Shown: piece after piece, positions 1 through 35,766 of the stretch
How positions within the stretch are numbered: position 1 is the stretch's first letter
Layout of the letters: each line of letters begins with the position of its first letter
Source of the DNA: a virus
Length of the DNA: 35,766 nucleotides
IMG/VR virus record: IMGVR_UViG_3300045988_100376
Reading direction: 5' to 3' (one strand)
Translations under genes and position numbers: made by a program
Notes under the pieces: model-generated
The model's input: the letters and a program-made list of their open reading frames with translations, nothing else
The model's database searches: none
What the model was told of the DNA's origin: nothing

Positions 1-85
1 CTAATGCTTTGCACAGCTTTTGTTTCAGCAGTATTAGCAATAAAAATAGTAGCCGCCCATTTGTATAAAACAATAGACAGCTACC
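1..85. repeat. Terminal direct repeat, identical to 35682-35766; marks circular closure or terminal redundancy
   Basis: I compared both ends base by base: ctaatgctttgcacag...caatagacagctacc occurs at both ends. Confidence 0.95.
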
Positions 86-147
86 TTGATAAGCACGACG
101 CTCAAATTATGGATCTGATTAAGTGGGCAAAGGAGAATGAAAATTGA
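1..147 (+). CDS. 3' part of a 57-aa small membrane protein whose start lies at 35655, across the circular junction
   Basis: Frame 1 is open from position 1 to TGA at 145-147. Joined with 35655-35766 it reads MEVIIILGLLMLCTAFVSAVLAIKIVAAHLYKTIDSYLDKHDAQIMDLIKWAKENEN, with an N-terminal TM helix. Confidence 0.5.
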   Translation, partial: LMLCTAFVSAVLAIKIVAAHLYKTIDSYLDKHDAQIMDLIKWAKENEN

Positions 148-242
148 ACAAGTTTTTAATGTTTGTAGTGTTTATTCTCAACGCAATTATCTTACTTCTG
201 CTGATTACTGCAATGCTTATCAAAGCAGGAGTTATCCATTAA
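144..242 (+). CDS. 32-aa hydrophobic peptide (TTG start): MNKFLMFVVFILNAIILLLLITAMLIKAGVIH
   Basis: AAGGAG lies 8 nt upstream of TTG at 144. The start overlaps the previous stop (ttga). There is a single TM-like segment. Too short for the ORF track. Confidence 0.35.
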   Translation: MNKFLMFVVFILNAIILLLLITAMLIKAGVIH

Positions 243-282
243 ATTCAGCAACAAACAACATTTATTTTTAGGAGGTGTACAT

Positions 283-522
283 ATGGACACAGTTCAGATG
301 AACAAAAAAATCAAAGAAATTATGGATAGCAGTGATGTCTATCTGCTCTCGGAAGATGTCGCAAAGGCTATTGGAGTTGCTCCGCAAAACTTGCGTGAAC
401 AGGCAAAGGACGAACCCGAAAAATTGGGATTCAATGTAATTGTAGTCGGCACATCTATCCGTATTCCGAGAATACCGTTTCTCAATTATATTCTCGGTTC
501 AAACCCGTTGAAAGGAGTGTAA
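283..522 (+). CDS. Excisionase-family/MerR-like HTH DNA-binding protein (early regulator or Xis)
   Basis: RBS taggaggtg. The pattern LSEDVAKAIGV...NLRE...IRIPRIPFLNYI resembles the HTH_17/excisionase fold. Confidence 0.55.
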   Translation: MDTVQMNKKIKEIMDSSDVYLLSEDVAKAIGVAPQNLREQAKDEPEKLGFNVIVVGTSIRIPRIPFLNYILGSNPLKGV

Positions 523-525
523 CAA

Positions 526-825
526 ATGGCATTTAAAGATTTAGAAACAAAAAGGTCGCTTAGAAAAAAGTACCGTGACAGCAAAGACCAGCTTAAATAC
601 ACGCAAAAAAGTCTTGCAAGCACCGAGCAGGAGCGTGACATTGCGAACAGCCGTCTCGAAAAAATAAAAGCAAAGCTTAACAAGGTGACAGCCTTATATG
701 TTGCCGAAAGAGCGAAAAACGCAGAACTGGTCCGCAAGCTCAAAGCCCTTGAAACGCCTGAATCCGAAGCATTCAATTTTGAATGTGTGGGGGTTGAAAA
801 TGCCAACGACTACAAGGTTGTTTGA
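526..825 (+). CDS. Hypothetical coiled-coil protein
   Basis: RBS gaaaggag. Charged, heptad-like sequence. Compact gene spacing. Confidence 0.6.
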   Translation: MAFKDLETKRSLRKKYRDSKDQLKYTQKSLASTEQERDIANSRLEKIKAKLNKVTALYVAERAKNAELVRKLKALETPESEAFNFECVGVENANDYKVV

Positions 826-887
826 TGAAAAGAACATTTTGCGGACCTTAGCAAAATGTTTATCAAATATAAAGGTGGGAAAATATT

Positions 888-1133
888 TTGAATTACACTG
901 ATTTTATATCCTCAAACGGATACATATGTACTGAATCTGAGTTTGAAATTGCTAAGGCACACGCTAAGAACAAGTTGGCGGTTATTATCAGCCGATTTGG
1001 TGATGCAAACGGTGAACGCCTTGAGGATTATTACCTTGAACAGCTTATCAGGGAAGAACTCAGAGCTGAAAGAGTATCAAAGGCGTTGTTTGAAATGCAA
1101 CTTGCAGGCAAAGAGAAATCCCGCATTGCTTAG
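888..1133 (+). CDS. Hypothetical protein
   Basis: TTG start preceded by aaaggtggg. In the operon frame. Confidence 0.5.
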   Translation: MNYTDFISSNGYICTESEFEIAKAHAKNKLAVIISRFGDANGERLEDYYLEQLIREELRAERVSKALFEMQLAGKEKSRIA

Positions 1134-1223
1134 GAACAGCAACACGGGATTAAACAAAAAGAAATTTAAACAAGCTCATTATATCATATTGAATCGAAAA
1201 ATCAATAGTTAGGAGATATTAAA

Positions 1224-1430
1224 ATGTGCGAAGTATGCAGAAACACTCCGTGTAATCCGATGTGCCCAAACGCACCGCAAGTACTGGTAATGGGGCATTG
1301 CAGAGCGTGCAACGCAGAACTCAGATATGATTATACATATTTCAGAGATACAAATGATGATATTTTCTGTTCTCGTGAATGTGCCGAACTTTTTCACGGC
1401 ATTACCGAGGAAGAATGGTCAATAGATTAA
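1224..1430 (+). CDS. Small Cys-rich (zinc-finger-like) protein
   Basis: RBS taggag. Motifs CEVC...CNPMC...CRAC...CSREC. Confidence 0.6.
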   Translation: MCEVCRNTPCNPMCPNAPQVLVMGHCRACNAELRYDYTYFRDTNDDIFCSRECAELFHGITEEEWSID

Positions 1431-1444
1431 GGAGGTAACATAAA

Positions 1445-2404
1445 ATGACCAAAATTACAGAACCCGTTAATTTGCTTGAAACTGCTGATATGGAAGAAGT
1501 AAAAAATCTGTCAACAGTTAATGATGTAGAACCTGATTCAACCGATTTAATTCAGGTAGCTCAGATTCCTGTCATTATCGAGAATCTCAAGCTGGTTAAA
1601 TCTGAAATTGAGAAAAAGGTAAACACTGCCTGCGAAATGATATGTACAGACGAAAACTACAAGGAAATCAAGAAGTTGCGTTCATCGCTCAATAAGGAAT
1701 TTGCGGAATTTGAAACTCGCCGAAAAGCGGTTAAATCGGAAATAATAACACCTTATGAGGCTTTTGAAACAGTTTATAAGGATTGTGTAACAAATCCGTA
1801 CAAAAAGGCAGATTCGGCGCTCAAGGGCAAAATTAACGCTACCGAGCAGGAATTAAAAAGGATTAAATACGAAAAGTCTATGAGTTATTTTGAAGAATAT
1901 AAGAAATCACTCGGTATTGACTTCGTAACATATGAGCAGGTTAATCTGAATATAACCATGAGCGTATCTCTCAAAAAGCTAAAAGAAACCATTAAGACCT
2001 TTTTGGACAAGGTTATGGATGACTTAAAGCTTATCGCAACGCAGGAGCACAAGGACGAAATCCTGTACGAGTATAAGCGGTCTTTGAATGTATCGGTTGC
2101 AATAACTTCCGTAACAGAGAGGTACAAGGCTATTGAAGAAGAAAAAGCAAGGGCAGAAGCCGAAAGAGCAGAGCGTGAAAAAGCCGAGCAGGCTGTGAGC
2201 AACACTCTTCACGAATATGAACCGTTTGTTGCAAATGTGCCTGAAGAAGTTGCTCCTCCGGTTGAAGAAATATCAGAACAGCCACAGCAAGATGAAAAAG
2301 TTCTGTCATTGTCATTCAAGGTTTACGGTACAAAATCACAGCTTAAAGATTTTGCACTCACTGTTAAGCAGTTAATCAACGAAAGGGGATTGCGCTATGA
2401 GTAA
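1445..2404 (+). CDS. DUF1351-like protein that typically precedes RecT/Erf recombinases in Firmicutes phages
   Basis: RBS aaggaggt. Lies immediately upstream of recT and overlaps it. Long helical, acidic protein typical of this family. The assignment rests on position and composition. Confidence 0.5.
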   Translation: MTKITEPVNLLETADMEEVKNLSTVNDVEPDSTDLIQVAQIPVIIENLKLVKSEIEKKVNTACEMICTDENYKEIKKLRSSLNKEFAEFETRRKAVKSEIITPYEAFETVYKDCVTNPYKKADSALKGKINATEQELKRIKYEKSMSYFEEYKKSLGIDFVTYEQVNLNITMSVSLKKLKETIKTFLDKVMDDLKLIATQEHKDEILYEYKRSLNVSVAITSVTERYKAIEEEKARAEAERAEREKAEQAVSNTLHEYEPFVANVPEEVAPPVEEISEQPQQDEKVLSLSFKVYGTKSQLKDFALTVKQLINERGLRYE

Positions 2405-3272
2405 TTATAATAATCAAAACAATCAGATTCAGCAGAGAAAGCCGAAGTTTTCGTCAATGCTCCAGACACAGGCTTTTCAGAAAAGTCTTTCAAACTCAAT
2501 GAAAGACCCGAAGGAAATTCAGAAATTTACGGCGGCTATCACATCTGTGGTGAGTACAAATCCTGCACTCGAAGAATGCGATGCAGCTACAATTCTTTCG
2601 GCGGCTCTTTGCGGTCACTCTCTCGGACTTCCTCCGTCACCACAGCTCGGTCAGTATTATATGGTCCCGTTTAAGGACAGAAAGAATAAGCGTACAACAG
2701 CTACATTTGTTCTTGGCTATCGTGGCTATATTCAGCTTGCTATCCGTTCAGGACAGTATAAAAGACTTAATGTGGTGGAAATCAAAGAGAGAGAACTTCT
2801 TAATTGGGATCCGCTCACAGAAGAAATTACAATCAAAATGATTGAAGATGAAACAGAGCGTGAAACAGCTGAAACAATCGGATATTATGCTTATTTTCGC
2901 TATGTAAACGGCTTTGAGAAAGCTCTTTACTGGAGTAAGGATAAGATGAAACAGCACGCTATGAAGTATTCAGCCGGATATGCAAGCGATGTCAATAAGG
3001 GTACAAGTTACACTTTTTGGGCAAATGATTTTGATGCTATGGCAAAAAAGACAATGCTCAGACAGCTTATAAGCAAATGGGGTATTATGAGTGTTGAAAT
3101 GCAGACAGCATATGAAGCTGATAATCATATTATCAATGCTGACGGAACTCCCGATTATGACACCGATACCATGATTGATGCAGAAGTTCCTGCTGAAACA
3201 CCTGAAATTTACAATTCATCTTCATCTGAACCGGATGAAGAACAGTTCTCTATTGATGATCTTGCAGAATGA
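2397..3272 (+). CDS. recT: RecT-family single-strand annealing recombinase
   Basis: Motifs LGLPPSPQLGQYYMVPF, GYRGYIQLAIRSGQYK and MAKKTMLRQLISKWG are typical of RecT. Confidence 0.85.
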   Translation: MSNYNNQNNQIQQRKPKFSSMLQTQAFQKSLSNSMKDPKEIQKFTAAITSVVSTNPALEECDAATILSAALCGHSLGLPPSPQLGQYYMVPFKDRKNKRTTATFVLGYRGYIQLAIRSGQYKRLNVVEIKERELLNWDPLTEEITIKMIEDETERETAETIGYYAYFRYVNGFEKALYWSKDKMKQHAMKYSAGYASDVNKGTSYTFWANDFDAMAKKTMLRQLISKWGIMSVEMQTAYEADNHIINADGTPDYDTDTMIDAEVPAETPEIYNSSSSEPDEEQFSIDDLAE

Positions 3273-3273
3273 A

Positions 3274-3939
3274 ATGATTGATTTAGAGATAATAAGCACA
3301 GGCTCTAATGGCAACGCAGTCTTTCTTGACGGTCAGGTCTTGATTGACTGCGGAGTGCCGTTCAACAAACTTGTTGAGTGTGAAGTGGTTGACCGAGTTA
3401 AATATGTTTTTTTAACTCATCAACACGGAGACCATTGTAATGTTGCTACTCTAAAGCGACTGCTGTCCGAACACCCTTGTATTCGGATAATTTACCCCAA
3501 TTATCTTTGCAAAAAGCTTTTTTTATTAGGTGATACCTCCTTTCAATACAATTCTTTCATAGTCGCTCAGGATAAATGGTACTCAATCAGCAATATTACT
3601 TTTTCAGCAGTACCACTTCGGCATGATGTTCCTAATATCGGCTGGAAGTTACACTTCAACACTCAACAGGGGATATATAAAGTTATATACGCAACTGATA
3701 CATCGGAAATCGCTCATATAACAGCTAAGAACTACGATTTGTATCTTGTAGAAGCTAACTACTCAAAAACAGAATTACTTAATCGAATAAAAGATAAACG
3801 ATTGAAAGGTCAATATGTGTACGAAGATAGAGTTCTTCGTACACATTTGAGCAAAGAAAAGTGCGATGAATGGTTGTATCAAAATATGGGTAATAACAGT
3901 TTCTTCGTTTATATGCACCAACATGAGGACTTAGTATGA
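3274..3939 (+). CDS. MBL-fold metallo-hydrolase
   Basis: HQHGDH motif after NAVFLDG..LIDCG. I chose the ATG at 3274, just after the recT stop; the track ORF starts at 3175 inside recT. Confidence 0.7.
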   Translation: MIDLEIISTGSNGNAVFLDGQVLIDCGVPFNKLVECEVVDRVKYVFLTHQHGDHCNVATLKRLLSEHPCIRIIYPNYLCKKLFLLGDTSFQYNSFIVAQDKWYSISNITFSAVPLRHDVPNIGWKLHFNTQQGIYKVIYATDTSEIAHITAKNYDLYLVEANYSKTELLNRIKDKRLKGQYVYEDRVLRTHLSKEKCDEWLYQNMGNNSFFVYMHQHEDLV

Positions 3940-4586
3940 TTACATCAGCGAACATAGTATCTTATGACGGATATAACTTAATAGTAAGACCGCATGAGCG
4001 TATCGGCAGAGAACTTGCACAGAAACAAGTACATGAAATTGAACTCAGAATTGTTGACGGACGCACGATTTCTGCCGAACAGCGAAGAAAAATATACGCA
4101 ATCATCAGAGATATAGCATTTTGGTGCGGAGATAATCCCGAATGGATTAAAGAATATTTCAAGTTTAATTTTTGCGGTGAATTTGGCATTGAATACTTTT
4201 CGCTGTCTGATTGCGAAAAAAGCGTAGCAAGAGATTTCATAAGCTATCTGATAGATTTTTGTTTCTACCAAAATATCGGAACAAGAGATACTCTGCTTAA
4301 TGTTACAGATGATATAGGCAGATACTTGTACAGTTGTCTTGAAAATCGTAAGTGTGCAATATGCAATGCACCAGGTGAAGTTCATCATGTTGACAGAATT
4401 GGTATGGGGCGAGATAGGGAACAGATTGTACATATAGGATTAAAAGCTATATGCCTTTGCAGAAAGCACCACGATGAAGCACATCGGCACGAAAAAGAGC
4501 TGTTTGATAAGTACAAAATCTACGGTATAGAGCTTGATGAATATCTTTGTACAAAGCTGAAACTTAATACAAAAAGAAAGAGGTGA
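3936..4586 (+). CDS. Protein with a C-terminal HNH/zinc-finger nuclease-like motif
   Basis: CAICNAPGEVHHVDRIG...CLCRKHHDEAHRHE. RBS gagga. Confidence 0.5.
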   Translation: MITSANIVSYDGYNLIVRPHERIGRELAQKQVHEIELRIVDGRTISAEQRRKIYAIIRDIAFWCGDNPEWIKEYFKFNFCGEFGIEYFSLSDCEKSVARDFISYLIDFCFYQNIGTRDTLLNVTDDIGRYLYSCLENRKCAICNAPGEVHHVDRIGMGRDREQIVHIGLKAICLCRKHHDEAHRHEKELFDKYKIYGIELDEYLCTKLKLNTKRKR

Positions 4587-4594
4587 TACAGTGA

Positions 4595-5482
4595 ATGGCT
4601 GGACAACCAAAGCGAGGGCTTGACTTTGCGGCTTGGGATGTTCACTTGTTCGATGATGATGAGAGATTTGATGTGCTTATTGATGCACAGGGTTGGGACG
4701 GCTTTGGAGTATTTTTTTGGATTTGTACCAAAGCTTATGCAACAAATGGTTACTATTATGAGTGGCGAGAAGAAACCAGTGCTGCCACGATAGCGAAACG
4801 AATGAGCGGTGGAATTAAATCAGATACGGTAAATCAGGTAGTTAAGCTTTGCTTACGAATTGGGCTGTTTGATAACGGGCTGTTTGATAGGGAGAGCATA
4901 CTGACCAACAAAATGATGCAAGAACGATATATGTACGCTATCGAAAAACGCTCCGTGCGAGGTCGCACAATAAATAGATTATATTGGCTTTTGAAAACGG
5001 AAGAAACAAAGGCTTATATAGTTATACCTGAAAATGAGCATAATCTCTCCGAGAATGAACATAATCTCTCCGAGAACGACACAAAGAAAAGTAAAGTAAA
5101 GGAAAGTAAAGTAAATAGAAATAATTATTATGCGATGCCGTCTGCAAATGCAGCCGACACCGCCGGTGAAAATATTTTTATTACATTACCTTTGAACGAT
5201 AAGAGTAATTATCCAGTTTCAAAATCTGATGTTCAGCACTACAAAATTTTGTATCCTGCTGTTGATGTAGAACAACAATTGCGTTCGATGTTGGGGTGGC
5301 TCGAAGCTAATCCGAGCAGGAGAAAAACAAGAACCGGCATTAAAGGTTTCATTACTAAATGGCTTAATAAGGTCCAAGACAGAGGAGGTGTAGGATATGG
5401 ATTCAATCCAAGCGATAATGTCAAGAATAATGTCACCACAGCGAGCGGAGGAAATTATCCAACGGGCGAGAAAGTCTTCTAA
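4595..5482 (+). CDS. Phage replisome organizer / replication initiator (DUF4373 N-terminus, DnaD-like C-terminus)
   Basis: N-terminus GLDFAAWDVHLFDDD...GWDGFGVFFWI. C-terminus WLEANPSRRKTRTGIKGFITKWLNK. Lies upstream of the DnaC-like loader. Confidence 0.7.
   Translation: MAGQPKRGLDFAAWDVHLFDDDERFDVLIDAQGWDGFGVFFWICTKAYATNGYYYEWREETSAATIAKRMSGGIKSDTVNQVVKLCLRIGLFDNGLFDRESILTNKMMQERYMYAIEKRSVRGRTINRLYWLLKTEETKAYIVIPENEHNLSENEHNLSENDTKKSKVKESKVNRNNYYAMPSANAADTAGENIFITLPLNDKSNYPVSKSDVQHYKILYPAVDVEQQLRSMLGWLEANPSRRKTRTGIKGFITKWLNKVQDRGGVGYGFNPSDNVKNNVTTASGGNYPTGEKVF
5030..5116. repeat. Two sets of tandem direct repeats inside the organizer gene; candidate origin iterons
   Basis: The 21-bp unit (g/a)a(g/a)aatga(g/a)cataatctctcc appears twice, plus a partial third copy (5030-5077). 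The ~15-bp unit gaaagtaaagtaaa appears twice (5086-5116). AT-rich DNA follows. Confidence 0.6.
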
Positions 5483-6269
5483 AGAACTCACTCCGAGAGA
5501 AAAAGCCGAACAAGAAGCAAAAGTGTTTAACTCAACACCCGGTAAGCTCATTGGCTATGAGTGCGAGAAATGTATGAACCGAGGCTATATTTACCGTGTA
5601 AAGGCAGGCGAAACGCCTTTCGGGCAGGTTACATATGATGTGGTTGCTTGCAAATGTGATTGTATGAAAATTCGAGATGAACTTCACAGAATGCAGAACA
5701 GCGGTCTTCAAAAACTTCTTAAACGATATACTTTTGAAAGTTACAAGACAACCTCAGATTGGCAGAAATATGTGAAAGATAAAGCATATGAGTACATTGA
5801 CAAATGCTCTGATTGGTTCTTCTTCGGCGGTCAGCCCGGTTGTGGAAAGACACATATATGTACGGCTATTGTCGGAGCATTACTCAAAAAAGGCAAAGCA
5901 CCTAAATATATGCTTTGGCAGGATGATATTACCAAAATCAAGCAGGCATCGAGTAATTTAGAGGTGTATGAAGCTCTCATAAATTCATATAAGCAAGCGG
6001 AAATTCTTTACATTGATGATTTCTTTAAAACTCGCAGGGGCGATTTTGTCTCAACAGCTGATGTCAATGCTACATTTAAGATTATCAATTACAGATACAA
6101 TGAAGGATTGCCGACTGTCATAACATCTGAATTATCACTTGAACAGATTTCGCAGATTGATGAGGCTTTAGGCAGTAGAATTTCAGAAATGGCTAATCCG
6201 AAAATTTTTATTAAAGCCGATAAAAATAAGAATTACCGTTTTACGAGAGGAAATGAAAATGATGTCTGA
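5397..6269 (+). CDS. DnaC/IstB-like AAA+ helicase loader with an N-terminal Cys cluster
   Basis: Walker A GGQPGCGKTH, Walker B ILYIDDF. RBS ggaggtg. Confidence 0.8.
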   Translation: MDSIQAIMSRIMSPQRAEEIIQRARKSSKELTPREKAEQEAKVFNSTPGKLIGYECEKCMNRGYIYRVKAGETPFGQVTYDVVACKCDCMKIRDELHRMQNSGLQKLLKRYTFESYKTTSDWQKYVKDKAYEYIDKCSDWFFFGGQPGCGKTHICTAIVGALLKKGKAPKYMLWQDDITKIKQASSNLEVYEALINSYKQAEILYIDDFFKTRRGDFVSTADVNATFKIINYRYNEGLPTVITSELSLEQISQIDEALGSRISEMANPKIFIKADKNKNYRFTRGNENDV

Positions 6270-6624
6270 AGCACAGGAGCAATGTAAACTCATTAAATGG
6301 GCGGATAAATGTGTGCAAATGAAAATACATCCTGAACTTTCAATGCTGTACGCTGTTCCAAATGGTGGCAGAAGAGATAAAGCCGAAGCCGCACATCTTA
6401 AAAGGCAAGGAGTTAGGGCAGGTGTTCCGGATTTATGCCTTGCTGTGCCAAAAGGTAAATATCACGGCTTATATATTGAGCTTAAAGTCGGCAACAATAA
6501 GACTTCTGAACATCAGGATAAATGGTTGCAGAATCTTTCACGGTGCGGATACGCCGTAAAGGTATGTTATGGCAGTACATCAGCAAAGCAGACAATTGAA
6601 AAATATCTGCAATTGGGTGATTGA
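6253..6624 (+). CDS. VRR-NUC domain nuclease
   Basis: PNGG...GVRAGVPDLCL...YIELKVG...HQ..W pattern. Confidence 0.75.
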   Translation: MKMMSEAQEQCKLIKWADKCVQMKIHPELSMLYAVPNGGRRDKAEAAHLKRQGVRAGVPDLCLAVPKGKYHGLYIELKVGNNKTSEHQDKWLQNLSRCGYAVKVCYGSTSAKQTIEKYLQLGD

Positions 6625-6626
6625 TT

Positions 6627-6821
6627 ATGAAATTGCAGGTTTGTCGAAAGTGTAAACACGAATATCATCCGTGTAGCATACGGAAATGCCCGTACTCTGA
6701 AAAAGGTTTGTACATCTGCGTTTACTGCTGTAAGCACTGTAGGTTTTGCAAGCCCGTAAGCACAGGCTTTGTCTGTGAATTTGAAAGGAGAGAAAGCATT
6801 GAAAGCGAGAATACCCGTTAA
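6627..6821 (+). CDS. Small Cys-rich protein
   Basis: Multiple CxxC motifs. The ATG at 6627 is 6 nt after gggtga. Confidence 0.45.
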   Translation: MKLQVCRKCKHEYHPCSIRKCPYSEKGLYICVYCCKHCRFCKPVSTGFVCEFERRESIESENTR

Positions 6822-7149
6822 GCTGAAAAGAGAGACTATGGCGGAGATTAACCGCCTTGCAGATAGAGAATATCAGAAAGTCAAGGACAAGGAAATTGCG
6901 GACGCCACAAGGCGAATTTTTAAGACGATTGTATTTGCTTTGTATAAGGATTTCGGCTTTGGCCGTGATAGATGCGCAAAGGCACTAAAGTCTATGACCG
7001 AAATAATTGAACACTCTGACACTGACGAAGTGTTTTGGGAGCATATCGACCGTGTGGTTATCGACAAGCTGAAACTTGAATTTGAGAAGCGGGACTACAC
7101 AGACAACGGAAAAGTTGTTAATTTTGAAGGAGACGAAGAAAATGATTGA
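6799..7149 (+). CDS. Hypothetical protein
   Basis: The TTG at 6799 is 6 nt after aaaggagag. The track start at 6769 is also possible. Confidence 0.5.
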   Translation: MKARIPVKLKRETMAEINRLADREYQKVKDKEIADATRRIFKTIVFALYKDFGFGRDRCAKALKSMTEIIEHSDTDEVFWEHIDRVVIDKLKLEFEKRDYTDNGKVVNFEGDEEND

Positions 7150-7519
7150 TTGTACGAAAACTACAAACTACTTCAGCGAAAAGAAAAGAATGGGTAGACA
7201 GGCGAGCGGAGTGTGCAAACTTAGATGTACAGATTGCCCTATGGGCATGAGGAATAACGGCATAGGTGTTACGTGTTCGGATTTTGAATCATCTTACCCT
7301 GAACAAGCAATCGAAGTTGTTCAGAGGTGGAGCGACGAACACCCACAAAAAACTTATTTGAGTGAGTTCTTAAAAAATCATCCGAATGCTCTGCTCAATG
7401 ATGACGGAACACCCACTTTTTGTCCTTATAGATTAGGACTTATGGGTGCAGATGATTGCAGAAAAGACGGTAACTGTGTAAAGTGCTGGACTCAGCCTAT
7501 TGAGGGCGGTGAAAAGTAA
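7142..7519 (+). CDS. Cys-rich hypothetical protein
   Basis: The ATG at 7142 overlaps the previous stop. Several Cys pairs. Confidence 0.55.
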   Translation: MIDCTKTTNYFSEKKRMGRQASGVCKLRCTDCPMGMRNNGIGVTCSDFESSYPEQAIEVVQRWSDEHPQKTYLSEFLKNHPNALLNDDGTPTFCPYRLGLMGADDCRKDGNCVKCWTQPIEGGEK

Positions 7520-8382
7520 TGGACTTAGAAAATGTTGCTATAATGCGACTTCGTGAGGGAGCAGAAATAAGTAAGCATTACTATGATAAACCGCTTATGC
7601 TTTGTTATTCAGGAGGCAAAGACAGCGACATTATTTTAGATTTAGCCCTTAAATCAGGCATAGACTTTGAGGTTCAACATAGTCACACAACGGCTGATGC
7701 TCCCGAAACGGTTTACCACATACGCAATAAATTTAAGGAGTTGGAATCTAAAGGCATTAAATGCAACATTGATATGCCAAGATACAAGGGCAAGCCGACC
7801 TCCATGTGGTCACTGATAGTGCAAAAAGGTATTCCACCCACAAGGTTAGTAAGATATTGTTGTGCAATTCTGAAAGAAACAGGCGGTAAGAATCGTGCTA
7901 TTGCCACAGGAGTGCGAAGAGCCGAAAGCACAAAAAGACGGTCGAAAGGAGTTATTGAAACCTATACTCCTAATCCTTCCGATAGAATTATCCTTAACAA
8001 TGACAATGACGATAAGAGGCAGATAGTTGAGCATTGTCAGTTACAAGGGAAGATAATCTTCAACCCTATTTGTGATTGGTCGGATAGTGATGTTAGGGAG
8101 TACATCAACCAAGAACACATTAATCTTAATCCGTTATACAGTTGTGGATTTGACCGTGTTGGATGCATTGGCTGTCCAATGGCAAGTAAGAAGAGATTTG
8201 CGGAGTTTGCACGATATCCCAAGTACCGAAAAATGTATATAAGAGCATTTGATAAGATGCTTGAAGTGAGAAAGCAAAGAGGCAAAGCTACACAACACGC
8301 TAACGGACTTGAGGTTTATCACTGGTGGATGCAGGATGGTGTTTTACCGGGGCAATTAAGTTTTGACGGAGAGGATTGGTGA
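7519..8382 (+). CDS. PAPS-reductase-like PP-loop ATP-pyrophosphatase family protein (DndC/IbrA-like)
   Basis: PP-loop YSGGKDS near the N-terminus. C-terminal Cys cluster CGFDRVGCIGCP. Confidence 0.75.
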   Translation: MDLENVAIMRLREGAEISKHYYDKPLMLCYSGGKDSDIILDLALKSGIDFEVQHSHTTADAPETVYHIRNKFKELESKGIKCNIDMPRYKGKPTSMWSLIVQKGIPPTRLVRYCCAILKETGGKNRAIATGVRRAESTKRRSKGVIETYTPNPSDRIILNNDNDDKRQIVEHCQLQGKIIFNPICDWSDSDVREYINQEHINLNPLYSCGFDRVGCIGCPMASKKRFAEFARYPKYRKMYIRAFDKMLEVRKQRGKATQHANGLEVYHWWMQDGVLPGQLSFDGEDW

Positions 8383-8388
8383 AGAGCG

Positions 8389-8736
8389 ATGATTGAAAAA
8401 GAATTAAAAATCCGTGATTTTTGCGGTGACTATGCTTTGGATATACCCGATTATAATGGTAGCAATTTCACTTTGTATTTCAATTCAAAGAAAAACGCCG
8501 AAAATGTAAAACGCATTATTGAGATTGACGGAAGCAAACCTAACGAAGCAACCGTGTGTGAAATGCAAGAGATTAAGCACGGAAGTTGGGAATATGACAG
8601 CGAGGGTGTCGACTGTGCAATTTATTTATGTTCTGAGTGTGGTAATTTTATTGCTCTTTATGCGGGCGTTTTTAGCGAGGGTATTGATTTGTATCCATAT
8701 TGCCCTTACTGCGGAGCAAAAATGGATAAGGAGTGA
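8389..8736 (+). CDS. Hypothetical protein with a C-terminal zinc ribbon
   Basis: CSECG...CPYCG. Confidence 0.5.
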   Translation: MIEKELKIRDFCGDYALDIPDYNGSNFTLYFNSKKNAENVKRIIEIDGSKPNEATVCEMQEIKHGSWEYDSEGVDCAIYLCSECGNFIALYAGVFSEGIDLYPYCPYCGAKMDKE

Positions 8737-8741
8737 AAATA

Positions 8742-9155
8742 ATGACAAGAACTGAATTTGAAAAGTATTTAGGTAAGGATGTAACAATTACTCTGTATGA
8801 TGGAGCGATATACGCAGGCATATTACACCAAACTGGCGAAAAAGCTTTTGCGGACAATCCTAATTTATCAGTGCCGTTAAATTTTTATTTTTGTATTGAT
8901 GAGAATAATGAAGTAGTTAAAAATACTGTATTTAGAGTGTCGCATATCCAGAAAATCAGCTGCAATGAAAAGTTAAGAATGACAAATTTTGAAAGGATTA
9001 AATCAATGAGTATTGATGAAATGGCTCGAAGTTGTATAGACTTTTTCAGTTGCCCGTACGGAACTCCGTATGTCGGTTGTCCTATGGAAAAGCGATTCAA
9101 TAACAGCTGTATTGACTGCACAAAACATTGGCTTGAAAGTGAGGTAGAAGAATGA
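8742..9155 (+). CDS. Hypothetical protein
   Basis: The ATG at 8742 is 8 nt after aaggag. Confidence 0.5.
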   Translation: MTRTEFEKYLGKDVTITLYDGAIYAGILHQTGEKAFADNPNLSVPLNFYFCIDENNEVVKNTVFRVSHIQKISCNEKLRMTNFERIKSMSIDEMARSCIDFFSCPYGTPYVGCPMEKRFNNSCIDCTKHWLESEVEE

Positions 9156-9382
9156 GAGACATTAAAAATATTACCGTTAATTACGATAACGGCGAAATAG
9201 AAACCTTAAATAAAGGTGTAGTTGTTGGTTTTGATGAAATCGACAACGAAGAAGAAACTATCAAGGTCAGCTATCGTATGTGCGATATTAAAGGCAAGGA
9301 TTTGTATTTGATTGTAAACGCTGTTATTGCGTTGGCACAGAAACTTGGTATGCTTGACGAGGAGGAGCGTGATGCGGATTGA
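9152..9382 (+). CDS. Hypothetical protein
   Basis: RBS gaggt. The start overlaps the previous gene's stop and its stop overlaps the next gene's start. Confidence 0.5.
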   Translation: MRDIKNITVNYDNGEIETLNKGVVVGFDEIDNEEETIKVSYRMCDIKGKDLYLIVNAVIALAQKLGMLDEEERDAD

Positions 9383-9789
9383 CGGTTAAAGATTATTTAT
9401 ATTCGGTCAGGGTTTCGGATAAGCTGATCAGAACGAAAGAACACGAGCTGTCGAAACTTAGGCTGAATATTGCACAGGTATCGGTTAAGCAAAACGAACC
9501 TGTTAAGACATCGGGAGTTAGTGACCCTATGCGGATTGTTGACAGGATTGCAGACCTACAGGCTGAAATCAATCGGGAGATTGACAATCTTGTACGGTTG
9601 AAAACTGAAATTCGCAGTAAAATCAACGCACTTGATGATTACCGTTACATTGCGATTTTGACCGAGTATTACATAAATTGTCATCGGTGGGAAGATATTG
9701 CAGAGTGTATGGAAATGAGCGTAAGGCATACCCTGAGGTTGCACGGCGAAGCGTTACAGGCATTCCGAAAAAAGTTCGATTTTTCGTAA
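9379..9789 (+). CDS. DUF1492 / sigma-70 region-4-like late-gene transcriptional regulator
   Basis: Pattern DYL...L....I..K..E...L......DRIADLQAEINREIDNLVRLKTEI...YRYIAILTEYY...WEDIAE.M..SVRHTLRLHGEAL. It is the last gene before the packaging module. TTG start overlaps the previous stop. Confidence 0.65.
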   Translation: MTVKDYLYSVRVSDKLIRTKEHELSKLRLNIAQVSVKQNEPVKTSGVSDPMRIVDRIADLQAEINREIDNLVRLKTEIRSKINALDDYRYIAILTEYYINCHRWEDIAECMEMSVRHTLRLHGEALQAFRKKFDFS

Positions 9790-9807
9790 AATTATTTTAA
9801 AATGTCA

Positions 9808-9836
9808 TTGAATGTCACCCTTACCCTGCGTATAAT
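9808..9836 (+). promoter_or_regulatory. Near-consensus sigma-A-type promoter (TTGAAT-17-TATAAT), flanked by a direct AATGTCA repeat
   Basis: ttgaat 9808-9813, 17-nt spacer, tataat 9831-9836. aatgtca occurs at 9801-9807 and 9811-9817. Confidence 0.6.
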
Positions 9837-9899
9837 GGTATTATGAAAGTTTGACAAACAGGACATATGTGAAACTCTCCTAAGATAAAAATTGCACAG

Positions 9900-9930
9900 A
9901 CCGCTCTCGTTTGAGGGCGGTTTTGTGTTG
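9900..9930 (+). terminator. Intrinsic terminator
   Basis: 9-bp stem accgctctc/gagggcggt (one G-U pair), 4-nt loop, then ttttgtgttg. Confidence 0.7.
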
Positions 9931-10057
9931 TGTGTGGTTATTTTATACAAATTATTACTTTCTTAATTGTGCGGTTTACAGAAAAATGTAAAATTCGTTG
10001 AATTGTGTCAAATAATATGATAGATTAGTGGTATATAATAACTAAGGAGAGCTACAT

Positions 10058-10909
10058 ATGAGCGAAGAAAGTAAGGCAAAAACCTGTTTTGTTATAATGC
10101 CTATATCAGATCAGCCGAAATACCCTGCAGGTCATTTTGACAAAATATACGAACAGATAATTGTTCCTGCTGTCAAAGAAGCAGGATTTGAACCTATAAG
10201 AGCAGATAGCAATCAAATATGTGATTCGATAATGCAAAAAATTTTGAAAAATTTAGTTGAATGTGATATGGCAATTTGCGATTTAAGTTCAAGAAATCCG
10301 AATGTTATGTATGAATTAGGAATTCGACAAGCCTATGGTAAAAAAGTAGTTTTGATACAGGACGATGCTACTGATAAAATTTTTGATGTAGCAGGAATAA
10401 ATACTGTTTTTTATAAGAGAGATAGGTTGTATGAAAATGTTATTAAGGCAAAAGATGATATTGCTAATGCGATAAAGGAAACTTATGAAAATGGTTCATT
10501 TTCGTTAATGAGTATAGCAAATTTAGAAAATGCAACTGTAGATAATTCCAAAGTTGATGAGGTCGTTTTCGATAGATTTATGATGAAATCAATATATTCA
10601 AAGTTAGATGCTATTGAAGATTCAATAAGAATGTTTTCTAATACGCCAAATGTTAGTGACGAATTAAATGTTGACCTTAATAATCGTGAATTTGCAAGCT
10701 TGCTTATGGAATGTCGATATGCATTGAGAAACAATCCCAATAATCTTGATTTACTTATTTCCTGTTATCAAAAATTGTTGAGAGTTAATAGTTTATTGAT
10801 TAACAATAAGGACAATAAATTACTTACGCCTAAAGACTGTTTGATATTAAGAAATACACTGGCAGAATTGAATGACAGAATTAATGATTTAACGCTTAAT
10901 ACTGATTAA
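10058..10909 (+). CDS. Protein with an N-terminal domain like nucleoside 2-deoxyribosyltransferase or TIR (flavodoxin-type fold) plus a helical C-terminal domain; accessory gene
   Basis: CFVIMPI...(helix)...CDMAICDLSSRNPNVMYELGIRQAYGKKVVLI matches the NDT-like pattern hydrophobic-D-x-(D/N)xGTxxExGxAxxxGKPv. RBS aaggagag. Visibly AT-rich. Bracketed by terminators. Confidence 0.5.
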   Translation: MSEESKAKTCFVIMPISDQPKYPAGHFDKIYEQIIVPAVKEAGFEPIRADSNQICDSIMQKILKNLVECDMAICDLSSRNPNVMYELGIRQAYGKKVVLIQDDATDKIFDVAGINTVFYKRDRLYENVIKAKDDIANAIKETYENGSFSLMSIANLENATVDNSKVDEVVFDRFMMKSIYSKLDAIEDSIRMFSNTPNVSDELNVDLNNREFASLLMECRYALRNNPNNLDLLISCYQKLLRVNSLLINNKDNKLLTPKDCLILRNTLAELNDRINDLTLNTD

Positions 10910-10911
10910 TT

Positions 10912-10941
10912 GAGAGTGCATTTAGTACTCTCTTTTCTTTT
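10912..10941 (+). terminator. Intrinsic terminator
   Basis: Stem gagagtgc/g-tactctc followed by ttttcttttg. Confidence 0.65.
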
Positions 10942-10980
10942 GCTTATTTTTAGAATTTTCAGACAAAGAGAGGTGATACC

Positions 10981-11376
10981 GTGAAAGACAAATTAAATGC
11001 AAGGCAGAGAAAGTTTGCGGAATATTATGCGCAGAGCGGTAACACCGTTCAGAGTGCGATACAGGCAGGATATTCAGAAAATTACGCAAACGCAAGAGCG
11101 TATGAATTGTTGGATAATGTTGGAGTTTCAAAATACATCAAGGAGCTTTCCGATAAGCTCAAGGACGAGCGCATTATGAGTGCAAAGGACAGACAGGTTG
11201 CTTTGTCCGACATTGCAAGGAATGACGGGCAGGACACCTCCGACAGAATCAGGGCGATTGACACGCTCAACAAGATGACGGGAGAATACACCGTTAAGGT
11301 TGACGCAAAGGTTGAGCAATCCGAAAAGCTCTCTGATGTGTTCAGACAGTTAGGCGGTGAGGGCTTGAGTGAGTAG
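10981..11376 (+). CDS. terS: Terminase small subunit
   Basis: LNARQRKFAEYYAQSGNTVQSAIQAGYSENYANARAYELL is typical of the Terminase_2 family. GTG start after agaggtga. Confidence 0.85.
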   Translation: MKDKLNARQRKFAEYYAQSGNTVQSAIQAGYSENYANARAYELLDNVGVSKYIKELSDKLKDERIMSAKDRQVALSDIARNDGQDTSDRIRAIDTLNKMTGEYTVKVDAKVEQSEKLSDVFRQLGGEGLSE

Positions 11377-12730
11377 CTTTCCTTTGTCGCAAAAATACAT
11401 TGACTTTATCAACACAACAAATGTGTCGGCTGAATTTCTTGAAGGAACTACAGCGTCCGGCAAAACTACCGTCGGAGCAGGCGTTAAGTTTATGCGAATG
11501 GTGTCGCAGTCACCGAAGAAGCTTCACGCAATTGCCGCCAAGACAACTGGTAAAGCCGAAGAAACCATTATTCAGCAGGATAACGGTATTCTCGACCTGC
11601 ACCGTAACGCAGTTTACTGTGGCAACGGCGACAAGGATTACAAGTTGCCGCATATCAAGTTTGAGGACAAAATTATCTATATTCTCGGTTACAGCAGTCG
11701 GGATAAGTGGGAAATGGTTCTCGGTGCGCAGTTTGGGTGCGTTTATATTGACGAAATCAACACCGCCGATATCGAGTTTATCCGAGAGATGTCAACCCGT
11801 AATGACTATATGCTTGCGACGCTGAATCCCGATGATCCGAGCCTGCCTGTGTATAAGGAGTTTGTCAACCGCTCCCGTCCTTTTAAAAAATATGAAAACG
11901 ATGTTCCTCCCGAGATTACGGCGGAGCTTACCGAAGAACCTGTACCGAATTGGCGGTATTGGTTCTTTTCTTTTGCCGACAATTTAAGTCTTACATCCGA
12001 ACAGATTGAAAAGAAAAAGAACTCTGCACCGAAAGGTACAAAGCTCTATAAAAATAAAATCTTAGGTTTGCGAGGCAGAGCAACAGGTCTTGTGTTCCCG
12101 AATTTTGAGAGGGCAAGACATATCAAATCAAAAGAGTGGGCAGGAAAGTTTTTGAACTGTAACCGCAAGTCGGAACACTTTGTTCAGTTCACCGCAGGTC
12201 TTGATACCGCCTATTCGCAGAAGTCGCCTGACACTATCGCAATGACATTTTACGGCATTACCAATCACGGTAAGTGTGTTCAGCTTGATGAAAGAGTTTA
12301 CAACAATGCCGAAATGCAAACACCTATTGCCCCGAGTGACACGGTGAAGAATTTTATTGATTTTCTTGACCGCAACCGTGATGAATGGGGCTTTGCACGC
12401 ACGGCTTTTATTGACAGCGCCGACCAAGCGACTATTACCGAATTTCAAAAGTATAAGCGACAGCACGGCTGTGTCTATGACTTTGCAAATGCATGGAAGA
12501 AAACGAAGATTATCGACCGAATCAATCTTGTACTCGGCTGGCTTGCCACCGACTGTTATTTTGTGCTTGAACATTGTAAAAGCACGATTGCCGAGTTTGA
12601 AATTTACAGCTGGCGAGAGGATAAAGACAACACACCCGAGGACGGTCACGACCATTGCATTAACAGCGGTCAATATGCGTGGCTGCCGTTTAAAAATATT
12701 ATTGGAAGTGAAATAAATGGGGCTGATTAA
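11369..12730 (+). CDS. terL: Terminase large subunit
   Basis: Walker A GTTASGKTT, Walker B-like VYIDEI. Position between terS and portal. Confidence 0.85.
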   Translation: MSSFPLSQKYIDFINTTNVSAEFLEGTTASGKTTVGAGVKFMRMVSQSPKKLHAIAAKTTGKAEETIIQQDNGILDLHRNAVYCGNGDKDYKLPHIKFEDKIIYILGYSSRDKWEMVLGAQFGCVYIDEINTADIEFIREMSTRNDYMLATLNPDDPSLPVYKEFVNRSRPFKKYENDVPPEITAELTEEPVPNWRYWFFSFADNLSLTSEQIEKKKNSAPKGTKLYKNKILGLRGRATGLVFPNFERARHIKSKEWAGKFLNCNRKSEHFVQFTAGLDTAYSQKSPDTIAMTFYGITNHGKCVQLDERVYNNAEMQTPIAPSDTVKNFIDFLDRNRDEWGFARTAFIDSADQATITEFQKYKRQHGCVYDFANAWKKTKIIDRINLVLGWLATDCYFVLEHCKSTIAEFEIYSWREDKDNTPEDGHDHCINSGQYAWLPFKNIIGSEINGAD

Positions 12731-14324
12731 CAGAATGGCTGAATCTATCAGATCGGGAATTAAAAACTTTTTGCAGATTACTCCTGCAAGCGACAAAACA
12801 ATTACCGTTACCGAAACAAGCGATCATCTGACCGAGTGCTTTATCAATCGCATTTGGTATTGGGGCAACAGCAGACAGCTTGCGGAGCTGTACAGGCAGA
12901 TTGATACAAACAAAACTATGTTTTGGGCGGCAAAAAGCACAAAGGGGCTTGAAATCCGTAAAATACACACGGGCTTGCCGGCACTCATCTGCGAAACACT
13001 TGTGAATATCGTAATTGCCGACTACAACGGCACAGATGTTACAAGTAAAAATTCAACCGCTTATGCAGAGCGTTGGGAAGATATTGAAAAGCAGAACAAA
13101 TTGTCCGACACGGTTAAGCAAATGCTCCGTGACCTATGTGTTGTCGGTGACGGTGCTTTTAAGGTCAGCTTTGACACGGCTGTATCAGATGTTCCGATTG
13201 TTGAATGGTATCCTGCCGAAAACATCGACTTTACATATGTGCGTGGCAGAATCCGAGAGGTTAAGTTTTACACCGATTACACGCAAAAACACCGCCGTTA
13301 CCGTTTTGAAGAAACATACGGTTACGGCTATATTCACTATGCTTTGTATGATGACAACGGCAAAGAGATTGACCTGCACACGGTTGACGCTCTTTCGTGG
13401 ATTGATTCAAAGGGCGTTACATTTGACGAATCATATATGTGGGCTGTACCTGTCCTTTACGGCAAATCGTGCCACAAGGGCAGAGGTGCGGGCATTATCG
13501 GCATAAAAACAGACGCTTTCGACAGCCTTGATGAAGTGTGGTCACAGTGGATGGACGCACTCAGAGCCTGCCGAACAAAGCAGTATGTGCCTGATTGCCT
13601 TGTTCCGAGAAATCCCGAAACCTGTCAGCCGATATCGCCAAATCCGTTTGACAACCGATTTATCACCGTGGGCAACGATATGTCTGAAAACGGCAACGGC
13701 AACAGGATTTACACCGAAAGTCCGCAGATTCAGCACGAAAGCTATTTGAGTTCATACATTACTGCCCTCGACCTCTGCTTACAGGGCATTATATCGCCGT
13801 CAACTCTCGGCATTGATACGAAGAAGCTTGATAATGCAGACGCTCAGCGTGAAAAGGAAAAGACAACCCTTTACACAAGGCAGAACCTTGTGAAAATTAC
13901 GCAGAACGCACTTCAAAGCCTTGTAGCAGTTGTACTCAATGCAGACGGTGAACTTAACGGCAAGGGTATTGTTGAGGGCTTGGAAGTATCCGTAAACTTC
14001 GGCGAATATGCAAATCCGAGCTTTGAAAGTCAGGTTGAAACCGTGTCAAAAGCAAGACAGGGCGGTTTGATGTCAGTTAAAACCTCGGTTGATGAGCTTT
14101 ACGGCGACAGCAAGTCGGAGGATTGGAAAGCCGAAGAGGTGCAGAGAATTAAGGAAGAGCAGGGCATTGCAGGCGAAGAAGAAAAGTCGGAGCTTAACGA
14201 TGTGGACCTTACCGACACAGAAGAACCTGACAATAACGCAGATGATGAAGAAAATACGGAAAATAATGCAGAAAAAACCGAAAGCAATCCCGAACAGAAC
14301 GATACACAGGTAAACAATGAGTGA
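12717..14324 (+). CDS. Portal protein (SPP1 gp6-like)
   Basis: Size, position after terL, acidic C-terminal tail. Confidence 0.8.
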   Translation: MGLINRMAESIRSGIKNFLQITPASDKTITVTETSDHLTECFINRIWYWGNSRQLAELYRQIDTNKTMFWAAKSTKGLEIRKIHTGLPALICETLVNIVIADYNGTDVTSKNSTAYAERWEDIEKQNKLSDTVKQMLRDLCVVGDGAFKVSFDTAVSDVPIVEWYPAENIDFTYVRGRIREVKFYTDYTQKHRRYRFEETYGYGYIHYALYDDNGKEIDLHTVDALSWIDSKGVTFDESYMWAVPVLYGKSCHKGRGAGIIGIKTDAFDSLDEVWSQWMDALRACRTKQYVPDCLVPRNPETCQPISPNPFDNRFITVGNDMSENGNGNRIYTESPQIQHESYLSSYITALDLCLQGIISPSTLGIDTKKLDNADAQREKEKTTLYTRQNLVKITQNALQSLVAVVLNADGELNGKGIVEGLEVSVNFGEYANPSFESQVETVSKARQGGLMSVKTSVDELYGDSKSEDWKAEEVQRIKEEQGIAGEEEKSELNDVDLTDTEEPDNNADDEENTENNAEKTESNPEQNDTQVNNE

Positions 14325-16005
14325 TTACAATATCAGAGAAGCCTTTGAAAAAATCGAAGATGAACTGATTGACAGCATGATGAGAAATTTCAGCCGTCAC
14401 AGAGCCGAAGAAACCAAAGAGGGTTACAACTGGACACAATGGCAGGCTGAACAGCTCAAAAGTCTTGAAGAGTACCGTAAGCACAACGCAAAGAAATTTG
14501 GCAAGCGTTTCAAAACCATTAACGGCAAGGTTGAAGAGATGATTCGCACCGCCAAAGCTGACGGAAATGCAAGTCAGGAGGCAGAAATTCTTGAAGCTGT
14601 CAAGGACGGTTTCAAAGCCCCGAAAAAGCCGTCAGGACACAGCACAGCCGAGTTTTTTAAGGTGAATGACCGTAAACTTGACGCACTCATAAAATCGACC
14701 ACAGACGATTTAAAGAGGGCAGAAACGGCAGTTTTGCGTATGAGCAACGACAAGTACCGCAAGGCGATTTTTAACGCACAGGTTGCAATGAACACGGGTG
14801 CGGTTACATACGAAAAAGCCGTTGATATCGCCTGCAAAGATATGCTCAACGCAGGTCTTAATTGTGTGGAATACAAAAACGGTGCAAGGCATACGCTCTC
14901 GGATTATGCGGATATGGCGGTTAAAACAGCCAACAAAAGAGCCTATCTGCGTGGTGAGGGCGAAAAGCGAGCCGAATGGGGAGTATCCCTCGTTGTTGTG
15001 AACTCAAGACAGGGCGGTTGCCCCGATTGTGCAAAATATATCGGCAAGGTGTTTATTGACGATGTTTATTCAAACGGCAAAAAGTCAGACGGAAACTATC
15101 CGCTTCTCTCAACCGCAATCAAGAACGGTTTGTTTCATCCGAGATGTAAGGACAGCACAAGTACATATTATCCCGAACTTGATGATTTGGACGCACCGTT
15201 GTCTAAAGATGAAATCAAAGAGCTTGACCGTCAGCGAGGAATTGAGGAAAAACAGCAGTATGCACAGCGACAGGCAGAACGCTTTGACCGCCGTGCCGAA
15301 TACAGTCTTGACGAGGATAATAAACGCATTGCCCAAACCCGAGCCGATGAGTGGCACGATAGGGCTGATATGCTTGAAGAAAAGGCGAAAAAAGCAGAGA
15401 GTGTTAATAAAATCACCGCTGAATCTGTTGCAAAATCGGGTAAAAGTGGTATAATAAAAGAGAAAAGTAAAAAGCCTATTACTCCAATAACCGATAAAGC
15501 TATCAGTTGTATTCCTAAAGTTGATATTGAAGGTTATACAGAAGAGCAGTGTTTGGAAATTCAAAAACAACACAAGGAGCTTTTGAAATTTTCAAAAGAA
15601 CAAAATGAAAATAAAGAAGTTGCCTTCGTGTTAAAAAATGATGTGTCCAAAATGATTACAGAGCCTATTAAAGGAACTGATGAAAAAATAGATTTTGGAT
15701 CAACACTTCAAGGCAAAGATTTATTTGTTATGCACAATCACCCGAGAAACAGCAGTTATTCTTTAAATGATATTATCGAATTTATTAAGAATGATAGTAT
15801 AAAAACATTTACTATTGTGAAAAACGATGGCAACATTGAAGTATTAACAAAGTTGAAAGGATACGACAGACTATCACTTTTAACAGAGTTACAACGAATG
15901 GGAAAAAAGAGGATAAAAACAGGTTCTGATAGTGAATACAGAAAGGTTATTGATAAATTTTTAAGTAAACATCAAGAAGGAGGTTTATTTGAATGGAAGA
16001 AATAA
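14317..16005 (+). CDS. MuF/SPP1 gp7-like head morphogenesis protein with a C-terminal JAB/RadC-like cargo module
   Basis: MuF core ends with GLFHPRCKDSTSTYYP, followed by a coiled coil. An AT-rich C-terminal ~190 aa then contains VMHNHPRNSSYSLNDI. Confidence 0.75.
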   Translation: MSDYNIREAFEKIEDELIDSMMRNFSRHRAEETKEGYNWTQWQAEQLKSLEEYRKHNAKKFGKRFKTINGKVEEMIRTAKADGNASQEAEILEAVKDGFKAPKKPSGHSTAEFFKVNDRKLDALIKSTTDDLKRAETAVLRMSNDKYRKAIFNAQVAMNTGAVTYEKAVDIACKDMLNAGLNCVEYKNGARHTLSDYADMAVKTANKRAYLRGEGEKRAEWGVSLVVVNSRQGGCPDCAKYIGKVFIDDVYSNGKKSDGNYPLLSTAIKNGLFHPRCKDSTSTYYPELDDLDAPLSKDEIKELDRQRGIEEKQQYAQRQAERFDRRAEYSLDEDNKRIAQTRADEWHDRADMLEEKAKKAESVNKITAESVAKSGKSGIIKEKSKKPITPITDKAISCIPKVDIEGYTEEQCLEIQKQHKELLKFSKEQNENKEVAFVLKNDVSKMITEPIKGTDEKIDFGSTLQGKDLFVMHNHPRNSSYSLNDIIEFIKNDSIKTFTIVKNDGNIEVLTKLKGYDRLSLLTELQRMGKKRIKTGSDSEYRKVIDKFLSKHQEGGLFEWKK

Positions 16006-16097
16006 ACAAATCTGTTTTAGATGGTTCTAACGAAGAAGCTTCAAAACGTCTTGACGAAATAATTAAAGAACTTGAAAAACAAAGAAACAAAAGCTAA
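15993..16097 (+). CDS. 34-aa ORF MEEINKSVLDGSNEEASKRLDEIIKELEKQRNKS overlapping the end of the MuF gene
   Basis: gaaggagg lies 10 nt upstream of the ATG at 15993. The ORF ends at the terminator. Below the ORF-track cutoff. Confidence 0.45.
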   Translation: MEEINKSVLDGSNEEASKRLDEIIKELEKQRNKS

Positions 16098-16129
16098 CCG
16101 CTCCGTAAAAAGGGCGGTTTTGTTGTTTA
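16097..16129 (+). terminator. Intrinsic terminator
   Basis: accgctc/gggcggt stem followed by tttgttgttt. Confidence 0.6.
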
Positions 16130-16215
16130 ACTTGCCGAGAATATGTTCAGAGCAAGAAAAACGGCTTGTTTTCGGACTTTTTAACTTGCCGTAACAGAAC
16201 TAAATACATCAAATC

Positions 16216-16250
16216 AGCACTTTGAGAAATCAGAGTGCTTTTTTATTATT
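16216..16250 (+). terminator. Intrinsic terminator, twin of the one at 16923-16957
   Basis: agcactttga...tcagagtgc followed by ttttttatt. Confidence 0.6.
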
Positions 16251-16272
16251 AATCAAAGAAAGGTTTGATACT

Positions 16273-16677
16273 ATGAGAAAAAGAATTTTAGCAATTGTAC
16301 TTATGGTAGTTATGATTGCAACAATCGTACTGGTTACTGTGGGCTGTACCGAGGCAACGCAGGTATCGTACAATGTTTCGCAGGAAGCAGACAATTTCAA
16401 TGTGATACGCAGGCTTACGGTTATTAACACAAGAACCGATAAGCCGTCATTTGAACTTGTTGCCGCTTTTTCATTACAGGTCGATAATGACGATAACCAA
16501 ATTGAGGTTGTCTGCGAAACGGGCAAGGGTGAATACAAAAAGCATATCATAGGTCTTAATGATGAAACTATGTATGTTGTAGAGGACATAAGCGGTGCAG
16601 AAGTGGACAAATACCGTTATGAAATTAACTTCCTGCCTAAACAGATTTTGCCGATTACATTTAAGAGTAAAGATTAA
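16273..16677 (+). CDS. Putative lipoprotein (134 aa)
   Basis: MRKRILAIVLMVVMIATIVLVTVGC looks like a signal peptide plus lipobox-like VGC. I chose the ATG at 16273 rather than the track start. Confidence 0.6.
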   Translation: MRKRILAIVLMVVMIATIVLVTVGCTEATQVSYNVSQEADNFNVIRRLTVINTRTDKPSFELVAAFSLQVDNDDNQIEVVCETGKGEYKKHIIGLNDETMYVVEDISGAEVDKYRYEINFLPKQILPITFKSKD

Positions 16678-16723
16678 CAGTTAAACCCGTCGATTTCGAC
16701 CGGTTTAGAAAGGTGGTGACAGA

Positions 16724-16924
16724 ATGAAAATCAGAGTAACAACAGCATTTAATGACAGGCAGAACGGTTATGTAACCCGACCTGTGAATGAAGTTTTTGA
16801 ATGTTCCGAGCAGAGGGCAAAGGAACTCATTGACGGCGGTTTTGCAGAAGAGGTCAAGTCTGACGCTCCCAAAAAGCCGAGAGCCAAAGCAGTTAAAACA
16901 GAAAAAACAGAAAAAGCGGATTAA
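16724..16924 (+). CDS. Hypothetical 66-aa protein with a lysine-rich tail
   Basis: RBS gaaaggtggtg. The stop is embedded in a terminator stem. Confidence 0.5.
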   Translation: MKIRVTTAFNDRQNGYVTRPVNEVFECSEQRAKELIDGGFAEEVKSDAPKKPRAKAVKTEKTEKAD

Positions 16925-16957
16925 GCACTTTACGAATATGTAAGGTGCTTTTTTATT
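16923..16957 (+). terminator. Intrinsic terminator, twin of the one at 16216-16250
   Basis: agcacttta/taaggtgct stem followed by ttttttatt. Confidence 0.65.
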
Positions 16958-16974
16958 GTCCGAAGACATTAAAC

Positions 16975-17051
16975 TACGGGAGACACCGTGCAAAACTGAA
17001 ACAGAGAGACACTCTATAAACTGATTACGGGAGACACCCGAAAAACTGAAA
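16975..17051 (+). repeat. Direct repeats TACGGGAGACACC..AAAACTGAAA (two copies, ~51 bp apart) with a third GAGACAC-like copy between them
   Basis: tacgggagacacc occurs at 16975-16987 and 17026-17038. aaaactgaaa follows each copy. agagagacactc lies at about 17003-17014. Confidence 0.7.
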
Positions 17052-17063
17052 GGATATGAAAAA

Positions 17064-17648
17064 ATGGCAGAACCAAATCCAACACCAACCCCCAATGAAC
17101 CGACACCTGCACCGCAGGGAACACCGCAGGGAAACGCTCCTGCCTTTGATTATGACAAGCTCGCAAGCCTTATTACAGGCAAACAGAGCGTGACAGAGGA
17201 CACCGTGTTGAAGTCATATTTTAAGGAGCAGGGATTGTCAGCCGATGAGATGAAAGAGGCTATCGGTGCTTTTAAAAAGCAGAAAGCCAAGAACACTCCC
17301 GACTTTGCAAAAATGCAGTCGGAAGTTGAATCTGCAAACAACGCAAAGCTTATGGCAGAAGTCAACCAGTCGGCAACCCTCGAAGCCGTAAAACAGGGCG
17401 TTGACATTGCAACCGTTCCGTATGTGCTTAAAATTGCAGACTTTTCAAAGGCTGTGACAGACGGCAAGGTCAATGCGGAAAAGCTGACAGAGGCTGTTAA
17501 AAAGGTGCTTGACGATATTCCCGCACTCAAGGGCAAACCTGCCGAGAACGGCACAGGAGTTAAGAAAATCGGCGGTGACGGCAACGGCGACAAAAATTTA
17601 ACAGAAGATGCCTTAAGAGGAATTTTCGGCATCAAATCGAAAAAGTAA
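17064..17648 (+). CDS. Capsid scaffolding protein
   Basis: Pro/Thr-rich N-terminus, helical body, position immediately before the major capsid gene. Confidence 0.7.
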   Translation: MAEPNPTPTPNEPTPAPQGTPQGNAPAFDYDKLASLITGKQSVTEDTVLKSYFKEQGLSADEMKEAIGAFKKQKAKNTPDFAKMQSEVESANNAKLMAEVNQSATLEAVKQGVDIATVPYVLKIADFSKAVTDGKVNAEKLTEAVKKVLDDIPALKGKPAENGTGVKKIGGDGNGDKNLTEDALRGIFGIKSKK

Positions 17649-17666
17649 GAAAAGAGGTAAATAATT

Positions 17667-18560
17667 ATGGCAGTATTAGAATACGCAACTATTTTCAGTA
17701 ATGTTTTAAGAGAATTGTACGGTCAAGTCCTTACTTGTGATGACCTTTACCACTCAAACTCTGACATTCAGATTATCAACGGTAAGGATATTAAAATCCC
17801 GAAACTCTCGGTCAGCGGTTATAAAGACCATACACGAGGTGCAGGCGGTTTTAATTCGGGTACATATTCAAACGGTTACGAAACCAAAACCCTTGACCAC
17901 GACAGAGATATTGAGTTTGCTATCGACCCTATTGATGTTGACGAAACAAATATGGTAGTAACTATCGCAAATATTCAGACACGCTTTGAAAAAACACAGG
18001 CTATACCTGAACTCGACTGTTATACTTACAGCAAGCTTTATACAGAAGCTAAGCGAGTTGGTGCAACAGTAAAAACTACTGCATTAACTGCGGCGAATGT
18101 GCTTGCAGATTTTGACGATAACCTTGAGGCTTTTGCCGAAGAGGGTGTACCGCTCGACAGGGTTATTCTTTATGCGACACCACAGTACAAAAAGCTTTTG
18201 AAGAATGCAGAGGGTATTCAGAGAACACTTGAAATCAGTTCCGCAAAGGGCATTGACCGCCGTGTTCGTTCCGTTGATGATATTGATAAGATTGTAGAAG
18301 TGCCAAGCTCAAGAATGAAGTCTTTGTTTGATTTTACAAACGGTTGTGTTGCTGACAGCTCAGCTAAGCAGATTGACTATATTCTTATTGACCCGGAAGC
18401 ACAGGTGTCAAGAGTTAAGTATTCATATATCAATGTCTATACTCCGGGTTCTGACAGCCGAACAGCTGATAATTATATATATCAGAACAGAAAAGTTAAT
18501 GGTACTTTTGCCATTGACGAACTTATGAAGCAGGGCGTAATCATTCATGCCGAGGCTTAA
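17667..18560 (+). CDS. Major capsid protein
   Basis: Position after the scaffold gene, size, strong RBS agaggt. Confidence 0.75.
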   Translation: MAVLEYATIFSNVLRELYGQVLTCDDLYHSNSDIQIINGKDIKIPKLSVSGYKDHTRGAGGFNSGTYSNGYETKTLDHDRDIEFAIDPIDVDETNMVVTIANIQTRFEKTQAIPELDCYTYSKLYTEAKRVGATVKTTALTAANVLADFDDNLEAFAEEGVPLDRVILYATPQYKKLLKNAEGIQRTLEISSAKGIDRRVRSVDDIDKIVEVPSSRMKSLFDFTNGCVADSSAKQIDYILIDPEAQVSRVKYSYINVYTPGSDSRTADNYIYQNRKVNGTFAIDELMKQGVIIHAEA

Positions 18561-18576
18561 AGCGAGGTGAGAAAAA

Positions 18577-18807
18577 ATGAAAGCAATCAAAGACAATAAG
18601 TCATATACAGTCAACACAGACGAGGAAGCTAAGATTTATGTATCCCGTGGTTATGATATTCAGGATGACAACGGCAAAATCAAAGAATATGGATTAGGCA
18701 AGAAAATTTCTGTTGATGATTACAATATTTTGAAGAAAGAAAATTCAAAGCTCAAAGCCGAAAACAAAAAACTTAAAGAGAGTACCAAGTCAGACACAAA
18801 GGAGTAA
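18577..18807 (+). CDS. Hypothetical head-module protein
   Basis: RBS gaggtga. C-terminal coiled coil. Confidence 0.5.
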   Translation: MKAIKDNKSYTVNTDEEAKIYVSRGYDIQDDNGKIKEYGLGKKISVDDYNILKKENSKLKAENKKLKESTKSDTKE

Positions 18808-18811
18808 ATCT

Positions 18812-19141
18812 ATGTATGCCGATTACATTGAACAGCAGGGCGGAGATGAAAACAGTATTATCTCTGCCGAACACATTGATGTTCTGACTTTTAACCGCAT
18901 TGATTTTGAAAAACTTTCGGAAATGCAGAAGAGAATCATCAGCAGAGTGCATAGCAGACTTACTGCTTTTGAAGAAGAAAATGCCGATATGATTTCTTCC
19001 TACCTGAAAAGCTATTCAATCAACGGCACATCAATGGAATTTGGCGCAAGCTGGAATTTAATGTGTATCAGCGGAGTGGCAATTCCTGCCGACCTCTATG
19101 CGTTGCTAAAATCAACAGGACTTTGTTATCCTGCAATCTGA
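18812..19141 (+). CDS. Head-tail connector/adaptor candidate
   Basis: Assigned by synteny only. Confidence 0.45.
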   Translation: MYADYIEQQGGDENSIISAEHIDVLTFNRIDFEKLSEMQKRIISRVHSRLTAFEEENADMISSYLKSYSINGTSMEFGASWNLMCISGVAIPADLYALLKSTGLCYPAI

Positions 19142-19148
19142 AAGGTGC

Positions 19149-19550
19149 GTGAAAACCGTGAAATTTCCGTCACTTGTAAAAAAGCAGTTCTGCAAAACTC
19201 CTGTCGAGGTCACAATCTACGGTGAGGGAATAACCGAGGACGGCTCTCCTGTTATCGCATTTGAGTGCAAAAACCTGTATCCTTCCGAAAATCTTTATCC
19301 GTCAAATATATTGTGCGGAGGCAATGCTGTATGCAATGTGCAGTCAAAGGCAAAGACGGTCTATACCAAAGAGCAGAAAATTGTTCAGGTGTCGGCTGTC
19401 TTGCTTTTTGACGGCGACATTGCTCCCGACAGCCCCACTTTAAGCGGTGGCTTTGTAATCCTTGACGGCGTAAAACGAAACATCGTACAGGGTACAAAAC
19501 ACCGCAACCCCGACGGCACAGTTAATTTTACGGAATTGGATGTGATTTAG
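19149..19550 (+). CDS. Head-closure/adaptor candidate carrying a LYPSxxLYPSN motif
   Basis: Assigned by synteny. GTG start at 19149 or 19158. Confidence 0.45.
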   Translation: MKTVKFPSLVKKQFCKTPVEVTIYGEGITEDGSPVIAFECKNLYPSENLYPSNILCGGNAVCNVQSKAKTVYTKEQKIVQVSAVLLFDGDIAPDSPTLSGGFVILDGVKRNIVQGTKHRNPDGTVNFTELDVI

Positions 19551-19936
19551 TGGGATTTTCGGTATCATCAAAAATCAAACTCAATATGCCTGTTGTAAAA
19601 CAGCTTGACAAGGCAAAGCAACAGGCTCTTGAACAGACAGGTGACGCACTTCTTACACAGGTGAAAAACACGCAGGTAATGCCGTTTGATACGGGCAATC
19701 TTCAGAACGAAAACACCTTTGAAGATTGTGCGCAGAGTTGGAACGGCACGGTTAAAATCGTGTCAAGTACTCCGTATGCAAGGCGTTTGTATTTTCATCC
19801 CGAGTATAATTTCAGCCGTAAGGAAAACATTGCCGCCGGCGGTAAATGGTTCTCACCGTGGCTTGAGGGTGGTACACGGCAGAATTTTTGCAGTCGGGCA
19901 TTTGTGAGATTTTACAGAAAGGAAGCAGGACTTTGA
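19550..19936 (+). CDS. Head-tail joining protein (HK97 gp10-like) candidate
   Basis: Synteny. GTG start overlaps the previous stop. Confidence 0.5.
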   Translation: MGFSVSSKIKLNMPVVKQLDKAKQQALEQTGDALLTQVKNTQVMPFDTGNLQNENTFEDCAQSWNGTVKIVSSTPYARRLYFHPEYNFSRKENIAAGGKWFSPWLEGGTRQNFCSRAFVRFYRKEAGL

Positions 19937-20325
19937 TTTACTTATCGGACATCAGAGATTGGCTCAAAAGCGTTACCTCAGCCGAGCATTATTACATCGG
20001 CAAGCTTGACAACAAGCAGGACAGGTCAATCGGTGTGTATTCATTAAAGCAGTCGGGAACACCCACAAGGGCAATCGGCGGTGAAAGTACCTACGATACA
20101 ATAAGCGTGTCTTTGCTTATCCATTACACCGACAACGCAAGAGAAACCGAGGAGTTTGCACGCAGACTTTACGAAACGCTTTACGGCATTAAAAATGTTG
20201 AAATTAAGGAACACAAAATCTATATAATCGAACTGCTCACGGAAGAACCCGTTGATGTGGGAACAGACGACAAGGGTGTGTATGAGCAGGTCATTGAAGT
20301 TAAATTTTATTACGAAAGGAAGTAA
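19933..20325 (+). CDS. Tail completion/terminator protein candidate
   Basis: The TTG at 19933 overlaps the previous stop after aaaggaagcagg. Synteny. Confidence 0.45.
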   Translation: MIYLSDIRDWLKSVTSAEHYYIGKLDNKQDRSIGVYSLKQSGTPTRAIGGESTYDTISVSLLIHYTDNARETEEFARRLYETLYGIKNVEIKEHKIYIIELLTEEPVDVGTDDKGVYEQVIEVKFYYERK

Positions 20326-20329
20326 TTTT

Positions 20330-20773
20330 ATGGCAAAAGTTGAATCGGGAGTATTCCCGTGCTATGAAAATCAGTTTGCGGTTGGCAAGGCAGGAACAGA
20401 ATCCGCCACGACAAATATTGCTAACTGCGAAGAATTTTCTGTTGCATTTGACAACGGCGTCGAGGAATGGACAGCCTTTGAAAACGAGGGCTGGAAGTCA
20501 AGGCTTATGACAGCAAAGTCAATCACAATTTCGGTAAAGGGCAAGCGTACAATCGGTGACGCAGGCAATGACCAGATTGCCGCCCTTGCATTTGAAAACG
20601 GCAGAAAGGCAGAAGTTTCGTTTATGTGGACCTTCCCCAACGGTGCAACCGTCCTCTTTAAAAATGCAGTTGTATCCGTTACATCAAACGGTGCAGGCGC
20701 AAGTACGGGTGTTGCTCCGCTTGAATTTGAAGTTATGTCAAACGGCAAACCTGTATATACAGCAGCCGCTTAA
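20330..20773 (+). CDS. Major tail (tube) protein
   Basis: ATG at 20330 after gaaaggaag. Position directly before the chaperone pair. Confidence 0.65.
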   Translation: MAKVESGVFPCYENQFAVGKAGTESATTNIANCEEFSVAFDNGVEEWTAFENEGWKSRLMTAKSITISVKGKRTIGDAGNDQIAALAFENGRKAEVSFMWTFPNGATVLFKNAVVSVTSNGAGASTGVAPLEFEVMSNGKPVYTAAA

Positions 20774-20795
20774 AAAACGAAAGGAATGAACGATT

Positions 20796-21113
20796 ATGTC
20801 AAAGTTAATTGATATTACAGACAAGCTTAATTTTGAGGAAAAGCCGAGTGTCAGAGTTAAAAATGTTGACCTTGCAATCAACAATGACGCAGTTTCAATG
20901 CTCAAAGTTGCGGCACTTTTTGAGGACGGCAACGGTAAAAGTAAAGATGTTATCGAAATGTATCATCTTCTTTTTGATGAATCCGAGAGAGAAAAGATTG
21001 AAAAGTTAAAGCTGAATATGCACGATTTCAACGCCCTTATCAGCGAATCTGCCAAAATTGCAACAGGCGATTTGACTGACGAGGGGGAAGTTCAGACCCC
21101 GGCTACGACCTGA
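20796..21113 (+). CDS. Tail assembly chaperone (G-like)
   Basis: Position between the tube and tape-measure genes. Acidic C-terminus. A downstream ORF lies in the -1 frame. Confidence 0.7.
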   Translation: MSKLIDITDKLNFEEKPSVRVKNVDLAINNDAVSMLKVAALFEDGNGKSKDVIEMYHLLFDESEREKIEKLKLNMHDFNALISESAKIATGDLTDEGEVQTPATT

Positions 21114-21418
21114 TTGATGACTTTGATTTAATCGTGTCGAGCTTTCGCTCGGAGTACGGGGTCAGCATTTATTCAAAGGATTTTGCTAAAATGAGTTGGA
21201 ATGAGTTCTGCTCACTTCTGCAAGGCTTAGGACCCGAAACACCGCTTGCAAGAACGGTTCAAATTCGCCTTGAAACCGACAAAGAGGTCTTGAAAAACTT
21301 TACTTCGTCACAGCATAAAATCCGCAACAAGTGGCGGTCAAGGAATGTAAAGCACTATTCAGACGAAGATATGAACACCGTTCTTGCAGAATTTCAAAAC
21401 TTTTTTGCTAATCTGTAA
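21080..21418 (+). CDS. -1 frame extension of the tail assembly chaperone (T-like part of a G-T fusion)
   Basis: The -1 frame is open from 21080. A G-run (gggggaa, 21083-21089) lies inside the overlap. Confidence 0.55.
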   Translation, partial: RGGSSDPGYDLIDDFDLIVSSFRSEYGVSIYSKDFAKMSWNEFCSLLQGLGPETPLARTVQIRLETDKEVLKNFTSSQHKIRNKWRSRNVKHYSDEDMNTVLAEFQNFFANL

Positions 21419-21453
21419 ATTTGTACATAAATTTCGCTGTATCTACAAAATTC

Positions 21454-21482
21454 TTGACAATGTTAATATATAGTGATAAAAT
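21454..21482 (+). promoter_or_regulatory. Promoter TTGACA-17-TAAAAT with an extended -10 TG
   Basis: ttgaca 21454-21459, tgataaaat ending at 21482. Confidence 0.65.
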
Positions 21483-21517
21483 GTAACATACACTAACAAA
21501 TTTATTAAGGAGAGTGT

Positions 21518-22234
21518 ATGTTTATGAAATGTCCACATTGCGGAAACGAATTAAAGGACGATGCAAAATTTTGCGACAAGTGCGGTGCAGGCTTTGGCGG
21601 AAACGATTCAACCTCGGCAACCGTAAATCCTGTAAATGCGAAGAAGAAAATTTACAAGCGTTGGTATTTTTGGGTTATTATCGTTGTTGCTATTATGATT
21701 GTTGGCGGTGTAAACGGTGCAATTAACGGTAACAGCGGTTCAAACAAATCAAAGCAGGAAACTACTGTTGCAAATCAGAGTTCAGAAAAAGCAACTGAAA
21801 AAGCGACAGAAGCACCGACCACAAAAGAAGTTGCAACAGAAAAGCCTACTAAAGACCCGAAGAAGGTTGAAAAAGAATTTAAAGACGGTTGCAAAACAGT
21901 CGACTTTAAAACTCTTTCAAGAAACCCTGACAAGTACAAAGGTAATGACTACAAGTTTGAAGGTCAGATTATTCAGGTTCAGGAAGGTTGGGGCGATTCG
22001 GTTGACCTGAGAATCAATATAACCAAAGAAGAAAATGAGTATCTTGATGAACCATTGTGGACTGATACAATCTACGCAACTGTAGAAATTCCTGACGGTG
22101 CGGACAAACTCCTTGAAGATGATGTAATCACATTCTGGGGAACTTGTGACGGCGACTATACATATGAAACCGTAATGGGCAACAATGTGTCACTTCCGAA
22201 AATCGACATCAAATACTACGAACTCAACAACTAA
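21518..22234 (+). CDS. Zinc-ribbon / single-TM / extracytoplasmic-domain protein (accessory insert)
   Basis: N-terminus MKCPHCGNELKDDAKFCDKCGA, TM segment WYFWVIIVVAIMIVGGV, low-complexity linker, ~120-aa C-terminal domain. Confidence 0.7.
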   Translation: MFMKCPHCGNELKDDAKFCDKCGAGFGGNDSTSATVNPVNAKKKIYKRWYFWVIIVVAIMIVGGVNGAINGNSGSNKSKQETTVANQSSEKATEKATEAPTTKEVATEKPTKDPKKVEKEFKDGCKTVDFKTLSRNPDKYKGNDYKFEGQIIQVQEGWGDSVDLRINITKEENEYLDEPLWTDTIYATVEIPDGADKLLEDDVITFWGTCDGDYTYETVMGNNVSLPKIDIKYYELNN

Positions 22235-22241
22235 AACAAAA

Positions 22242-22271
22242 AGCCACTCCAAATGGGGTGGCTGTTCTTTT
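22242..22271 (+). terminator. Intrinsic terminator
   Basis: agccactcc/ggggtggct stem followed by gttcttttg. Confidence 0.65.
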
Positions 22272-22357
22272 GCAAAATTTTTAAGCGTACATCATAGCGG
22301 TGTGCGCTGTTTTTATGCCTGTTTTTAAAAAATCTAAAATGAAAGGAAGTGGTGAAT

Positions 22358-25264
22358 ATGGCGACAAAGGCGGGTGAAATTGAGCTTGATGTCAGGCTTA
22401 CGGGTGATGATATTTCCAAAACATTGCATAAGATTTCCGATTCAATTACAAAAAAGTTTGATTCGGCATTTTCAAGTCTTTCAAAAGATTTTGAAAATGT
22501 AAGCACGGATATGAAACAGTCCTTTTCAAAGGTTTCGGAGGGCGTTTCTCAGAAAACCGAGAAAGAGTTTTCAAATATCAAAGGCAGCGGTGAGCAGTTA
22601 AGCAATTCGGTTTCATCTTCGTTTAAGAAAATCGGTACGGCTGTGGTTGCCGCCTTTTCCGTTGCTAAAATCAAGGAGTTCGGTCAGCAGTGCATTGAAT
22701 CGGCTGCGGAAGTCAATGCGGCAAATTCGCAGTTTGAGCAGACATTCGGCACAATGCAGTCGCAGGCAGAATCAGCCATTCAGAGTGTTGCCAATCAGAG
22801 CGGTATTCTTGAAACCCGATTGCAGGGCGTCGGCACAAGCATTTATGCCTTTGCAAAAACTACTGGAATGGACAGTTCAAGTGCTTTGGGTATGATGCAG
22901 GAGGCTTTGCAGGTAACAGCCGATAGTGCCGCATATTATGACCGTTCGCTTGAAGATACCGCAGAAAGCCTGAAATCGTTTCTCAAAGGCAACTTTGAAA
23001 ATGATGCCGCACTCGGTTTGTCCTGTACTGAAACCACACGAAATGCGGCGGCTAATAAGCTGTATGGCAAGTCATTTACGGATTTGTCGGAATCGCAGAA
23101 ACAGCTCACGCTTTTGCAAATGGTCAAGGACGCTAATCAGCTTTCGGGTGCTATGGGACAGGCAAGCCGTGAAGCAGACGGTTGGGAGAATGTAACAGGC
23201 AACCTCAGAGAAAGTTGGAAACAGCTCCTTGCCGTAGTCGGTCAGCCTATTTTACAGGTGGCAACTCAGGTTGTAAAGCGGTTGAGTTCCGCACTTGCGA
23301 CTTTAACGGAATATGCCAAAGGTGCGGTTGAATCGCTTTCAAAGGTCTTCGGCTGGGATACAGGCAACAACACCGCAAGCAATATCAAATCTGCGTCCGA
23401 TTCTGCCAAAAGCCTTACGGATACGGCAGATGGCAGTTCAAAGTCACTTGATAATGTTCAGAAAAGTTCCGAAAAAGCAAAGAGAAGTGTTGCGGGCTTT
23501 GATAAGCTGAATGTGCTTTCAAGTACCGATAGTTCTTCAAAGTCAGATACATCTTCATCAAAAAGCTCATCGGGCGGAGCTGTTGCAAAGAATGTTGTCA
23601 AGGACACAAGCAAAAACCTTTCGGGGGCATTCAAAAATCTATACGAAAAAAGCGGATTCAAAGGCTTTGTCGAGAATGTACAGAAAGGTATTAACAAGGT
23701 TGATTGGTCAGCTATAGGCAAGAACTGCAAGACCGTTTTTGATAATGCTGTTCCCATAGTTCAAAAGGCATTCGGCACAATGCAAAAGGTCGGTTCTGCA
23801 AAACTCGGGGCAATCGGCTCTGCATTCGGAGCGGTTGCGACAATCGGCGGAAAGTCGTTTCAGACCATTTCAGGCGGTGTTGCTAAGTGGATTTCAAAAG
23901 ACAGGGAAAAGATTATCGGCTTTATAGACACCATAGGCAACAATCTTACAAACGGCTATAACAATCTTTCAATCTTTTTTGATAATTTCGGTACACTTGC
24001 AGGCAATGCAATTGACAATGTTCGCCCTCAAATGGAAGAATCAATTTCCAATCTTTTAAGCGGTCTTACAACCTTTGCGGGTTCAGTCGGCGAAGTTGTT
24101 TCGGGTGCGTTTTCAATCGCAACCGAAAGCCTTGTTGAATGGACTGAAAATGACGGTGCAACAATCACAGAATTTCTTGAAAATTTACAATTGCAGTTTG
24201 CAGATGTGTTTGACTTTATCGGTCAGATTTTCGGAAATATCGGAACAATTATCAGCGAATGGTGGAACGGCAACGGACAGCAGATTTTTCAGAATGTCTG
24301 CAATATGTTTACCAATATCGGCACAACCCTGATGAATGTTTACAATCAATGGATTAAGCCTGCGTGGGATTTTATCGTAGCAATCGTAAAATCAGCTTGG
24401 GAAAACTGGCTGAAGCCTGTTTTTGAAGGTGCAATAAACTTCTTCGGCAAGGTTGCAGACTGTGTTTCAACCGTGTGGAATAACTTCCTGTCACCGTTTG
24501 TAAACTGGCTTGTCAGCTTTTGGGGACCTATATTTCAGAATGTTTTCAATGCCGTAAAAAGGGTGTTTGATAATGTGTTTACATTTATTGGTGGGTTGGT
24601 TACCTCTATACAGAAAACATTCGGCGGTCTTATTGACTTCATTACAGGTGTTTTCTCAGGCGATTGGAAAAAAGCATGGCAGGGTATCTACGACTTCTTC
24701 AAAGGTATTTGGGACGGCATTTGTGCCGTGTTTAAGTTCATTATAAACGCAATCATTGACGGCATAAATGCGTTGTGGACAGGTATTTATAACTTTGTTT
24801 CTGGCGTTGTTAATTCAATCGGCGGAATAGCCGGTATTATCGGAGCGGCTTTTGGACAGGATTGGAGTTTTTCAATGCCTGAAAATCCGCCTCTCATTCC
24901 GAGATTTGAAGAACCCACGGAATCACCGGCACGAAAATTTGCAAAAGGCGGTATTGTTAAAGCTCCGACACTTGCGGTTGTCGGCGATAACGCAGGTGCT
25001 AACAGCGGTAACCCTGAGGTTATTTCTCCTCTTAACAAGTTACAGGGTATGCTCGACAATTCGGGCGGTCAGGATACAGTGATTCTCACACAAATTCTTG
25101 ACCTGCTTAAACGCATTTATGAAATGTTCATTATCTTTCGCAATAACGGCGGCAACACTTATTCGTTTACTGCCGAGCTTGAGGGTTCAACGCTTTTTGA
25201 AGAAATGATAAGACAGGATGAGCTTTACAGACGCAGACACAACGGTAAATCCGCATTCGCATAA
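22358..25264 (+). CDS. Tail tape measure protein
   Basis: About 970 aa, helical and Gly/Ala-rich with W/F-rich repeats. Position after the chaperones. Confidence 0.85.
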   Translation: MATKAGEIELDVRLTGDDISKTLHKISDSITKKFDSAFSSLSKDFENVSTDMKQSFSKVSEGVSQKTEKEFSNIKGSGEQLSNSVSSSFKKIGTAVVAAFSVAKIKEFGQQCIESAAEVNAANSQFEQTFGTMQSQAESAIQSVANQSGILETRLQGVGTSIYAFAKTTGMDSSSALGMMQEALQVTADSAAYYDRSLEDTAESLKSFLKGNFENDAALGLSCTETTRNAAANKLYGKSFTDLSESQKQLTLLQMVKDANQLSGAMGQASREADGWENVTGNLRESWKQLLAVVGQPILQVATQVVKRLSSALATLTEYAKGAVESLSKVFGWDTGNNTASNIKSASDSAKSLTDTADGSSKSLDNVQKSSEKAKRSVAGFDKLNVLSSTDSSSKSDTSSSKSSSGGAVAKNVVKDTSKNLSGAFKNLYEKSGFKGFVENVQKGINKVDWSAIGKNCKTVFDNAVPIVQKAFGTMQKVGSAKLGAIGSAFGAVATIGGKSFQTISGGVAKWISKDREKIIGFIDTIGNNLTNGYNNLSIFFDNFGTLAGNAIDNVRPQMEESISNLLSGLTTFAGSVGEVVSGAFSIATESLVEWTENDGATITEFLENLQLQFADVFDFIGQIFGNIGTIISEWWNGNGQQIFQNVCNMFTNIGTTLMNVYNQWIKPAWDFIVAIVKSAWENWLKPVFEGAINFFGKVADCVSTVWNNFLSPFVNWLVSFWGPIFQNVFNAVKRVFDNVFTFIGGLVTSIQKTFGGLIDFITGVFSGDWKKAWQGIYDFFKGIWDGICAVFKFIINAIIDGINALWTGIYNFVSGVVNSIGGIAGIIGAAFGQDWSFSMPENPPLIPRFEEPTESPARKFAKGGIVKAPTLAVVGDNAGANSGNPEVISPLNKLQGMLDNSGGQDTVILTQILDLLKRIYEMFIIFRNNGGNTYSFTAELEGSTLFEEMIRQDELYRRRHNGKSAFA

Positions 25265-25277
25265 AGGGGGAAATGAT

Positions 25278-25679
25278 ATGTCAAATTATAACGGCTATTT
25301 GCTTAAATTCGGCAACAACATAATGCCGAATAAGTACATTACCGCATTTTCGTCAACTCCGAATCAGCGACTTGAAACTTCTGCGGAACGAGATCAGAAC
25401 GGTACGCTTCAAAGGGCAACGCTGCCAAATTACAAAACAAAAATTTCGTTTTCAACTCACATTCTTCATCTTGACGAAAAGATTGATTTTCAGTCGATTA
25501 TCAACCTCTCAATGGCGAATAAGTTACAGAGAAAGTGCAGGGTAACTTATTGGAACGATGAAACGAACAGCTATTACACCTCTTATTTTTATATTCCTGA
25601 TATTGAATATACCGTAATGAATGCCGAAAAAAGTGATATAACCTATCAGCCGATTACTGTTGAGCTGATTGAGTATTAA
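25278..25679 (+). CDS. Distal tail / baseplate component candidate
   Basis: ATG at 25278 after aaggggg. Assigned by synteny. Confidence 0.45.
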   Translation: MSNYNGYLLKFGNNIMPNKYITAFSSTPNQRLETSAERDQNGTLQRATLPNYKTKISFSTHILHLDEKIDFQSIINLSMANKLQRKCRVTYWNDETNSYYTSYFYIPDIEYTVMNAEKSDITYQPITVELIEY

Positions 25680-25682
25680 GGG

Positions 25683-26897
25683 GTGATAAAAACGCTTGTA
25701 TCTAAAGAAATTGCTGATAAGCTGAAAACAAACACACTTTACAACACCGTTGCCCTGCATTCCCCCGACGGCAGTTTTGAGAATATAACAGGTGAAAGTA
25801 TCGTGCTTGACAGTTTTTCGCTTGAAAATGAAATCGTTGAAAAAGAATTGAAATTCGGCGGTTGCATAGCCTCTGAAATGAGCGTGAAACTCATTGATTA
25901 TGATTGCTCGGCTTTGATAGGAAAGACGGTACAGGTCATCATAACGGCAACATATCTTGAATCAGAGTTGTATCCGTCAGATGATTTGTACCCGTCAAAT
26001 ACTCTTATTTGTCCTGCCGAAACAGGAACGGTTGAATGTCCTGTTTTCTACGGTAAAATTCAGTCGGCTCAAAGAGATAAAAAACAGCGTAACATCGTCA
26101 AAATCACAGCCTATGACGCTTTTTATGATATGTCAAAGGTGGATATGTCTTTGTGGTTTGCAGGCAAAGAGAACGAGGACGGCAGTTTTGCTTATGGTTA
26201 TGCGCACTATCAAAAAGACGATAATTTTAAGAGCTTTTATTCAATAATCGCAGAATTTGCCAAAGATTATGCAATTACAGGGGTTTCACCGCCGAGCTTA
26301 TCTGTTTTTAGTGTACCGCTGAAATTTGACGATACCTGCGTGGAAAAGGTTATAAAGGACATTACCTTGTCAGATTTAATCCAAGCTTATGCAGAGTTAA
26401 CTTTGAGCTTTGCCGTTATAGATGCCGACGGAAAAATGCGTTTTAAAAGGCTGTATTCTCAATCTTCCGTTGAAACAATCGATTCGTACAAAGATTTATC
26501 CTTTGAAGATTACGAACTTGAGCCTATCCGTATGTACAGTGCTAAATTTGCTGATAAAAAAGCGTTTTTGTATGGCAACAGTAACGATTTTTCTTGGTAT
26601 GTTTCCGATAACATTTTGATGAGGTGCAGAACAACAGCAAGTGATATCGGCACAAAATATAATTCTGTTAATTTTTTTGGTGATGTATATAAATACCGCC
26701 CGACAAAAATTAAGCTGTTTTCGTATTGGTGGCTTGAGGCAGGCGATAAGTACACAATTAAAACTCCGTTTGAAGATTTGCCGACAATCGAAACATTTGT
26801 GTTCAATAAGAAAATGGACGGATTTATAACTGCCCTCACATCAAAGGGCGAAAAACGATTAGGAAAGGAAGTAAAAGAAAATGAACAAATACAATAA
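25683..26897 (+). CDS. Tail-tip/baseplate protein carrying a LYPSxxLYPSN motif
   Basis: Assigned by synteny. GTG start. Confidence 0.5.
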   Translation: MIKTLVSKEIADKLKTNTLYNTVALHSPDGSFENITGESIVLDSFSLENEIVEKELKFGGCIASEMSVKLIDYDCSALIGKTVQVIITATYLESELYPSDDLYPSNTLICPAETGTVECPVFYGKIQSAQRDKKQRNIVKITAYDAFYDMSKVDMSLWFAGKENEDGSFAYGYAHYQKDDNFKSFYSIIAEFAKDYAITGVSPPSLSVFSVPLKFDDTCVEKVIKDITLSDLIQAYAELTLSFAVIDADGKMRFKRLYSQSSVETIDSYKDLSFEDYELEPIRMYSAKFADKKAFLYGNSNDFSWYVSDNILMRCRTTASDIGTKYNSVNFFGDVYKYRPTKIKLFSYWWLEAGDKYTIKTPFEDLPTIETFVFNKKMDGFITALTSKGEKRLGKEVKENEQIQ

Positions 26898-27648
26898 AAT
26901 TGTCTTTGTGAACGGCTCTGCTCCGCCCCTCAATGCCGACAACCTCAACCATATGGACGAGGGGATTGAACGGGCAACAGACGGGGCAATTGCACTTGAA
27001 ACCGAAATAGCCACGGCAAGAGGTGGTTCTAATTCACTTGGGGCAAGGCTTGATACAGTCGACACAAATCTTGCAAAAAAAGCTGATAAAGCCAATACTC
27101 TCGCAGGGTACGGCATTTCAGACGCATATACACGAGAAGAAACAGATAAAAAACTTGCCCGAAAGCTCGATTCAATGCCGTTCGACAGCGAACCAAAAAA
27201 TAACAGCCCGTGTTATCTCACAAGCGGAGCGGTTTACAGCGCTCTACTTGTTAAAGCCGATAAAACCGCCTTGGCAACTAAATACGATTCGTCAAATATT
27301 GAAAGTGGTACATCAACACTCACACCGTATTCAACCGTCACCGATAAAATCAAAAGTGCAAACTGTACATATAAGACGATTGGTGACATCGTAATCGTCA
27401 GTGCAACGGTCAAAATGAACGCAGTATCTCTTGGCGGCAATAGCATGTATCCGCTGATTGATTTGCCGTACAAATGTATTTCCGAGGACAATGTTTTTTG
27501 TGTCGGTATTTCAAACCTTGGCAAGCTCTTTAAATTTGCCATTCCGAAAAATAACACTTGGCTACAGTTTTCGACTCAGGATAAGACGGCTTACACATTT
27601 GCAGACGGCGAGCAAATTAATGTGATTTGCTTGTACAAAATTAAATAA
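26881..27648 (+). CDS. Tail fibre / receptor-binding protein candidate
   Basis: The N-terminus FVNGSAPPLNADNLNHMDEGI is the conserved fibre N-terminal motif of many Firmicutes phages. Confidence 0.6.
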   Translation: MNKYNKIVFVNGSAPPLNADNLNHMDEGIERATDGAIALETEIATARGGSNSLGARLDTVDTNLAKKADKANTLAGYGISDAYTREETDKKLARKLDSMPFDSEPKNNSPCYLTSGAVYSALLVKADKTALATKYDSSNIESGTSTLTPYSTVTDKIKSANCTYKTIGDIVIVSATVKMNAVSLGGNSMYPLIDLPYKCISEDNVFCVGISNLGKLFKFAIPKNNTWLQFSTQDKTAYTFADGEQINVICLYKIK

Positions 27649-27662
27649 CGGAGGTAAAAATA

Positions 27663-27911
27663 ATGGAACTTAAAGAAAAAATCACACTCGATATGCTCAC
27701 AAAGGACAGCGTTTCGGTACTCAGACAGCAGTTTTTGACCTTTAACGGTGAAGAAATGCAGGTAGGCGGTAACATCCGCAATGCATACATGAACAGCAAA
27801 TCGGGCAGAGAACAGCTTAAAACGGTGCTGTCAGACGAATATTACAATGCCGTTATGGCAGTTTGGGGTGATAATCCAACCGTTGACGAGCCGATAGAAA
27901 GCGAGGTGTAA
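27663..27911 (+). CDS. Hypothetical protein
   Basis: RBS ggaggt. Confidence 0.5.
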   Translation: MELKEKITLDMLTKDSVSVLRQQFLTFNGEEMQVGGNIRNAYMNSKSGREQLKTVLSDEYYNAVMAVWGDNPTVDEPIESEV

Positions 27912-27914
27912 ACA

Positions 27915-28364
27915 ATGAAAGAAAACATTTTACAGGCATTATTTGCCACGGTATGCGGTGCTATTGTCGCATATCTTAACATCTTGCTTGTGCCGTTTGC
28001 GGTGATGATTGCGGTAATGATTATCGACTATATCACAGGAATGGCGCAGGCATACATCAGTCACACGCTTAACAGCCGTGTCGGTGTAACAGGCATTATC
28101 AAAAAGGTAGGCTATATCGTAGCTGTAGCGGTCGGAATTGTTGCAGATTATCTCATCAGCTCGGCACTTGTCAACTGCGGAATCGACCTGCGGATTAACT
28201 ACTGTATCGGCATGATTGTGACGATTTGGTTTATCATCAACGAATTAATTTCAATCCTTGAAAACCTTTCGGAAATCGGAATCCCATTGCCGAAGTTTTT
28301 AGTATCAATCGTTAAAAGATTAAAGACAACAGTCGAAGTAAAAACAGATGAAAGCGAGGAATAG
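27915..28364 (+). CDS. Holin (phage_holin_4 / TcdE-like)
   Basis: Several TM helices. IDYITG...GIIKKVGYIVAVAVGIVADYL pattern. Lies upstream of the endolysin. Confidence 0.75.
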   Translation: MKENILQALFATVCGAIVAYLNILLVPFAVMIAVMIIDYITGMAQAYISHTLNSRVGVTGIIKKVGYIVAVAVGIVADYLISSALVNCGIDLRINYCIGMIVTIWFIINELISILENLSEIGIPLPKFLVSIVKRLKTTVEVKTDESEE

Positions 28365-28366
28365 TT

Positions 28367-28636
28367 ATGACAAATGCAAATTTTATTAAGTTTGCAACAT
28401 CTGAGGTAAACAAGTATGTGTTAAATCACATAGATAAGTCAGATGATACACCTGATTTTGACACTTTTGTAGTGTGGTCGTGTAAGACTTTGCAAAACCA
28501 CAAATGCCTTATCAGCACAACATTACACGACGGTATGTACTACGAATGTACATACAACGGCGATAAAAACGAAATGTATCTTGACGCATACAAAAAGTTT
28601 GAAAACAAAAAAATTATTTGCGAAAGCGAGGAATAA
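28367..28636 (+). CDS. Hypothetical protein between holin and endolysin
   Basis: Tightly packed ORF. Confidence 0.5.
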   Translation: MTNANFIKFATSEVNKYVLNHIDKSDDTPDFDTFVVWSCKTLQNHKCLISTTLHDGMYYECTYNGDKNEMYLDAYKKFENKKIICESEE

Positions 28637-28638
28637 TT

Positions 28639-29478
28639 ATGAGTAATTCAAAACTTGTTAATTACACAAAATTAAGCCCAAACCACAGCGGTAAACGCAC
28701 ACACAGTATTGACCGCATTACTCCGCATTGCGTTGTAGGTCAGTGTAGCGTTGAAACACTCGGAAACATTTTTCAGAACACAGCTTGTGAGGCAAGCTGT
28801 AACTACGGAATCGGCTATGACGGCAGAGTGTTGCTTTGTGTTGATGAAGGGAATCGTTCTTGGTGCAGTTCATCAAACGCAAATGACCAGCGTGCAGTCA
28901 CAATCGAATGTGCAAGCGACACGGTAGCTCCGTACACCATGAACAGCAAGGTGTATAACAAACTCGTTGCACTCTGCGTTGACATCTGCAAGCGTAACGG
29001 CAAGACTAAACTGCTTTGGTTCGGTAATGAGGACAAGACGCTAAATTATTCGCCAAAATCAGGTGAAATGGTCTTGACTGTACATAGGTGGTTTGCAAAT
29101 AAATCCTGCCCGGGCGACTGGCTCTATAACAGGCTTGGCAATCTTGCAGACGAAGTAACTGCACATCTCGGCGGTAAAACATCAAATAAGGAGAATGAGG
29201 AAATGATTAAATACGGTTCACATAATACGGCAACACTTGCATTCAAGAAACAGTTGATTACACTCTACAATATGGGTATCATCAAGACGAAAGTCGATAA
29301 TTCAAATGGTTTCGGTGACGGCACTCTGAAAGCTGTTAAAGAAGCACAGAGAGCAGGTAAGGTCACAGTTGATGGTATTGTCGGCGAAAAGACAATCAAT
29401 GCTATCTATCATCTTATCAATGATTGCAATTGGGCTAAAGATAAGAAAATTGCAAATGCAAAGAAAGCGTTAGGTTAA
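28639..29478 (+). CDS. Endolysin: N-acetylmuramoyl-L-alanine amidase (Amidase_2/PGRP) with a PG_binding_1-like C-terminus
   Basis: ITPHC...ASCNYGIG.DGR...SWCSSS..ND.RAVTIEC...CPG. C-terminus GDGTLKAVKEAQRAGKVTVDGIVGEKT. Confidence 0.85.
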   Translation: MSNSKLVNYTKLSPNHSGKRTHSIDRITPHCVVGQCSVETLGNIFQNTACEASCNYGIGYDGRVLLCVDEGNRSWCSSSNANDQRAVTIECASDTVAPYTMNSKVYNKLVALCVDICKRNGKTKLLWFGNEDKTLNYSPKSGEMVLTVHRWFANKSCPGDWLYNRLGNLADEVTAHLGGKTSNKENEEMIKYGSHNTATLAFKKQLITLYNMGIIKTKVDNSNGFGDGTLKAVKEAQRAGKVTVDGIVGEKTINAIYHLINDCNWAKDKKIANAKKALG

Positions 29479-29488
29479 TATTACATAT

Positions 29489-29518
29489 CCATAATAACGC
29501 CCCTAAAAGTTATTATGG
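29489..29518. promoter_or_regulatory. Perfect 10-bp inverted repeat CCATAATAAC / GTTATTATGG abutting the methyltransferase RBS
   Basis: Arms at 29489-29498 and 29509-29518. The right arm overlaps the GG of the ggagg RBS. Confidence 0.6.
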
Positions 29519-29528
29519 AGGTAAAAAA

Positions 29529-30293
29529 ATGCGTAGCTTTATCGGCTGGATTGGTGGCAAAAGTCACCTTAAAAATCAGATTATTTCACTTATTCCCAGT
29601 GACTGTAACCGCTACATAGAGGTGTGTGGCGGTGCAGGCTGGGTCTTATTCGGTAAGGATAAAATCAAAGGTCAAATGGAGATATTTAATGATATTGACG
29701 GCGACCTTATTAACCTTTATAAGCAGATAAAATACAATTGTTCTGCTCTACAAAAGGAGATTGATTGGTTACAGTCTCGAGAGCTGTTTTCGCAATATCG
29801 CTATGAGATTGAGAATCAGGTTGAGCTTACTGACCTGCAAAGAGCAGCACGATATCTTTACTTGATTAAATGTAGCTTTGGTAGCAATAGAAATTCTTTT
29901 GCGACCGCCCCTAAAACAATTTATAATATCGTTTCTGAATTACCAAAGTACAAGGAGCGATTAAAAAGTGTAATCATTGAAAACAGGGATTTTGAAGACC
30001 TTATTAAAACATATGACCGTGATTCTGCTCTGTTTTATGTAGATCCGCCATATGTAGCATCGGAACGCTACTATAACCGCAACTATACTAAGTTTAATAA
30101 AGATGACCATATCCGTTTAAATGCCGTTTTAAAGGGGATTAAAGGGCGTTTTATCCTATCCTATAACGATTGCGATTTCATTCGTGACTTGTATAAAGGT
30201 TACCATATTAAGTGCGTAAGCAGGCAAAACTTGCTCCCAGCAACCGCTGAAAATCGTGCAGAATTTAAAGAAGTTATCATAACCAATTACTGA
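29529..30293 (+). CDS. dam: Dam-family (D12 class) N6-adenine DNA methyltransferase
   Basis: WIGGKSHL, EVCGGAG (FxGxG-like) and DPPY (FYVDPPYVA). Confidence 0.85.
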   Translation: MRSFIGWIGGKSHLKNQIISLIPSDCNRYIEVCGGAGWVLFGKDKIKGQMEIFNDIDGDLINLYKQIKYNCSALQKEIDWLQSRELFSQYRYEIENQVELTDLQRAARYLYLIKCSFGSNRNSFATAPKTIYNIVSELPKYKERLKSVIIENRDFEDLIKTYDRDSALFYVDPPYVASERYYNRNYTKFNKDDHIRLNAVLKGIKGRFILSYNDCDFIRDLYKGYHIKCVSRQNLLPATAENRAEFKEVIITNY

Positions 30294-30294
30294 T

Positions 30295-30366
30295 TTGGTA
30301 ATAATATTACCAATTAAGCAAAATAATAACGCAGTAGTATATTATATTACTCGGGGCGTTATTATG
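30295..30366. promoter_or_regulatory. Palindrome cluster upstream of the XRE gene
   Basis: TTGGTAATA-A-TATTACCAA (30295-30313). ATAATAACGC...GCGTTATTAT (30323-30365), which encloses agtagtatattatattact. Confidence 0.6.
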
Positions 30367-30627
30367 ATTAAAATTCATTTGTCCGATTTGCTTGGCAAAT
30401 ACCGCATAACGCAGGCTGAACTTGCCCGTAAAACCGGCATAAGACCTGCGACAATATGCGATATATATAATGAGATGTGTGACCGTATTAACCTTGAACA
30501 TTTGGACAGGATATGCGAAGTCCTTGGTTGTGATGTTGCTGACATCCTTGAATATCAGCCAAATAAGATTAAAAAGACCGGCACAAATCTCATTTTAGAG
30601 CAAAACGGCAACCGAAAAAAAGAATAA
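30364..30627 (+). CDS. XRE-family (Cro/C1-type) HTH regulator, 87 aa
   Basis: LGKYRITQAELARKTGIRPATICDIYN...LEHLDRICEVLGCDVADILEY. Confidence 0.8.
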   Translation: MIKIHLSDLLGKYRITQAELARKTGIRPATICDIYNEMCDRINLEHLDRICEVLGCDVADILEYQPNKIKKTGTNLILEQNGNRKKE

Positions 30628-30633
30628 TTAACA

Positions 30634-30686
30634 CAAAAAAACACCTTGCAGATGAGTAAAATCTCTGCAAGGTGTTTTTATTTTTA
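30634..30686. terminator. Strong bidirectional intrinsic terminator
   Basis: 12-bp stem acaccttgcaga/tctgcaaggtgt, with an A-run before and a T-run after. Confidence 0.85.
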
Positions 30687-30806
30687 CGGAAACATTTCTG
30701 CAACAATATGCAAAAATGATTAATTCAATTTTTTCATTTAGTGTGAAAAGTTTTTTCGATTTGTGCGAAAAGCGACAGATGGTGCGGTATCTTTTGGTTA
30801 TAGATT

Positions 30807-30990
30807 TGTTAGCTACTTGTTAGCTGTGTGTTAGCTACGATATGTATTTTTCCGTGTTTTAGGGTGATTTAAGTATAGCAAAACCCCAGTAAACATCGTA
30901 TTTACCGGGGTAAAAAGCTTTTGGTGCAGGTAACTTGCAGGGGGGATAGGAATGGGGGAAATGGGGGATTTTGTTAGCTATATGTAAGCT
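30807..30990. repeat. attP region: TGT(T/A)AGCT arm-type repeats in 11-bp phase (3 + 2 copies) flanking a ~135-bp centre
   Basis: Copies at 30807, 30818, 30829 and at 30972, 30983. The centre holds ccccagtaaa/tttaccgggg and a G-rich atggggga repeat. Confidence 0.6.
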
Positions 30991-31028
30991 ACGGAGCATA
31001 ATTATGAACAATTCAAGATAATATAAGA

Positions 31029-32066
31029 CTATATTTTGTTGATTGCATTCACCAATTCTTTGGGGTTAATGTGGGTGTAAACCTTTTCGGTCAAGTCCAT
31101 TTTCGACTTGTGACCGACTATTTTTTTGATGATTGTGTGGTTCACATTTGCCGATACAAGCATTGAAATGCAGGTGTGTCTTGTTTCGTGTATGGTGTGG
31201 TCTAAACCTAAATCGTTTTGCAGAGGTGTCCAGTAGTTGCGTTTAAAGTTATCGTATTTCAGCGGCTTGCCATTGGTGTTATTCAGAACATATCCACATT
31301 GAGAATCGCTGATGAATTTCTGCCAAAACGGCAATACTTTGTCTGCTATAGGCACGGTTCGTACACCTGAATCGGTTTTTGAACTTTCAACAAAGAAAGT
31401 CTGTTCGTCAAGGTTTACATTTGAAGTTTTCAGATTGAGAAGTTCAGACACACGCACTCCCGAATAAATCAGCATAAGCACTATTTTTACCGAATCAAGA
31501 TTTGAATATTCCCACAAAAGATTTATTTCGCTTTCCGAAAACTCCCTGCGTGCTCGTTTTGTTTCATCTGACTTGGCATTGATTTTCAATTCTTCTGCAA
31601 GATTGTTATGGAGTATATCGTGAAATATGCAGTATTCGTAGATTTTGTTCAACAGAATTTTAATTCGCCTAACCGATTGATAACCGTTGTTGCAGTTGTC
31701 GAGAACTCGTTGCATATCAATGATTTTTATATCGGACATCTTGCGATTGTATAACATTGAGCATTGTTTGTATGCCGCATTATACTGTCTTTTGGTGTTC
31801 GGATTTGTGTCTTCGGTGATGAACTCCATGTACCAAAGTTCATAAATTTCTGAAAAAGTGCGTCTTGCCGAATCAACATCAAACGGGTTTTGATTGTAAT
31901 CAGCAAGAGCGTTCAGAGCTTTCGGCTTGTTGGGAAAGTAGCCTATAACTCTGCGTTCCTGATTGCGTGTTTCTTTGTTGTATCCTATTGTCACGCAGGC
32001 AACCCACGGATTGCGCCTGTTTCCGCTCAGCTTATAAACAGAGCCGTAGCCGTTAGGCAGTTTCAT
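31029..32066 (-). CDS. int: Tyrosine integrase
   Basis: HETRHTCISML, VGHKS and a C-terminal Y in EKVYTH. ATG at 32066 is 8 nt after aaaggag. Confidence 0.9.
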   Translation of the reverse strand: MKLPNGYGSVYKLSGNRRNPWVACVTIGYNKETRNQERRVIGYFPNKPKALNALADYNQNPFDVDSARRTFSEIYELWYMEFITEDTNPNTKRQYNAAYKQCSMLYNRKMSDIKIIDMQRVLDNCNNGYQSVRRIKILLNKIYEYCIFHDILHNNLAEELKINAKSDETKRARREFSESEINLLWEYSNLDSVKIVLMLIYSGVRVSELLNLKTSNVNLDEQTFFVESSKTDSGVRTVPIADKVLPFWQKFISDSQCGYVLNNTNGKPLKYDNFKRNYWTPLQNDLGLDHTIHETRHTCISMLVSANVNHTIIKKIVGHKSKMDLTEKVYTHINPKELVNAINKI

Positions 32067-32086
32067 TTTATACACTCCTTTTGCTT

Positions 32087-32146
32087 AAAAAAGGGTGCAA
32101 AAATCCCTTGTGTTATTTATCTGCAAAACTTGCAAAACACAAGGGA
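32087..32146 (-). terminator. Intrinsic terminator on the - strand between the NYN gene and int
   Basis: 11-bp perfect inverted repeat tcccttgtgtt/aacacaaggga (32104-32114 and 32136-32146). In - sense it is followed by UUUUUGCACCCUUUUUU. Confidence 0.6.
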
Positions 32147-32158
32147 GTATGGTACAAT
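32130..32158 (+). promoter_or_regulatory. Promoter TTGCAA-17-TACAAT with an extended -10 TG
   Basis: ttgcaa 32130-32135, tggtacaat ending at 32158. Confidence 0.55.
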
Positions 32159-32164
32159 TATATT

Positions 32165-32246
32165 GCTGTTTAAGTACCGTTGCACCCTATGTGTAATGGT
32201 TTCCGCTCTATCCTGTTGGCGCAGGGTAGGGCGGATTTTTTATTTT
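32165..32246 (+). ncRNA. Candidate ~80-nt small RNA, convergent with and overlapping the 3' end of the NYN transcript
   Basis: Bounded by the promoter at 32130-32158 and a 13-bp GC-rich hairpin (32203-32234, two G-U pairs) plus atttttta tttt. No RBS-led ORF inside. Confidence 0.45.
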
Positions 32247-32959
32247 ACTAAATTTTTAGCGTATAGCTTATCTTTCTTTAGTTCTTCTGAATCGGGGCGA
32301 CTTACTTTAGTTTCAAGTCCGTCAATATGTTCAAAGAGACTTGGTTTAATCGTGTGCCACATAGGGTCTAAAATAAAATCAATGCCCTCTCTGCGGGCGT
32401 GCTTAGCAGCAGGAACGAAGTCGCTGTCACCGGCAATTAATATAATACGATCAACTTGCTTTTTGTAAGATAAAGATGCAATATCCAAGCCTATTTTCAT
32501 ATCGACACCTTTCTGTTGTATATCAAGTTTGAAATGACTTTCTTCAAGGTCTGTAATGGCGAGTTTACCATTGCACAATTTCTTTACATATTCAGGCTTA
32601 ATTGTGTATCCAACGGTACTTTCTAAAAGTTCACCTTTTCTAAAAGCTACTTTTCTTTTAGATTTTAGTTCCTCAAAAAACTCCATAGACCATTTATACT
32701 GATCAGTTTTAGATAAATCAATTTGTTCTTTAGTGAGGGGATGATATACTTTCTTAGTTGAAGGAAGACAATCATAGTAGAAAATGCGATAAAGGTATTT
32801 TTCTTCTGAATAACTGTTGCGAGTTTTTTTATTCATGTAATGCCTACTGCAATATTGAACCAATTCTCTTGCCCTATCTTTTGGGTTTTTATCTCCCCAT
32901 AAATAATTTGCTCTTCTTAAATAAAAAGCACCGTCAACAAGGATAGCAATTCTTATCAT
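32240..32959 (-). CDS. NYN (LabA/DUF88-like, PIN-related) domain RNase candidate, 239 aa
   Basis: IAILVDGAF..., QQKGVDMKIGLDIASL and RIILIAGDSDFVPAAKHARREG. ATG at 32959 is 9 nt after aaggag. Confidence 0.7.
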   Translation of the reverse strand: MIRIAILVDGAFYLRRANYLWGDKNPKDRARELVQYCSRHYMNKKTRNSYSEEKYLYRIFYYDCLPSTKKVYHPLTKEQIDLSKTDQYKWSMEFFEELKSKRKVAFRKGELLESTVGYTIKPEYVKKLCNGKLAITDLEESHFKLDIQQKGVDMKIGLDIASLSYKKQVDRIILIAGDSDFVPAAKHARREGIDFILDPMWHTIKPSLFEHIDGLETKVSRPDSEELKKDKLYAKNLVK

Positions 32960-32978
32960 GCGAAAATTCTCCTTTATG

Positions 32979-33035
32979 TAAAAAACTCTTGGGGTCGACA
33001 CATCCCATATGGTGGGAGGTTTACTGCCAAGAGTT
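32979..33035 (-). promoter_or_regulatory. Leader hairpin plus U-tract (attenuator/terminator-like) directly upstream of the NYN RBS
   Basis: - sense: aactcttgg(33035-33027)...inner tccca/tggga stem...ccaagagtt(32992-32984), then uuuu, then acataaaggag. Confidence 0.5.
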
Positions 33036-33060
33036 CACACTAACAATAAAATTAAAATTT

Positions 33061-33079
33061 AATGTAGTAATACTACATT
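33061..33079. promoter_or_regulatory. Perfect 9-1-9 palindrome AATGTAGTA-A-TACTACATT at the predicted NYN transcription start (operator candidate)
   Basis: Read directly from the sequence. Lies just downstream of the - strand -10 element. Confidence 0.55.
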
Positions 33080-33082
33080 TTT

Positions 33083-33111
33083 ATTATATGCAAATTCAAG
33101 ACATTATTCAA
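33083..33111 (-). promoter_or_regulatory. Promoter TTGAAT-17-TATAAT for the NYN gene
   Basis: Reverse complement of attcaa (33106-33111) and of attata (33083-33088), with a 17-nt spacer. Confidence 0.55.
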
Positions 33112-33286
33112 TAGGTATTTTAAATTTGTAATAAATGTTGTTGAAATACAACAAAAAACAAAGTGCTTTATTGTAAAAATAATAGTGATATTTTAATAAA
33201 TGTTACTGTAAAATCCTACGGCTTTGCCAAAAATACAGAGCAAAGTCCAATTTTTAGGACAGTTAAAAAATTCTTGCAAATAGCGC

Positions 33287-33315
33287 TTGAACAATCAGAA
33301 CAAATGTTCTATAAT
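33287..33315 (+). promoter_or_regulatory. Promoter TTGAAC-17-TATAAT with a LexA (Cheo) box AGAACAAATGTTCT in the spacer
   Basis: ttgaac 33287-33292, tataat 33310-33315. GAAC-N4-GTTC at 33298-33309. Confidence 0.65.
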
Positions 33316-33356
33316 GAATGTGTAAAGAAAAATAAAAAGCTTTGGGGTGATTCTAT

Positions 33357-33464
33357 ATGGATTATAAAAAATACATAATCGAATTGATAAATAAAATCGA
33401 AGATGAAAAAACATTGAAAAAAATCTATGCAATAATAAATCGAATTTTTGTGAGAGGTGGGTGA
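33357..33464 (+). CDS. 35-aa ORF MDYKKYIIELINKIEDEKTLKKIYAIINRIFVRGG (candidate SOS-induced antirepressor)
   Basis: ggggtga lies 7 nt upstream of the ATG. Sits downstream of the LexA-box promoter and ends in a terminator stem. Below the ORF-track cutoff. Confidence 0.45.
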   Translation: MDYKKYIIELINKIEDEKTLKKIYAIINRIFVRGG

Positions 33465-33482
33465 CCACCTCTTTTATTTTTC
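33453..33482. terminator. Hairpin agaggtgg/ccacctct with a T-run on the + side, shared by convergent genes
   Basis: Read directly from the sequence. The repressor stop codon lies in the T-run. Confidence 0.7.
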
Positions 33483-33836
33483 TTTCTCAAAGATTTCTTT
33501 CAAGAAGTTTTTGAATATCATCTTATCTTCGTGACTTAATTTCAAATATGTTTCAATAATTTGTTTGTCGAGGTCATCAAGGTTAAATTCTTCTGACAAT
33601 TCATCAAGTATGTAATCCTCATCATCTTCAAACATTTCGCCCTCGCCCTCGGTAAGCCACATAAAGTTTACCCTGTACTCTTTGCAAACCTGTTTGATAA
33701 ATAATTCTTTGGGTTCAACAAGTTCATTTTCAATGTTTTTAATGACACTTCTCGAAACTCCGACACGCTCTCCAAACTCTGTTTGTGAGAGTTTTTTTAT
33801 TTTTCGCAGAGTTTTAAAACGCTCGCTTATGCTCAT
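33474..33836 (-). CDS. CI-like XRE-family repressor without a peptidase S24 domain (120 aa)
   Basis: LRKIKKLSQTEFGERVGVSRSVIKNIENE is the HTH. The C-terminus is acidic and helical. ATG at 33836 is 8 nt after gaggtga. Divergent from the early promoter. Confidence 0.8.
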   Translation of the reverse strand: MSISERFKTLRKIKKLSQTEFGERVGVSRSVIKNIENELVEPKELFIKQVCKEYRVNFMWLTEGEGEMFEDDEDYILDELSEEFNLDDLDKQIIETYLKLSHEDKMIFKNFLKEIFEKEK

Positions 33837-33877
33837 TTTATGTATCACCTCGCTGTAGAATTTTATCTGATGTATTC

Positions 33878-33906
33878 ATTATATACGGTATCCAATGGCT
33901 TGTCAA
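33878..33906 (-). promoter_or_regulatory. Consensus promoter TTGACA-17-TATAAT for the repressor gene
   Basis: Reverse complement of tgtcaa (33901-33906) and of attata (33878-33883). Confidence 0.65.
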
Positions 33907-33950
33907 GCCCAAAAAACAAAATATTTTTATTAAAACAGGGTTGACAAGCC
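33897..33950. promoter_or_regulatory. Two operator copies: GGCTTG-T-CAAGCC (33897-33909) and GGTTGACAAGCC (33939-33950)
   Basis: One copy overlaps each -35 element of the divergent promoters. Confidence 0.6.
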
Positions 33951-33969
33951 GTATTTTGAGGTATATAAT
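33941..33969 (+). promoter_or_regulatory. Consensus early promoter TTGACA-17-TATAAT
   Basis: ttgaca 33941-33946, tataat 33964-33969. Confidence 0.7.
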
Positions 33970-33999
33970 GGGTTTACAGACCAATAAGGAGGTGAATTT

Positions 34000-34158
34000 A
34001 TGATTTATACGGACAAAGCAATCGAAAAAGAAACCGAGCGGCAGGATGTCAGATGTTTGTACGAAGAACTCTTGAAAAACGCAACAACAGAACAGAAGGA
34101 AAAAGCTTATATAGCAGCAACAGCGTTCTTGCTCGGTGCACAGCAGAAAACAGCGTAG
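34000..34158 (+). CDS. 52-aa first early ORF
   Basis: aaggaggtg lies upstream of the ATG at 34000. Below the ORF-track cutoff. Confidence 0.5.
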   Translation: MIYTDKAIEKETERQDVRCLYEELLKNATTEQKEKAYIAATAFLLGAQQKTA

Positions 34159-34175
34159 GAAAGGAGGCGAGAGCA

Positions 34176-34463
34176 ATGTTTTACAATGAACTTGACTATT
34201 TGGACGATGAAGAAGATGAGACAATTTGTTCAAGCAAAATTCCAACCGAGGACGAATTAGAAGATAATCTAAACAAAGTTATTGACGAAAAGCTACTTCA
34301 TTCGTTCTATCTGCTTGGCAAGTATGATGTCAAGATAGAGAGAGCATACCGAGAGGGTTTCAGGAGCGGTCTTGCACTGACTATTTCGGTTACCGCTCTA
34401 TTATTATCACTGGTGGCATTAATATGGAAACTACAGACAATATTAACGCTATTACCGAAATAA
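34176..34463 (+). CDS. 95-aa protein with an acidic N-terminus and a C-terminal TM helix
   Basis: aaggagg lies upstream of the ATG at 34176. TM segment LALTISVTALLLSLVALIW. Confidence 0.5.
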   Translation: MFYNELDYLDDEEDETICSSKIPTEDELEDNLNKVIDEKLLHSFYLLGKYDVKIERAYREGFRSGLALTISVTALLLSLVALIWKLQTILTLLPK

Positions 34464-34710
34464 TTATCGGGACCCAAAAACGGATTTTTTCTTTTCTGCG
34501 GTATAGTAAAAACATTTTCCCTTTTTTAGAAATACAGTAGTATTTAGGATCGGGTGAATAGTCAATAAGATGATAACGCAACAAGAAAGAATATTTTTCT
34601 TTAAATTTATAGTCAACATCTTGTTTTAAAAGTTTATTACCTTTATATAAGAACCTAAGTATTCTCACTTCTGATTTATCAAGAATGAGGTCTTTATGAG
34701 AAGTTGACAT
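34390..34710 (-). CDS. 106-aa protein: possible winged-helix-like N-terminus plus a C-terminal TM helix
   Basis: Own promoter TTGCTT-17-TGtTATGAT (34735-34763). RBS aaggggg. TM segment WVPIIISVIALILSVVSIL. Confidence 0.55.
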   Translation of the reverse strand: MSTSHKDLILDKSEVRILRFLYKGNKLLKQDVDYKFKEKYSFLLRYHLIDYSPDPKYYCISKKGKMFLLYRRKEKIRFWVPIIISVIALILSVVSILMPPVIIIER

Positions 34711-34734
34711 AGTGTGCACCCCCTTTCATAGTTA

Positions 34735-34763
34735 ATCATAACATTTAAGGTCGTGTAAAGCAA
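34735..34763 (-). promoter_or_regulatory. Promoter TTGCTT-17-TATGAT with an extended -10 TG
   Basis: Reverse complement of aagcaa (34758-34763) and of atcata (34735-34740). Confidence 0.5.
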
Positions 34764-34818
34764 TAAAATATCGAAAAGCAGGTGAGAAAATGGGATTTTT
34801 TAATAATTTATTCAACAT

Positions 34819-34854
34819 AAAAAAAGCACCAACAGTCACCAAGACTGTCAGTGC
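34819..34854 (-). terminator. Intrinsic terminator for the 186-aa gene
   Basis: - sense: gcac-uga-cagtc-uuggu-gactg-uug-gtgc, then UUUUUUU. The stop codon lies inside the stem. Confidence 0.55.
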
Positions 34855-35408
34855 ACCTTATGTTCCGCCTTATCCTTTAGAAAAAGATTTTTATACTTTT
34901 GATAAGGTAGAGTGGAGCGGAGCGTTACCACCTCATTCAATGACACTTTCTTTTGTACTTCCTTATTCCGATTGGTGCGAATTTGAAAAGTCAGACCTTT
35001 ATCGAGATTTGGAGAATTATCTTCAGGAATTACAAAAACGAGGTAACCCGAATGAGAATGTAGGCATTCAAGATTGATAGGCAGATGTTCATTGTATGTC
35101 GGAACATACTCATCAACACCTTTTGCCTTGTGATGATAAGAATTAACTTCGTGGGTGTTGTAATCTTCGGTGTACTCTATGCCGTTCAGAACTAATTGAA
35201 TGTCGGTAACAGAAATAGGCAGTTGCGATTTATTGTTAAGTTTATAATGAATGAAAAGTCTTTTCTTTCCCTGCACGCCTAATTTGTATGCGTATTCAAG
35301 CATTGTGATTTCCAAATTCACTTTGTGCGAAACAAAATAGTTAATCAGGTTTATTAAAGATATTAAAAAGCCTGCAATGCCTAAAATACCACTAATTATT
35401 ACCCACAT
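34848..35408 (-). CDS. 186-aa membrane-anchored protein (N-terminal TM, beta-rich ectodomain)
   Basis: Promoter, RBS aaggag, TM segment MWVIISGILGIAGFLISLINLINYF, terminator. Confidence 0.65.
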   Translation of the reverse strand: MWVIISGILGIAGFLISLINLINYFVSHKVNLEITMLEYAYKLGVQGKKRLFIHYKLNNKSQLPISVTDIQLVLNGIEYTEDYNTHEVNSYHHKAKGVDEYVPTYNEHLPINLECLHSHSGYLVFVIPEDNSPNLDKGLTFQIRTNRNKEVQKKVSLNEVVTLRSTLPYQKYKNLFLKDKAEHKVH

Positions 35409-35428
35409 ATAATCAGCTCCTTTGCTTA

Positions 35429-35457
35429 ATTATATCATCAGCAAAAGAAATTTACAA
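35429..35457 (-). promoter_or_regulatory. Promoter TTGTAA-17-TATAAT with an extended -10 TG
   Basis: Reverse complement of ttacaa (35452-35457) and of attata (35429-35434); tga precedes the -10. Confidence 0.6.
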
Positions 35458-35486
35458 CACAATCAAAACTAAGGGGGTGAGATAAG

Positions 35487-35600
35487 GTGTTTATCCTTGA
35501 ATGGTTAATGAAACACCCGATTTTTACATCTATTGCAGTATCCCTGATATCATCAGTGTTATCAGCGTTATTAGTATGCTTGATAGTGTTGACACAATGA
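35487..35600 (+). CDS. 37-aa hydrophobic peptide (GTG start): MFILEWLMKHPIFTSIAVSLISSVLSALLVCLIVLTQ
   Basis: aaggggg lies 9 nt upstream. Single TM segment. Below the ORF-track cutoff. Confidence 0.35.
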   Translation: MFILEWLMKHPIFTSIAVSLISSVLSALLVCLIVLTQ

Positions 35601-35654
35601 CGGGTATTGCTACGGAGTTTATCAAAAACTCTTTATAAATGAGGTGAAGAAAAG

Positions 35655-35766
35655 ATGGAAGTAATAATAATTTTAGGACTACTAATGCTTTGCACAGCTT
35701 TTGTTTCAGCAGTATTAGCAATAAAAATAGTAGCCGCCCATTTGTATAAAACAATAGACAGCTACC
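35655..35766 (+). CDS. 5' part of the 57-aa small membrane protein that continues across the junction (equivalent to 1-147)
   Basis: gaggtga RBS, ATG at 35655. The frame is continuous with frame 1 at the window start. Confidence 0.5.
   Translation, partial: MEVIIILGLLMLCTAFVSAVLAIKIVAAHLYKTIDSY
35682..35766. repeat. Terminal direct repeat, identical to 1-85
   Basis: Direct comparison of both ends. Confidence 0.95.

What the first reader, a model, noticed from the sequence alone, without database searches (positions are those of the whole stretch)
32130..32246. Promoter-to-terminator unit predicting an ~80-nt antisense sRNA over the 3' end of the NYN mRNA
On the + strand, TTGCAA-17-TGgTACAAT is followed about 45 nt later by a 13-bp GC-rich hairpin and a T-run (32203-32246). 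That T-run overlaps the NYN stop codon. In the opposite sense the same hairpin has two C-A mismatches and no U-run, so it is a one-way + strand terminator with no + strand gene to terminate. The NYN mRNA must run through this region to reach its own terminator (32146-32087). The two RNAs would therefore be fully complementary over about 80 nt. Convergent overlap at the 3' ends is how Bacillus prophage type I toxin-antitoxin pairs work (txpA/RatA, bsrG/SR4). Here the controlled gene would be an RNase rather than a small membrane peptide. The promoter also lies inside the stem-loop of the - strand terminator, which suggests the two transcription directions interfere with each other.
Basis: seen in the sequence. 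Interest (0 to 1): 0.65.

Follow-up and report, generated by a model that had tools for sequence, protein, structure and literature searches.

The report
Antisense RNA switch guarding phage integrase
The predicted ~80-nt antisense RNA looks real and is conserved in many gut Clostridia phages, but it travels with the integrase gene rather than the NYN gene, and it most likely makes transcription stop just before the integrase, much as some plasmids control their replication genes.

Summary
On the + strand, TTGCAA-17-TGgTACAAT (32130-32158) is followed by two hairpins and a T-run that overlaps the NYN stop codon. This predicts a 77-82 nt RNA.

The exact terminator hairpin occurs in 65 viral contigs and 23 genome contigs. 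All 35 distinct units next to a recombinase keep a sigma-70 promoter 37-59 nt upstream of the hairpin. The gene on the left is always a recombinase: many tyrosine integrase families, or a serine recombinase. The gene on the right varies (cI-like repressors, TIR, NTase and others) and is NYN in only about 15 loci. NYN homologues with no integrase nearby lack the unit.

On the - strand, an intrinsic terminator (T1, 32104-32146) sits just before the integrase ribosome-binding site. Its 5' arm is complementary to a leader segment that lies inside the region covered by the antisense RNA, and this pairing covaries across lineages. It therefore looks like an antiterminator.

Best model: countertranscript-driven attenuation of int, as in pT181/pIP501. 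No expression data exist.

The hairpin is not attP. In an integrated copy the host junction lies at about 30917.

No Rfam family matches. Nearest precedent: uncharacterised sRNAs next to int in S. pyogenes prophages.

The parts
32130..32135 (+). -35 hexamer TTGCAA of the antisense-RNA promoter. It lies in the apical loop of the - strand terminator T1.
   Evidence: A TTGnnn hexamer is kept at this position in all 35 distinct units.
32150..32158 (+). Extended -10 element TGgTACAAT. Its complement forms the 3' strand of leader helix Pc.
32165..32246 (+). Predicted antisense sRNA (countertranscript), about 77-82 nt. The start site is inferred, not mapped.
   Evidence: Predicted length is 67-91 nt in the 35 units extracted (31 distinct RNA sequences).
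32176..32200 (+). sRNA hairpin H1 (10 bp, two G-U pairs). Its loop and 3' arm carry CCCUAUGUGU, which mimics the 5' arm of T1.
   Evidence: The 5' part that contains H1 is more stable on the + strand in 27 of 31 distinct sequences, and compensatory changes are seen.
32202..32235 (+). sRNA hairpin H2, the stem of the intrinsic terminator (15 bp, with conserved U-G wobbles).
32236..32246 (+). T-run of the + strand terminator. It overlaps the NYN stop codon (32240-32242).
32104..32146 (-). T1, the - strand intrinsic terminator (attenuator) in the integrase leader. Stem 32136-32146 / 32104-32114.
   Evidence: An equivalent hairpin plus U-run was found in 32 of 37 distinct leaders.
32098..32103 (-). 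U-tract of T1 (UUUUUG on the - strand).
32185..32194 (-). 5' strand of the antiterminator (ACACAUAGGG). It pairs with the T1 5' arm at 32137-32145 and is covered by the sRNA.
   Evidence: cognate duplexes versus non-cognate. (this pairing is the minimum-energy fold of the nascent leader).
32151..32178 (-). Leader helix Pc (32174-32178 pairs with 32151-32155). It caps the antiterminator stem.
32092..32100 (-). 3' strand of the long-range leader helix P0. It pairs with 32180-32188 and is followed by a second U-run (32086-32091). Its role is unclear.
   Evidence: Covariation GGGUGCA/UGCACCC to GGCGCA/UGCGCC.
31029..32066 (-). Tyrosine integrase gene, the proposed target. ATG at 32066, ribosome-binding site GGAG at 32075-32078.
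32240..32959 (-). NYN-domain gene (239 aa from ATG 32959). It is the upstream cistron in this phage only and is an exchangeable accessory gene.

Best explanation
The 164-nt spacer between NYN and int is a portable control cassette for the recombinase gene.

Int has no promoter of its own. It is reached by - strand transcription coming from the upstream lysogeny genes (here NYN, from the promoter-like site at 33111-33083). That transcript has to pass an intrinsic terminator, T1, which lies about 20 nt before the int ribosome-binding site.

While the leader is being made, a segment of it (ACACAUAGGG, 32185-32194), helped by the small helix Pc, can pair with the 5' arm of T1. That is an antiterminator and lets RNA polymerase read through into int.

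A constitutive-looking + strand promoter sits inside T1 and makes an RNA of about 80 nt with two hairpins. This RNA is fully complementary to the antiterminator segment. When it binds the nascent leader, the antiterminator cannot form, T1 folds, and transcription stops before int.

This is the logic of the countertranscripts that control the rep genes of pT181, pIP501 and pAMbeta1. The likely pay-off is a burst of integrase when the phage genome first enters a cell with no antisense RNA present, followed by shut-off in the established lysogen.

Shown by comparison of sequences: the promoter, the two hairpins, T1, the covarying antiterminator complementarity, and the linkage to recombinases. 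Inferred only: that the RNA is made, that the two RNAs pair, the direction of the effect, and the biological role.
For: - Spread: the exact H2 32-mer occurs in 65 IMG/VR contigs, and a 26-mer core of it in 23 genome contigs of Ruminococcaceae/Oscillospiraceae-type MAGs.
- Divergence: the roughly 90 nt upstream fall into many unrelated sequence groups. Even so, all 35 distinct units keep a sigma-70 promoter at a fixed distance and a + strand hairpin H1 next to H2. RNAalifold recovers both hairpins, with 6 compensated pairs.
- Strand bias: the 5' part of the RNA folds at -11.8 kcal/mol on the + strand against -6.1 on the - strand, and is more stable on the + strand in 27 of 31.
- Left neighbour: always a - strand recombinase, from more than 10 clusters below 50% identity, including large serine recombinases.
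- Right neighbour: more than 20 unrelated clusters.
- Attenuator: T1 was found in 32 of 37 distinct leaders.
- Antiterminator: the T1 5' arm pairs with its own leader at a mean of -11.1 kcal/mol, against -6.2 for leaders of unrelated lineages. The cognate leader is the best partner in 25 of 32.
- Folding order in the window: the nascent leader truncated before the T1 3' arm folds into antiterminator plus Pc. The longer RNA folds into T1.
- Leader helices Pc and P0: 95% of cells paired, 4 pairs with changes on both sides, slid controls 36-56%.
- No own promoter: no - strand promoter-like site lies between H2 and int.
- Precedent: 89-nt and similar sRNAs next to prophage int genes were seen on northern blots in S. 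pyogenes, and RNase III cuts sense/antisense pairs upstream of int1 and int3 (PMC4829319 and PMC5389636).
Against: - There are no transcript data for this phage or its uncultured host. The start site is a guess from the -10 element.
- Antiterminator complementarity is weak in some lineages. L040 and L101 give -5.1 kcal/mol, no better than non-cognate pairs, and L128 looks weak by eye.
- Five leaders gave no T1 with my finder. In L015 the - strand hairpin has no U-run.
- The covariation tests use related sequences, and partly a structure derived from one of them.
- The conserved helix P0 with its second U-run is not explained by the model.
- The exact identity of H2 across otherwise unrelated cassettes is also unexplained. 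It was partly selected for by how I searched.
Confidence: 0.6

Rival explanations
1. The sRNA is an antitoxin-like antisense RNA whose purpose is to control the NYN RNase mRNA through 3' overlap, as in the type I pairs txpA/RatA and bsrG/SR4.
For: The sRNA is complementary to the 3' untranslated part of the NYN transcript, and its T-run overlaps the NYN stop codon. A perfect duplex of about 77 bp could be an RNase III substrate; this is an inference. NYN is listed as a defence-type nuclease family.
Against: NYN is the upstream gene in only about 15 of 88 loci that carry the exact hairpin. Elsewhere the upstream gene is a cI-like repressor, a TIR protein, a DUF4041-T5orf172 protein, an NTase, a membrane protein and others. 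NYN homologues not followed by an integrase lack the unit (L025, L026, L031-L037). The overlap with the NYN coding sequence is at most 7 nt. There is no small toxin ORF.
Confidence: 0.08
2. Insulator or transcriptional interference only. The convergent promoter and the two face-to-face terminators simply block read-through between the lysogeny genes and int. The short RNA is a by-product with no base-pairing role.
For: The -35 lies in the T1 loop and the -10 abuts T1, so polymerases on the two strands must compete. H2 also occurs on its own, without a promoter, behind other - strand genes (L111, L121 and the second copy in L124).
Against: This does not explain several conserved features: the fixed spacing of about 45 nt, the stable + strand hairpin H1 with G-U pairs, or the lineage-specific complementarity between the sRNA-covered segment and the T1 5' arm. 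It also leaves int with no route to expression.
Confidence: 0.15
3. The conserved hairpin is a DNA site: the attP core, or another recombination site for the adjacent recombinase. The RNA-like features would then be secondary.
For: The core reads as an imperfect inverted repeat around a 6-bp spacer (CTATCCTG-TTGGCG-CAGGGTAG). Different left and right modules are joined exactly at it. L124 has the arrangement hairpin-NYN-hairpin.
Against: In an integrated copy on a 110-kb contig (L126), repressor, NYN, hairpin and int stay contiguous. Host genes begin after the 3' end of int. Homology to the window ends at 30917, where four TGTTAGCT repeats cluster. The same hairpin sits beside integrases of only 20-25% identity and beside serine recombinases, which would not share a core site.
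Confidence: 0.04
4. The sRNA mainly acts in trans, on host mRNAs or on the int leaders of other phages. The variable 5' part would be the seed and the shared H2 a scaffold or protein-binding hairpin.
For: The layout is a variable 5' region plus an identical 3' hairpin across unrelated cassettes.
Against: The unit is strictly tied in position and orientation to the recombinase leader. Its variable part covaries with the neighbouring T1 arm. No target search was possible.
Confidence: 0.1

Closest known systems
Countertranscript-driven transcription attenuation of plasmid rep genes (pT181 RNAI/II-repC, pIP501 RNAIII-repR, pAMbeta1). From established knowledge.
   Same: A small antisense RNA with two stem-loops is made from a promoter inside the leader of the target gene. 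The leader has an intrinsic terminator just before the ribosome-binding site. A mutually exclusive upstream pairing prevents termination unless the antisense RNA sequesters it.
   Different: The target is a phage recombinase gene at the end of a lysogeny operon, not a replication initiator. There is no sequence relationship. The antisense promoter is embedded in the terminator hairpin itself. There is an extra conserved long-range helix (P0) with a second U-run. Nothing has been tested experimentally.
sRNAs next to integrase genes in Streptococcus pyogenes SF370 prophages (Spy_sRNA779816, Spy_sRNA1774740/1775122), and RNase III cleavage of sense/antisense pairs in the UTRs upstream of int1 and int3 (PMC4829319, PMC5389636)
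   Same: Firmicutes prophages. The RNAs are about 89 nt, have their own predicted promoter and terminator, and lie between int and the next lysogeny gene. Antisense pairing with the int 5' UTR was seen in vivo. I found the same layout in Streptococcus phage Javan85.
   Different: Those RNAs have no assigned mechanism or function. I could not compare sequence or structure with them. No attenuator or antiterminator was described there.
Lambda OOP RNA and lambda sib retroregulation of int (from established knowledge)
   Same: OOP is a 77-nt phage antisense RNA with its own promoter and terminator that overlaps the 3' end of a lysogeny gene. The sib system shows that int expression is controlled through RNA structure and RNase III.
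   Different: OOP acts on cII mRNA stability, not on termination upstream of int. The sib site lies downstream of int and depends on the integration state. Here the control element is upstream of int and stays attached to it in the prophage.
Type I toxin-antitoxin pairs with 3' overlap in Bacillus prophages (txpA/RatA, bsrG/SR4).
   Same: Convergent transcripts that overlap at their 3' ends, in a prophage.
   Different: There is no small membrane toxin. The upstream gene is freely exchangeable. The conserved partner is the downstream recombinase.
P4 CI RNA immunity (RNA-RNA pairing that causes premature termination). From established knowledge.
   Same: A small phage RNA causes transcription termination by pairing with the nascent transcript.
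   Different: P4 CI is processed from the same transcript and acts on repeated seq sites to give immunity. Here the RNA is a separate convergent countertranscript and is specific to the int leader.

Membership tests
Countertranscript-driven attenuation (pT181/pIP501 type) | An antisense RNA promoter lies inside the leader of the regulated gene and is convergent with it | tested here: met
   for the window. for 35 of 35 distinct units.
Countertranscript-driven attenuation (pT181/pIP501 type) | An intrinsic terminator lies in the leader, upstream of the ribosome-binding site of the regulated gene | tested here: met
   T1 at 32104-32146 with its U-tract. Present in 32 of 37 distinct leaders.
Countertranscript-driven attenuation (pT181/pIP501 type) | An alternative antiterminator pairing uses a segment that the antisense RNA covers | tested here: met
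   Cognate duplexes average -11.1 kcal/mol against -6.2 for non-cognate, and the cognate is best in 25 of 32. It is the minimum-energy fold of the truncated leader. Exceptions: L040 and L101.
Countertranscript-driven attenuation (pT181/pIP501 type) | The antisense RNA is made, and it raises termination in the leader | not testable with these tools
   This needs RNA-seq or a northern blot, plus in vitro transcription or reporter assays.
Countertranscript-driven attenuation (pT181/pIP501 type) | The regulated gene is a plasmid replication initiator, and there is sequence homology to the plasmid systems | tested here: not met
   The target is a phage integrase. No Rfam family matches. So it works like these systems but is not a member.
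Type I toxin-antitoxin pair with 3' overlap (txpA/RatA, bsrG/SR4) | A small hydrophobic toxin ORF on the strand opposite the antisense RNA | tested here: not met
   The upstream gene encodes a 239-aa NYN protein. No small ORF preceded by a ribosome-binding site is conserved.
Type I toxin-antitoxin pair with 3' overlap (txpA/RatA, bsrG/SR4) | The antisense RNA and the toxin gene are inherited together | tested here: not met
   The unit tracks recombinases, not NYN.
attP core of the adjacent integrase | The phage/host junction of an integrated copy falls at the site | tested here: not met
   In L126 and L129 the junction is at window 30917, and NYN-hairpin-int stay intact. TGTTAGCT repeats flank 30917.
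Any curated RNA family (Rfam 15) | A covariance-model match at the gathering score | tested here: not met
   No matches in the whole window. Only chance-level matches in 31950-32400, with E of 0.5 or more.
S. pyogenes prophage int-adjacent sRNAs (Spy_sRNA779816 and others) | Sequence or structure homology to those RNAs | not tested
Only position, size and orientation match.

The most novel reading that the evidence does not exclude
The spacer is a self-contained, horizontally exchanged RNA control cassette, bounded by two conserved patches: hairpin H2 on one side and the GGGTGCAAAAATCCC / U-run motif on the other. Phages of one host community swap it together with, or independently of, integrase and accessory-gene modules. 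Many otherwise unrelated cassettes carry an identical H2 with a GC-rich loop. A resident prophage's countertranscript could therefore also dock on the int leader of an incoming relative and shut off its integrase. That would be a form of RNA-based integration immunity acting between phages.
Probability: 0.15. Interest if true: 0.8.

Novelty: new variant of a known kind. Interest (0 to 1): 0.62.

Why it matters
How temperate phages outside the lambda paradigm time integrase synthesis is largely unknown, especially for the abundant uncultured phages of gut Clostridia. If this model holds, it has several consequences.

- A plasmid-style antisense attenuator would be a common, modular way to give a pulse of integrase on entry and silence in the lysogen.
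- It would work regardless of the type of recombinase.
- It would define a new RNA family for annotation.
- It would give a function to the unexplained sRNAs seen next to int genes in streptococcal prophages.
- It would mark the exact seams at which defence and accessory genes such as NYN or TIR are slotted between the repressor and the integrase.

Tried and rejected
- Rfam: the gathering search of the whole window and the E-value search of 31950-32400 gave nothing meaningful.
- tRNA/tmRNA scan: none found, so the hairpin is not a tRNA-derived att fragment.
- BLAST of 31000-33100 against GenBank phages: only weak hits inside the NYN gene and none over the spacer.
- attP core hypothesis for the hairpin: rejected using the integrated copy L126.
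- Leader-peptide (translation-coupled) attenuation: no conserved ORF preceded by a ribosome-binding site in the leaders.
- Small toxin ORF: none.
- Formal pair counting of T1 and the antiterminator on the MAFFT alignment: not attempted, because the T1 arms are misaligned between lineages. I used a cognate versus non-cognate duplex test instead.
- Literature searches for antisense or countertranscript control of phage integrase: no described mechanism found, only the S. pyogenes transcript observations. One search failed on syntax.
- I did not build a covariance model or scan the metagenome collection, so the prevalence of variant hairpins is not measured.

Full report
**1.

The window carries two - strand genes here: a NYN-domain gene (32240-32959) and a tyrosine integrase (31029-32066). 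They are separated by 173 nt from the NYN stop codon to the int ATG (164 nt between the listed ORFs).

- On the + strand the scan finds TTGCAA-17-TACAAT with a TG extension at 32130-32158.
- It also finds the best terminator-like site of the whole 30-35.8 kb region at 32202-32235: 15 pairs, a 4-nt loop and the tail TTTTTTATTT.
- The T-run contains the NYN stop codon (32240-32242).
- The 82-nt RNA from about 32165 folds into two adjacent hairpins, H1 (32176-32200) and H2 (32202-32235), at -38.9 kcal/mol, z = -6.8.
- Both hairpins use G-U pairs. The reverse complement of the 77-nt predicted RNA is therefore much weaker (-21.4 kcal/mol), and nothing resembling a U-run follows it on the - strand.
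Its stem is 32136-32146/32104-32114, its U-tract is 32098-32103, and the + strand -35 hexamer lies in its loop.

Within this one window a promoter match is not above chance: 28 sites were found against about 22 expected. The case therefore rests on comparison with other loci.

**2. What the window is, and where attP is**

Bases 1-85 repeat exactly at 35682-35766, so the window is a circularly assembled phage genome of 35,681 bp.

The exact integrase protein is encoded on a 110-kb contig (L126). There the order cI-like HTH, NYN, spacer, int is intact. Ordinary bacterial genes (a sigma factor, HAD hydrolase, Wzy, FUR, rubrerythrin) begin after the 3' end of int. Homology between that contig and the window stops at window position 30917. 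All four copies of TGTTAGCT in the genome lie at 30807-30979, on both sides of that point. So attP is about 110 nt downstream of int, and the hairpin at 32202-32235 is not the attachment site.

**3. The unit is conserved, and it belongs to the recombinase**

The exact 32-nt core of H2 occurs in 65 IMG/VR contigs. A 26-nt core occurs in 23 contigs of species-representative genomes, mostly Ruminococcus, Ruminococcaceae, Oscillospiraceae and Clostridia MAGs.

- The 90 nt to the left fall into many sequence groups with no detectable similarity to one another. The outer base pairs of H2 covary (ccg/cgg, acg/cgt, aac/gtt).
- In every one of the 35 distinct units that sit next to a recombinase there is a TTGnnn-17/18-TAnnnT promoter whose -10 ends 37-59 nt before the hairpin. 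Units without the TG extension have perfect TTGACA and TATAAT hexamers.
- The predicted RNA is 67-91 nt everywhere and always has a hairpin H1 abutting H2.
- RNAalifold on 13 related RNAs, including two with different H2 sequences, returns both hairpins with six compensated pairs. One U-G wobble is kept in all 13.

The gene to the left is always on the - strand and is a recombinase. There are more than ten clusters of tyrosine integrases, some only 20-25% identical to the window's, and large serine recombinases in L122, L014 and L043.

The gene to the right is also on the - strand and ends at the T-run, but it belongs to more than 20 unrelated clusters. These include cI-like HTH and HTH-S24 repressors, a CAP12/Pycsar-type TIR protein, DUF4041-T5orf172, an NTase/HEPN-like protein, zinc-ribbon membrane proteins and NYN.

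NYN homologues of 55-81% identity that precede an integrase mostly have the same architecture with a different H2 sequence: L014, L015, L016, L024 and L027. L021 has only a hairpin and no promoter. NYN homologues with no integrase downstream have only an ordinary sense terminator. The exact conservation of H2 in my main set is therefore partly a result of how I searched. The family is broader.

**4. The - strand reading: an attenuator in the int leader**

No - strand promoter-like site lies between H2 and int, and only about 20 nt separate the T1 U-tract from the int ribosome-binding site. Int must therefore be reached by transcription from upstream, through T1. A comparable hairpin plus U-run precedes the recombinase in 32 of 37 distinct leaders. 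In some the ribosome-binding site or the ATG abuts it.

In each lineage the 5' arm of T1 is complementary to a segment that starts 2-18 nt after the H2 complement. Examples of leader segment / T1 5' arm:

| Locus | Leader segment | T1 5' arm |
|---|---|---|
| Window | ACACAUAGGG | CCCUUGUGU |
| L045 | ACGCAAAGGC | GCCUUUGUGU |
| L123 | CACGGAGGC | GCCUCCGUG |
| L110 | CCGAAGG | CCUUCGG |
| L119 | AGGGCUGC | GCAGCCUC |

- Duplex energies average -11.1 kcal/mol for cognate pairs and -6.2 for leaders of unrelated lineages.
- The cognate leader is the best partner in 25 of 32.
- The clear exceptions are L040 and L101.

In the window, the leader truncated before the T1 3' arm folds into exactly this pairing, capped by a small helix Pc. 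Once the 3' arm is present, T1 is the minimum-energy fold. Helix Pc (32174-32178 with 32151-32155, the complement of the -10 element) and a long-range helix P0 (32180-32188 with 32092-32100) are 95% paired across 16 leaders. Four of their pairs change on both sides, and slid controls give 36-56% pairing. No leader peptide preceded by a ribosome-binding site is conserved.

**5. The mechanism I commit to**

The + strand RNA covers the antiterminator strand, the Pc 5' strand and the P0 5' strand, but not T1. Its H1 loop and 3' arm (CCCUAUGUGU) are a near copy of the T1 5' arm, so the RNA competes with T1 for the same leader segment. Binding should prevent antitermination, so T1 forms and int is not transcribed.

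This is the design of countertranscript-driven attenuation in pT181, pIP501 and pAMbeta1 (established knowledge), here applied to a recombinase at the end of the lysogeny operon. A plausible role is a pulse of integrase on entry into a cell, before the RNA has accumulated, followed by silence in the lysogen.

Expression, pairing, direction of effect and role are all inferred. I put 0.6 on this model.

**6. Rivals**

A secondary effect on the 3' end of the NYN mRNA remains possible.
- A pure insulator or interference role does not explain H1, the fixed spacing or the covarying complementarity.
- The attP reading is refuted (section 2).
- A trans-acting role cannot be excluded.

**7. What stays unexplained**

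- H2 is identical beside cassettes that share nothing else.
- Module joints fall exactly at H2:
  - L061 and L096 keep the window's left flank (in L061 with the window's int; L096 carries a different integrase cluster) and have other right-hand genes.
  - L055 and L083 have the same leader and NYN but a different int cluster.
  - L128 encodes the identical integrase within 11 kb of 99.7% identical DNA, yet carries a divergent T1/H1/H2 patch and a different right-hand gene.
- H2 also occurs alone, without a promoter: in L111, in L121, and as a second copy after NYN in L124.
- The P0 helix with its second U-run has no assigned role.

**8. Comparison with what is known**

No Rfam family matches. 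Literature searches found no described mechanism of this kind for phage integrases.

The nearest observations come from S. pyogenes SF370 prophages.
- A northern-validated 89-nt sRNA lies between int3 and the next gene.
- A pair of sRNAs lies between int4 and the repressor (PMC4829319).
- RNase III cleavage sites occur in sense/antisense pairs in the UTRs upstream of int1 and int3 (PMC5389636).
- The function of all of these is left open in those papers.

Streptococcus phage Javan85 shows the same layout between int and a NYN-like gene: a promoter at 1064-1092 and a G-U-containing terminator abutting the upstream stop codon, with fold z = -5.2.

I therefore rate this a new variant of a known kind. 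The regulatory logic is known, the target and context are new, and the RNA family is undescribed.

Noticed in passing
window 1-85 and 35682-35766: An exact 85-nt terminal direct repeat. The window is a circularly assembled phage genome of 35,681 bp.
   Followed up: yes
window 30800-30990: Probable attP. Homology to the integrated copies (L126, L129) ends at 30917. All four TGTTAGCT copies in the genome lie here: three at 11-bp spacing (30807, 30818, 30829) and one at 30972. They look like arm-type integrase sites. A hairpin lies at 30883-30911.
   Followed up: partly
L124 (cores at 3274 and 4260 in int-leftward orientation); L111; L121: The H2 hairpin also occurs without a promoter. In L124 the NYN-like gene is flanked by two copies (int-promoter-H2-NYN-H2). 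In L111 and L121 it sits behind a DUF5067 membrane-protein gene. It behaves like a repeated cassette boundary.
   Followed up: partly
L128:3455-3600, compared with window 32090-32240: A phage encoding the identical integrase protein (100%), within 11 kb of DNA 99.7% identical to the window, carries a diverged patch exactly over T1, the promoter spacer, H1 and the inner part of H2. It has an HTH-Peptidase_M78 gene in place of NYN. This suggests the control cassette is swapped as a unit.
   Followed up: partly
window 32086-32103 and equivalents in L038, L040, L050, L103, L115, L122 and others: The motif GGG(A/U)AUUUUUGCRCCCUUUUUU (on the - strand) after T1 is conserved across otherwise different leaders. 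It forms the 3' strand of helix P0 and a second U-run. On the + strand its A-tracts lie where an UP element of the sRNA promoter would be.
   Followed up: partly
L131 (Streptococcus phage Javan85, MK448832.1) 1064-1190: The same layout occurs in a Streptococcus prophage. A + strand TTGATT-17-TGaTAAAAT promoter starts 2 nt from the int ATG. About 50 nt downstream of the -10 element is a G-U-containing hairpin and T-run abutting the stop codon of a NYN-like gene.
   Followed up: partly
window 33878-33969: Back-to-back perfect TTGACA-17-TATAAT promoters on opposite strands, next to the cI-like HTH gene (33474-33848, - strand). This is presumably the lysis/lysogeny switch.
   Followed up: no
window 33287-33473: A small + strand unit that converges on the repressor gene. 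It has a TTGAAC-17-TATAAT promoter (33287-33315), a 35-aa ORF (33357-33464) and a + strand terminator (33452-33473) abutting the repressor stop codon. This is a second convergent arrangement in the lysogeny region.
   Followed up: no
window 32985-33035: The NYN 5' untranslated region, downstream of the promoter-like site at 33111-33083, contains a long inverted repeat (AACTCTTGG...CCAAGAGTT) just before the ribosome-binding site.
   Followed up: no
L103-L125 record titles: The exact hairpin occurs in two separate contigs of the same MAG in three cases (UMGS263, MGBC139800, HAN027). In HAN027 both copies are at contig ends. The repeat apparently breaks assemblies, and several such elements can share one host genome. 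A few hits are in bins labelled Bifidobacteriaceae, Bacteroides or Gastranaerophilales, which are probably mis-binned.
   Followed up: no

Follow-up and report, generated by a model that had tools for sequence, protein, structure and literature searches.

Type III toxin-antitoxin (TA) and abortive infection (Abi) systems, among them ToxIN, AbiQ-antiQ, CptIN and TenpIN, are borne on mobile elements and consist of an RNA, a terminator and an endoribonuclease gene. Exclusion genes expressed in the lysogen, as exemplified by lambda rexAB and by BstA, are located just downstream of the repressor gene, and the NYN-fold relatives Regnase-1, KHNYN and N4BP1 act in the antiviral immunity of animals.

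The toxin AbiF of a C. difficile prophage is neutralised by an upstream structured RNA, RCd22 (PMC12373285). The CRISPR-associated NYN protein of B. fragilis is a Mn2+-dependent, sequence-nonspecific single-stranded RNase that needs its Asp triad (PMC11346440). HEC-09, the sole NYN defence candidate to have been assayed, failed to protect against any of the phages in the assay, and Teg147 appears in its Rfam entry and in papers as an sRNA of S. aureus with no function given.

The DNA analysed here (the window) is the 35,766 nt virus record IMGVR_UViG_3300045988_100376 of IMG/VR. A preliminary description, made from the sequence alone, had proposed that it carries a stand-alone NYN-domain RNase gene with its own promoter, a palindromic operator, a structured leader and a dedicated antisense unit, and had recommended a comparison of the predicted fold and a survey of the neighbourhoods of homologues. 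The features of the region are listed in Table 1.

Table 1. Features of the NYN gene region in the window
Feature	Coordinates	Strand	Basis
Tyrosine integrase, right-hand hotspot anchor	31029..32075	-	Pfam Phage_integrase, E=7e-21
Convergent small-RNA unit: TTGCAA-17-TGgTACAAT promoter, ~80-nt transcript with two hairpins, terminator	32130..32241	+	promoter/terminator scan, fold
15-bp GC-rich hairpin adjoining the NYN stop codon	32202..32235	.	terminator scan and fold; T-run on + strand only
NYN-domain protein gene, 239 aa, putative metal-dependent endoribonuclease	32240..32959	-	domain search, alignment, model
Shine-Dalgarno (SD) AAGGAG of the NYN gene	32969..32974	-	direct sequence reading
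P2, long hairpin with sarcin-ricin-like internal loop (AGUA / GA) and apical loop ANNAUAN	32980..33036	-	Rfam, covariance model, covariation
P1, short 5' hairpin of the leader RNA, AATGTAGTATTACTACATT	33061..33079	-	first hairpin in fold; formerly described as a palindromic operator
Cassette promoter TTGAAT-17-TATAAT	33083..33111	-	consensus scan, 10 of 12 matches
XRE/cI-like repressor, left-hand side of slot	33474..33848	-	Pfam HTH_3, E=1.2e-9; PHROG transcriptional repressor families

The NYN gene and the slot that it occupies

The open reading frame proposed for the NYN protein is real. Its ATG start codon at 32959 lies 8 nt downstream of AAGGAG, and the position of the first residue is shared by homologues. 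The product was found to match the Pfam NYN family (PF01936) with 41.8 bits (cutoff 24.2; E=1.9e-10), upholding its assignment as a NYN/LabA-like nuclease, with the alignment limited to residues 138-194 because an insertion of ~75 residues lies within the domain. PF01936 was present in 120 of 120 homologues among the matches listed, and a full-length match (E=9e-89) was also obtained to PHROG 5783, a family of unknown function. The acidic residues D9 (ILVDG), D153 (KGVD) and D178/D180 (GDSDF), in motifs pointed out previously, were invariant in an alignment of 38 homologues, and D153 and GDSDF were also aligned in PDB 2QIP (E=0.62). Through the 2QIP alignment, they are equivalent to the catalytic Asp triad known from characterised NYN RNases, the residues of which are given in PMC11346440.

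The AF2 model of the protein (mean pLDDT 88) has an alpha/beta fold with alternating strands and helices. The top three matches in the viral fold database (BFVD) were NYN/LabA-like proteins (probability 1.0, TM ~0.37-0.52), and the top 50 matches in the PDB included no NYN structure, generic Rossmann-like folds alone being returned with TM 0.2-0.36; the support from fold is therefore moderate. A search of PDB sequences with the family profile produced zero matches. By family, the window gene is a real NYN-type ribonuclease gene, the RNase function of its product being putative.

As had been remarked, the gene is more AT-rich than the structural genes, with a GC content of 0.340 compared with 0.422 in the structural region and 0.398 in the window. 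The protein family forms 189 clusters at 50% identity (E<=1e-30) and is widespread in prophages of gut Clostridia, with further members in streptococcal, lactococcal, Moraxella and Burkholderia phages. Identity between phyla is 55-65%. Conservation this high, visible also in the small number of clusters, is unusual for a defence gene and, together with the lack of protection by HEC-09, is a point against a defence reading.

The location of the gene between the integrase and repressor genes was confirmed, and perfect divergent promoters were found at 33878-33969. An integrase gene was located within 2.5 kb downstream, on the same strand, at 41 of the 74 genome loci of NYN homologues, an XRE repressor gene upstream at 31 and both at 28, and the survey of neighbourhoods thus revealed enrichment beside integrases and repressors. 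The order cI, NYN, int recurs in Streptococcus phage Javan85 and in the loci L092 and L088. In E. coli phage ev099 and Proteus phage Brookers, a homologue directly follows cI and precedes N, the position of rexAB in lambda, and a leaderless form of the NYN gene occupies the rexAB slot in E. coli prophages, Stx2a-converting ones among them.

The cargo upstream of the integrase gene was compared in sibling phages, defined as the 80 viral contigs with an integrase at least 97% identical to that in the window. The NYN gene and the leader described below were found together in 8 contigs and neither in the remaining 72, such that the leader accompanied NYN in 8 of 8 cases and occurred in 0 of 72 contigs without it. 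The slot in the NYN-less siblings was found to hold known or candidate defence genes, namely SoFic/Fic (21 contigs), SLATT with a ThsB-like TIR (7), PDC-S42 (6), a PDC-S35/CAP12-type TIR (2) and a PDC-S02-like protein, as well as unknown genes. The NYN gene, which is variably present between conserved flanks and alternates with known defence genes, is swappable cargo in an anti-phage defence hotspot of prophages.

That the gene is regularly found next to int and cI, all on one strand, would also suit an RNase that the phage uses to regulate its own life cycle, with int, cI or early transcripts as examples of what it might process and the leader as its autoregulatory target. Such autoregulation has parallels in Regnase-1 and in the leaders of RNase III and RNase E. 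A regulatory role would agree with the high conservation of the protein and of the RNA loops, which suggests specific RNA-protein recognition, and with the apparent tolerance of the protein when transcribed with cI in lambdoid phages. However, most siblings with the same integrase do without the NYN gene and hold defence-type genes in the slot, NYN is found at quite different genome positions in the P2-like phage phiE202 and in Moraxella phage Mcat4, and some homologues are located outside recognisable prophages, making this role quite unlikely.

The antisense unit described as dedicated to the NYN gene was recovered as a strongly folded (z=-6.9) convergent small-RNA unit, which overlaps the 3' end of the gene only. 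The unit is kept beside the same integrase in L117 and in L128, the latter with PDC-S42 as its cargo, and a role as a NYN-specific antisense regulator was therefore rejected. It travels with the integrase side of the slot and not with NYN. The hairpin adjoining the NYN stop codon is retained with compensatory changes in L092, L117 and L128.

No near-identical phage genome was found in INPHARED for the 3.3-kb region. The view that the gene belongs to no named defence or TA family was sustained by PADLOC-DB v2.0.0, in which no full-length match was found, the partial matches being to the CRISPR-associated NYN model (7e-7 over 45 residues) and HEC-09 (8e-4). A literature search for NYN and superinfection exclusion found nothing, and in a search for NYN and anti-phage activity HEC-09 and the CRISPR-associated NYN were the sole relevant items.

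The leader RNA and its association with the NYN gene

The gene was found to have its own promoter, as previously proposed. L092 and L088 retain the -10 box, and most homologous loci have TTGACA/TATAAT-like boxes at an unchanged distance from the RNA motif. The supposed palindromic operator is indeed a perfect palindrome of 15 nt (TGTAGTAATACTACA; 33063-33077), and is located inside P1. No site related to it was found in the cI/cro control region, and at other loci a hairpin of unrelated sequence takes the place of P1, just past the -10 box; an RNA hairpin is therefore preferred over a repressor operator. No DNA-binding protein was seen to travel with the cassette. A stem of at least 6 bp at the P1 position was found in 89% of loci and 60% of controls, a simple stem-length statistic that separates the two weakly. 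The palindrome is thus more likely to be the 5' hairpin of the leader RNA, a role at the DNA level being less probable.

The former operator and leader together make up one conserved RNA, comprising the 5' hairpin, the long hairpin P2 and a terminal U-tract. The structured leader noted in the preliminary description was evident from folding (z=-3.5), and it proved to be not a local feature but a widely conserved RNA motif related to TEG147. A covariance model of the long hairpin (R1) matched the window at 32966-33044 with 78.1 bits. Compensatory changes were found at 17 of 17 base pairs of P2, ~90% of alignment cells were able to pair (33-54% with slid partners), and the covariation score was reached by 0 of 500 shuffles. 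RNAalifold independently predicted the outer and inner stems. P2 is followed by a U-tract (32980-32985 in the window), and at least 4 T within 8 nt past the stem were found in 78 of 78 distinct copies, with an SD like that of the window behind the U-tract at most loci. The hairpin and U-tract therefore constitute a predicted intrinsic-terminator-like element in the 5' leader.

Tandem Repeats Finder detected no repeat array in the leader, the RNA being a single unit. A CsrA-type site was considered and rejected, since the GGA lies inside a covarying stem and is missing from many copies; the permissive Rfam search found no 5S rRNA match that would indicate a mimic of the loop E arm, and no convincing complementarity between the small RNA of the convergent unit and the leader was seen by eye.

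A match to R1 directly upstream of NYN was found at about 78 of 87 loci selected by protein, including ones from Clostridia, Negativicutes, Spirochaetes, Bacteroidota, Moraxella phage Mcat4 and Burkholderia phage phiE202, and diverged copies of the leader were found in Actinobacteria. When viral contigs were searched with the RNA first, NYN was located 38-96 nt downstream of 48 of the 60 matches. No member of the main NYN clade was seen without the leader. The association of leader and NYN is a link that was not made before.

The enterobacterial homologues had no leader RNA, even with search filters off, and are apparently co-transcribed with cI, so that the protein is not necessarily of acute toxicity. 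The genes other than NYN that were found behind the leader are of TA or Abi type, namely a Panacea antitoxin pair, AbiD/Abi_2, HicAB and PDC-S42. The presence of the leader before unrelated genes speaks against an RNA antitoxin that is strictly specific to NYN, and would fit either a generic attenuator or a leftover of cargo replacement.

The leader might alternatively be a promoter-terminator insulator, with the NYN gene being a neutral passenger or a counter-defence gene that degrades, for example, host immune RNAs or signalling nucleotides. Anti-defence genes are also found in phage accessory regions, NYN nucleases are involved in the processing of CRISPR RNAs, and the failure of HEC-09 to protect fits as well. 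However, this is very improbable, given that an insulator alone needs no sarcin-ricin-like loop and apical-loop sequence shared across phyla, and that the lysogen-expressed slot is common to cargo of SoFic, TIR and Abi type and not to early lytic genes.

Relationship to TEG147 of S. aureus

A search of the whole window against Rfam at gathering thresholds produced no match. With a permissive search, TEG147 (RF03535) was found to match P2 over the full length of the model with 30.4 bits (E=0.0014), below the curated cutoff of 56.1, and a search of 32000-33500 gave the weak TEG147 match on P2 alone. The S. aureus TEG147 copy in turn scored 58 bits against model R1. Given the full-model alignment and this score, the two therefore belong to one RNA family in a broad sense. 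Both have an outer stem, an AGUA/GAA internal loop, a CCCA...GGG inner stem and a U-tract, and JAR3D identified the TEG147 loop as a strong 7x6 sarcin-ricin candidate.

TEG147 is mostly an orphan in S. aureus, with 20 of 22 loci lacking a detectable NYN homologue, whereas the window RNA heads an intact NYN gene and occurs in many phyla. Intact NYN genes accompany TEG147 at the rarer loci L096 and L113. In the sole S. aureus orphan locus that was inspected (L097), a relic of the NYN N-terminus (IDKVAILIYGVFIN*) was found beside TEG147. On the evidence of this one locus, TEG147 turns out to be a probable orphan leader beside a decayed NYN gene, and the orphan sRNA Teg147 would gain a genomic explanation.

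That the leader acts in trans as a partner of NYN, as an antitoxin, decoy or sensor RNA recognised through its sarcin-ricin-like and ANNAUAN loops, is a tentative possibility. If it does, the pair would represent a new class of RNA-protein TA or abortive infection system that spans phyla and has a NYN effector, and S. aureus Teg147 would be a surviving orphan antitoxin.

Orphan RNAs beside a decayed toxin gene, and a main clade of NYN never seen without the RNA, would also be consistent with a type III-like addiction module that mainly stabilises the prophage or island, the abundant terminated leader RNA neutralising a NYN toxin that is the more stable of the two and is freed when the element is lost. 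The layout of promoter, structured RNA, terminator and RNase gene fits such a module, HicAB modules and the Panacea pair are found in the same cassette position or neighbourhood, and RCd22/AbiF provides a precedent. However, the asymmetry between orphan RNAs and orphan genes is equally explained if the leader holds the sole promoter, and the lack of tandem repeats in the leader, the unrelated genes behind it and the enterobacterial homologues without such an RNA all count against an addiction module, which is considered unlikely. It overlaps with the defence reading, because known type III systems double as Abi defences.

A candidate RNase-plus-RNA module compared with known systems

The NYN gene is cargo in a defence hotspot and is almost constantly accompanied by a conserved leader, which makes the two together a strong candidate for a new module of RNase plus RNA in defence or as a toxin. 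It is the genomic context that supports this reading. The NYN domain with its conserved catalytic residues, the covarying RNA structure, the linkage of RNA and gene and the hotspot were observed, whereas RNase activity, termination in the leader, interaction of RNA and protein, toxicity and protection against phage are inferred. For an RNase module that is expressed in the lysogen and acts in defence against phage, by abortive infection or exclusion, or as a toxin, the evidence is about evenly balanced.

In the proposed defence or toxin module, the NYN gene would be one half of a mobile, two-part cassette, optional in prophage slots with transcription during lysogeny, either beside the integrase gene or just after the repressor gene. 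A strong sigma-70-type promoter would drive a structured RNA of ~100 nt ending in an intrinsic terminator, with an SD and the coding sequence of a metal-dependent endoribonuclease of NYN (PIN-like) type immediately behind it. Most transcripts would be stopped ahead of the reading frame, such that the leader holds the nuclease low or silent, and the leader may also bind the nuclease or be its substrate, in the manner of type III RNA antitoxins. If the cassette protects lysogens, an RNase effector with the NYN fold would join the bacterial defence repertoire, as would a new type of RNA partner. RNA and gene together are compact (~1 kb), and at least Dorea phage DO134P1 and the Javan streptococcal prophages have hosts in culture.

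The likeness to rexAB and BstA is positional only, the NYN gene following cI in lambdoid phages and lying between integrase and repressor genes in Firmicute phages, with no relation in sequence or fold. The B. fragilis NYN, VPA0982 (PDB 2QIP), the MARF1 NYN and HEC-09 have the Pfam family and the Asp triad in common with the window protein. However, the window family is distant from these characterised proteins in sequence, has the insertion of ~75 residues, and stands alone as prophage cargo behind an RNA leader of its own. HEC-09 is a distant relative (E=8e-4) that has an extra N-terminal domain.

The AbiF(Cd)-RCd22 pair (PMC12373285) resembles the cassette in that a toxic, RNA-targeting protein is borne on a prophage behind a conserved structured RNA. 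One copy of the window-type leader was likewise located upstream of an Abi_2/AbiD gene. However, the protein is Abi_2/HEPN-like rather than NYN, and the RNA motif is also different.

In type III systems the antitoxin consists of tandem direct repeats and the nuclease is of the ToxN type, whereas the window leader is a single unit of two hairpins, the nuclease fold is NYN/PIN-like, and the same type of leader also heads other genes. In the window, as in type III systems, a non-coding RNA with a U-tract terminator is found directly before the SD and reading frame. The order of promoter, structured non-coding RNA, predicted intrinsic terminator and putative endoribonuclease gene is the same in both, suggesting by analogy that the cassette has a type III TA-like architecture, and both are carried on mobile elements, for which phage defence would be the expected role.

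The NYN gene and its product

The longest frame of the NYN gene opens at GTG 33001, and ATG 32959 is the true start, with AAGGAG 8 nt upstream and 38 homologues beginning at that residue. The product matched Pfam NYN (PF01936) with 41.8 bits (E=1.9e-10; curated cutoff 24.2 bits), the aligned part being residues 138-194 only, and PHROG 5783, a phage protein family, covered its full length (E=9e-89). The NYN model TIGR00288 was the only NCBIfam match and was sub-threshold. The acidic signatures named in the preliminary description were all present, and D9 (ILVDG), D153 (KGVD) and D178/D180 (GDSDF) were invariant in the alignment of 38 homologues. In a weak alignment with VPA0982 (PDB 2QIP), D153 and GDSDF fell on equivalent motifs. 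The corresponding Asp triad forms the active site in a B. fragilis CRISPR-associated NYN protein, VPA0982 and MARF1, and cleavage by the B. fragilis protein, a Mn2+-dependent, sequence-nonspecific ssRNase, is abolished in D13A (PMC11346440).

The AF2 model of the protein was confident (mean pLDDT 88.3). In fold comparisons, the best three matches among predicted viral structures were NYN/LabA-like (probability 1.0, TM about 0.37-0.52), and a PDB fold search returned generic Rossmann-like folds only; the family profile had no match among PDB sequences. From the alignments and the model, the protein is read as a genuine but divergent NYN domain with a predicted insertion of about 75 residues. 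The gene is more AT-rich than the structural genes, as had been stated, its GC content being 0.340 where the structural region has 0.422 and the window as a whole 0.398. The NYN annotation by itself is routine.

Coordinates of features in the window and in compared contigs
Sequence	Coordinates	Strand	Feature
Window	29529-30627	+	D12-class N6-adenine DNA methyltransferase, then HTH_26 regulator
Window	31029-32075	-	tyrosine integrase (int)
Window	32104-32146	-	11-bp inverted repeat
Window	32130-32241	+	small-RNA unit, about 80 nt
Window	32202-32235		terminator hairpin after NYN stop
Window	32240-32959	-	NYN ORF, 239-aa product
Window	32980-33036	-	leader, long hairpin and U-tract
Window	33063-33077		palindrome
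Window	33139-33153		second palindrome
Window	33287-33473	+	unit with 35-aa ORF
Window	33474-33848	-	XRE/cI-like repressor (cI)
Window	33878-33969		divergent promoters
Window	34390-35408	-	two ORFs with hydrophobic segments
L092	6725-6765		hairpin compared with the NYN terminator
L097	3466-3600		hairpin, U-tract and NYN relic
L097	5413-6159		SSL-like gene
L140	3833-3912, 6204-6282		leader copies
L015	3522-3592		second leader copy
L004	5001-5858		enterobacterial NYN homologue
L006	4001-4825		enterobacterial NYN homologue
L007	5001-5858		enterobacterial NYN homologue

The leader RNA and its relation to Teg147

The structured leader attributed to the gene proved to be a conserved RNA. The -10 box, the palindrome and the long hairpin with its T-run were nearly invariant in an upstream alignment with two close relatives, and by nhmmer about 60 of the 80 genome loci proved to have the hairpin immediately before NYN, with compensatory changes visible. 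In a 34-sequence alignment all 17 pairs of the proposed structure vary on both sides, and 90% of cells pair versus 33-51% with slid partners; none of 500 shuffles reached the observed values. Unguided RNAalifold predicted 8 outer and 4 inner pairs of it. The alignment served to build a covariance model, and of 87 loci selected by protein about 78 had a match to it immediately before the NYN ORF, among them those of Javan85, the Dorea phage, Mcat4 and phiE202. The 78 distinct copies aligned to the model gave 17/17 pairs and 89.8% pairing versus 34-54%, in an alignment that is fitted to the model and hence biased towards it. Actinobacterial loci have a diverged leader at the same place, and a model search of the upstream regions of enterobacterial lambdoid homologues found none. 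Every leader copy has at least 4 T within 8 nt after the stem, and the loops read mostly N-R-G-U-A (5' internal), G-A-N-N (3') and A-N-N-A-U-A-N (apical). In most loci a near-consensus promoter lies 40-60 nt upstream of the motif and a short hairpin, varying in sequence between loci, right behind the -10 box.

The promoter, perfect palindrome, folded leader and convergent promoter-terminator unit of the preliminary description all exist as features, and the palindrome and the convergent unit are interpreted differently here. As other loci bear a hairpin of differing sequence right after the -10 box, the palindrome probably represents the 5' hairpin of the leader RNA (minus strand, ~33061-33079) rather than an operator. 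This reading is supported by the cI/cro control region, which holds no site related to the palindrome, and by the finding of no DNA-binding protein co-travelling with the cassette. The second palindrome, TGTTGAAATACAACA, is located some 30 nt ahead of the NYN promoter's -35 box, without a counterpart elsewhere in the window.

The sole relevant match of the long hairpin in a permissive Rfam search was to the full RF03535 (TEG147) model, at 30.4 bits (E=0.0014) and so below the 56.1-bit cutoff. Teg147 is a 60-nt S. aureus transcript counted among "bona fide sRNAs" and located on a genomic island. The Rfam family originated in a student course, and a 2026 JAR3D study identifies the TEG147 internal loop as a strong 7x6 sarcin-ricin (G-bulge) candidate. 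A search of metagenome contigs with the TEG147 consensus gave 22 loci, 20 of them without a detectable NYN homologue; the other two (L096 and L113) keep an intact NYN gene 43 nt downstream. L097 is an S. aureus-type metagenome contig that has no NYN gene; behind its hairpin and U-tract comes IDKVAILIYGVFIN*, in which 14 codons survive as a decayed relic of the NYN N-terminus (consensus xKxAILVDGGFY). Given this relic and the 20 loci without NYN, Teg147 appears, in most such S. aureus-type loci, to be the orphan leader of a lost NYN gene. No paper linking Teg147 to NYN was found in the literature.

When viral contigs were searched with the RNA pattern first, 60 matches were found, 48 with a NYN homologue 38-96 nt downstream and 2 at contig ends. 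The remaining 10 were true motif copies (39-84 bits) ahead of other genes, namely a SocA/Panacea antitoxin-domain gene with a 311-aa ORF, an Abi_2/AbiD gene, HicA-HicB, PDC-S42, unknown ORFs, or the integrase alone. RNA and NYN are thus strongly but not exclusively paired, and toxin-antitoxin/Abi types again make up the alternative cargo. Some of these copies have their junction just behind the NYN Shine-Dalgarno sequence, with the start of the new gene 80-140 nt on, which looks like cargo replacement leaving the leader behind; in others an ORF directly follows the U-tract. Some phage contigs (L140 and L015) carry two leader copies, each before a different gene (288-aa and 125-aa ORFs in L140; HicB-like genes after the second copy in L015), suggesting that the leader can act as a reusable 5' module.

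The integrase-proximal slot and the distribution of the family

A tyrosine integrase on one side and an XRE/cI-like repressor on the other enclose the NYN gene, as described previously. Among 80 sibling viral contigs (L175-L254) with an integrase at least 97% identical to that of the window, 8 carry NYN, all with the leader, and the other 72 carry neither. At least a dozen unrelated cargo types were found in the 1.8 kb upstream of the sibling integrases, including SoFic, a Fic/DOC protein (21 contigs), a SLATT/DUF4231 protein with a ThsB-like TIR protein (7), PDC-S42 (6), PDC-S35 with a CAP12/Pycsar-type TIR domain (2) and a PDC-S02-like protein. Several cargo proteins without any match, such as a 286-aa protein (L180) and a 302-aa protein with a TM2-domain protein (L181), are further defence candidates. 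Thus NYN alternates with known or candidate anti-phage genes between the same flanks. The proposed accessory island is borne out by this exchange of cargo, which gives the proposed defence or toxin role its strongest support, albeit indirect; the same-location argument was used earlier to find defence systems in P2/P4 hotspots (PMC9122126). No system in PADLOC v2.0.0 matches the family over its full length, and the literature searched yielded no paper that regards it as a defence or toxin gene, in line with the statement that it belongs to no named family of either kind.

The convergent small-RNA unit consists of an extended -10 promoter, a pair of hairpins and a strong terminator, and its folding far surpasses that of shuffled sequence (z=-6.9). 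Pointing away from int and towards the cargo gene, it overlaps NYN by the last bases only. The close relative L092 has an equivalent consensus promoter and hairpin at this position, and the unit is kept beside the same integrase irrespective of the cargo, in contigs L117 and L128, the latter with PDC-S42. A dedicated antisense regulator of NYN, as first proposed, is ruled out by this conservation, and the unit belongs to the integrase side of the slot.

Other features were observed nearby. The terminator hairpin after the NYN stop and its L092 equivalent have identical arms and a reverse-complemented 6-nt loop (CGCCAA versus TTGGCG, NYN-sense strand), so that it looks inverted relative to L092. 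Just upstream of int, the repeat TCCCTTGTGTT ... AACACAAGGGA, with TTTTTG following on the int-sense strand, makes a second terminator-like hairpin between cargo and int; it shares sequence with the -35 box of the small-RNA promoter, and L117 and L128 conserve the adjoining stretch AAAAAAGGGTGCAAAAATCCCTTGT. A small self-contained unit converging on cI (promoter TTGAAC-17-TATAAT, SD, 35-aa ORF MDYKKYIIELINKIEDEKTLKKIYAIINRIFVRGG, perfect hairpin terminator), located between cI and the NYN promoter, occurs in a subset of the sibling phages only (L127, L131, L154, L164 and L166) and has no PHROG match. The divergent perfect-consensus promoters (TTGACA-17-TATAAT on each strand) sit inside a 33-nt imperfect inverted repeat and presumably form a cI/cro-type genetic switch. 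The methyltransferase gene and the Cro/C1-type regulator gene directly after it lie beyond the integrase, close to the presumed attP side, and the two early-region ORFs (one of 109 aa, the other of 186 aa and matching phrog_17486) may be further accessory genes.

A tblastn search of phage genomes found 65 records with the NYN protein, 48 of them Stx2a-converting phages. The others include E. coli phages ev099 and 2B8, Dorea phage DO134P1, Streptococcus phages Javan84/85, Moraxella phage Mcat4, Lactococcus phage Bacchus, Proteus phage Brookers and Burkholderia phage phiE202. In Javan85 an XRE regulator comes first, then NYN, then the integrase; two close metagenomic relatives have cI-NYN-int and cI-HicAB-NYN-int. 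NYN adjoins a toxin-antitoxin pair and the integrase in P2-like phiE202, and is a lone insert behind the terminase gene in Mcat4. In ev099 and Brookers it immediately follows a LexA-type repressor, ahead of an N-like gene, in the position that rexAB has in lambda, where it is transcribed together with cI in the lysogen. Enterobacterial homologues (L004, L006 and L007) have 274-285 aa, 37-38% identity and an extended C-terminus, and occupy this position without the leader; an additional 113-aa ORF lies between cI and NYN in the Stx2a phage. The leaderless E. coli form is at least partially present in 275 of 5426 complete genomes and full-length in 74, for example in O121:H19 strains, its sole annotation being "NYN domain-containing protein".

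A scan of one genome per species gave 80 loci (53-65% identity) in Clostridia, Negativicutes, Actinobacteria, Spirochaetes, Bacteroidota and one deltaproteobacterium. Of 71 first downstream neighbours, Pfam scans classed 15 as tyrosine integrases and 9 as large serine recombinases; of 68 first upstream neighbours, at least 11 were XRE regulators, 8 of these with a Peptidase_S24 domain. With iterated local profiles, an integrase was found within 2.5 kb downstream on the same strand in 41 of 74 loci, an XRE gene upstream in 31 and both in 28, so that homologues frequently lie beside integrases and XRE repressors. The family is compact, as a search of 1.84 billion representatives gave 189 clusters (50% identity, E<=1e-30).

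Possible function and comparison with known systems

The cassette comprises a divergent NYN nuclease with a conserved active site and a covarying leader ending in a terminator-like hairpin, which are tightly co-inherited and both reside in a defence hotspot. The cassette promoter would yield mostly a short stable RNA, as Teg147 in S. aureus, and the nuclease would be encoded by read-through transcripts only, holding its level low. The conserved leader loops may be recognised by a partner moving with the cassette, the simplest being NYN itself, with the leader as substrate or inhibitor. Upon superinfection, NYN would cut RNA and block the invader or the cell.

A defence/toxin module with leader-mediated restraint is given about an even chance. 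It is favoured by the alternation with anti-phage genes, and weakened by the unusual conservation of the protein for a defence gene and by the leaderless enterobacterial form, apparently co-transcribed with cI. The occurrence of the leader before other genes also weakens the defence/toxin reading, as does HEC-09, a distant NYN candidate that protected against none of the phages tried. The other half of the probability is divided among a mainly addictive toxin-antitoxin role, a phage-regulatory RNase, and counter-defence or a neutral passenger. For the cassette as such, the structural and comparative evidence is solid, and its function is putative.

Three points are apparently new: that the NYN family serves as hotspot cargo across phyla, that it is near-obligately paired with a sarcin-ricin-type leader RNA, and that S. 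aureus Teg147 can be explained as a probable orphan of the cassette. Type III toxin-antitoxin/Abi systems share the layout of the cassette, as does the C. difficile prophage pair AbiF-RCd22. However, no tandem repeats were found in the leader, and both fold and RNA differ, thus the NYN cassette is not a member of either family.

What the first reader, a model, noticed from the sequence alone, without database searches (positions are those of the whole stretch)
33287..33482. LexA-box promoter driving a 35-aa ORF convergent with a repressor that lacks an S24 domain
AGAACAAATGTTCT (33297-33310) is a perfect GAAC-N4-GTTC Gram-positive LexA/DinR box. It fills the spacer of a TTGAAC-17-TATAAT promoter. 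The only RBS-led ORF downstream encodes 35 aa (33357-33464) and ends in a hairpin shared with the convergent repressor gene. The repressor (120 aa) is an HTH plus an acidic helical tail with no S24 autopeptidase domain, so RecA cannot inactivate it directly. A small antirepressor controlled by LexA would supply the missing link, as in coliphage 186 Tum or the N15 and Gifsy-type systems. By eye the peptide (KYIIELINKIEDEKTLKKIY..RIF) weakly resembles the repressor C-terminus (QIIETYLKLSHEDKMIFKNFLKEIF). That similarity would fit a dominant-negative mimic of the oligomerisation helix, but it is weak and unverified. Because the terminator is poor in the - direction, repressor transcripts may also run antisense through this ORF.
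Basis: partly seen in the sequence, partly recalled or inferred. Interest (0 to 1): 0.65.

Follow-up and report, generated by a model that had tools for sequence, protein, structure and literature searches.

The report
SOS-controlled mini antirepressor beside phage repressor
A LexA-guarded promoter in this gut-bacterial phage drives a real 35-residue protein that sits tail-to-tail with an uncleavable phage repressor; it is most likely a DNA-damage-triggered antirepressor, from a widespread, so far unannotated family of such peptides in gut Firmicutes phages.

Summary
Comparison with other phages shows the features are not chance. The 35-aa ORF is under codon-level purifying selection. It belongs to a large family of 29-40-aa 'MDYKK...' peptides found in gut metagenomes and in cultured Ruminococcus gnavus phages.

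In a metagenome sample, 35 of 75 family genes have a perfect GAAC-N4-GTTC within 150 nt upstream. The background rate is 0.0018 per 150 nt. The box occurs in at least four different promoter layouts. Of 77 family genes, 68 are followed by a convergent ORF of at least 50 aa. All ten diverse partners that I tested carry an HTH domain and no S24 domain.

The closest known system is AimX/AimC of Bacillus arbitrium phages (phi106). There a 29-aa ORF just downstream of a LexA site converges on a short HTH repressor and blocks its C-terminal oligomerisation domain. The AlphaFold model of the repressor here matches the phi106 repressor (PDB 9sf2) and SinR over its full length.

The proposed sequence mimicry between peptide and repressor tail is not statistically supported. 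No binding has been shown. There is no aimR/aimP here.

Verdict: a new member of a known kind. The mechanism is inferred, not shown.

The parts
33287..33315 (+). Sigma-A-type promoter, TTGAAC-17-TATAAT. It drives the small ORF. The inferred transcript start is near 33322.
   Evidence: 10 of 12 consensus positions. Relatives keep a promoter at this place with different -35 hexamers (TTGCAA, TTGACA, TTGAAT).
33297..33310 (.). LexA (Cheo/DinR-type) operator AGAACAAATGTTCT, with core GAAC-N4-GTTC at 33298-33309. It lies in the promoter spacer and touches the -10 hexamer.
   Evidence: It is the only perfect site in the window. It is kept in close and distant relatives although the flanks, inner bases and position differ. 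In the metagenome sample 35 of 75 family genes carry a perfect box, against a background of 0.0018 per 150 nt. Clostridial LexA operators are GAACnnnnGTTC or GAACnnnnGTTT (PMC4234289).
33344..33349 (+). Shine-Dalgarno sequence GGGGTG, 7 nt before the ATG.
   Evidence: Purine-rich G runs precede the start codon in the relatives read (GAGGGA, AGGGG, AGGAGG, GGGGGA, GGGAGGG; the GTG-start variants of L004/L014 have only GAAAGAAG).
33357..33464 (+). Gene for the 35-aa peptide MDYKKYIIELINKIEDEKTLKKIYAIINRIFVRGG. It is the proposed SOS-induced antirepressor and is predicted to form a two-helix hairpin (H3-13, H17-33).
   Evidence: Codon-level selection: against the L023 allele there are 16 nt differences, 13 of them at third positions, giving 12 synonymous and 3 non-synonymous codons. 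The family has 18 representative clusters with E < 1e-3 and 77 small ORFs in the metagenome scan. The AF2 model has pLDDT 87.5. There is no Pfam or PHROG family.
33452..33483 (+). Intrinsic terminator for the small-ORF transcript: a 9-bp stem plus U-run. The same hairpin without a U-run lies just after the repressor stop on the - strand.
33474..33836 (-). CI-type prophage repressor of 120 aa. It has an Xre HTH domain (residues 1-67), an acidic linker and a three-helix C-terminal tail (H73-84, H88-99, H102-118). It has no S24 domain.
   Evidence: Pfam and PHROG repressor families. The AF2 model has pLDDT 87.6. Foldseek finds full-length matches to 9sf2_A (phi106 repressor with AimX), 1b0n_A (SinR with SinI) and 9iaq (AimC BMBtp14). 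The identical protein is listed in 340 blocks of the assembly collection.
33877..33970 (.). Mirror-symmetric divergent promoter region. P(repressor) is TTGACA-17-TATAAT at 33906->33878 on the - strand. P(lytic) is TTGACA-17-TATAAT at 33941-33969 on the + strand. Each -35 hexamer is overlapped by a near-palindrome, GGCTTGTCAAGCC (33897-33909) and GGGTTGACAAGCC (33938-33950). These are the presumed repressor operators.
   Evidence: The operator assignment is inferred.
34000..34158 (+). First ORF of the early lytic operon (52 aa), in the 'cro position'. It has no detectable HTH domain.
   Evidence: It is called as a gene in all related loci.
32240..32959 (-). NYN-domain cargo gene between the switch and the integrase (31029-32075, - strand). 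This is a variable slot in relatives.

Best explanation
This is the SOS input of the phage's lysis-lysogeny switch.

Proposed mechanism:
1. In a lysogen, host LexA sits on AGAACAAATGTTCT inside the promoter at 33287-33315 and keeps it shut.
2. The 120-aa HTH repressor has no S24 autocleavage domain. It holds the divergent lytic promoter off through two near-palindromic operators.
3. DNA damage activates RecA, LexA cleaves itself, and the promoter fires.
4. A short transcript of about 150 nt, ended by the hairpin at 33452-33473, is translated into a 35-aa two-helix peptide.
5. The peptide binds the repressor, most probably on its C-terminal helical oligomerisation domain.
6. That binding prevents the dimer or tetramer formation needed for operator binding, and the lytic operon is derepressed.

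What is shown here:
- The promoter, box, RBS, ORF and terminator are present.
- The ORF is under purifying selection as a protein.
- The box, the peptide and an S24-less convergent repressor are statistically associated across lineages.
- The repressor model resembles AimC and SinR over its full length.

What is inferred:
- LexA binding.
- Peptide-repressor binding and its site.
- The effect on prophage induction.
For: 1. Anatomy is confirmed.

2. The ORF is a real gene. Its third-position bias against a diverged allele is 13 of 16 differences, with 12 synonymous and 3 non-synonymous codons. Purine-rich, Shine-Dalgarno-like sequences precede the start codon in the diverged relatives read; the GTG-start variants are weaker. 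A full-database phmmer search finds a family of 34-40-aa proteins.

3. LexA control is a selected feature.
- The box is kept when the upstream cassette is swapped: TTGCAA-atatCGAACGAATGTTC-TATAAT in the TIR-cargo variant.
- It is kept in relatives whose repressors are 60-71% identical.
- It is present in R. gnavus phage phiRgIBDN1 as two boxes flanking the promoter.
- In scaffold L063 it lies just after the -10 hexamer.
- In the metagenome sample 35 of 75 family genes have a perfect box within 150 nt upstream, and 45 of 75 if the GTTT and AAAC variants are included. Outside those stretches there are 7 boxes in 588 kb.

4. The peptide is coupled to the repressor.
- 68 of 77 family genes are followed tail-to-tail by a convergent ORF of at least 50 aa, and 44 of these hit an Xre-HTH profile.
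- All ten diverse partners tested are HTH-only, with no S24 domain.
- In 11 comparisons the tails are at least 85% identical while the HTH domains are at most 50% identical. In these the peptides are 88-100% identical. No peptide was found paired with a different tail.

5. Precedent exists. AimX of phi106 is a 29-aa ORF just downstream of a LexA site. It converges on the short HTH repressor AimC, which has no autocleavage domain. [quoted passage not shown]
- The repressor model here matches 9sf2_A, 9iaq and 1b0n_A over its full length.
- The A1 profile hits 9sf2_A at E = 1.9e-6.

6. Tandem arrays of 2-4 different family peptides occur in small integrative elements. This fits peptides that each target a specific repressor type.
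Against: - There is no experimental or structural evidence of binding.
- The peptide has no significant sequence similarity to the repressor tail or to AimX or SinI.
- The peptide and the tail are physically adjacent, so their co-inheritance may reflect linkage. The overall correlations are weak (rho 0.29-0.33).
- A lineage with a nearly identical tail (P0036; L036, L037) carries an unrelated 50-aa ORF at the same place, without a LexA box.
- L014 has lost the box.
- About 40% of sampled family genes have no recognisable box.
- Some distant members sit inside early operons next to RusA or in arrays, without LexA control.
- LexA specificity in Ruminococcus and Acutalibacteraceae is extrapolated from Bacillus and Clostridium.
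Confidence: 0.6

Rival explanations
1. The peptide is a genuine SOS-induced phage protein, but its target is not the adjacent repressor. It could act on a host factor such as LexA or RecA (as GIL01 gp7 does), on replication or cell division, or on expression of the downstream cargo and integrase genes.
For: - Distant family members lie in early replication operons between a primase-like gene and RusA, with no repressor nearby and no LexA box.
- The N-terminal helix (DYKKxIIE) is almost invariant across very different repressor tails. That could indicate a conserved, non-repressor target, although the search pattern enforced this motif.
- There is no sequence similarity to the tail.
Against: - 68 of 77 sampled genes are tail-to-tail with a convergent ORF, and all ten diverse partners tested are S24-less HTH proteins.
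- The peptide is inherited with the repressor tail when HTH domains are exchanged.
- This phage has no other visible route from SOS to its uncleavable repressor. It has one LexA box in 35.8 kb and no Bro/Ant gene next to the switch.
- The peptide is amphipathic and charged. It is not a membrane toxin or a YneA-like protein.
Confidence: 0.2
2. The functional product is the act of transcription or the RNA, not the peptide. LexA-controlled convergent transcription would interfere with read-through of the repressor transcript into the cargo and integrase genes, or would act as an antisense RNA. Alternatively, bound LexA acts as a roadblock on the - strand.
For: - The hairpin is a poor terminator in the - direction, so repressor transcripts probably run antisense through the ORF towards the NYN or TIR cargo and the integrase.
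- A - strand promoter-like site lies inside the ORF (33390->33361).
- An antisense role was originally proposed for aimX (discussed in 10.1101/2025.11.23.689978).
Against: - Substitutions show protein-coding constraint in the + frame, and a strong RBS is widely conserved.
- The + strand terminator stops transcripts before they enter the repressor coding sequence.
- The box always lies in or next to the peptide's own promoter, although its exact position varies.
- For AimX, start-to-stop and recoded alleles showed that the protein, not the RNA, carries the function.
Confidence: 0.07
3. The box, the promoter and the ORF are a chance combination in AT-rich intergenic DNA and have no function.
For: One perfect GAAC-N4-GTTC somewhere in a window of this size occurs in 32% of shuffles. 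Short ORFs are common in AT-rich DNA.
Against: - The box is enriched more than 200-fold upstream of family genes.
- It occurs in several independent promoter layouts.
- The ORF shows codon-level selection.
- The peptide family is found database-wide.
Confidence: 0.02

Closest known systems
AimX-AimC(-AimL) module of 'extended arbitrium' Bacillus phages, especially phi106 (bioRxiv 10.1101/2025.11.23.689978; PDB 9sf2, 9iaq)
   Same: - A very small ORF (29-80 aa) converges on the 3' end of the repressor gene.
- In phi106 the small ORF lies just downstream of a LexA site.
- The repressor is a short HTH protein (80-140 aa) without an autocleavage domain and with a helical C-terminal oligomerisation domain.
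- The repressor is divergent from the early lytic operon.
- The repressor model here gives full-length Foldseek matches to 9sf2_A and 9iaq. The profile hits 9sf2_A at E = 1.9e-6.
   Different: - There is no aimR/aimP upstream. The upstream neighbour is an oppositely oriented NYN gene, so control is by LexA alone.
- The peptide has no detectable sequence similarity to AimX.
- The ORF abuts the repressor gene but does not overlap it.
- The first lytic ORF has no detectable HTH domain.
- The hosts are gut Clostridia (Ruminococcus/Acutalibacteraceae and Mediterraneibacter gnavus), not Bacillus.
SinI-SinR of Bacillus subtilis (PDB 1b0n)
   Same: The repressor has an Xre-type HTH domain plus C-terminal helices for multimerisation. 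It is antagonised by a small helical protein that forms a heterodimer through those helices. The repressor model matches 1b0n_A.
   Different: - SinI is recognisably homologous to the SinR C-terminus. Here the similarity between peptide and tail is not significant.
- Neither protein hits the Pfam SinI domain.
- SinI is not LexA-controlled and is chromosomal, not phage-borne.
LexA-controlled antirepressors of Gram-negative phages: Tum (coliphage 186), AntC (N15), GfoA/GfhA (Gifsy; PMC3121763), Ant (SPC32H)
   Same: The logic is the same. The repressor cannot be cleaved by RecA. SOS is sensed through a LexA-repressed promoter that drives a protein which inactivates the repressor.
   Different: - Those proteins are several times larger (my recollection) and unrelated in sequence.
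- They use the Gram-negative CTGT-N8-ACAG box.
- Their gene positions differ.
- The Gifsy antirepressors act in trans on several prophages.
Sar-SroF of SPbeta-like phages (bioRxiv 10.1101/2025.11.27.690993)
   Same: A small LexA-controlled antirepressor in a Firmicutes phage whose repressor is not cleaved by RecA.
   Different: SroF is an integrase-fold monomeric repressor, and Sar is a DNA mimic. Here the repressor is an Xre-HTH protein with an oligomerisation tail.
Small-protein (smORF) induction modules of linear plasmid-like Vibrio phages (Nature 2023, PMC10432266)
   Same: Small proteins inactivate the phage repressor and so decide prophage induction.
   Different: By that paper's abstract the modules act independently of the DNA-damage cue; that a dedicated transcription factor drives them, and that the host is a Vibrio plasmid-like phage with a different gene layout, is my recollection of the paper rather than something read here.

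Membership tests
Gram-positive LexA (DinR/Cheo) operator | The palindrome GAAC-N4-GTTC, with GTTT tolerated in clostridia. | tested here: met
   AGAACAAATGTTCT at 33297-33310 is a perfect match. The motif definitions come from PMC4234289.
Gram-positive LexA (DinR/Cheo) operator | The site overlaps or directly adjoins the promoter it represses. | tested here: met
   In the window the box lies inside the 17-nt spacer and touches the -10 hexamer. In relatives it lies in the spacer, just after the -10, or as two boxes flanking the promoter.
Gram-positive LexA (DinR/Cheo) operator | The site is conserved beyond what shared ancestry explains. | tested here: met
   35 of 75 family genes have a perfect box, against 0.0018 per 150 nt in the same loci. 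There are 35 distinct upstream sequences and at least four promoter layouts.
Gram-positive LexA (DinR/Cheo) operator | Host LexA binds the site, and the promoter is derepressed by DNA damage. | not testable with these tools
   This needs EMSA or SPR and a mitomycin C reporter assay. The host's own lexA and recA promoters could not be fetched.
AimX-AimC antirepressor-repressor module | A short HTH repressor without an autocleavage domain and with a C-terminal helical oligomerisation domain. | tested here: met
   Pfam finds HTH_3 only. AF2 predicts three C-terminal helices. Foldseek hits 9sf2_A and 9iaq. Oligomerisation itself was not tested.
AimX-AimC antirepressor-repressor module | A small ORF (29-80 aa) convergent with, and at the 3' end of, the repressor gene. 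| tested here: met
   The 35-aa ORF ends 9 nt before the repressor stop codon. The same arrangement holds for 68 of 77 family genes.
AimX-AimC antirepressor-repressor module | aimR and aimP lie upstream and co-directional, and activate aimX. | tested here: not met
   The ORFs between the integrase and the peptide are an NYN gene on the opposite strand and short overlapping frames that look spurious; there is no + strand ORF of AimR size upstream of the peptide. The variants carry TIR, Fic or ThsB cargo instead.
AimX-AimC antirepressor-repressor module | Sequence homology of the peptide to AimX. | tested here: not met
   A profile search of the PDB sequence set, which should include the AimX chain of entry 9sf2, finds nothing at E <= 10. 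The authors describe AimX proteins as highly divergent.
AimX-AimC antirepressor-repressor module | The peptide binds the repressor's C-terminal domain directly and DNA binding is lost. | not testable with these tools
No multimer tool was available.
SinI/SinR | The antagonist and the repressor C-terminus share the SinI domain (Pfam SinI). | tested here: not met
   Neither protein hits the SinI domain at E <= 1. The similarity between peptide and tail is not significant.
Lambda CI / LexA-like autocleavable repressors | A C-terminal Peptidase_S24 domain. | tested here: not met
   The repressor has no S24 hit, nor do ten partner repressors of other family members.
Tum / Ant / Gifsy-type antirepressor protein families | Sequence membership in a described antirepressor family (Pfam or PHROG). 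| tested here: not met
   There is no Pfam family above threshold. Only DUF7674 appears, at E = 0.009-0.02 and below its cut-off. There is no PHROG hit.

The most novel reading that the evidence does not exclude
The 'MDYKK' peptides may be a large, unannotated family of 29-40-aa SOS-controlled antirepressors. They may be the main route of DNA-damage induction for S24-less prophages of human-gut Clostridia (Ruminococcus, Acutalibacteraceae, Mediterraneibacter).

On this reading the peptide gene and the repressor's C-terminal tail form an exchangeable cassette that recombines onto different HTH immunity domains. Small integrative elements may carry tandem arsenals of 2-4 different peptides. Those could switch on, or evade the immunity of, several resident prophage types at once. 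Satellite P4's epsilon protein, which derepresses its helper prophage P2, is a precedent from my own knowledge; it was not checked here.
Probability: 0.35. Interest if true: 0.75.

Novelty: new member of a known kind. Interest (0 to 1): 0.55.

Why it matters
How DNA damage induces prophages whose repressors lack a cleavage domain is known for only a few model phages. I found no description of it for gut Clostridia in the papers searched. This locus offers a concrete and testable answer.

- The candidate is a 35-aa peptide gene that the Pfam and PHROG profile libraries do not cover. It is unannotated in four of the five R. gnavus phage records that carry a homologue, and is a 'hypothetical protein' in the fifth.
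- Its cognate repressor is identical in hundreds of gut metagenome assemblies.
- Homologous modules exist in cultured R. gnavus phages, so the experiments are feasible.
- If confirmed, the peptide family would be a marker for SOS-inducible prophages in gut metagenomes.
- It would give a handle for inducing or locking specific prophages.
- It would show that the AimX- and SinI-type mechanism is widespread outside Bacillus and does not depend on arbitrium signalling.

Tried and rejected
- **Peptide as a sequence mimic of the repressor tail.** Three tests failed. BLASTP found no alignment in the tail. hhalign of family A2 against A1 gave probability 0.2%. A Smith-Waterman shuffle test on six cognate pairs gave p = 0.13 for the window, and only one pair had p < 0.05, with an inconsistent alignment. 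I rejected this as a sequence-level claim.
- **Known families.** Pfam, PHROGs and PDB sequence searches with the peptide gave nothing above threshold. DUF7674 at E about 0.01 is not credible.
- **Fold search with the peptide.** Foldseek against the PDB returned only noise.
- **DNA similarity.** A nucleotide search of cultured-phage records with the 1.2-kb region found no match.
- **Direct peptide search.** The search for homologous proteins rejects queries shorter than 40 aa. The search for related loci could not use the peptide alignment.
- **Known RNA families.** Rfam on 32900-34050 found nothing at gathering score. I therefore rejected a known sRNA or riboswitch at the ORF.
- **Host identification.** The GTDB genome scan returned only four loci. 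The human-gut host is inferred only at the level of Ruminococcus/Acutalibacteraceae, from protein names.
- **Minus-strand promoter inside the ORF (33390->33361).** Its -10 is the reverse complement of part of the Asp-Tyr codons and its -35 reads differently in the L023 allele. I treated it as a probable by-product of the coding sequence.
Full report
**1. The observation**

- The promoter is TTGAAC (33287-33292), a 17-nt spacer and TATAAT (33310-33315).
- AGAACAAATGTTCT (33297-33310) fills the spacer and touches the -10 hexamer.
- GGGGTG (33344-33349) lies 7 nt before an ATG at 33357. The ORF runs to a TGA at 33462-33464 and encodes 35 aa.
- A 9-bp GC-rich hairpin (33452-33473) followed by a U-run ends the transcript on the + strand. 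It folds at -16.9 kcal/mol, z = -3.7.
- The same hairpin read on the - strand lacks a U-run. It lies directly after the stop codon of the convergent repressor gene (33474-33836).
- The repressor has an Xre HTH domain at residues 5-67 and no Peptidase_S24 domain.

Taken alone, the box is weak evidence. It is the only perfect GAAC-N4-GTTC in the window, but 32% of shuffled windows contain at least one. One-mismatch sites are not enriched.

**2. Context**

The window is a circular assembly with an 85-bp terminal repeat and 39.8% GC. It is a temperate siphovirus-like genome. Its switch region reads, in order:
- integrase (-);
- an NYN cargo gene (-);
- the small ORF (+);
- the repressor (-);
- mirror-symmetric divergent consensus promoters, each overlapped by a GGCTTGTCAAGCC-like near-palindrome;
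- the early operon (+).

The identical repressor protein is listed in 340 blocks of the public assembly collection, as a prophage on long metagenome contigs of up to 1.1 Mb. Names attached to relatives point to Ruminococcus and Acutalibacteraceae hosts.

**3. The ORF is a gene**

- Against the allele that accompanies the 88%-identical repressors, the ORF differs at 16 nucleotides. Thirteen are at third codon positions, giving 12 synonymous and 3 non-synonymous codons.
- In more distant relatives (repressor identity 81% down to 60%) the peptide is kept with conservative substitutions. Purine-rich, Shine-Dalgarno-like sequences precede the start codon, weaker in the GTG-start variant L014.
- A phmmer search of 1.84 billion representative proteins finds 18 clusters with E < 1e-3. 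Nearly all are proteins of 34-40 aa, plus a few tandem doubles.
Seventy-seven of the 122 matches are complete 29-40-aa ORFs that score against the family profile.
- No Pfam or PHROG family covers the peptide.
- AlphaFold predicts a two-helix hairpin, H3-13 and H17-33, with pLDDT 87.5.

**4. LexA control is a selected feature**

Close relatives:
- In relatives where the cargo cassette upstream is TIR rather than NYN, the promoter sequence differs. It still reads TTGCAA-atatCGAACGAATGTTC-TATAAT. Hybrid forms also exist.

Relatives at 60-71% repressor identity:
- One lineage keeps a perfect box (L034/L038/L040/L044).
- Others have AAAC or GTTT variants in the same register (L031, L033).
- GTTT is the form found at C. 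difficile lexA and recA (PMC4234289).

More distant lineages:
- In the cultured R. gnavus phage phiRgIBDN1, an unannotated ORF (MDYKSKIIELINGISNTAKLEYLYYVIRSFLKG) lies tail-to-tail with gp22, a 114-aa HTH protein. It is preceded by AGAACAAATGTTCG upstream of the -35 hexamer and by CGAACAAGTGTTTT downstream of the -10.
- In scaffold L063 a perfect CGAACGAATGTTCG lies just after the -10 hexamer.

Numbers from the metagenome sample:

| Measure | Result |
|---|---|
| Family genes with a perfect box within 150 nt upstream | 35 of 75 |
| Same, including GTTT and AAAC variants | 45 of 75 |
| Perfect boxes in the remaining 588 kb of the same loci | 7 (0.0018 per 150 nt) |

The 35 upstream sequences with a perfect box are all distinct and fall into at least four promoter layouts.

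Exceptions exist. L014 has lost the right half-site and instead carries the inverted repeat GTTCGATTgaaAATCGAAC over its -35 hexamer. About 40% of sampled genes have no recognisable box.

**5. Coupling to the repressor**

- Sixty-eight of 77 family genes are followed by a convergent ORF of at least 50 aa that ends within -60 to +150 nt. Forty-four of these hit an Xre-HTH profile built from the window's repressor family.
- Ten diverse partners, representing at least five tail types by my own grouping of the sequences, were scanned against Pfam. All are HTH-only proteins of 107-129 aa without an S24 domain.
- In 11 pairwise comparisons the repressor tails are at least 85% identical while the HTH domains are at most 50% identical. 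The peptides in these pairs are 88-100% identical. The converse, the same peptide with a different tail, was never seen. The peptide therefore travels with the tail, not with the DNA-binding specificity.
- This fits a tail-directed antirepressor, but the peptide gene and the tail-coding DNA are adjacent, so linkage is a confound. The global correlations are weak.
- One counter-example exists. The P0036 lineage has a tail almost identical to that of P0030, but carries an unrelated 50-aa ORF at the same place and no LexA box.

**6. Comparison with known systems**

A literature search led to two preprints from November 2025.

- Kabel et al. (10.1101/2025.11.23.689978) studied 'extended arbitrium' phages.
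  - AimX is a small ORF, 29 aa in phi106, where it lies just downstream of a LexA site.
  - It converges on aimC, which encodes a short HTH repressor without an autocleavage domain.
  - Start-to-stop and recoded alleles excluded an antisense mechanism.
  - The authors compare the system with SinI/SinR.
- Chmielowska et al. (10.1101/2025.11.27.690993) describe the LexA-controlled antirepressor Sar of SPbeta-like phages.

The AlphaFold model of the window's repressor has pLDDT 87.6 and consists of an HTH domain plus helices 73-84, 88-99 and 102-118. Foldseek gives these full-length matches:

| PDB chain | Description | Rank | E-value |
|---|---|---|---|
| 9sf2_A | Phage Phi106 repressor in complex with AimX | 5 | 8.8e-4 |
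| 1b0n_A | SinR-SinI complex | 9 | 3.3e-3 |
| 9iaq | AimC of BMBtp14 | 12 | 4.4e-3 |

The repressor family profile also hits 9sf2_A by sequence, at E = 1.9e-6.

The module here differs from AimX/AimC in several ways. There is no aimR/aimP. The peptide has no sequence similarity to AimX. The hosts are gut Clostridia.

**7. The mimicry sub-claim**

Formal tests do not support a sequence resemblance between the peptide and the repressor tail. The two do share a helical hairpin of similar dimensions: 11 + 17 residues in the peptide against 12 + 17 in the tail's last two helices. That is generic. The mechanism of occupying the oligomerisation surface remains plausible by analogy, not by homology.

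**8. Verdict**

| Claim | My confidence |
|---|---|
| LexA regulates the promoter | about 0.9 |
| The ORF is translated | about 0.9 |
| The peptide inactivates the adjacent repressor through its C-terminal domain | about 0.6 |

The kind of system is known, from Tum, the Gifsy antirepressors, N15, AimX and Sar. This peptide family, its spread in gut Firmicutes phages and its arbitrium-free form appear to be undescribed. The R. gnavus phage paper mentions neither LexA nor this ORF, and a search for LexA, antirepressor and Lachnospiraceae returned only reviews. I rate it a new member of a known kind, of moderate to good interest because the family is widespread, unannotated and testable in cultured phages.

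**9. Side observation**

Some small integrative elements carry 2-4 different family peptides in tandem, just upstream of their integrase. Each resembles the single peptide that accompanies a different repressor type in prophages. If the peptides are specific antirepressors, such arrays would be multi-target arsenals. Fused double versions of the peptides also appear in the database.

Noticed in passing
L165 2202-2640; L183 1069-1391 (- strand of the locus); L181 803-1244; L167 3309-3630 followed by integrase 3688-4836; also L180, L156, L084, L101, L123: Tandem arrays of 2-4 different 'MDYKK' peptides lie co-directionally just upstream of a tyrosine integrase, at the edge of a small integrative element next to host genes. 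I found no LexA box within 150 nt upstream of the array members that were scored. Each member resembles the single peptide found beside a different repressor type in prophages. Fused doubles also exist (P0114, P0117, P0118, P0127). These may be multi-target antirepressor arsenals, used for anti-immunity or for inducing helper prophages.
   Followed up: partly
window 32240-33290; L004-L013 6363-9000: The slot between the repressor/peptide pair and the integrase is a cargo hotspot. It holds NYN in the window, and CAP12-PCTIR TIR, Fic, ThsB-TIR plus SLATT, or DUF8426 in otherwise near-identical prophages. The cassette boundary lies at the start codon of the small ORF. TIR-type variants use a GTG start (MNDYKK...).
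   Followed up: partly
window 32979-33039 (- strand): The leader of the NYN gene forms a long hairpin (ACTCTTGG...CCAAGAGT) followed by a T-run, directly upstream of the NYN ribosome-binding site. It gives a weak, sub-threshold Rfam hit to TEG147 (30 bits against a gathering score of 56, E = 0.001). It may be a terminator or attenuator that controls the cargo gene.
   Followed up: no
window 33877-33970: The divergent repressor and lytic promoters are both perfect TTGACA-17-TATAAT. They form a 33-nt mirror pair, and each -35 hexamer is overlapped by a near-palindrome (GGCTTGTCAAGCC and GGGTTGACAAGCC, 41 bp apart). These are the presumed repressor operators.
   Followed up: partly
L036 and L037, about 2887-3039 (- strand of the locus): A lineage whose repressor tail is almost identical to that of a peptide-bearing lineage (P0036 against P0030) carries an unrelated 50-aa convergent ORF at the same place (MKDKMNNFESAIELLETLKTMTSDEQKLALMLIKGYSAGIKVKNANVGTV). 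Its consensus promoter has no LexA box.
   Followed up: partly
L014 2100-2170: A rumen Ruminococcaceae relative keeps the peptide but has lost the right LexA half-site. Instead, an 8-bp inverted repeat (GTTCGATTgaaAATCGAAC) overlaps the -35 hexamer. It may be an operator for a different regulator.
   Followed up: no
L005 about 6380-6440: A natural 11-nt deletion frameshifts the peptide ORF in an otherwise intact prophage on a 378-kb contig. This is a candidate SOS-blind variant.
   Followed up: no
L120 against L136; L038 against L040/L044; other pairs: Repressors with unrelated HTH domains (at most 50% identity) share identical C-terminal tails and the same peptide. Recombination therefore seems to swap the immunity (HTH) module at the junction between HTH and tail.
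   Followed up: partly
L059 2472-2579; L060; L061: Distant family members (P0121, P0124, 50-54% identical in alignment A2) lie inside early phage operons. One sits between a 716-aa primase-like gene and RusA. I found no LexA box upstream of them, and no convergent repressor was called next to them.
   Followed up: partly
window 1-85 and 35682-35766: An exact 85-bp terminal direct repeat shows that the window is a circular assembly of a complete phage genome of about 35.7 kb.
   Followed up: yes
window 34000-34158: The first ORF of the lytic operon (52 aa) has no detectable HTH domain. Related prophages carry a 69-aa HTH_3 gene further downstream, and this genome lacks it. What plays the Cro role here is unclear.
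   Followed up: no
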